Source: the human T2T-CHM13v2.0 reference genome, Homo sapiens | Assembly: GCF_009914755.1 (NCBI RefSeq) | Contig: NC_060935.1 | Length of the DNA: 64,000 nucleotides | Direction: 5' to 3' (one strand) | Shown here: positions 1 to 64,000 of the stretch, piece by piece | Layout: each line of letters begins with the position of its first letter | Position numbering within the stretch: the stretch's first letter is position 1 | Made by a program: the position numbers and the translations under genes | Notes under the pieces: model-generated | What the model saw: only the letters and a program-made list of their open reading frames with translations | Told to the model about the DNA's origin: nothing | Databases searched by the model: none

Positions 1-219
<219 letters not shown>

Positions 220-484
220 AATCTAACCATTTTCAAGATTTGATCTGCAAATACCTGAAGTAAGTACAAGCACTGTGGCCCAGTTAAAGAGTGTTAGAAC
301 TGTAAGAAGTCCAAAGGCATAGCTAAGAATTGCTTTAGAGTCAGTTGTGGGTTCTGAATTCTTGCTCTGATAGTTAGCAACTATGTCTACTTTGGCAAAT
401 TTAGGTTTTGAAGCCTTCCATATCTTTAAAAGGAGGTAACATTTAACAGAGCACCAAATACAAGGTTTTCTGTAATATTAGTTC

Positions 485-620
485 CATAGCATGGTCTGCA
501 AACTTCCAACATCAGAATCTCCTGGGATATATGCTAAATGCAGATTCTGGTTTCCCAACCAGAATATACTGCTTAAAAATCTGAGGGTTAGTTCTAGGAA
601 TCTGCATTTTTTTCTATACA
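485..620. mobile_element. MER5A-like hAT MITE fragment, interrupted by MLT2
   Basis: catcagaatc...aaatgcagattc...aggaatctgcatttt motifs. Confidence 0.6.
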
Positions 621-625
621 ATGTA

Positions 626-1071
626 TGTATTAGGGTTCCCTGGAGGGACAGAACTAATAGGAGATACATATATATACACACATATATTTATTAAGTTTAT
701 TGAGAACTTACACGATCACAAGGTCCCACAGTAGGCTGGCTGCAAGCTTGAGGAAAAGAGAGAGCCAGAGTCTGAGTCTGAAAACTGAAGAACTTGGGGG
801 TCCAGTGTCTGAGGGCAGGAAGCATCCAGCGTGGGAGAAGGATGGAAGCTGGGAGGCTAGGCCAGTCTCTCCTCTTCACGTTTTTCTGCGTGCTTATATT
901 CTACCTATGCTGGTAGCTGATTAGACTGTGCCCACCAGATTGAGAGTGGGTGGGCCTTCCCCAGCCCACTAACTCAAATGTTAATCTCATTTGGCAACAC
1001 CCTTACAGACAAACCCAGGATCAGTATTTTGCATCCTTCAATCAAGTTGACACTTAGTATTAACCATCACA
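626..1071 (-). mobile_element. MLT2A-type (ERVL) solo LTR
   Basis: TG...CA ends (tgtattagggttc...attaaccatcaca), internal (TA)n, 5-bp TSD ATGTA at 621-625 and 1072-1076. Confidence 0.85.
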
Positions 1072-1261
1072 ATGTATGATTTTTAAAATCTGCATTTTTA
1101 ATAAGCTACTAGTTTATTTTTCCACCTAATCCAATTCCTAATTTTATTTGAAAGCACCAAGGTAAATAGTTCCTAAATCACTGTTATTTAAATTGTGCTC
1201 CAGTACCCCTTATTCTTGCTGCAATTCCAAGACAGAGATAACAAAAATTTTTTTTTCAATG

Positions 1262-1641
<380 letters not shown>

Positions 1642-1687
1642 TGCCAAAATTTTTAATGTTTGCATGTACATAGTTACTCAACAAAGA

Positions 1688-2108
1688 GGCCAGGTGTGGT
1701 GGCTCACGCCTATAATGCCAACACTTTGGGAGGGTTGCCTGAGCCCAGGAGTTCGAGACCAGCCTGGGCAACATTGTAAGAGCCTGTCTCTTAAAAATAT
1801 ATATTTTGGGGAGCCAGGTGTGGCACCTCACGCCTGTAATCCCAACACTGGGAGGCTGAGGTGAGTGGATTGCTTGAGCTCAGGAGTTCGAGATCAGCCT
1901 GGGCAACATGGCGAAACCCTGTCTCTACCAAAAAAAAAAAAAAAAAAAAAAGTAGAGGCATCGTGGTGTGTGCCTGTGGTCCTGGCTACTGGGAAGTCTG
2001 AAGTGGGAGGATCGCTTGAGCCTAGGAGGTGGAGGTTGGAGTACGCCAAGATCACACCACTGCATTCCAGCCTTGGTGTCAGAGTTAGACCCTGTCTCAA
2101 AAAATATA
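1688..2108 (+). mobile_element. FLAM-like monomer followed by AluJ-like dimer
   Basis: Alu consensus with A-rich linker and tail. Confidence 0.8.
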
Positions 2109-2234
2109 TTTTAAAATGATATTAAGTAAAGAATATAGTCCAGCCACATGAGCAAGTATTGCTTATCTAGAAAGACGTATAATAAAGTTCTTTTGGGGAG
2201 ATAAACTATGATCCATTCTATGTTTCATGTAAAT

Positions 2235-2429
2235 CAGGGGCAGCCAATCTTCTGGCTTCCTTGGGCCACATTGGAAGAATTATCTTGGGCCACACATAAA
2301 ATACACTAACACTAATGATAGCTGATGAGTTTTTAAAAAGAATCACAAAAGCAATGTTTTAGCAAAGTTTATGAATTTGTGTTGGGCTGCATTCAAAGCT
2401 GTCCTGGGCCGCAAGGTGGAAAAAACTTG
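2235..2429 (+). mobile_element. MER30 hAT-Charlie MITE
   Basis: cagggg..ccaatct...gggccacacataaaatacactaacactaa...cttg; degenerate 8-bp TSD atgtaaat/atctaaag. Confidence 0.8.
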
Positions 2430-2467
2430 ATCTAAAGTATTTGATTTTTTTAGAAAAGTTTTTGAAT

Positions 2468-2763
2468 GGCCAGGTGTGGTGGCTCACACCTGTAATCCCA
2501 GCACTTTGGGAGGCCGAGGCAGGCGGATCACGAGATCAGGAGATCGAGACCATCCTGGCCAACATGCTGAAACTCCATCTCTACTAAAATACAAAAACTT
2601 AGCCAGGCATGCTGGCATGCGCTTGTAGTCCCAGCTACTCGGGAGGCTGAGGCAGGGGAATCACTTGAACCCAGGAGGCGGAGGTTGCAGTACAGTGAGC
2701 CAAGATCGCGCCACTGTACTCCAGCCTGGTGACAGAGCAAGACTGTCTCAAAAAAAAAAAAAA
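2468..2763 (+). mobile_element. AluS
   Basis: Full dimer, poly(A), TSD aaagtttttgaat/gaagcttttgaat. Confidence 0.9.
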
Positions 2764-2934
2764 GGAAGCTTTTGAATAAGAAGCAACTCTACAGTACTCT
2801 ATTGTAGACAACCAAAGTATTAATATTTGGGGGGCACAATTTCAACCAACTTTAAATTATTTCATTCTGGAAGTATGTGTTGAGTAAATATGAAGTATAA
2901 GGCCCCTAGAGGTACAGATGGCTATGGCCGTCTA

Positions 2935-3658
<724 letters not shown>

Positions 3659-3997
3659 GTTAAAATTTTTTAATAGGAGCTTGTCTTCTTCACTGTTGTA
3701 TCCAAAGCCTGACTGAAATCTGTAGACACCTAAGCAGTGAAAAATTTGATGCCTTAACCTATATAATTTAAAATCAAAATATTTACACTATAAGGTGAAT
3801 TTAAGGAAGATCTCATTTTTCTCATGGTGAAGACTAAGATACTTTTTCAAAATTACTAAATTTTCATTTGTTTCATCAGGGATGAGGTTGGGGGAGGATC
3901 TAGCTCCTTTATTAATACCTGAATATATAGGTTTTAATATCCAAGCTTGACTATATCCACTACACTTGGTACACAACAGAACAAATGAATGAACATT

Positions 3998-4286
<289 letters not shown>

Positions 4287-4869
4287 ATTCACGATACTCC
4301 CCAAAAGCTGATGATAACATGTAAGAAGCGACTTGATTTTACCTTCTAACTCTCCCTCCCTTTTAGCACAATGCTGCAAAATGACTGGCTCATAAACCAC
4401 TAAGCTGCCTTGGCAGCCACTTGTTATTGTTACCAGTAGGTAATATGCTGTTTTCTTCTGCTTGGCACATAAGCAGTAGGCATGAAATAATTGCTTAATG
4501 GATAAGTAAGTTGTTAAATTATAAAACTCTGATGGATTGCTTAGTCCTTTAACAATTTACACCCCCCTCCCACTTATCCAATTCTTTTGTGACAGATTTT
4601 GCACTAGCAAAGTGCACTGTTTCAGACAATCAAGGAAATAAAACATTTCTTGATGAAATCCTACCTCGCCTCAACAGGAAACTGAATTGGAGTCCTCAAT
4701 TCTCAGTACATCAGAACTAGTGTGTGAAAGGATCAGGAGAGGACCATAGTATTGGAGAATAAAACATTATGTATTGATGGTTGAGCTTTATGTCATCGTG
4801 TAGTAAATGCTATGACCATAAAGCCATTACTGTTAACACTTAAGTTTATCTTCTGAAAGAAGCCTATGA

Positions 4870-5183
<314 letters not shown>

Positions 5184-6497
5184 AGACTTGTTTTTTAGTG
5201 AAATAAATTGTTTTCCTTTAGGACCTTATTCTTTATGATAACAGATTCCAAGAATATGCAGTCTTGTCAATGGCTGTTTCATCCTCAGTTTCTTTAAAAA
5301 TAAAATACAATTAGAACATTTTTAGATATGCTATATCTATCCAATCTATTTTCCTGTCACCCAGTAAGGTTTTCTATCATCAGCACAGGTCTATGAAAGG
5401 ACAGTAAAGGGTCTCCTGTTACATACCCTAGCACTAATGTTTGTAATAGAATGTTAAGATAAGTTGTTTCATGTAATCGGACTACATTCAGTCTTTCTCT
5501 ACCCTCTGTCCTCTATTTACCCACCTATGCATGTGGCCTACTAATTATATTGACTGTACATGACCAGCAAGTTGTAAGTTCTTTTAAAAGCAGGAGCTCA
5601 ACCATATTTGTATTCACATTTCCTTCTGCTTAAAACAGGGCTCTTGTTTCTTCAGTAAATATTCATTCGGTATCCACTAGGTGTCAGATAATATACAAGG
5701 TAGGTTCTAGGGATTCCAAGATAAATAAACACAGATATGCCAATATGAGTCTGACAGTTTTGGCGGGGAGAGGTGGAAAATAGATCTGCAAGCCAAAAAA
5801 GCTACAGTAGAATAATATAAATATTGTAATGGCAATAAAATACCAGAACTATTAATTTTACATTTAGTAATCATTCAGTATCAATTAAATGGGTAAAATG
5901 GATATGTTGGCATGAATGACATATAACTGAAAAAACACTAAGAACTGTATAGAAACTGAATTAGACATATGAGTAATATTAGTAGGAAGGGGAGAGAATA
6001 TTTGATTCCAGGTAGGCTACCAAGCAGGATGTTTTTTCAGCACAGCCTTGGAATAAAATCTGTAACCTTTGAAAACAATCACATTTTTGTTCTTATGCAA
6101 TCTTTGTTTTTAAATGTATTTATTGTTTTGGCTCTAGTCCCTGAATGTTAAAATTTTAGTGTCAGTGTTAATTCTCACTTATCTTCTCCAGACCTTACTC
6201 CCTAATTTTCTCATTTTCATTTGCCCCAATAAGTGCCAACCTTACCTTGAATAGAATAGTGGATTTATCAGCTTACAAGGACTAAAAAGTCGTCATTTCC
6301 AAAAACATCTGTCCAATAAGTCTGCCTCAGTGACTACATTTCTAGCATTACAATGTCATTCTTAGTACACTGATTTGATCTTTACAAATTACATAAATGT
6401 ATAAAATTGTCGCATGTACCCTAAATTATATACATCTATTATGTATGTATCAATAAAAAAATAATTTTCTGTGCTTTTTCTCCTGTTAAAAAGAATT

Positions 6498-6782
6498 CTT
6501 TTCTTTTTGAGACAGGGCCTGGCTCTGTCACCCAGGCTGGAGTGCAGTGGTGCAATCTTGGCTCACTGCAGCCCCTGCCTCCCAGGCTGAAGTGATCCTC
6601 CCACCTCAGCCTCCTGAGTAGTTGGGACTACAGATGGGTACCACCATGCCTGGCTAAGTTTTTGTAGAGACAGGGTTTTGCCATGTTGTCCAGGCTGGTC
6701 TCAAACTCCTGAGCTCCAGCAGTCTTCCTGGCTTGGCTTCCCAAAGCGCTGGGATTACAGGTGTGAGCCACCACACCCAGCT
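6498..6782 (-). mobile_element. AluJ-like
   Basis: Antisense Alu. Confidence 0.85.
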
Positions 6783-7041
6783 GATTCTTTAGAAGACCAG
6801 TATTGCATTGTGATTGCCTCTGGGCAGGAAAACTAAGGGGCATCAGTAGACTATGCAATTACTTTCTTCCTCTTTAAAAAAGTATTGTTAATTTTTAAAT
6901 TTACATATTTTGGTATACAATTCTATGAGTTTTGACAAATGCAAAGAATCATATAACCACCGCCATAATTGAGATACTAAACAATTCTATCACCTCAAAA
7001 AAAATCCTCTTGAGCTGTCTCATTTATAATTTTTGTGATTA

Positions 7042-7203
<162 letters not shown>

Positions 7204-7846
7204 CTACAGAGTGACACTCTGTCTAAAAACAAAAACAAAAAAACACTTTAAATGTTTCATATAGTTATTCCTTATTCAAAAAGTATGCCTTTTTGGGTTA
7301 AGACAGTGCCATTTCAAATAGCCTTGTAGAAATATAAGCAAGGAAATGCTAAATTATACCATTATTGATCATTAGTACCTTAGCTTGTAGTTTAAACTGT
7401 TGAAGAGAATTAGGACTCCACCTGGCATTGTGGCATAAGCCAGTAGTCCCAGCTACCCAGGAGGCTGAGGCCTGAGCTCAGGAGTTCAAGACTAGACTGA
7501 GCACATAGCGAGATCTTGTCTCAAAAAATGAAAGAAAAAGAATTAGGACTCAGAAAAGGTAAAGGGTGTGTGTGTTTGATTAGATAGAGGATGGGATTGA
7601 AGGCTTAAGGAGGAGATTAGGGCCTGAGATGGAACAATGCGCATGGAAGGATAGATATGGGTAGTGTGTTCTGAGTAATATAAGAGACCTAGATTCTCAA
7701 AGATAGAGGGCACCAAAGAGATGAGTCCTGTAGAGGGGTGACCTTCATGTAAAAAATGATCTATCTTAATTGGGAGCTACAGACCTGGGATTCTGTACTG
7801 AACTTATACAGAATAAGTAATTTACTCTTCAAAAGTCGCTTCCCCA

Positions 7847-8136
<290 letters not shown>

Positions 8137-9723
8137 TCAATTTCATAATCTGTAAAATAGTAAGGTTGGACTGAGTATATACCAAGGTCCATTTCAGAGT
8201 TCTCCAGCTAGAAGCAAAACCCTTGTGTGTATGTGTTAGTTTTTTTCCCCTAAGGTTTTGTCCTCTAGTTTTAACTAGAGAGACACATTTGGGATATTAA
8301 TAACCGAATTCTAGCAAGCATTATGATCTCTTCAGATTTCATGTAGTTTGATGTCAGAAGCTGCATAGCAAAGTTAAGCCTGATCTGAATTGGCTTCAAG
8401 TGGATAGAGCTGTATGACCCTCAGTCTTCTCATGTATAGAATGACTTATATACTCTAAACTTCCTTGTAGTTTTCATATTTCATGACTATGAAACCTGTG
8501 AAAACTTACCAGTGTTTTTTCTATTCATACTTCCTTTGAGTCTGCAGCTGCTGTTCTTCTGATTTGATTTTTTTGTTGTTTATTTTTATTAGCCACTATT
8601 CATTCAGTACCTTTTATATGTCAAAACGTTTGATATTTAACCTACGTTATTTAAGGGCTTTTGTACTGCTGCTGTACTTTATAGGTGCATAGATATGGTA
8701 AAATCACACCATGCCTCCTGCTCTGACTCTGGATAACATATTCCTACAGCAGGATCTCATTTCAATAAAAATTAAAAGAAACACTAGAGAGAGGAAGAAG
8801 GGGAGAAGATAAATGTGGCTTTAAATTGATAAGTGAAAGGCAAGGAACTAACATTTGAGGATCTACTATGTGTTAGACACTTTATAACATGGATCTTCTT
8901 TAGATCATTGAGATAAGCAGGTAGAAAGACATCACAAAGGGAGTCTGCTTGTATTGATAGCAAGAAGAAAAAAATGACTTCATGCCATAAATCACTGGAA
9001 TTATTCAGAATTTTTGTTTTGCATGTTATCCTCCATTATGAGGACAAAGACAGCATAATGTCTCTATGTAGTAAGTGTTTGGTGAATGTTTATTGAATAA
9101 GTAGGGATTTTTATCATGCATATAGTAGTGTTTCTTAATGTTTTGGATCCATGGACTTATAAAAATTTTATAAAAGCTATGGCTACATCCAGGATGTTAC
9201 CTCCCTCCCCTGCCACACACAAAAGGAAACAGCCAAGTCCCTCCCCTCACTCTAACCATTCCCACATCTATATTTGTGTAAAACCCATGATTTTAAACTG
9301 TTTGCAGCCCCTCTGTAATCCATTCACATGACCCAAGAACTCAGCCCTGGAAACATCTCTGGGTATCCAGGTAGACTAAAAGCATAGTTCCATTAATTTA
9401 TAGTGCTATATGGTTCTGCCATGCTTTATTGGTCCTTTATAGACTTGAGAAAATCACACCATGCCTCTTGACCATTAACAAATGGTCATGTTCAGTCTTC
9501 CTTTTTATGAGTGGAAATTCCATCCAATTTGCTTTTAGGTTCATTAATATGTACTACAACCAAAAGATCAGCAGCATTATATACTTTATCTTTTTTAGTC
9601 TTTTGAAGTACAAATTATGCGATTTTACAGATAAATTATCTCATGGGTAGCATATGTCTGGCTTTCTAGGTGGAATGATTCCTATTTCTTTTTGTACCTC
9701 TCCCCATTCAGAACTCACTTTGA

Positions 9724-10043
9724 GGCCAAGCGTGGTTGCTCAGGCCTGTAATCCCAGCACTTTGGGAGGCCGAGGCAGGTGGATCACCTGAGGTCAGGAG
9801 TTGGAGACCAGCCTGGCCAACACGACAAACCCCGTCTCTACTAAAAATACAAAAATTAGCCTGGCATGGTGGCACACACCTGTAATTCCAGCTGCTCGGG
9901 AGGCTGAAGCATGAGAATCACTTGAACCTGGGAGGCAGAGGTTGCAGTGAGCCAAGGTTGCAGTGGATCAAGATCACACCACTGCACTCCAGCCTGGGCA
10001 ATAGAGTGAGACTCTGTCTCAAGAAGAAGAAAAAGAAAAAAAA
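9724..10043 (+). mobile_element. AluSx-like
   Basis: Full dimer; TSD aactcacttt. Confidence 0.9.
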
Positions 10044-10300
10044 CTCACTTTAAACTCTGCTAGACCATTGCCCTTGTATGTGAAATTTTATCTGGATAGA
10101 AGAAGATGAGGAAAAAAATTTTCTTGTCTTTTAGTGGAGGAGAATGACATGTAAAACAAGTATTCTTTAAAAATTCCAAATATGATATGAGAACTACCCC
10201 ATAAAGTTGTGAAGGTCACATTGGTGAAAGGAAAACTAAGTGCTGTGTAAATTACAAAGTTGTCTAAGTATCCACCTGGTCCTTACCTTGCTATAGAATC

Positions 10301-10602
10301 TTTTTTTTTTTTAGACGGAGTCTAGCTCTGTCGCCCAGGCTGGAGTGCAGTGGCGCAAGCTCCGCTTACTGCAAGCTCCGCCTCCTGGGTTCATGCCATT
10401 CTCCTGCCTCAACCGCCCGAGTAGCTGGGATTACAGGTGCCCACCACCACGCCCAGCTAATTTTTTTTTTTTTTTTGTATTTTTAGTAGAGACGGGGTTT
10501 TCCCATGTTAGCCAGGATGGTCTTGATCTCCTGACCTCGTGATCTGCCCACCTCGGCCTCCCAAGGTGCTGGGATTACAGGTGTGAGCCACCACGCCCAG
10601 CC
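10301..10602 (-). mobile_element. AluY-like
   Basis: Antisense Alu; TSD taccttgctatagaatcttt. Confidence 0.9.
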
Positions 10603-11719
10603 TACCTTGCTATAGAATCTTTAGGCCTAATATAGTCTAGCCAGAACAGCTATTTGGATGCTTGCCTAATCTTCAATACTGGTTTCCCTTTTATACATGA
10701 CTGCAAAACTGACTCTCACCTAGGTTTGTGATGTTAGAAACTCCAGTTGTTTACTATTATTATTAAAGTGGGAAACGGAGTTCGTTGATCAAATGGATTA
10801 ATGTTTTGAGTACTTACTATACACCAGGGGCTCTTAAATTTTTACATAAACTTTCTGGATGGAGAGTGATAGAATCTCCATTGTTCACTTGCCACAAGCC
10901 ACACCATTTGTAGCTAACATTTGAATGCTTACTATGAGCAAAGGCACTGTTCCAAGGGCATTACATGCACATCATTCATATTTCTCATTTAATCTTTATA
11001 ACAACTCCTTAAAATACTGGTAGTATTCTTGTTCCCTAATTTGTCAATAAGAAAACTGAAATTTAGAGATTATACAATTTGCCCAGCACTATTGGAAAGC
11101 TGGGACTTTGAAACCTGGCTGATTTGACTCCAAAGTCTGCACTCTATTCCAACAGACTGCCAGTGCCTCCAGAATTAATTAGCATTAATATTTTCTGTTG
11201 TTTATGATCTAAGTATGGCTGTCCATGGCAGGGAGTTAATGAGGGAGGCATTAATGGGGAAACACTGGACCACTTCTGAGAGATGTGGTGCCCTCCCTCA
11301 CAAACAGGTTTCTTGTGGTGAAATCAGGTTGGAAGGATAAGAGAGGCTGAAGAAGGTGGAGGTGGTGTAGTTGGGCCTGTTTAGGAACTGATTACATCTG
11401 AGCCTCTGGCCCTTTTTCCTGCCAGCTGACTCAGAGCTGGCAGATGGGCCAAAGTCCAGGCAGGTTGATTTCATGGGCTGTATACTTCAAAGGATCTGAT
11501 TCCTGGTGCTACTAAGCACATTGCTTTTCCGAAGGCACAGTCTTGTGGGGGAGGGAACAGGATGGTCTCCATGAGGTGTTTGTGAAAGCCCTAGGCAATG
11601 TTTGCTCTAATCCAAATATATACAGCTTGTTTTGAGTTTGGCAATAAAACACAGAGCCAGCCCTAAGCAGGGCTGAAAACTGAGTATTTAAACCTTAAGT
11701 ATTCTGCAATACAACAACA

Positions 11720-11935
11720 GTTAAGTATATGGGTCCTAGAGTCAGATAGAACTGAAATCTAATCTTGACTTCACCACTCAGCTGTAGATAAATTACTAGA
11801 CCTCAGTTTTCTTGTTCGTGAAATGGGGATTTTAGTTATAGAGTACCTACTTCATATGGTTGTCGTGAGGATTAAACAAAAATGTATACCACAGTACCTG
11901 AGATGTAGTAAACACTCTTGAAACATTAGTCATTA
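11720..11935 (+). mobile_element. MIR
   Basis: MIR core cctcagttttctt...tgaaatgggg...gttgtcgtgaggattaaa. Confidence 0.7.
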
Positions 11936-12362
11936 TTCATTTTTTAAATTTTTCCTTCAAATACTTTCCTATCCAATAGTCATTATTCATTGAAAACTTC
12001 TATTTTATAAGACGATCTCAGCACTTAAACAAAATAAATTGATTCATCATGTTTTCACTTAACAGGCATTCAAAAGGCATTTATTATTGTGTTGGGTAGA
12101 TGGATGGAGAAAATAGCAATAATTTTTGTTGAACACCTAAAATGAGCCAAACTTTTTAAAAAATATTGTCTCATTTTATGCTCACAACAGCTCTATGAAG
12201 TATTTTCCTATATTATAGATGAGATCATGGGCCAAGAGAGGATTAGCAACATGCCTAAGATCATATAGTCAGCACTGTCTAATTCTGAAGCCTATGAATA
12301 AGGTAGCATTTATCCCCACGGAAGCATGGTATTCAGCAGGCAGGCAGACACATAAACAAGTA

Positions 12363-13318
<956 letters not shown>

Positions 13319-13864
13319 GTACCTACAGTCAAAGTGCTGTCGTTGAGTTTTACACTAGGTGCTTGGGAGAACAGAATGGAATAGGTGAACTCTGGGCATG
13401 AAGTGAAGGTAGTCCCCTTCACAGGAATAAATGCTAATAATGGGGCTTCAGGTGAGAATGAGGAAGGAAGCCTTTGCTGGTGGAGGAGTTAAGGGAGTTC
13501 TTTCTGGGTTTCCCTAAGTCACACTAGAAGAAAAGGGTTACAGGGAGGCCTTTCTGGAATTCCTCAAGTCAATATGACAGCCTCTTAGATCCAGCATTAC
13601 AACTGCAGCAAATTTTATAGCTGCAAACAAAGAAACTGTCTCCAGAGAGACAGATTATGTTGTTTACTTGAGGCAAAATGGTGGGGGTTCTATATAAATG
13701 ATATGTCTGCATCCGAATCATCTGTACCTTTTTGGGCTTTAGAACCAAACCTAATAGTAATAATAGCAACCAATTCTTAACTGCATGATCATTAGGTACT
13801 AATCACTGCTATGTTCACAGGCTAGAACTCTCAACTGGAGAAAGGTAGAGTTGTTTGTCTAAAT

Positions 13865-14590
13865 CAATAATCTCAAATTAAGTACACTTAATTTGAGCAT
13901 ATACCCCCAATATATGTATATTACTTTATAAGTTATACACATCCACTATTGGGCTAATATAAAATATACATTATGAAATGTAAACAAAAAGTTTGAAGGA
14001 ATACAATGAAAATGAATAAACTTTTATCTCAGGGAAAATATATACTTAGGTTTCTGTATCTTGTTATTAAGTGGATACAAATTAATACTGTATTTCAAAT
14101 AGATTTTTTAATAGTTTTGGATGTTTTGAGTCAGCTGGTCAGATTTTGTTAATCATTGTATTTAACTTCATAATGTGACTGATGAAGGGATCATACTAAG
14201 TAAAAGTGTCAGTTCTGCCATTTGAGAGTGGGGGATCCTATGTATCATCTTCAATTCACAGGGTTTTCTTTTTCCCAGCAATTTTTTAAAACCAATTATT
14301 CACTTTGTAATATTTCATTTTGTTAAAGTTAGATTTTAAAAATCCATAAATCCCCTTTTGAACCACAATATGTCACTAATGCTCAAAGAAAGAAACTCCA
14401 TTTGTATCTCATCTGATGTGAGCGTCAAATATAGAAACAATGTGGGGATGCCAACCTCAATCCATATGGATGAATAGGGCTTAATTTTCTCATGATAAAC
14501 CTAAGTAGAAGCTATGAAAATTCTTACCACACTTCAGTGAATTATCTTGTATACCTCTAGAGTGAGCACATTCCACTTTGGAGATCAGTA
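13865..14590. mobile_element. Old hAT-Charlie-like relic
   Basis: Terminal motif ccactttggagatcagt with AT-rich body; family uncertain. Confidence 0.35.
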
Positions 14591-14831
14591 GTCTCAGCAA
14601 CAAGACCTGTGGCCATAAAGTGGGAATAAACAATCCAATTTTTAGCAATGCTTGGCCCAGATTCACTTATGAGTGACATGAGAAAGGTACAACATGATAT
14701 TCCAGGAAATCAGAAGAGCTAAGTATATCTGAACCTTTGAGAGTATGGCCTGTCCATACAAAGGCAGAATCTACATTTGTCAAGTGCCTTCAAGAAACAT
14801 TCTACCAAGATATGCACCTCCACAAAAGTAA

Positions 14832-15162
<331 letters not shown>

Positions 15163-15446
15163 TTTAAAATTTTATTTTTAAAAAATCACACACACACAAA
15201 ATACATTCTACTTTTTAAGAAAATTGACTTAGATTTAATCCCAGCTCTGCTATTTGCTAACCATGCAATTTTGGGAAAGTAACGACCTATTGGAGCCTGT
15301 TTCCCATCTCCAAAGTGAGAATGATTAATGCTATACCTACTTCACTGAGAAGAAGAGTGTATCATGGTCATATTGACCCCTCACTATGTGCATAGAGATG
15401 CTGAGCTAAACTCTTTACAAGCGTTTATTTAATCCTCAATATACCA

Positions 15447-15821
15447 GTGACTAGAGGCTAAGCAGTTTACCAAAGCATTTTCCTTTCCCTCCTTAGCACA
15501 CAGGACTATATTTCCTGGCCTCCTTTGCAGTTAGGTGCAGCCACATTACTGTGTTCTAGCCATTGAAATATGGAAAGAAATGATCAATACTACCTCCAGC
15601 CCTGGCCCATAAAACTTTCCTTTCCATTCTTCGTGCTCTCATTCTTCCTTCATCTGCCGGAGGATTCAGCAGAACCATTAGGTGCACAGAGCTCTTCTCT
15701 CCTCCCACTACTTCCAACGTGCATTGAACTGTGATGTGAGCCAGAAATAAACTCTTATTGTGTTAAATCATTAAGATGTGAGAATTGTTTGTTGCAAGAG
15801 TTAGCATACCCTGACTAATAC
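15447..15821 (+). mobile_element. MLT1 (MaLR) solo LTR
   Basis: gcctcctttgcagttaggtg, aaataaactcttattgtgttaa, end ctgactaataca. Confidence 0.7.
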
Positions 15822-16505
15822 AGCAAGGTTTGACAAGAACCCAGAAAAGGGAGAGATAAATTGTTTACAGTGTCTGCTAGATAATGGAAAATAAAACGGG
15901 CAATAAGCATCATTAACTTAAGGAAGATGAAGATTACCTTCATGAGATAACTTATGAGCAAGTGTCTGTAAAAGTCCTTTGGGTAAAGTGTGAAAAATGT
16001 CAAGAATCACAGATTTACACTCTGCTTTCCAAAGCTTTTTGCAGACACCACTGGGGACTCCTCAATGAATGGAGACATGACCCCTTTAGTATCTCATGCT
16101 CTACAGCCTACTAAATCAGTTCAACACATTCCTCTGAGTTAAAAAAAAAAAAAGGAATAACACGTATGAATGCATTTTTTTACACTGCCTTGGGAATCCT
16201 TCCTCTACCTTAACAATGTTTTCTGTTTATTCAGATCAAAGAGCTGAAGTGTTTTTAAGATTTTTTCCTCAAGTCGGCCTGAATGTAACCCATAGTTTCC
16301 TTTACTCTAACAAATTTTCAGGACATACAGTACTTAGCTGGAACCATATTTTTAGCTTGACTCATTATATTCCTGTTATTTTGATTACCCTTGGTAAACT
16401 AAATGATCTCATGGCATATTTTTCAACTAGAATATATTACTATGTTTTTCTCTTTTTCATACTTACTTGCAAAATTGATGTCTATGGAATTGCCTGGATA
16501 GCTAA

Positions 16506-16907
<402 letters not shown>

Positions 16908-17214
16908 TGACAGAGTGAGACTCCACCTCAACAACAACAACAAAAAATGTAATTTACACCCTAACTGATTAAAGGCATAAACACATAGGGTCATTTCAAT
17001 AGATGCAGAGAAAAAAATGCTTGACATTTATTCATTAAGAGGACACAAGCCAACTTCATGTTTAGACAGACCTGACTTCCAGGCCTGGCATAGCCACCAA
17101 TTAGGTATACATGACCTTGGCAAGTTATTCAACCTCTTTGACATCACAAATACAATGGAGATGGTAAAACTCACTTTGCAAAGTAAATGAGATATATAGA
17201 CTGTTGTCACTTTT

Positions 17215-18485
17215 GAACCTGGGTACAAAGATCATAAATAAAATACTAGCAAACCAAATTCAAAGTATATATCATAACCAAGTATATCAGAAATACAAGT
17301 TTCATTTAATATTTTTAAAAATTAAAAATGTAATTTACAGCCAGGCACTGTGGCTCACGCCTGTAATCCCAGCACTTTGCGAGGTCGAGGCGGGCAGATC
17401 ACCTGGGGTCAGGAGTTGGAGACCAGCCTGGCCAACATGGCGAAACCCCGTCTCTACTGAAAATATAAAAAATTAGCCGGACGTGGTGGCGGGCGCCTGT
17501 AGTCCCAGCTAATCGGGTGGCTGAGGCATGAGAATCGCTGGAACCCGGAGAGGAGGAGGTTGCAGGGAGCCAAGATCGTGCCACTGCATTCCAGCCTGGG
17601 CGACAGAGCGAGACTCTGCCTCAAAAAAAAACAAAAAAAAAACAAAAAAAAAACAAAAAAAAAACCTGTAATTTACACCTTAACTGGTTGAAGGCATAAA
17701 CACATAGGGTCATTTCAATAGATATAGAAAAAAAATTGTTTGACATTTATTCATTAAAAATAAAACTCTTGGCAAATTGAGTGTAGATTTCTTAAACTGA
17801 TAATGGGTATCTATAAAAATACGGCTAAAAAAGCAGAGCTTTTTTAATTGATAAAGAGTATCTCTTAAAAGTATATCATTATACTTAATAAAGAATGAAA
17901 AATTTCCTTTGATACAAAACTTAGCCAGGCGTAGTGGTGCATGCCTGTAACCCCGGCTACTCGGGAAGCTGAGGCACGAGAATCACTTGAACTCAAGAGG
18001 TGGAGGTTGCAGTGAGCTGAGATTGCGCCTCTTCACTCCAGCCTGGGCGACACAGCGAGACTCCGTCTCAAAAAAAAAAAAGAAAAAAAATCCTTCTGAG
18101 ACCAAGAATAAGAGACTTCTTTATTTACCATTGTCCTGGAGGTCCTAGCCAGCTCAGTAAAACAAAATACATATAAATAAAAAGTATTAAGGATTGAAAA
18201 GGAAGAAACAAAATCTAAAAACCACTATATATACATTATTAGACTTATTAGAAACTTAGAAAGTTTATTGAATACAAGGAAATATGGAAAAATCAATTGC
18301 ATTTTTATATATCAGCTACAAATAGTTTTTTAAAGTTTTAAAGATAGAAAATTTATCATAGCATTAAAAATATCAAGTACCTAGGACTCTAACAAAAGAT
18401 GTATATATCTCTAGAGGGAAGACTGAAACTTTGTTCAGAGACATTAAAGAAGACATAAGTCAATGGAGAAATATGCCATGTTCAG
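17215..18485 (+). mobile_element. Old L1M ORF2 fragments with inserted Alus
   Basis: aaaatactagcaaaccaaattcaa, tcatttcaatagat, aaaaatcaattgcatttttatat; Alus at 17340-17664 and 17913-18090. Confidence 0.7.
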
Positions 18486-18639
18486 ACTCACTGTCTCCTT
18501 CACCCTCCTTTTTATTGCTCTGGATATAGTACCCTACCTGGAACCCAAGTCCTGTGCTTCAGAAAACTTCCTGCCTCCAGTTCTTCCACGTGGAGGATCA
18601 GTCAGCTACAAACAAATGTCAGTATAAGAAGGAAGAACT

Positions 18640-19102
<463 letters not shown>

Positions 19103-19516
19103 TCACTCTATCCAAATCATATTATTTCTTTTGACCCTTAGTACAATCTTATGGGGAAAGAATTTGTGTTATCTCCATTTCATATGCGAGAAAGCTAAGG
19201 CTCTTCAAGGTTAATGCCGGCCAGTACCCACAGTCACTCATGGAGCTAGAACTCAAACTAGGCTCTTTGATATAAAATTCAATGCATTCTCATCTATAAA
19301 AGCAATATTTCTTTCTGAGAGCAGTCCTGTCCTACCACATTCACCAGGGAAAATACAATGTCTTATGGATTCCTGAATTTTGGATGACTGCACAAACCTT
19401 TTGCTGGTGCCTCTATTTTCAAAGAATGAGTTTCTGTAGGGATTATATTTTTACCTCTTAAGAAGGAAAGGAAAGAAGAGAAAAAAGAGAGAAGAGACTT
19501 TACAGTATTTGTCTTA

Positions 19517-19950
<434 letters not shown>

Positions 19951-20751
19951 TTAAATAAAATTTTTAAAAAGAGTTCACCACTGTGCTTAGCCCATGGCAT
20001 GTGTTCAATAAGTGCTAGCTATTGCTATTGACAACTACTACACCATCAGAAGATAGCCCTGTGGGCTTTACAACCAGAGTGCTCCCCAAAGCAGGACAGA
20101 GGAGACATAACACCAGAATGACTATAGCCTTCTTTTGCCAGGTCTTTGTGCTATTCTTGAAGAAACGTCCGTTCCTGGTGAACTGCAGTGGGGAGAAAGA
20201 CCCCTAGGAACTAAATGTTTTGACTCTCAGTACGTGATTCACAAGGAAAGTCACATTGTTTAAAATATCTTCTTTGTTCATTTGTTCATTCTTTCATTAT
20301 TTTATTCAATAGATTCTTTTATTGAAGAGCCAGCTATGTTCCAGGCACTATGCTAGTATGGAAAGAAATATGTCACAAGATGGCATTGCAGAGGAAACTG
20401 TGGCAATCATCTTAGGCTTCATAGTATGGGGGTTCTGGGCTGTTCATTGGGAGGAAGAGGGGGCAGAGTATCAGGTATGGTGGAAAAAGCACAAGCTCTG
20501 GCATCAGAGAGATCAGGATTTCAAAGAGGTTGCTACTCACTTTCTGTGTGAACTTGAACAGATCCTTCACATCTCTAAACCTCCATTCCCTCATCTGTTA
20601 AATGGGAATGACACACATACATTCTATGATGGGTTATTATAAAGATTCAGTGGGTTCATGTAAGTGAAATGCCTGGCCCCTAATGGATCCTCCTTCTCAC
20701 AAAAGCAATATAGGGGTGCTCTGCCTCTACAACTTCTGCACTCCACATTGC

Positions 20752-21048
<297 letters not shown>

Positions 21049-21131
21049 TCCACATTGCATTTTTATCTTTTGTGTCTTCTTTTTCCTTTTAAGCTTGACC
21101 TTAATTTGCTGTAAAACCTGCTCTTGTACAC

Positions 21132-21168
21132 ATAATAATAATAATAATAATAATATAACAATAATAAA
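21132..21168. repeat. (AAT)n microsatellite
   Basis: Direct reading. Confidence 0.85.
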
Positions 21169-21604
21169 TGGAGAAGTGGGTAGAATACACCATGTACTTT
21201 GTCCCTAACTAGGAAGCCACCTTCCCACTTCTCTTCCCACACAGCCATTATTGCTTCAAGCACACATTAAAGGATCTCAAAGGCCAGCTGTCCTTAATTG
21301 TCCATAACCAAACATTTCAGGCCATCTCTGATTAGTACATCAAACGCATCCATTTGGTGCAGGTGGACTATTTCCACATTTGCTCTTTATACCTCAGTAA
21401 CTGGTCAGACTATTTAGAGGGAAAAAGAATCTTGCAAGGCAGTTGGCTCTAAAGGAATGCTGAATATTTCATTCTTGGGCTCTTGATGCATCAGAACAAA
21501 TCCCCTTTGTCTTCTTCTGGATACAGAGTGATGGCATTGGTTCTTTATGTATATTCAAACCCTGCCCTAAGCACTGAGAAAGTTGTTTTGCTCATTTATT
21601 TACA

Positions 21605-23100
<1,496 letters not shown>

Positions 23101-23380
23101 GGAGAATTTAGATCAAAAGAGGTTTTTCTCCAACTTTAAAAAAAATGTTCAAATGTACAGAAAAGTTGGAGAATAGTAGAATACTCATATACCCTTCATC
23201 TTATTGCAGCAATTGTTGACATTTTGCCATATTTGCTGTCTCTCTAGAGAGAGGATTTTAAAAATTTTTTTCAAATTGCTAAGTGTAATGCATATACAGA
23301 AAAATTGACCAGACAAAAATATATAACTCAATAAATGATCAAAAACAAGCACATGTAACCACCACCAATATCAAGAAATG

Positions 23381-23479
23381 TGCTTTTGGGTTGGGGTTTC
23401 GTACATAGCCGAGCAGCTCCCTCGCTGTGATCTATTCAGTCAGCCCTCAACACAGGAGTTTGTAAAAAAAAAAAAAAAA
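23381..23479 (+). pseudogene. 28S rRNA 3'-terminal retrocopy with poly(A) tail
   Basis: 83 nt matching the recalled 28S 3' end (GGGGTTTCGTACGTAGCAGAGCAGCTCCCTCGCTGCGATCTATTGAAAGTCAGCCCTCGACACAAGGGTTTGT), ends at the mature terminus, followed by A16. Confidence 0.9.
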
Positions 23480-24940
23480 GGTATCATCCTCATAGTCCCC
23501 TTGTGCCCCCTCACTCCCATCAACACATAACCGCCATCCTGAATTTATGGTAATAACTTCTTGCTTTTCTTTCTAATTTTACCACATAAGTTTCTAAACA
23601 TGACAGTTTAATTTTTGCTTGTTTTTGAACTTTAAGAATCAAATCATTTATGTAGTAATATTATTTTATATTTGACTTCTTTAGCTTAATATGTTGTTGT
23701 GTGTTTATTGTTCCACTGTAGTGTTCTGTTGTAAAAATATGCCAGCTTTTATTTATTCATTCTACTGTTTATAATGATGTTAGTTGTTTCCAGTTTTTTG
23801 CTGCTATGAATAATGCTGAGTGCTGCTATAAATATGCTTGTTTATGTCTCCTGATGCACATATTCATGCATTCTTATCCAGTACATTCCTAGGAGTAGAA
23901 TTGCTGGGTTGTAGGAATGTATATATTCAACTTCCATAGCTAATACAGAGAGTTTTCCCGATTGGTTATACCAATTTACCTTCCCATTAGCAATGTATGA
24001 GAGCTGTTGCTCCATGTCTTCACCAACAATTGGGATTGTCTGTCCTCTTACGTGGGTGCACAGTCATATTTCATTGTTGTTTTAATTAACATTTCCCTGA
24101 ATACTGACATTCATTGGCCATTTGGATATCTTCTTTTACAAAGTGCCTGTTCAAGACGTTTGCCCACTTATAAAATTAGATTTTTTAGACTTTTTCTTAT
24201 GATTTGTAGCTGTTTTTCTTGTATACTAGGGATATGAGTCCTAGTAGATTATATGTGTTGCATATATCTTCTGTCACTCTGGTTTGCTTTTTCATTTTCC
24301 TAGTGCTATCTCTTGATGAATAAAGCTCTTCATTTTCATGTAGTCAAGTTATCAGTCTTTTCCTTTATTGTGCTTTTTTGGGTTATGTGTAGGAACTTTT
24401 CATCGTCTCAAGGTGGATACGCTCCTGTGTTATCTCCTATAAGGTGTGTTGTTCTATCCTTCATATTTAGGAATATAGTACACCTGGAGTTTTTGTATTA
24501 TCTTTTCATTTTTAGCACTTGGATATCTAATAACCCAGCATCATTTATTGAAAAACTTTTTCCTACTGTTCTGAAGTGTCATTTTTGTCATAAATTAGAT
24601 GTCCTTATGGAAGTTCATTTCTGGGCTTAGTATTTTCTATCCTTGCAACATTACCATACTGACTTAATTGCTATAGCTTTATAAGTCTTGATATTCAATG
24701 GGACAATTACTCCTACCTTGCTCCTTTTCAAAAGTTTATTTTCCATTCTGGGTCCTTTCCATGTTTCTATAAATTTGAGAATCACCTTATGGAGTCTTAT
24801 AAACCAAGTCCTCTTGGAATTTGGATTGGAATTGCATTGAATCTGTAGATAATCTGAGATGAAGCAGTATCTTTAGTGTAACTGGGTCTTCCAATCCATG
24901 AATATGGTACAGCCTCTCCTTAATTTAGTTGTTCTTCTTT

Positions 24941-25478
24941 TTTTTCAGGTGGGTTGGGGGAGAAGGAGCCAATTCAATGTCTAGTCTTTACTGGAAAGAA
25001 GAAACTTTACAGCGCATTTTGAGCAATTTAGTGCAGAGTCTCAGTGGGTCAACTGGCGGGGCACCAGATAGTAATGGATTTCACAGTTAGGGCATTGCTG
25101 GGTCTCACCTTTGTGCAGCCAAAAACTAGAGGACAGCACTGTTGTACTCTTCACAGATGCAGCCCACTATTCACTTGTTGGTGATGGAGGAGACTAAATT
25201 AGGGTCTTCTTTGGTGCCAGAAGCTTCCTTTTGGAGTAGTGTATTCTATGGGTCCAGTCCCTTTCATGCAGCCATTATGACCTACATCTCCAGTCCAGAC
25301 ACATCACCATCAGTAGGAACACCACCTTCAGATGCCATGGAGCACATCAAGGCCACCCACTGGAACCATGGGCCCTCAGAGTCTGCAAGGGCAGCACTCC
25401 AACTCTGTGGCATAACCTCAAAGCCATATGCTCACGACAAGCAGCAGCACTTCTGGGAACAGGCTTCAGAGACAACTT
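24941..25478 (-). pseudogene. COX5B: Processed pseudogene of cytochrome c oxidase subunit 5B (CDS remnant 25427-25041)
   Basis: Minus strand reads MALRLCHRVGVLPLQTLRAH...SMASEGGVPTD...KGLDP*...SGTKEDPNLVSSITNK*IVGCICEE...WLHKGETQQCPNC...LVPRQLTH*; intronless, stops and frameshifts, 3'UTR with AGTAAA, T-run, TSD gttcttcttt/gttcttcctt. Confidence 0.93.
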
Positions 25479-26257
25479 GAGTTCTTCCTTAATTTCTCTC
25501 AGTAAGATTTATAGTTTTCTATGTACAGGTTGTGTACTTTTTCTTTGTGTGAACTTATTCCTATTTGAAACTTCAGATGCTGTGGAAATTGTATGTTTTT
25601 AAAAAAGTTTTCTAACTGTTTATTGTTGGTATGTAGAAATATATCTGATTTGCATACTGGTCCTTTATCCAGCAACCTTCTTAAATTCACTTTTTAATTC
25701 TAATAATTTATCTGTAGATTCTTTTGGATTTTCTATGTATGTAACTATATCATTTGTAAATAATGCCAGCTTATTTCTTCCTCTTCCTCACTCTGACATT
25801 CTAAAATGTCTCCTCTTTTCTATAAGTACTTTAAAAATAATGATTAAATAATTTATTTATCTGGAGTTTATTTTGAGCATTGAGTATGCAGTGTGGCTCT
25901 AAGCTAATTTTTTTCCCAGATGGATATCCTGATTTTTATGTAACAGTTATTAAATAAACCATCTTTCCTCAATAATTTGAAATGAGACCTTTATAATAGA
26001 TTAAATTCCTATGTGTATTTGATTTCACTTTTGTGGGTTTTTTTTTGGATCACTGAACTCTTTTAGTTATTGTAACTTTAAAATGTTTTAATATTTGGTA
26101 GATCTTCTTATTTATTTTTGGAATATATATTTCTATTCTTATTTAATTTTTCATATAAATTTGGGAATCAGCTTATCTAATTCCAAGACAAAATTCTATT
26201 TAGATTTTTATTAGGAGAGCTTAAGTTATAGATTCTATTTATAAAGTTGAGCTTTCC

Positions 26258-27253
<996 letters not shown>

Positions 27254-27885
27254 ATTCTGTGAGTTAATTCTGTAATCCAACCACTGAACTAAATTCTCTT
27301 CTTGTTTGTAATAGTTTTTCAGTTGATTCTCTTGTTTTTCTCAGGTAAGCAATTTATATAATTTTTAAACAACATGTAATTTACTTCTTCCTGCCTGTTT
27401 TTTATTTCACTGATTTCTATTAAGAGATTTTAAGCAGGAGAGCCCTCCTGCTTAAATCTAATCTGATTACAACATCAAAAGATTACACTGGCTGCAAAGG
27501 TGGAATCAAGAAAATCATTTAGGTGTCCAGTAACAAAAGATGGTATCTTGAGCTAAGAGAGTGGCAGTAGAGGTAGAGAGAAGTAGGGAGATGGGAGATA
27601 TATTTTGGAGGTCAAATATGTGGCAGAGAAAGGTTAATCATATTATTCTAAAGATTTGGAAAATTCTTGGAAATCTTAGAATATAAGAATCATAGTTTAT
27701 TAGAAGAGACCGTAAATATAATCAAGAGTCTCTAACCCGATGCATTCTCAGTTTCACTACAATTTCCTGGCTACTTCCAGTGGTAGAGAACTCACTACCT
27801 CCCATGTCAGCCATTCAATTTATTCAATTCACTCCACAAACCCTGCTCTTTGTCAGGTACTGTGAGGGACCCTAGAAAACATGGA

Positions 27886-27947
27886 TAATGAAGATCCACT
27901 CCCTTCTCTGGGGAAGTAATGAAGATTCACTCCCTTCTCTGGAGAAG
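27886..27947. repeat. Tandem duplication, 2 x 31 bp
   Basis: taatgaagat(c/t)cactcccttctctgg(g/a)gaag twice, 2 mismatches. Confidence 0.9.
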
Positions 27948-28012
27948 CTCATAGAAATGGACAACTCTTTTGGAAAGTCTCTTTCCTGGCTGGGCAATGT
28001 GGCTCAGGCTTA

Positions 28013-28395
28013 GCAACCTTTCTAATGGTTTAAATTGTTTGTGTCACTTAATACTTTAATATAGATCTTGTGCACTTCTTATCAATTTATTTCCAGACAT
28101 TTATCTTTTTTGTTGGTATTGTTGATAAAGTTATTTTCTTCATTATGTTTCCAAACTGGTCATTGTTGGCTTGAATGTTGCTTATTAACATTTCTGTGAG
28201 TTAATTTTGGGTTTTTTGTTTGTTTGTTTTGGTTTGTTTTTGTTTTTGCTTTTGTTTTGTTTTTTCTTTTTTGAGACAGAATCTGACTCTGTTGCCCAGA
28301 CTGAAGTGCAGTGGCACAAACATGGCTGAATGCAGCCTTAAACCTCCTGGGGTCAAGAGATCCTTCCACTTCAGCCTCTCAAGTAACTGGGACCA
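28013..28395 (+). repeat. Diverged direct copy of 26714-27088 inserted into the head of a sense Alu (27988-28701)
   Basis: Colinear match including the non-Alu flank and the Alu junction; gtggctca on both sides. Confidence 0.9.
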
Positions 28396-28701
28396 GTGGC
28401 TCATGCCTGTAATCCTAGCACTTTGGGAGGGCAACGCAGGCGGATCGCTTGAGCCCAGGAGTTGGAGATCAGCCTGGGCAATATATGGTGAAACCCGCAT
28501 CTCTACAAAAAAATTAAATACATAAATACAAAAATTAGCTGGGCATGGTGGCATGTGCCTTTAGCCCAAGCTATCTGGGAGGCTGAGATAGGAGGATTAA
28601 TTAAACCAAGGAGGTCGAGGTTGCAGTGAGCCATGCTCATGCCACTGCACTCCAGTCTGGGTGACAGAGCAAGACCCTGTCTCAAAAACAAACAAACAAA
28701 A

Positions 28702-29973
<1,272 letters not shown>

Positions 29974-30376
29974 TATCAATTCATACTTTCATTTTGGTTT
30001 AATGTGTACTTTTTTTTTTTATTATTAGAGACAAGTTCTCGCTCTGTTCCTACTGAAGTGCAGTGGTGGGATCATGGCCTTCTGCAGCACAGAACTCCTG
30101 GGCTCAAGCAGTCTTCCCATCTCAGCTTCCCAAAGTGCTAGGATTACAGGCATTAGCCACCAGGCTCAACCTAAAAAAAAAAAAAAAAAACCCTGTCTTT
30201 TTAGGAATTTATTATATCAAGTGTATGACTAGCTTTGGAAACAATATACTAAACAACTATGTAATCAATTACCTTGCTAGGCTCAGCAAATACTAGCTGA
30301 TTACCATTACAAAAGTATTTGTCGACTGAAAAGCCTGGGAATAAAACTAATAACACATATGGAAGGAAGTTGATAA

Positions 30377-30520
30377 ATGTTGATAAATGTTACAAGTGAA
30401 ATAGAAATATTTGATTTATCCAAGATAAGCGATGATACAAAGTCTGCTTTTACAGACAACAGACACGATTATAATATCCATTTCCAAATAATCAACCTTT
30501 TTTTAAAATGGGCAACAGTC
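30377..30520 (+). mobile_element. Possible ancient CR1/L3-type LINE reverse transcriptase fragment
   Basis: Translation IN...LSKISDDTK...Q...L..KWA resembles the CR1 RT block LSKFADDTKL...Q.DLD.L..WA. Confidence 0.4.
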
Positions 30521-31811
30521 CACTACTCTTCCAAAGTATTAATAGTTATGTTAATCATGTGTTCAAAATCCTCATCCTAGTTAACCATCAATATATTTAA
30601 TGAAGATATTATCTTCTTGATAAGGCATTTTAATGCAGCATTTGAATAGGACTAAATTTACAGTATCAAAAGTCTTAATACAATTTGATGTGTTTTCCCA
30701 AATGAGTTGCAGAAAAATGACAAGGGGAGAAGAGTGATTTTTCTATAAAGGGGGTAACCCTGGTCAATTCAGAATTAGAGACAGCTGTGAGTTATAATGG
30801 GTTCCTCTGAGAATTGCCATGTTTAAATTAAACTGATGATCTGATAGCTCGGGGAATAATTCCTGGTGCAAGTGTTGTGGGCATTTTGCATCCTGCATGA
30901 TGTAAGATAATTTTTCTCCCTGAATGTTTTCTTTAAATCTAGGTAATTTGAACTAGTATAAACAGCATTGGTGGCCAGGTGTGGTGGCTCATACCTATTA
31001 TCTCAGCACTTTAGGAGGCTGAGGTGAGAGGATCACTTGAGCCCAGGAATTCAAGACCAGCCTGGGCAACATAGTGAGACCCTGCCTCTAAAATAAAATA
31101 AAATAAAATAAAATAAAAATCATTGGTTATCCTATCAGAGATGTCTGACTTTGCATTCTGATATGAATGTTTTGGAGAAATCTAATAGTTTTTTTTATCT
31201 TGCACATGTTACTTTTCTAATTTTTTCATACTTAAATAGATTATAATATTTCCCTAATAAAGATGCTGTGAAATTGGATAAATGCAATGTGTTTATTTTC
31301 ACTCATTTGATTTCCATATACATAAATGTATATATAACTAACATAAACCCTTACTTAGTAGGTGTTTAGTAATGTCAGAGAGCAAATTCCCTACCATGTA
31401 TTCCCTTTCTTTTTAAGCCATTCATTTGCCTAAGTAATTTCTCTCTCTCCTTACCCGACATTTATTGTGTCATCAAGTTCTTTTGATTTGGCTTCTGCAA
31501 TGCTTTTCCAATTGGTTTCATAATTTTCATTCTTTCCTGAATTCTCAGTTCAGGATTGCAACGACCTTTTAACTAATTTTTTTCACTCCCTCTAGTCTTG
31601 CCACTTCCATTCCATCTTCCACACTGTCCAGAGCTTCTCAAAACACAGTTCTGATTATGAGTCAACATTTCTTGCCTAAATAATTTTAATGACCAATCTT
31701 TATATTGCAGGGATCTTGTCTCCTTCATCTTGCATCTCCATAGTCAAACAGCATGTTCCATGTTTACCACCCCATTCTATCAGCTTCTGACGTTTTCTGT
31801 GATTGGATTAG

Positions 31812-32147
<336 letters not shown>

Positions 32148-32149
32148 TA

Positions 32150-33345
32150 TAACTGACTTTAAAACACATGAAAAAGATGTTCACTTAAAATAAGGGATGT
32201 GCAAATTAAAACTAAGATATTAGCTTTCATCAGTTTGGCAAACATCAACAAGTTTGACCATAAATTATTTTGGCCAGGATGTGGGGAAACATTCTCAAAG
32301 TTTATAGGAGGACAAATTGGAACCATCATTTTAGATAACAGATTTTTTTTTTTTTTTTTTTGAGACAGGGTCTCACTCTGTCACCCAGGCTATAGTGCAA
32401 TGGCCTGATCTCACCTCACGGCAACCTCTGCCTCCCAGTTTCAAGCAATTCTTGTGCTTCAGCCTCCCGAATAGCTGGAATCACATGTGTATACCACCAC
32501 GCCTGGCTAATTTTTGTATTTTTAGTAGAGACAAGGTTTTGCCATGTTGGCCAGACTGGTCTCAAACCCCTGGCCTCAAGCCATCTGCCCTCGCTTCAGC
32601 CTCCCAAAGTGCTGGGATTATAGGCATGAGCCACCACGTTTGGCCTAGAGAATAATTTCTTAATATTTATCAAGAATGACCAAAAGTTTGACCCAACATT
32701 TTTAATTTATCCTACAGAAATACACATGCAAAGATATATACAAAGAATATTCATTGCAGTATCATAACATAAGCATCCCAAAAGATGGGAAATAGCCAAA
32801 ATGTCTATCAACAGGGTAATGGTTATGTAAACTGCAGTGTATCCATAAAATGTAATCCTACGGAGCCATTAAAAAGAATAATGCAGGCTGGGTGCACTGG
32901 TTCACATCTGTAATCCCAGCACTTTGGGAGGCCGAGGCAGGCAGATCACTTGAAGCCAGGAGTTCCAAGAACAGCCTGGGCAATATGGTGAAACCCTGTC
33001 TCTACTAAAAATACAAAAATTAGCTGGATGTGGTGATGCACACCTGTGATCCCAGCTACTCAGGAGTCTGAGGCACAAGACTCACTTGAGTCCAAATGAC
33101 GGAGATTGCAGTGAGCCGAGATCACGCCACTGCACTCCAGCCTGGGCATCAGACGGAAACTGTCTCAAAAAAAAAAAAAAGTGATGTGCGTGTACTGATA
33201 CGGAAAGATCTCTGAAATAAAGTTTAAAAGTGAAGTGCAGAGCAGTGTATGTAGTATAATTTTTATAAAATTTTAAAAAATATATACATATATATTAAAT
33301 ATTAAAATATCTCTGGAGTGATATACAGGGGTTAAGGGGAGTGGT
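32150..33345 (+). mobile_element. Old L1ME 3' region with Alus (-32343-32645, +32886-33180)
   Basis: aaaagatgttcact, aaaatgtctatcaacagg, gccattaaaaagaat motifs. Confidence 0.65.
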
Positions 33346-34224
33346 TGCCATTGAGGAGGTGAGCAAGGGACAAGGGATTCAGAGTGGTAGAGAGACTACT
33401 CTGGCAAAGTTTTTTCATCAGGCACAGAGCAATGGTTAAGCAAGTTATGGCAGATCACCTTGATGATATGAGTCTGGTAAATCTCATATATCAATTCTGA
33501 TGTCTATTGCATCTCAAAACAGTCCTATGAGGTGGCATTGTTTATCTCTAACAGAGAGGCAAATTGATGATGGATGAGATTGAGTATCTGGTTGAGATCC
33601 TTTTATTGTTAGAAGCAATAGGGATTATGAATCCAGGACTATCTGGCACCAACTCCCTGCAGCCTGCCTGGAAAGTATCTCAGCTGTAAAAGAGATCCCA
33701 TTGTATTCCAAGTATCATTCATGTCTGTGCTCTTTCACCACTAGACTGAAAGCTTCTTGAAAAGAAGAACCATACATCACTTCATCATCGCCACTATCAC
33801 AATGACTAGCGCACGACAAGTGTTCAGTAAAAGTTTATTGACTTGAACAGTTAGATGATTTTCTTTAAGCAATCAGATACTTATGAGATGTAAATGCCAC
33901 GATCTGCCATCTTTTCTAAAAGGTAGACTATTTTGATTTGTGTCCTCATCACACGAAGCAATTTAAGAAAGAAAAAACAGGATGGTGAGTGTAAAAACTA
34001 CAGCCGCAGAATTCAGGAGCAGGCTGTTTTCTTTGATGGTGTTTGGTTTTCCAGGGCATGAGAGAAGAATTCAAAACTTTCTACAAACACTTGCCTCTCC
34101 ACAGAACTGACAGGGCTAAGTGTGAAACAGACTCTGCACTTTATCCTGTGAAATGTTTTACTAGATGGCTCTTGTTTCTAGCTCCATTTAGACTGCTCAG
34201 AGCAGAAGCTGGCCCCCGCCTGTT

Positions 34225-34237
34225 TGCCCCCTGGAGG
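34225..34237 (-). promoter_or_regulatory. Candidate CTCF motif
   Basis: Minus strand CCTCCAGGGGGCA versus consensus CCACCAGGGGGCG, in non-repeat sequence; motif match only. Confidence 0.4.
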
Positions 34238-34816
34238 ATTCCCATCACATGTCAGTGATGTATGTGTTCCCACTAGCTCTAGTGACCTGCCTCTGCGATG
34301 TGCTGCAAACACTACACTCAACGGCAAAGCGTCCAGCCTCTGGAAAACCGGTATTGAGAGACTTTCCAGAGCATTAAGAGCTCTTAAAGGACACTCTAAA
34401 GTTACTGGGAATTTTCTAGAACAGTGCTTAAAGCAACATTTAGTTTCCTGAATCTGCAAGAAAGGCACTCTTTTATTGGTCTCCCCTAATTTCCCAGCTT
34501 CTCTGAAAGCATGAGTCAGCCAATGGAAGAACAGTGGGGAGGTGAGTATATCAATTTAGACTCAATCTTTGGGCTTAGCAACTTAGAATCTGGCGAATTC
34601 CTTTCCTAGGATCACTTGGACAAAGCAGAAAGGTGTAATGGAAATAGCACAGATAGAAAGCAGATTAACCTGAGTTTAAAACTAGCTTCTGTCAACAACC
34701 AGTCACATGACCTTAGGCAAATTACTTAATTTCTTAAAGGCTTTGTGTCCTCATTTTGCAATATTCTTGTGAAAATTTGGTAGGCCATCATCAGCACAGT
34801 TCCAGGGACAATAAAC

Positions 34817-35422
<606 letters not shown>

Positions 35423-35816
35423 TCCAGCAACAATAAATCTTGTTGAACAAAATGAGTGAATAACATACTTAAGATGACAAGCATGTAGAGGAGCTTAATA
35501 AATATTAATTCTTCATCTGGATAAAGGCCAGAATTTTAAAATAAATACATAAATAAATAAATATTCATTATCTTCCCACTCTCTGCCCTACTCACCTTCA
35601 GTTCAGGCTATACGTAGCCCTTCAGCGAATTTTTCCCCTTCAAGGTCACTTCCAAAGGTCACCAAGACCTATTTTTAACCAGAAAAAAAAAATAATAAAA
35701 AATAAACAAGAATTAATGAAAGCACCAGCCTGGCCAACATGGCAAAACCCCGTCTCTACTAAAAATACAAAAACTAGCTGGGCGTGGTGGCACACGACTG
35801 TAATCCCAGCTACTCA

Positions 35817-35918
<102 letters not shown>

Positions 35919-36538
35919 TCAAAAAAAAAAAAAAAAAAGAATTATTGAAAGCAAAGAGGAAACATGAAGTGGAAATGTATTCACTTTCGGTTTCTAAGCC
36001 CCTAAAGATGGCCTTGTTTTTCTGTTTGTTTGGTCAAGAATGGACCTATCCATGTTGTTTAACAGAGAAAAAGTTTAATTTTTATTTTAAAGCCCATTTA
36101 TCTATAGTGTTGCAAAATGGGTTTCAGATAAACAACAGACAGCAGCCATTGCCAAACAGTGCATTCGAAACTTTTATACTTTTCTTATGAAGTCACCATG
36201 GCTCAGTAGTTCAGTACATGACTTCAACCTCTGACCAACCTAGATTAGAGTCCAAACTTGTCACTTACTTTCCTTATGGGCTTGGGCAATTTTCTTAATC
36301 TGTCTGACCCTCAGTGTGCTCGTCTGCAAAATGTGGCTAACAAGGGTGCTCACCTCATGATTTTCATAAGGATTAAATGAAGTAATTGGCATGCCTACTG
36401 CGATGCCTGACACAAGGTTCCTGTCAACTAATTGTAGCTATTATTATCATCATCTCATTAATATAAACCCATGAGGTAGCTACTTCTATTTTACAGGGAA
36501 AGAAACAGAATCTTGGATGATGAATATAAAAATATTCA

Positions 36539-36892
<354 letters not shown>

Positions 36893-37583
36893 TCACCAAG
36901 CAAATAGTAAAAACCCATAGGTGAGCTTAAAAAGAAATTCAACAGTCTCCAACCTGCAGATCAGGAGTACTGACCCTCTATTCTTTGTAAGCATTTTGTG
37001 TAGGAAGAAGAAACTGAAAACAGCCTGTTAACTTGTCTGTCTGTCCTTATCTGTTAGGAGGAAATGGTCAGAGTTCCTGTACAGCTAGTATGTAGGCACT
37101 GCAGTTGTTCAGTAAGTACTTGTTAATCAAATAAATGGAGGGGTGAGCACCCAGGAGCTCTGGTCTGGATGTTCCCAGTCAGGAGCTGCACCCACACTCA
37201 TTTCTGCTCCCATCGCCCTATCTTCATTGCTACTTCATTCCTCACCTTAAAGCTTCAGGAAAATCCACAGAAGGTCTTCATTGGAAGATGAGAGGATGTA
37301 AACAAAAACCTGAGCCTTCCTTGAGATGTCAACCCTGAAAATTATATCCAAAGTTCAAAAAAATTGAGAAACTGTGGTAGACTATTAAAGTTGGGCACTA
37401 GAAAGACTGTAACATTCCTGTGGATGAGCAGGTCTCATGTTGCTTTAGAAAGAAACATGTTTAAAGTCTGAATAAATCAATGGTTAAGCTTTGGAGACCT
37501 TAGTTTAAACAAACATATCTTGACCTACAACAGGAATATAAACATGACCCTAAAAACACATTTGCAAATGATTTTCTTGGCCA

Positions 37584-37702
37584 CAGACATAGAAGAGTAC
37601 AAAACTATGATCCCCAAAAGAATCCTTAAGTTTGGATTTTATTTTGTAAAATAAATTTGAGAGTCCTCTTAGGGATCATAGTTTTGAACTGTTTTATGTC
37701 TG
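37584..37702. repeat. Imperfect palindrome / hairpin
   Basis: cagacatagaagagtacaaaactatgatccc pairs with gggatcatagttttgaactgttttatgtctg. Confidence 0.8.
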
Positions 37703-37899
37703 CAACAGAAGAAAACATATAGGAAAGAAATGTAAAAATTTAAACATGAAAGCATGTTTGTGTATTTCAAAGAGAGAAACATTAGTCTAGAAGGGAGAAA
37801 ATGAAAGTCTGTAATAGTGGCTTTAGGGTCAGACAATCCTAGGCTAGAATGCTAGAATTCTGGCCCAGTCAATTACTCGTAGGTGAGGCTGAGCAAGTC

Positions 37900-37948
37900 A
37901 TACACATATACAACTACACACACACACACATACACACTCACACACACG
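37900..37948. repeat. Imperfect (CA)n microsatellite within a MIR
   Basis: Direct reading. Confidence 0.8.
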
Positions 37949-39789
37949 ATTGTAAGATTAGATGGTTACTGTTAAGTACTTATCACAATGATGCATAGTA
38001 CACAGAATGTCCTCAGTAAATAATCTTTTTTTCCGCTTTTTTATTTTTATTTTTAAAGAAACAAGGTCTCAGGCTGGTCTGAAACTCCTAGCCTCAAGCA
38101 ATCCTCCTGTCTTGGCCTCCCAAAGTGGTGGGATTATGGCATGAGCTACCACACTCAGCCAATGATAGTTTCTATTATCAGAGAAAGAACAGAAAGAGAG
38201 GCCAAATCCCTTGACAATAATTTCTCTTATCCACCAGAGTTCCCAGACAGTCGCCAGAAGCAGTGTTTTATTGCTATGTTTACAAGGAATTGCCTAGAAG
38301 ACAAGCACCTGTGATGTGGGGACAGCATGAGATTTAGGATTAGAAGAATCTAGGCCCCCAGTTCTGACCCTGACACTTTCAGGCAATGTGTACTTGAACC
38401 AATCACATATCATCTCTGAGATTTGGATTCCCCATCTGAAAATGAGTCCCAGGATTTTTCTGAGTACTAAGAGAAATAACGTGGGTTATAGCCCTTTATA
38501 AATTGTGACACTTTTAACCGTAGTGAGTCCTTTAGTCTCTGGCCCTGTAACAGTCTTGCCCTAAGAAAGTATATATAGTCCTGTAAGGTAAGGTGCCAGG
38601 TTTCCCATCAGATGGGCTGCAAAGGTCTCATGACCTAACAGCCACACTTATGTCAGATGCCAGGCCACTGACATTTCAGGGTAGAAGGGGACATAAAGGA
38701 GAACTCTGACACAAAAAAAGTTCAAAGTCAGCTGTCCCAGGCCCGTCCAGCAAGGAAACTTTCACCATCTCTCACCCTGATCAGAAAAGCTCACCTGTAC
38801 CCTCAACATTTTCACATAAGAAATCTTTTCTAAGGGATTCAAGAACTTGAAGGAAAAAGAGGGTCTAGAGGAAGAATGCTTTTGCTCAGTAGTGAGAGCA
38901 GACTTTTCATCCTCATACCATTGCAAATAATTAGCATGTTTCATGAGCTAGTTCTTACAGCAGCAGTGTGCTGTCATGCAAAAAAGCTTCAGAGTGACTC
39001 AAGGCTTGGCTAAAACCCTCCATTCTTTAATTAATGTGTGACCCTCAGTTGATTGCCAGTTCCTTTGAATTATGGCTGCTTTTTGAAGCTAAGCAAAGCC
39101 ACAGATTTAGAGGAGACACATCTTGCAAGTTCACCCAGTTGCTCTTAAAAGGCACACATTTTTTTTTTTTTTTTTTGAGACAAGGTCCCACTTCATCACC
39201 CAGGCTGAAATACAGTATTGCAATCATAACTCACTATATCCTCAAATTCCTGGCCTCAAGTGAACATCCTGCTTCAGCCTCCCAAGCTGTTGGGATTACA
39301 GGGGTGAAACAGCATGCTCTTCAGAAGGCACATTTTTAGTTTCCAAATAGGTTTCACCTCAAATTGTTCTTTGAATGTTTTACTTGAGTTAGTCTAGTGT
39401 CCCCTTTTTTTTTTGTAAGCTCCAGCACTATCTTCTTTATTTGACAATTTAGTACCAAAGCCTGAACCTAGCACATAGTATGTTCACATAGTGTGTTCAC
39501 AATACATATTTGTACAATGACTGCCTATAGGAATTAATTTACAACTCACTGTAATCTCCTTGAGTCAAGCCCCCAAAGTACCTAGCAGAATGCATAGCAG
39601 ATGCTGAAGAAACACAAATTGGTTAATTTATCTGTGTCGTATTTATCATCCCTTCCTCCTGCTTCACTGGCATCTTCTCTTCTCTGGAAAGTTGAAATTT
39701 CCTGCTGTGTTTTCCACTTCTCAACTTCCACCAAGCACTGGTACTAACTGCCATACTCTTGGAGGCTTTTGGAATCTCCCTTTATAGGA

Positions 39790-39978
39790 ATGGTTGCCCG
39801 ATTTAGCAAATAAAAATATAGGACACCAAGGTTAAAATGAATTTTAGATAAACAATGAATAAAAATTGTAAAGGTATAAATATGTCCCATTCAACATTTG
39901 AGTTATATTTACACCAAAAAAATTTTCATTGCTTATCTGAAATTCAAATGTTACAGTGCATTTTATGTGGCAACCTTA
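39790..39978. mobile_element. MER53 palindromic hAT MITE
   Basis: ggttgcc.gatttagcaaataaaaata...gataaacaatgaa / ttcattgcttatctgaaattcaaat...ggcaacc. Confidence 0.8.
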
Positions 39979-40057
39979 TTTACAGGATCTCACCACAAGT
40001 ATTGACACTAACATAGAAGTTGTCATTTCTCATAACTACACCTTTTAGGCTCTGTGA

Positions 40058-40213
<156 letters not shown>

Positions 40214-41504
40214 TAATTAGTCAGTTCCAAACACCCTAAGGAGACAGAAAGCTGCTTTATCTTCTTCAAGTACAGGCCTTGCTCAGAGTAATGTGCTGGG
40301 GAAGGGAGAATCAAGTACCTCAGTTTTTCTCCTGGATTTGAAGTTTCATTCATTCAACTAGTGAGCTGCTCTCTCTCCTCTCAGCTGAGGGATAGATATT
40401 TGTGTATATTCCACCGAGCCCAAATTAAGAGCATCCAAACACTAAGCATAGATTTCCTCCTTTGCATTGCTCCTGACACAGTTTATCCTTCCAGATCACC
40501 CAGCTGCTTCCATTGAAACATAGAAATCTTACCTACTTCTCCAAACATCAGACACCTTTAAAACTCTCTCCTTTGTATGCTTCTTAGTGTACTCAGTTAC
40601 AAAGTTCTGGGTTTGTTTTTATTGCAGTTATTTATTTTCTGTTGTCTTCCCTACAGAAATACTTCTCATATCTGCCTCTTCCTCTTTCATTCCATTTCTC
40701 CAGTCTGTCCTGCCCATTTAATATGTCATCACCTGAGGCCTAGATTGCAGCAACAGTGTCTTAGCTCTTCTGGCTTCCTGCATCTGTACACCTCCTAGCA
40801 AATGTATCCTAATATAGTCTCCTTTTCCCATCTGGGATTCCCCTTTGGGGAAAGCTGGCATAAATCTTGATTTTCTATTTAACAAATCAATACCAGGCTC
40901 CATAGCTGAGGCTTCAAGATACCCCAGCCCTTCTATTTTCTTTGCCTTGTCTGTCTTCCATAGACTGATACAGTCCAATTTCTATTTGCTCAGATCTGGG
41001 CCTCATCCCTACATCTGGCTGCATGAGCCCCATCATTGCTCCTGCCTTGAATACTCAAATCCCTTCCCTCCTCCTCTGGGCCAATCCATGTCCCTTACCT
41101 CCTTCAAAACCCAGCTTTTTAGAAGATAATACAGCCAATCTTGGGGTGGAGAAAGCCTTTTCAAAGAGAAGAAAACAAAAGAGGAAAATGCAAAGGGAAA
41201 AGTTTAGTAGATTTGATGACACAAGAATGAAAAGATTCCTTATGTCAAAAAGTACTGTAAACAGAACAAAAACAACTAGAAAAAAATCGCTACCTATAAT
41301 AGACAATGTTAATATTCTTAACGTAATTTGCAAATTAGTAAGAAACAGACATTCCAAAAGAAAATGAAGAGCAGGTATATTTGTGTGACACACACATGAA
41401 GCAGAAGAGGCCAAAAACATGAGAAACCACAAAACCTCAGTAGTACTAGAGAAACACAAATTAAAAGAATGAGTTTCCTTTTTCTTTCATCAGACATTTT
41501 TTAA

Positions 41505-41908
<404 letters not shown>

Positions 41909-42343
41909 TAGCATAGATTAGGAAAACCTTACTACTTGTTTACTTTGTTAACAGTGTTTTCCAATTTTCCTATAATAAATATGTATCCTTTTTAATAATT
42001 AACACAATATGTATATGCACTTTTCAAAATCTTATGAAAATTGAAGGGAGGATAAGGCAGGAGGAGAAGGAAAGTGCATTTTTCTTAACCAGATAGGCCT
42101 GGTTTAGAAATCCCTCATTGCCTCTAACTAGCTGCAATTGACTTCTCAAGTCTGGGATCCTCACCTCAGTGAGCTGTTAAAATAGAAAAAAGTATGTAAC
42201 CTGTTATTACAATACCTGGCACTTTGTAAACATTCAAAAAGTGGTGTTATTTGTTATTATTTTGTTGTATCCTCAGAGAGCATATAGTTTCAGTCTTTTG
42301 CATGTAGTAGATACAACATTAAAATATCTGCTAGATGGTCTGA

Positions 42344-43164
<821 letters not shown>

Positions 43165-44168
43165 AGCAATGACAATGGGCTCCCTTTTCTCCTTACTGTT
43201 ACTCTTTATTTTATTAATATTTTGATTGAAACTCATCTGTCTTTGGAATGCTTCCTATGCTTGACGGCACCTGAGTCTATTAACGTCAGTGTTTCCTGGT
43301 AATCTGTGACCTATTTGTCTGCTGACCTTCTCTTTCCTCCAGGCAGAAGCTAATTCTGTGTTTCTTATGAGGCTTCTTGCATGTTCATGTTCATCAGTGT
43401 TGTAAATTAAATTAATAGTATTTCAGGTCAGCAAAATAGCTTCCCTTCCCTTCCTCTTCTTTTCCCCTTTTGTCCCTTCTACTCCTTTGCCCTCCTCCCT
43501 GAAAATATAATTATTAATTATTCCTTTTCTCTGACATAAATCTATATTTGCTTTTGGAAAGTAGAATGAATACTTTTTTACTTATAACCCATATTGAATA
43601 TATGTCTTTTTAATATTTGGGAAACACGCACTAAACACTTTAGGACAGTTGCTAAGAGATTATAACAACAGCGGAAGGTGATTATGCAACAAGCACTGGA
43701 TTCTCCCCTCCATATCTTTATAACTATTAAGGTCTATAATTATGGGGCTTGGCATTAGAACAGATGTGAATTCTGTCTCCAATGCTATACAACCTTAGGC
43801 AATTCAACTATCCTCTCTGGGATTTAGCTTCTTTGTCTATAAAAAGTTGATAACATCTATAACAAAAGATGGGAGTTAAATGTGTATAAAGTATATAAGA
43901 AACAATCTAACACAGAGTAGATGTAGGGATACTATCTAACATAAAGAGAAATGTGAATTTCCCCTTCCCTTTAGGAGGTTCATTCATTTCTTAGGGGATT
44001 TATAATCCAGTGGGAAAAATCAAGATCTACATAAACACTAAACATAATCAAAACTAATTTATTAAGCATGTAGGACATAAAATGTGTCATATACTCCACT
44101 AAAGGAATTTTGCAAAGACGGTCTTATTTAATCTTTATAACTGGTACTGTTATAACTTTATTTATATC

Positions 44169-46226
<2,058 letters not shown>

Positions 46227-46858
46227 GAATTTATATTTTTAAAGAGAACCTATGTGCTATCCAAAAATAAACCTGGAATGATTCCATCTTAAGACATATT
46301 TTAAATGAGTAAATTATCCAGTTATAAGATGAAGATCAAGTTTATAGCAAGATAACAAATGGATTCTGAATGCTTATTAATGTAGATATCATCTATTTAG
46401 ACTTAGAGATAATTTTGACAGGGTTCTGGGTAAGTATACTTTGGCTTAGCAAACCCTTTCTTCTAAACATTAAGTCATAACATGGGGTTCCTGGATATTT
46501 AAGGGATCTGTAGAAGTGGTAAAGGAGGTTTCAGAACAAACTTCAACCTCAAATGGGGCTGTCCAGGCTAAGTCATGTGTTAACTTAGGGGCTGTGGTGA
46601 TCAACTCAGAGTGACAGATTAGCTCTGATGGGCACTCACAAATGTTCTTGACTATTTAAAAAATAATGAAACAATTATGAATTAATATAGCTTTGCTGAC
46701 AATACTTTTCAAAATTTGGGATCCATGATGGGAAGGATAGGGTCTATGTGTACCAAAAAATGTACTTGATGGTGAAATATTTGTAAATCGCTTTCCCAGA
46801 GTATAAATTAATAAAATTTTAAGACCATAGAGGAACATTTAAAATACAGTATGGTTTT

Positions 46859-50398
<3,540 letters not shown>

Positions 50399-51042
50399 TA
50401 GCAGTAAGAAAAATAAAATAACATTTTATGTGATATTATGTATATTATTAAAAATTGGATGGAAATAACTGAAATGGAGAAAACATAGGCCAATATAAGG
50501 TCCCCAGAATGGCAGGCACAAGTTTGGTGGCCGGAGAGGTTGTGGTGGAGGCGTTGCCTTATTTTGATCAAGGTTATGAAGCCCCTGGTGTGTGGAAAGC
50601 TGCTGAGGTGCTGGTGGAAGAGCAAACTCACCTACTAAGAGCTACCTGAGCTGCCTAACAGCCCCGAATTATTCTGCATTTGAAATTCTAGACAGCATTT
50701 AACCCAGAGAAGAATTAGGGGAAGGAAAATAATCCATTATAATGACTGACATAATGAGAAATGAATTTGCAAGACTGGCTGCTCGACAACCAATTGAATT
50801 GCTCAGTACGAAATGATATGAGCTTCCAGCCCCTTTCTCCCATCAAAAAAATGACACTGCTGCATGGTAAGAATGTGTAAACAATTTTATTGCCCAGTTA
50901 AAGCAGCAAGCAGTTAGAACTGAGACTCTGGAACTAATGTCACAGCATGGATATAATGCCTAGAAAGTTTACAATGAAAATCTAGTTCGTATGATTGAAC
51001 ACTCACAGAAAGAACTTCAGAAGGTAAGAAAACATATTCAAG

Positions 51043-52678
51043 GCTCTCCCTCTCCCTCTCCCTCTCCCTCTCCCTCTCCGTCTCCCCACGGTCTCCCTCT
51101 CCTACGGTCTCCCTCTCCCTCTCTTTCCACGGTCTCCCTCTGATGCCGAGCCGAAGCTGGACTGTACTGCTGCCATCTTGGCTCACTGCAACCTCCCTGC
51201 ATGATTCTCCTGCCTCAGCCTGCCGAGTGCCTGCGATTGCAGGCACGTGCCTCCACGCCTGACTGGTTTTCGTATTTTTTTGGTGGAGACGGGGTTTCTC
51301 TGTGTTGGCCGGGCCGGTCTCCAGCTCCTAACCACGAGTGATCCGCCAGCCTCGGCCTCCCGAGGTGCCGGGATTGCAGACGGTGTCTGGTTCACTCAGT
51401 GCTCAATGGTGCCCAGGCTGGAGTGCAGTGGCGTGATCTCGGCTCGCTACAACCTCCACCTCCCAGCCGCCTGCCTTGGCCTCCCCAAATGCCGAGATTG
51501 CAGCCTCTGCCCGGCCGCCACCCCGTCTGGGAAGTGAGGAGCGTCTCTGCCTGGCCGCCCATCGTCTGGGATGTGAGGAGCCCCTCTGCCTGGCTGCCCA
51601 GTCTGGAAAGTGAGGAGCGTCTCTGCCCGGCCGCCATCACATCTAGGAAGTGAGGAGCGTCTCTGCCCGGCCGCCCATCGTCTGAGATGTGGGGAGCGCC
51701 TCTGCCCCGCCGCCCCGTCTGGGATGTGAGGAGCGCCTCTGCCCGGCCGTGACCCCATCTGGGAGGTGAGGAGCGTCTCTGCCCGGCCGCCCCATCTGAG
51801 AAGTGAGGAGACCCTCTGCCTGGCAACCGCCCCGTCTGAGAAGTGAGGAGCCCCTCCGCCCGGCAGCCACCCTGTCTGGGAAGTGAGGAGCCTCTCCGCC
51901 CGGCAGCCACCCCGTCCGGGAGGGAGGTGGGGGGGTAAGCCCCCCGCCCGGCCAGCCGCCCCGTCCGGGAGGGAGGTGGGGGGTTTCAGCCCCCCGCCTG
52001 GCCAGCCGCCCCGTCCAGGAGGGAGGTGGGGGGGTCAGCCCCCCGCCCGGCCAGCCGCCCCGTCCGGGAGGTGAGGGGCGCCTCTGCCCGGCCGCCCCTA
52101 CTGGGAAGTGAGGAGCCCCTCTGCCAGGCCACCACCCCGTCTGGGAGGTGTACCCAGCAGCTCATTGAGAACGGGCCATGATGACAATGGCGGTTTTGTG
52201 GAATGGAAAGGGGGGAAAGGTGGGGAAAAGATTGAGAAATCGGATGGTTGCCGTGTCTGTGAAGAAAGAAGTATACATGGGAGACTTTTCATTTTGTTCT
52301 GTACTAAGAAAAATTCTTCTGCCTTGGTATCCTGTTGATCTGTGACATTACCCCTAACCCTGTGCTCTCTGAAACATGTGCTGTGTCCACTCAGGGTTAA
52401 ATGGATTAAGGGCGGTGCAAGATGTGCTTTGTTAAACAGATGCTTGAAGGCAGCATACTCCTTAAGAATCATCACCACTCCCTAATCTCAAGTACCCAGG
52501 GACACAAGCACTGCGGAAGGCCGCAGGGTCCTCTGCCTAGGAAAACCAGAGACCTTTGTTCACTTGTTTATCTGCTGACCTTCCCTCCACTATTGTCCTA
52601 TGACCCTGCCAAATCCCCCTCTGCGAGAAACACCCAAGAATGATCAATAAAAAGTAAATAAATAAATAAATAAATAAA
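51043..52678 (+). mobile_element. Full-length SVA retrotransposon (SVA_C/D-like)
   Basis: (CCCTCT)n, antisense Alu-like domain, GC-rich VNTR, SINE-R, AATAAA and (TAAA)n tail; perfect 17-bp TSD aagaaaacatattcaag at 51026-51042 and 52679-52695. Confidence 0.97.
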
Positions 52679-52831
52679 AAGAAAACATATTCAAGAGTTT
52701 AACGGGCAGAGAAAGAACATGCAACTCGCTGGATCTAAATTGAGAGAAATGGAGTCAAATTGGGTATCCCTGGTCAGTAAGAATTATGAGATTGAACAGA
52801 CTATTGTTCAACTAGAAAATGAAATCTATGT

Positions 52832-53164
<333 letters not shown>

Positions 53165-53343
53165 TTAAGGATCAATATGGAGAAGCAAACAAAACATCCC
53201 ATGAGACTTCTGAAAAAATTTTATAGGTCGAAGAAAAGTTTGGCTTTCACAGAAGGGATGTGAACTTTCAATGAACTATGAAGGATAACAGCATCTTCCA
53301 GAAACCATTGATATTTAAATGTTTAGAAATCATAGACTGTGTG

Positions 53344-53661
<318 letters not shown>

Positions 53662-54319
53662 AGAAATAATAGACTGTGTGGATGGTTGTAGTAATTCTAT
53701 TTGTATACCCTAGGAAAATAAAAATGTCTAGCTTGACGGTTAAAAAAAAGAAAGAACTGAAATGCAACAGTGGTTGTTTTTGGTTTGTAGTCTATAGGCA
53801 ACCAATCAATTTGTTCTTTTCAGTATTTTCCAAATTGTATTTAATGTGTGTGTATTAACTTATAATTGGAACTATATATACTTTTTATTGTTAATAAGTT
53901 AAATCATAATTTCTAAGTAAGTATTGTGGAAAACACTAATTTATACACATTATGTATTATTCTTATCTGTTTCATTTAATCGAGAACCTTAATCCCTCTA
54001 CCTTTCCCCTATTTCATCTACTTTAAACCTACCTTAGTCATTTAATGCTTTTAGATTAATGGTGAAATGACCCACTGGGGCCCAAGTCTTGATCTGATCT
54101 TGCAATTTTCAGAAAATAATGTCAAACCTGTCAATTGATTGAGATTAATCTGAGAGGGGAGAGACCAAAAGTGTACCCTGCAGATATGGCTACAGAGTAT
54201 TCTCAAAAAGTAACTAAGTTTGCTCTAGCACCTAAGAGAATGAGGGAGTCAATTAAACTCTACACTGGACATAGCCAAAAACTATTCTTCCAGAACATAA
54301 CCTGGAAGCTTTATTTAAT

Positions 54320-54752
54320 TAATAATATTTTTAAAATATATATTTTAAAAAATTTAATTTTGTGGATACATAGTAGATATACATGAAATGTTTTGAAACA
54401 GGCATGCAAGGTGAAATAAACACATCATGGAGAATGGGGTACCCATCCCCTCAAGCACTTATCATTTGTGTTACAAACAATCCAATTACATTCTTTTAGT
54501 TATTTTTAAATACACGGTTAAGTTATTATTGACCATAGTCACCCTGTTGTGCTATCGTATAGTAGGTCTTATTCACTCTTCTTATTTATCTGTTTTTACC
54601 CATTAACCATGCCCACCTAACCCACCCAGCCCCCAGTACCCTTCCCAGCCTCTGGTAACCATTCTTCTACAGTCTATGTCCGTGAGTTCAATTGTTTTCA
54701 TTTTTAGATCCCGAAAATAAGTGAGAACATGTGATGTTTGCCTTTTTGTGCC
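54320..54752 (-). mobile_element. 5'-truncated L1MA (L1MA2-4-like) 3' end
   Basis: cacatcatggagaatggggta.ccatcccctcaagca, cccttcccagcctctggtaacc; flanking repeat aagctttattt. Confidence 0.8.
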
Positions 54753-56307
54753 CTGAAAGCTTTATTTTTAATAAAAATAAAATATCGGTTTTTCTTTTCC
54801 CTTTCAAAAAATTAATACTGTACATGGTCAACGTGGAAAATTAGAAAACAAAACAAAGCTATAATGCAAAATAATTTTTAAAAGTTACCCCAGAAAAGTT
54901 TTTTTTTTTTATCTTTTGGATACACTTTTAAAATATAGATTCCAAAGTTGTCTTCTTAACCAACTGAATCAAAATATCCAGTGTGGAAGCCAGAAATCTG
55001 CATTTGTAAACCAATATGCCAGGTGAACTGGTGGTTCTATGTAGAGAAGACCCTCGTTACAATGTAGTCCACATTGTGCAAAGCACCTACGGAGTGTATC
55101 ACTAAAGATAAATTGATTGCATAATGTACACCCAGGTTCTCAATGAGTTATCTTGCTGTATAAGGTAATTTAGCTTTATATTCCCTTCTTGTTTATTGTC
55201 ATTTGGACTTTTTACCTTCTTTTTGGATACTTTGGCCTAATACACCTATGGAAGCCATCCATCTAAATAAAAAATGGAGACACATCTGATATAGGATTAT
55301 ATGATTATTATTACTATTATTTTATTTGGAAAATTGAGGCTTAGGAGGTGAGGTAACTTGCCTGAAGTCACACAAAGTGGTTGGGACCATATTGAAACTA
55401 ATTCTACTAATTCTGTTCTAAGTATATAAATACTGAAGTTTTAATGGTGGTTTCTCTATAGAAATAAAATAATTATGATCTTAGGATTTGTTAACCTTAA
55501 ATCATTGTATTACTTTTAGAAAAAATGAACAGCTTTGGTTGTGGAAGTTGTAGCTACTGACTACACAGACTGCCCACAAAAACCAACCATAAAAGAGAAA
55601 ACTCTCAGAAATGCTCGATCTTTGCTTAGCATGCAAAGTTTTTCTCCTAGGATTTGTGGTTACCCCATATGCATTGATATTTATCTGATAATCAGAAATT
55701 GTGCGTGGGTTGGCCTCCCTGTTTCCAGGACTTATTTATTGGATTCATTATCAGTACCTTCAGCAGGGAACACCAAGACAGTGATTGTTAAGCCTGAGGA
55801 AGTATTTATGGGTTTTTAAAATTATTATTAGCTGACACCTGGAATTAAACTATCTAAAAAAAAGACCAGCAGGACACTCCAATTAATAGCAGATTCGAAA
55901 TAAAATAGTAAAAATGCAAAATGATGACCAAAATTCTGAAATTAGTCATTAGTCTGAAATTGAAGAATGCTGATCTTTAAAGTAAATTTTCATCATTATT
56001 CATGAGCTCTCTACACTTGAGATTTTGTGAATTTCTATGAAGTTTGGACTGTCTTGTTCCCAGGATAGAAATAGATCAAAGTGGGAGCTCACCCCATGAG
56101 GACAGTTTCAGAGTCAGTGAGTGTTTAGTTCTAGATCAAGAGGTTGGAAGTGAAGTGTTGTCTTTTGGATAGGTAGAACCCAAATCAGAAAGAGTCAAAA
56201 TAGTATAATTAGCACCAGGCAGGGAGAAGGCATAGGATAATTAAAGAAGGAATACAGAGGAGGAAGACCTGTGAGACAGAAAGAGGACTAGATGCAAAAC
56301 ATAACCT

Positions 56308-57043
56308 GTGTAACAGAATGTTCATTTTTAGCTGGGCCCGTTGCTACCCATCTTAAAAAATAATAATAACAAAAAATGATAACAAAGAAAAACCCTATTC
56401 TTCAAGTTTCCCTTGTAGCTAGGTAGGGCCACAAGCAATTAGAAATGATATATGATTCTTACATCTCTCTCTTTTTTTTTTTTTCCTGAGACGGAGTATC
56501 TCTCTGCACTCAGGCCGGAGTGCAGTGGCGTGGTCTCAGCTCACTGCAACCTCCGCCTCCTGGGTTCAAGCAATTCTCCTGCCTCAGCCTACTGAGTAGC
56601 TAGGATTACAGGCGTGCACCACCACGCCCGGCTAATTTTTGTATTCCATGTGGACCAGTCTGGTCTTGAACTCCTGACCTCATGATCTGCCCACCTAAGC
56701 CTCCCAAAGTTCTGGGATTACAGGTGTGAGCCACCGCGCCCGGCCGATCCTTACATCTCTTTAAAAGGAAGAAGGCCCACCCTTCTTTATTTCTCCATCC
56801 TGCTGTCTAGATGATGATAGGATTCCTGGAGTTCCAGCATCTGTCCTGGAACATAAGGATTAAAGCCACCTGTTAAGGATGTGGACTAGAGAGAAGGGGC
56901 TTGGGCCTCTGATAGTCTGATAACTTGCCATAACCATCTATCTCAAGACTTCTTTTACATGAGAAATAAATTCTGCATTGTGTAAGTCTCTCCTGTATTG
57001 GATTTTTCTGTTATGTGTAGCCAAACTAATCTTGAATAATGTA
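56308..57043 (+). mobile_element. MLT1 (MaLR) LTR with an antisense Alu at 56471-56745
   Basis: tcccttgtagctagg, tgagaaataaa...tgtgtaag motifs; Alu TSD gat(t/c)cttacatctct. Confidence 0.6.
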
Positions 57044-58469
57044 TTTCCAGAGCTGATCTTCTCTGTGGTGGTGGCAGGTACCTCTTTACAAAACCCTTAT
57101 CAACCCCTAACGTATTATTTTTTATTTTTTACTGCCTGTTTCTTCCCACTAGACTTTTTAAGGACAGGGACTTTTCTTGGCTTTTTGTATCCCCAGCTCC
57201 TTGAACAGTGCTCACCATATAGTAGGGGTTCAGTAAATATTTTCTAAATAAATGAATGGTGCCAGGAACTGCAAACTGCAGTTTGCACTGCAAGGAGTGG
57301 GCACTGCTGATTCAAAAGAGTCACATTAGGAAGTATAACTTTTGCACCCATTAGTGTATAATGAAACACTGAATTCATACTGTCTTATACTTCTATGCCT
57401 TTGCATGAACTGTTCATATTGCCAAGAATGTCTTTTCCCCCTTGCCCACCAGACACACTACTACTTATTTCTAAAGTTTTCCCTTAATCATCACCTTCTC
57501 CAGGAGACTCTACCCCAGTCACCACAAGTAGAGCCGATCTTTCTTTTACTCAACTCTATATCCAATTCTTAATTGAATTATAGCACTTAGCATGCTACAT
57601 TACAACTAATTGTTTGTATGTCTGCCTCTTAGACTGGATTCTGGGACCTGAAGGGTAAAGTATATGACTTACTTAACTCTGTGTTCTTAGGACCTAGCCT
57701 AATGCCTGGCTAATGGTCAGACTCGGTGTATGTTTGCCAAGTTCTTAGTAAGATCACAGATCTGAGGATGTGGTTTGAATCTGCTAGTGGGAAATAAAAA
57801 CTGTAAAGGCACTTTTGGATTACATGTTTAGTGGGAAATAAAAGCTCAAGCTGCGCTGCACCAAGAGAAGGACAACCTGGATTCTGGTCCCAGTCCTGGA
57901 GCTTCCTACCCAGCAACCGTAGCCCCTTTGAACATCTGACGCCTCATCTATAAATTGGGACATAAAGACCTCACAGGGCTGTTGTGAAGCTCAAGTCAAC
58001 AACTGTGGACAAAAGCTCTTTTTGTAAACTATACTATTAGGCAAGAACAAATTTAAAACTGTCCAAGTGGAGAGTTTGTCCTTTTTAAGACAACAATAAT
58101 CCCCGTAAAATTCTCCTCCCAGTTCTCGAGGCACGTAGATAAATATGCAGTAGTTTTGGTCTGCTCTCCATTCTTAGATCTTGAAAGAGCCTCTGTGAAG
58201 CTGGAGCAGCTTTCAAATTTTGAAGTCAGTCTTCTTGAATCAGTCTTCTTCCCTTTGACATAGCTTGTCATAGGGATTCGTATGTATTTAGTATTAATAT
58301 TTACAATAAGGCCTTTCCCTCCCCTTTGAAAATTCTACGCCAAACAACAGCCAAAATCTGAGGCCTTTTTGTCCTTGAAACTTGGGCTAAATGGCTCCAG
58401 CATGTGGAAGACTCCTCCTCTCAGCCTCTCAAAATTGTGTCTCTTCAGAGTATGATAAGAGACATAGCT

Positions 58470-59273
<804 letters not shown>

Positions 59274-60794
59274 AGGAGGGGTGCTTTCTAATTGCTACCC
59301 TTAGCACTCAGGGATGTTTTCTCGGACCTCACCCAGAGCTATACGTAGGATCAAATGGAAATACGGGATCATTAACTCAGCCCTGGAATGCAGTCTAGCA
59401 GCATTGATGAAGCAGTTGCCATAGTCCGATTCCTCTGGGCTGGCTGTACACAGAATCTGTGTTGTTGTTGGGAGATCATGAGCACTTTGCAAGTTTCTCC
59501 AGTGCTCCTACAGCTTCTGTTCTCACGATGGTTGTGGCTACCTTTTCCCATTTCCCTTATGGGGCCTATAAGTTCTCAAGTTTGCCTTCTGGACTGGGAA
59601 GTCTTCCCTTCCAGCTCACAGGTGGCCCCATCAACACTGGAATAGCTATGGCCTTCAATTTTTCAGACTTCTACCTCTGCTCCATCCAGATTACTACTAC
59701 CACACATACCACATTCGATCTTACTTCCTCATTTCTTTCCTCCACTAGTGCCGCCACCTGGAATGCTCTTCTCTTGTTAATCTTAAATCATGCTTTCATA
59801 CCCAGTTCTCAAGTGACATCTCACTTTAGTTCAACTTTTCTCAAACTCCTACTATCTATTATGAAGTAGGCATTGCATTAGATTATGGGGCCACAAGGTT
59901 AATGATACACAAACATGGTTTCTGACCTCACAGAATTTACATTCTGGGAGAGAAGAAAGACAAGAGAACAAATGGAATACAATGTGATCAGAGAAATCAC
60001 CTAGTGGCATGGGAAATAGAGATGCCTGGGAGAATTTAGGGCAATTTATGTATTTTCTATGAAAACTTCCTTGAACTATTCAATATACCCATGTGTATTT
60101 CCCAGGAACTCTTAATATGTTTGAAGTCACTTAGCTTAGTTCATGTTATTTTTGTGTCTCAACCAGATGTCAGGCCCTCATGTTTAAGAACCATGTTCTT
60201 TTGTATCCCACCCATTGTAAGTAACATTTCATAATACTTATCTGGCTTAATAGTTGGTTGCTTGCTTTGGGGTAGAATGGAGTTGGAGAAAAAGCTTTGG
60301 TTGGGGAACCAGGAAACACTGGGTTCTAATTTTAGTAATGGCATTTGTTAGTGGTAGACTTTGGCAAGACTATTAGCCTAAGTCTCAGTTCTTAAAATGG
60401 AGATAAGAACATTTTCTTCACAAGTTGTTATGATTTAATTAGATAATTTAAGTAAAGTGCCTGGTTTTAAAGTAAAATTCTCTTTCTTCCTCCTCTATTT
60501 TCTGAGAGGACTGTTCTTTATGTCTCTCCACAGCTAAAGTGGCCATATTTTTACAAATGAAAAATCTGGACACTAGCTTTGAAAAACTTTTTTCCAGTTT
60601 GTGAATTTATTCATATAGAAAAGTCTTACAAAAACATAAAAATTAAACCACATCTAGAGCTTGCCTCTTGAGGACAAGTATCATGTCTGTCTTGTTCAAC
60701 ATTGTAACAGTGCTTATCTCATAATAGGTATTCAACAAAAATCCAAGGATAGAACGAATACATTGATAATAGTAAATTTATATGAAAAGGATTA

Positions 60795-61160
<366 letters not shown>

Positions 61161-62069
61161 TTAGACTGTCTCAAAATGTCCAAATCAAAACTGTATACTC
61201 TTGGCTTCAATATGACTGCCTGTGGCACGAACCCACTGGCTTAGAGGAGCTTGATTGAGGATGATTGGCAGTAAGATTCCACACTGAAGGCAGTTGCCCC
61301 TGACAGGTAAGTGGGGCAGCTGCAAGCAGGATAGGTGGAGAAATGGTAGTTTCACACAGTGAAGTCTAAAAATGCCTCAAAATATTGATTTTAGAGAGAA
61401 ACAGGAAGAGGGACACATATCTAGCCAACTGTTCCTGAAAAATAAAAACTGAGGCTTTGACTCATTGGTAGGGGAGAGGTAGCACCACATTTCTCCAATA
61501 TTTTCTGTTTTTTTGAAATACTTTTATACACATTCTGTCATTTGATCTCTACAATAACTGTGTAGACTAGGTAATTCAGTTCAATAACATTTGAGCATTT
61601 TCTAGGTCCTAGTTACTGTCCTTAGTACTATGGGACATGAATATGAATGTCATTGTTCTTTTGCTACAATAATAATTACCATGTATTGGGCTCTAACTGC
61701 TTGCCAGGCACTATAGTAAGTTTCATTATTTACTTTTAAAATATATCATCACATTTATTCCTCAAATAATGTATGATATTGCTTTTTGTTTGTTTGTTTT
61801 GCTTGTTTTAGACATAAAGAAACTCATGCTTAGAGATATTAATAACTTGCCAAGGTCACATAGTTAAGAAGTCATATTAACACACAATTAAAAAGTAAGA
61901 CGTGGAACTCTAACCTGGGTTTCTGTGACTTCAAAGCCTTTGTTCTCTCAACAGGTTACCAAAAGATGCTAGTAGTAATTTGGCTAACAGTTGATCAACC
62001 CTAGAAATGTGTCTCAAATCCCATATGAAATAAAATAGAATATACATTTAAATAATAAAAATGTTGTAG

Positions 62070-62404
<335 letters not shown>

Positions 62405-62522
62405 TCTTACACCAACTTTTGTGGACAGCCATTTGGCATATATCAAAATTTAAAATGCTTAACCCTTGAACTAGCAATTCCACCTTTGTAATTATTGAGT
62501 GACTCTAAATAGGCAAATACAG

Positions 62523-63270
<748 letters not shown>

Positions 63271-64000
63271 TGTAGTAGATTAATGTACAAAGGTGTTAGT
63301 TGGGTCATTGTTTATAATAGCAAAATACTATAAACAACTGAAATATATTTTACTTCAGAAGGGAGGGGTTAAGGTTGCCTAAACAACCTATGACAAAGAG
63401 AAGTGATTTCTTTTAAGTTTTTTCAAAAACTTAAACCCAGGGGTCCCTCACTAAGTCTGGAGTATCAGGAAAATCCTTTTTGGGAAAGTGACAATAATCA
63501 AGTATATGTTTCAGGGAGGGAATGCTGGAGGGAAACAGTCCAAGCAGAGGAAATGGCATGGCTAAAGCCCTAGTGAAAAAGAGGCTAATGTGGCTGGAAT
63601 AGAGAGAGAACCAAGGAAGACTGGCTTCCTGAGATTTAAGGGATAGGTAAGGGCAGAGTAAGTAGTACCTTGTGGGATTTGGGACTTGATACTGGGGACA
63701 ATGGGAAGCTGTAGAGGGGTTTAAGTTTTTGCAGCACTACATCAGTGTAGTGTGGGATAAAAATTAAAAAAAAATTTTTTTTAAGTTTTTGCCGCAGATA
63801 TTTAGAATGACGGCTCTGGCTGCAGAATAAAGAAATAGGAACCCACAGTACACTACATAGCCTCCAAGTTCTTTGATGGTTTCAAGTGAAGAATATCAGG
63901 TTGTCAGGAATGTATCTGAAGCTTGGATTATTTAACATGCTGATTATTGTTGTATTTAAACAAAAAAAATTGATATGTTATTTTCAAATAATAAGAGATA

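What the first reader, a model, noticed from the sequence alone, without database searches (positions are those of the whole stretch)
50685..50744. 60-nt stop-containing insert at an exon junction of the BCAS2 retrocopy: candidate fossil poison exon
Seen: between codons Glu62 (ttt gaa) and Thr63 (act gac) of the otherwise colinear BCAS2 copy lie exactly 60 extra nt: ATT CTA GAC AGC ATT TAA CCC AGA GAA GAA TTA GGG GAA GGA AAA TAA TCC ATT ATA ATG. There is no TSD, poly(A), loss of flanking bases or GT...AG ends, and the insert has two in-frame TAA. Recalled, unverified: BCAS2 exon 2 ends at c.186 (Glu62). Established: many splicing factors are autoregulated by NMD-linked poison cassette exons. 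Inference: the retrotransposed mRNA included a cassette exon from BCAS2 intron 2, so the pseudogene records an ancestral, possibly still active, unproductive isoform of this Prp19-complex subunit.
Basis: partly seen in the sequence, partly recalled or inferred. Interest (0 to 1): 0.8.

Follow-up and report, generated by a model that had tools for sequence, protein, structure and literature searches.

The report
Fossil stop-codon exon in BCAS2 pseudogene
A 60-base insert in an old processed copy of the splicing-factor gene BCAS2 is an extra exon taken from intron 2 of the living gene, so the pseudogene preserves an ancient stop-containing splice form; whether that form has a regulatory role is untested.

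Summary
Window 50685-50744 is 60 extra nt lying exactly between the exon-2 and exon-3 parts of the retrocopy BCAS2P1.

In the whole assembly the 60 nt match only itself and one other place. That place is 54/60 identical and lies inside intron 2 of the parent BCAS2 gene on contig C1, 90 nt upstream of exon 3. In the parent it is preceded by ...cttcAG. A GT follows one base past the retrocopy's boundary, giving a 61-nt exon today. Only 0.76% of 60-nt windows in intron 2 have such flanks.

Exon 2 ends at c.186, Glu62. The first TAA is shared with the parent and the second is not. Inclusion gives ...FE-ILESI-stop, 407 nt before the last exon junction, so the isoform is a predicted NMD substrate.

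The two other BCAS2 retrocopies join exon 2 to exon 3 directly.

The splice sites are weak, with a (GTGA)3(GT)7 tract abutting the acceptor.

I found no printed report of this exon. One NMD dataset lists a different BCAS2 event, involving exon 3.

Verdict: the fossil unproductive isoform is real. The autoregulatory "poison exon" function is unproven.

The parts
50467..50476 (+). 5' copy of the retrocopy's target-site duplication (AACTGAAATG)
   Evidence: Read. The same 10 nt recur at 53755-53764.
50478..50601 (+). BCAS2 exon-1-derived part of the retrocopy (5' UTR and first codons)
   Evidence: 124 aligned nt, 16 mismatches, no gaps.
50602..50684 (+). Exon-2-derived part. It carries a 10-nt deletion and ends TTT GAA (Glu62, c.186).
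   Evidence: In the parent, exon 2 is followed by gtaagt.
50685..50744 (+). The 60-nt insert: a cassette exon derived from parent BCAS2 intron 2. TAA at nt 16-18 is shared with the parent; TAA at nt 46-48 is specific to the retrocopy.
   Evidence: 54/60 identity to C1:114588300-114588359 (minus strand), with AG upstream and GT one base downstream.
50745..51042 (+). Parts derived from exon 3 (50745-50815), exon 4 (50816-50977), exon 5 (50978-51028) and the start of exon 6 (51029-51042)
51043..52679 (+). Later insertion of an SVA-type element (CCCTCT hexamer repeats, then an Alu-like part). It is flanked by a 16-nt duplication at 51027-51042 and 52680-52695. It is not part of the BCAS2 copy.
   Evidence: The family name is recalled from the hexamer repeat and was not tested against a repeat library.
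52696..52829 (+). Rest of exon 6 (52696-52759) and the first 70 nt of exon 7 (52760-52829)
53145..53346 (+). Continuation of the exon-7 / 3'-UTR part beyond an inserted Alu (52830-53144). This lies outside the annotated BCAS2P1 span.
   Evidence: parent exon-7 positions 55-263 align at 84%.
53662..53754 (+). Last part of the 3' UTR, beyond a second Alu (53347-53661), and the poly(A) remnant (53742-53754)
53755..53764 (+). 3' copy of the target-site duplication (AACTGAAATG)
   Evidence: compared.

Best explanation
BCAS2P1 is a full-length, L1-type processed copy of a BCAS2 mRNA that contained an extra cassette exon spliced in from intron 2.

The source transcript used a weak acceptor (...gtgtgtgcttcAG|ATT) and a weak donor. 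The donor was ATG|GT in the ancestor, or TGG|GT followed by loss of one G in the copy. The acceptor lies 90 nt upstream of exon 3. The transcript was then reverse-transcribed and inserted on chromosome 11.

The exon already carried the TAA at its sixth codon. The isoform therefore ended after 62 BCAS2 residues plus ILESI, far upstream of five further exon junctions. That makes it an unproductive mRNA and a predicted NMD substrate.

Shown here: the origin in intron 2, the splice-site flanks, the junction position, the shared stop and the retroposition hallmarks.

Inferred: (a) the age, tens of millions of years; (b) that the isoform was degraded by NMD; (c) that in the living gene this is most likely a low-inclusion alternative or cryptic exon defined by weak sites and a purine-rich core, not a demonstrated autoregulatory switch.
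For: -: the 60 nt has only 2 matches in the genome, itself and C1:114588300-114588359(-), at 90% identity and E = 2.9e-14.
- that site lies between parent exon 2 (C1:114592754-114592846) and exon 3 (C1:114588139-114588209).
- the parent has cttcag| before the segment and g|gtagtg after it.
- only 34 of 4478 (0.76%) 60-nt windows of intron 2 have AG just upstream and GT at +0 or +1.
- exon 2 ends at c.186. Both the 60-nt and the 61-nt versions give ...FEILESI*.
- the stop lies 407 nt before the last exon junction.
- the retrocopy is colinear with all 7 exons and carries none of the 4.4 kb and 90 nt of intron that flank the cassette.
- a 10-nt target-site duplication and a poly(A) remnant.
- 2 of 2 other retrocopies have the plain exon 2-exon 3 junction, so the insert is specific to one isoform and not a feature of the mature reference mRNA.
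Against: - The parent's canonical GT gives a 61-nt exon. The retrocopy has 60 nt, so a 1-nt indel on one lineage has to be assumed.
- The donor matches only 4 of 9 consensus positions, and the acceptor has 10 of 20 pyrimidines. Efficient use is therefore not expected.
- Nothing here shows that the exon is spliced today.
- The one NMD-isoform table I could read (PMC8361881, Sup. table 1) has a single BCAS2 row. By its coordinates that row concerns exon 3 (71 nt), not this cassette.
- The one held supplement of PMC10123112 has 0 mentions of BCAS2.
Confidence: 0.9

Rival explanations
1. The cassette is a functional, regulated poison exon. Its weak sites make inclusion rise with spliceosome or Prp19-complex activity, or it responds to a UG-repeat binder such as TDP-43. 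Inclusion sends BCAS2 mRNA to NMD, giving homeostatic negative feedback, as described for SNRPB and for SR-protein genes.
For: - BCAS2 is a core Prp19-complex subunit (statement in PMC12152634, passages seen).
- The stop is shared by two copies that separated at about 8.5% divergence.
- AG and GT signals are still present in the human parent.
- The exon has a purine-rich core (GAGAAGAA...GGGAAAGG).
- Cassette divergence is 6/60. That is near the 5.1 expected if the parent side were frozen and below the 10.2 expected if both sides were neutral. The difference is not significant (P = 0.12).
- A germline transcript carrying the exon was abundant enough to be retrocopied in 1 of 3 recorded events.
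Against: - No NMD, regulation or cross-species conservation data could be obtained.
- Seven full-text searches found no paper whose listing describes a poison exon in BCAS2 itself: plus for the term BCAS2P1. Passages were read for only two of the papers.
- The readable NMD table lists another BCAS2 event.
- BCAS2 has no known RNA-binding domain (recalled), so direct autoregulation is less natural than for SR or hnRNP proteins.
- The splice sites are very weak.
- n = 60 nt is too short to show constraint.
Confidence: 0.25
2. The 60 nt entered the retrocopy after integration, for example by gene conversion or templated repair from the parent intron, or as an unrelated insertion. It was never part of an mRNA.
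For: The 3' boundary is one base off the parent's GT. The other two retrocopies lack the insert.
Against: - The insert sits exactly at the exon 2/3 junction.
- Its 5' edge is exactly at an AG| in the parent.
- No flanking intron sequence came with it.
- It has no target-site duplication or poly(A) of its own.
- Its divergence from the parent (10%) equals that of the surrounding exon-derived parts (8.5%), as expected if all of it was copied at once.
- Splice-like flanks occur in only 0.76% of windows by chance.
Confidence: 0.03
3. The match to intron 2 is a chance or repeat-driven similarity, and the insert is unrelated sequence.
For: A high-copy interspersed repeat lies in the parent intron 136-240 nt upstream of the segment (2770 first-look candidates, 40 scored, all covering query positions 1-109).
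Against: The 60 nt alone gives 2 candidates genome-wide, both scored: itself and the parent site at E = 2.9e-14. None of the 39 repeat hits scored reaches the cassette, which is query positions 241-300.
Confidence: 0.01

Closest known systems
[quoted passage not shown]
   Same: A retrocopy preserves an alternative isoform of its parent, and mapping the extra segment back to a parent intron reveals an exon.
   Different: The captured isoform here is an unproductive, stop-bearing one of a core spliceosome gene. I saw that paper only as an entry in the reference list of PMC5470649. It is not held, so its content is recalled.
SNRPB (SmB/B') alternative exon coupled to NMD (Saltzman et al. 2011, Genes Dev; recalled, not read here)
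   Same: A core spliceosomal protein gene with a stop-bearing cassette exon defined by weak splice sites. It is a possible model for feedback through general spliceosome activity.
   Different: The SNRPB exon is highly conserved and experimentally shown to be NMD-coupled and self-regulated. None of that is shown for BCAS2.
Ultraconserved poison exons of SR-protein genes (Lareau et al. 2007; Ni et al. 2007; recalled)
   Same: A cassette exon with an in-frame stop in a splicing-factor gene.
   Different: Those exons are near-identical from human to mouse. Here the only measure is 6 differences in 60 nt between parent and retrocopy, and no cross-species data.
UG-repeat-flanked exons repressed by TDP-43 (CFTR exon 9; cryptic exons of Ling et al. 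2015; recalled)
   Same: A (GTGA)3(GT)7 tract of 26 nt lies 6 nt before the acceptor AG|, in the position of the CFTR exon 9 UG tract.
   Different: No binding or knock-down data. The one paper holding the terms BCAS2, cryptic exon and TDP-43 together speaks of BCAS2 only as an expressed splicing factor.

Membership tests
L1-mediated processed pseudogene (retrocopy) | Colinear with the spliced exons of the parent, with no introns | tested here: met
   exons 1-7 are contiguous, apart from three later repeat insertions.
L1-mediated processed pseudogene (retrocopy) | Poly(A) tail and target-site duplication | tested here: met
   AACTGAAATG at 50467-50476 and 53755-53764; A-rich remnant at 53742-53754.
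Retrocopy that records an alternative cassette exon | The extra segment at an exon junction maps to the corresponding parent intron and has splice-site flanks there | tested here: met
   intron 2, AG| exactly at the 5' edge, |GT one base beyond the 3' edge; chance 0.76%.
Poison (NMD-coupled) cassette exon | In-frame premature stop more than 50-55 nt upstream of the last exon-exon junction | tested here: met
   TAA at codon 68 in both parent and retrocopy, 407 nt before the exon 6/7 junction.
Poison (NMD-coupled) cassette exon | The inclusion isoform is present in cells and stabilised when NMD is inhibited | not testable with these tools
   No RNA-seq access. Sup. table 1 of PMC8361881 has one BCAS2 row, which by coordinates is exon 3 and not this exon.
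Poison (NMD-coupled) cassette exon | Conservation of the exon, its stop and its splice sites across species | not testable with these tools
   No other mammalian genome is held ('no relatives here'). The only evidence is a minimum age from the retrocopy's 8.5% divergence. Cassette divergence of 6/60 is compatible with constraint or with neutrality.
Poison (NMD-coupled) cassette exon | Regulated or autoregulated inclusion | not testable with these tools
   No data. Literature searches found no listed paper on this.
TDP-43-repressed cryptic exon | UG-repeat next to the exon | tested here: met
   GTGAGTGAGTGAGTGTGTGTGTGTGT ends 6 nt before the acceptor AG|.
TDP-43-repressed cryptic exon | Inclusion on TDP-43 loss | not testable with these tools
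   No data. One search found nothing relevant.

The most novel reading that the evidence does not exclude
BCAS2, a core Prp19-complex subunit, has an unreported NMD-coupled poison exon in intron 2 that is at least tens of millions of years old. It is defined by deliberately weak splice sites and a UG-repeat at its acceptor. It is still used for homeostatic or TDP-43-dependent control of BCAS2 dosage. The chromosome-11 retrocopy gives it a dated minimum age.
Probability: 0.25. Interest if true: 0.5.

Novelty: new member of a known kind. Interest (0 to 1): 0.35.

Why it matters
The case shows that a pseudogene can be used to discover and date an unproductive splice isoform of an essential spliceosome gene without any RNA data. 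If the exon is still used and NMD-coupled, BCAS2 would join the core splicing factors whose dosage is buffered by poison exons. Its UG-repeat acceptor would then make it a candidate read-out of TDP-43 loss. If it is only splicing noise, it is an ordinary example of a known phenomenon. It still corrects the annotation's reading of the 60 nt as a mere alignment gap.

Tried and rejected
- **Literature:** seven full-text searches gave no listed paper on a BCAS2 poison exon or on this retrocopy. The term sets were:
  - BCAS2 + poison exon
  - BCAS2 + nonsense-mediated + cassette exon
  - BCAS2 + cryptic exon + TDP-43
  - BCAS2 + NMD + UPF1 + premature termination codon
  - BCAS2 + unproductive splicing
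  - SPF27 + nonsense-mediated
  - BCAS2P1

  I judged most of these from listings only. Passages were read for PMC12152634 and PMC5599659 (a mouse Bcas2 intron-retention row). Both are irrelevant to the cassette.
- **Supplements:**
  - PMC8361881 gives a different BCAS2 event.
  - PMC10123112 has 0 hits in its 1 held file.
  - PMC8233366 has only proteomics rows, in a file cut when stored.
It may bear on present-day use.
  - Shemesh 2006 is not held.
- **Repeat origin of the cassette:** rejected. The repeat in the parent intron stops about 136 nt upstream, and the cassette has only 2 genomic copies.
- **Constraint test from divergence:** inconclusive (P = 0.12 against neutrality).
- **Not attempted:**
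  - Cross-species conservation, because no mammalian genome other than this assembly is held.
  - GENCODE/Ensembl transcript models of BCAS2, which could not be consulted.
  - Splice-site scoring with MaxEnt, because no model is on hand. I used simple consensus counts instead.

Full report
**1. Observation**

The window reads ...ctgcatttgaa | attctagacagcatttaacccagagaagaattaggggaaggaaaataatccattataatg | actgacataatgag....

In the parental frame (TTT GAA) the insert has TAA at its codons 6 and 16. It has no GT...AG ends, no A-tail and no flanking direct repeat.

The RefSeq table supplied with the finding leaves exactly this stretch as a gap between two BCAS2P1 blocks. The reference mRNA therefore lacks it.

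**2. Where the 60 nt come from**

A search of the window's own assembly (3.1 Gb) with the 60 nt gave 2 candidates, both scored. One is the window itself. The other is C1:114588300-114588359 on the minus strand, at 90% identity over all 60 nt and E = 2.9e-14.

A search with the first 556 nt of the retrocopy placed the flanking parts on the same contig and strand:
- exon 1 at C1:114592955-114593068
- exon 2 ending at 114592754
- exon 3 near 114588139-114588209
- exon 4 at 114587041-114587203
- exon 5 at 114582157-114582207

I fetched C1:114578001-114594500 and aligned it with the window. I then read every junction.
- All seven exons have canonical AG|...|GT borders.
- The joined exons encode a 225-aa protein.
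- Exon 2 ends at CDS position 186, codon 62, with TTTGAA|gtaagt.
- The 60-nt match therefore lies inside intron 2 (4544 nt), 90 nt upstream of exon 3.

**3. Splice signals in the parent**

On the gene's strand the parent reads ...gtgagtgagtgagtgtgtgtgtgtgtgcttcag | ATTCTAGAGAGC...TTCATTATAATG | ggtagtgtag....

The 5' edge of the retrocopy's insert coincides exactly with an AG|. The boundary cannot be slid, because the preceding bases differ.

At the 3' edge the first GT is one base further on: TGG|GTAGTG.
- Today's gene would therefore make a 61-nt exon.
- The retrocopy has 60 nt.
- Either the copy lost one G of GG, or the parent lineage gained one. I cannot tell which without an outgroup.

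Splice-like flanks are unlikely by chance. Among all 4478 sixty-nt windows of intron 2, 34 (0.76%) have AG just upstream together with GT at +0 or +1.

Both sites are weak:
- The donor matches 4 of 9 positions of MAG|GTRAGT. The gene's constitutive donors match 5 to 8.
- The 20 nt before the acceptor hold 10 pyrimidines. The six constitutive acceptors hold 11 to 19.
- That stretch is largely a (GTGA)3(GT)7 tract.

The exon core is purine-rich.

The human parent also has an internal AAG|GTAAAC, which matches 7 of 9 positions and would give a 40-nt exon. The retrocopy has GGAAAA at that place.

**4. Coding consequence**

With either the 60-nt or the 61-nt version, the parent reading frame runs ...SAFE-ILESI-stop.

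The TAA at cassette nt 16-18 is present in both parent and retrocopy, so by parsimony it was present in the source transcript. The second TAA of the retrocopy is CAA in the parent.

The stop lies 407 nt upstream of the last exon junction, with five junctions downstream of it. By the established 50-55-nt rule this is an NMD substrate. That is an inference; it was not measured.

**5. The retrocopy as a whole**

It starts at 50478, in the parent's 5' UTR, and runs through all seven exons. Three later insertions interrupt it:
- an SVA-type element at 51043-52679, with a 16-nt duplication
- an Alu at 52830-53144
- an Alu at 53347-53661

The copy continues at 53145-53346 and 53662-53741. It ends in an A-rich remnant (53742-53754) followed by AACTGAAATG, which also precedes the copy at 50467-50476. 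It is therefore a full-length L1-type retrocopy, longer than the annotated span 50487-52829.

Divergence from the parent's exons is 54 mismatches in 638 aligned nt, or 8.5%. The cassette has 6 in 60, or 10%: 4 transitions and 2 transversions. My slice left out base 52696.

Equal divergence fits the cassette having been copied together with the exons.

If the parent side were frozen, 5.1 differences are expected. If it were neutral at the same rate, 10.2 are expected. The observed 6 does not reject neutrality (P = 0.12) or constraint.

From recalled primate substitution rates, 8.5% on one neutral lineage means roughly 40-60 million years. This is an estimate, not a result.

**6. Other retrocopies**

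One search found two further copies spanning the junction; all 7 of its first-look candidates were scored.
- C1:100.24 Mb is 6.4% divergent.
- C13:78.39 Mb is 12.8% divergent.

Both join exon 2 directly to exon 3. The C13 copy lacks 3 nt at the junction.

So 1 of 3 recorded retropositions captured the cassette isoform.

**7. Repeat check**

The 389 nt of parent intron ending at exon 3 gave 2770 first-look candidates. Forty were scored: the query's own site plus 39 others, all 39 confined to query positions 1-109.

An interspersed repeat therefore ends about 136 nt upstream of the cassette. It resembles a MaLR LTR end from recall, untested. The cassette itself is single-copy apart from the retrocopy.

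**8. What is in print**

Seven full-text searches listed no paper about a stop-bearing exon of BCAS2 itself. I read passages of two; both were irrelevant.

In the supplement of Karousis et al. [quoted passage not shown]
- The exon is chr1:114576687-114576758 (hg38), flanked by 114575589-114575751 and 114581298-114581391.
- The NMD isoform is ENST00000485021.
- By length (71, 162 and 93 nt) and a constant offset of about 11,451 nt to my T2T coordinates, these are exon 3 flanked by exons 4 and 2.
- The NMD-sensitive event reported there therefore concerns exon 3, presumably its skipping, and not the cassette.
- The main text says the table holds alternative-exon events enriched on NMD inhibition.

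The one held supplement of Mironov et al. 2023 (PMC10123112) has no BCAS2. Boehm et al. 2021 has only proteomics rows.

Gene-model databases were not available, so I cannot say whether GENCODE already annotates this exon.

**9. Interpretation**

The structural claim is as good as sequence alone can make it; I put it at about 0.9. A BCAS2 mRNA carrying a stop-bearing cassette exon from intron 2 was retrocopied.

The functional claim rests only on analogy. Core splicing factors such as SNRPB and the SR proteins are buffered by NMD-coupled exons (recalled literature). The weak sites would suit a sensor of spliceosome activity. The UG tract at the acceptor is the kind of element bound by TDP-43 (recalled: CFTR exon 9).

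Against the functional claim stand the very weak sites, the lack of any report, and a different BCAS2 NMD event in the one dataset I could read.

I put a regulated poison exon at about 0.25. A low-level alternative or cryptic exon, that is splicing noise captured once, accounts for most of the rest.

**10. Verdict**

This is a real and neatly documented fossil of an unproductive isoform, and a new member of known kinds: retrocopies that record splice variants, and stop-bearing cassette exons in splicing-factor genes. Interest is moderate to low until RNA and cross-species data are examined.

Noticed in passing
window 52830-53764: The BCAS2 retrocopy continues beyond the annotated end of BCAS2P1 (52829). 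Its 3'-UTR parts at 53145-53346 and 53662-53741 are separated by two Alu insertions. A poly(A) remnant and the target-site duplication AACTGAAATG follow.
   Followed up: yes
window 51043-52679: An SVA-type element (CCCTCT hexamer array, then Alu-like sequence) is inserted into the exon-6 part of the retrocopy, with a 16-nt duplication AGAAAACATATTCAAG at 51027-51042 and 52680-52695. The family name is recalled and was not tested.
   Followed up: partly
L002 1561-1586 (minus strand); parent BCAS2 intron 2, C1:114588366-114588391: A 26-nt (GTGA)3(GT)7 tract ends 6 nt before the cassette's acceptor AG|. It replaces most of the polypyrimidine tract and is a plausible TDP-43-type binding site. Not tested.
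   Followed up: partly
L002 1520-1525 (minus strand); cassette nt 38-46 in the parent: The human parent has an internal donor-like AAG|GTAAAC, matching 7 of 9 consensus positions and stronger than the terminal donor at 4 of 9. It would give a 40-nt stop-bearing exon. The retrocopy has GGAAAA there.
   Followed up: partly
Parent BCAS2 exon 3, C1:114588139-114588209: Sup. table 1 of PMC8361881 pairs ENST00000485021 (NMD isoform) with a non-NMD isoform at an event whose coordinates correspond to exon 3 (71 nt, frame-shifting if skipped). BCAS2 thus has a reported NMD-sensitive isoform other than the cassette.
   Followed up: partly
L005 (C13:78.39 Mb retrocopy), exon 2/3 junction: The oldest BCAS2 retrocopy (12.8% divergent) lacks the first 3 nt (ACT) of exon 3 at the exon 2/3 junction. 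There is no NAGNAG acceptor in the parent that would explain this, so it is probably a later deletion.
   Followed up: no
L002 1696-1800 (minus strand); parent intron 2: A high-copy interspersed repeat ends about 136 nt upstream of the cassette (2770 first-look candidates; the 39 scored hits elsewhere in the genome are 84-90% identical). From recall it resembles a MaLR LTR end. Not identified with a library.
   Followed up: partly
window 50602-50684: The retrocopy's exon-2 part carries a 10-nt deletion relative to the parent, so its own reading frame is already broken upstream of the cassette.
   Followed up: yes
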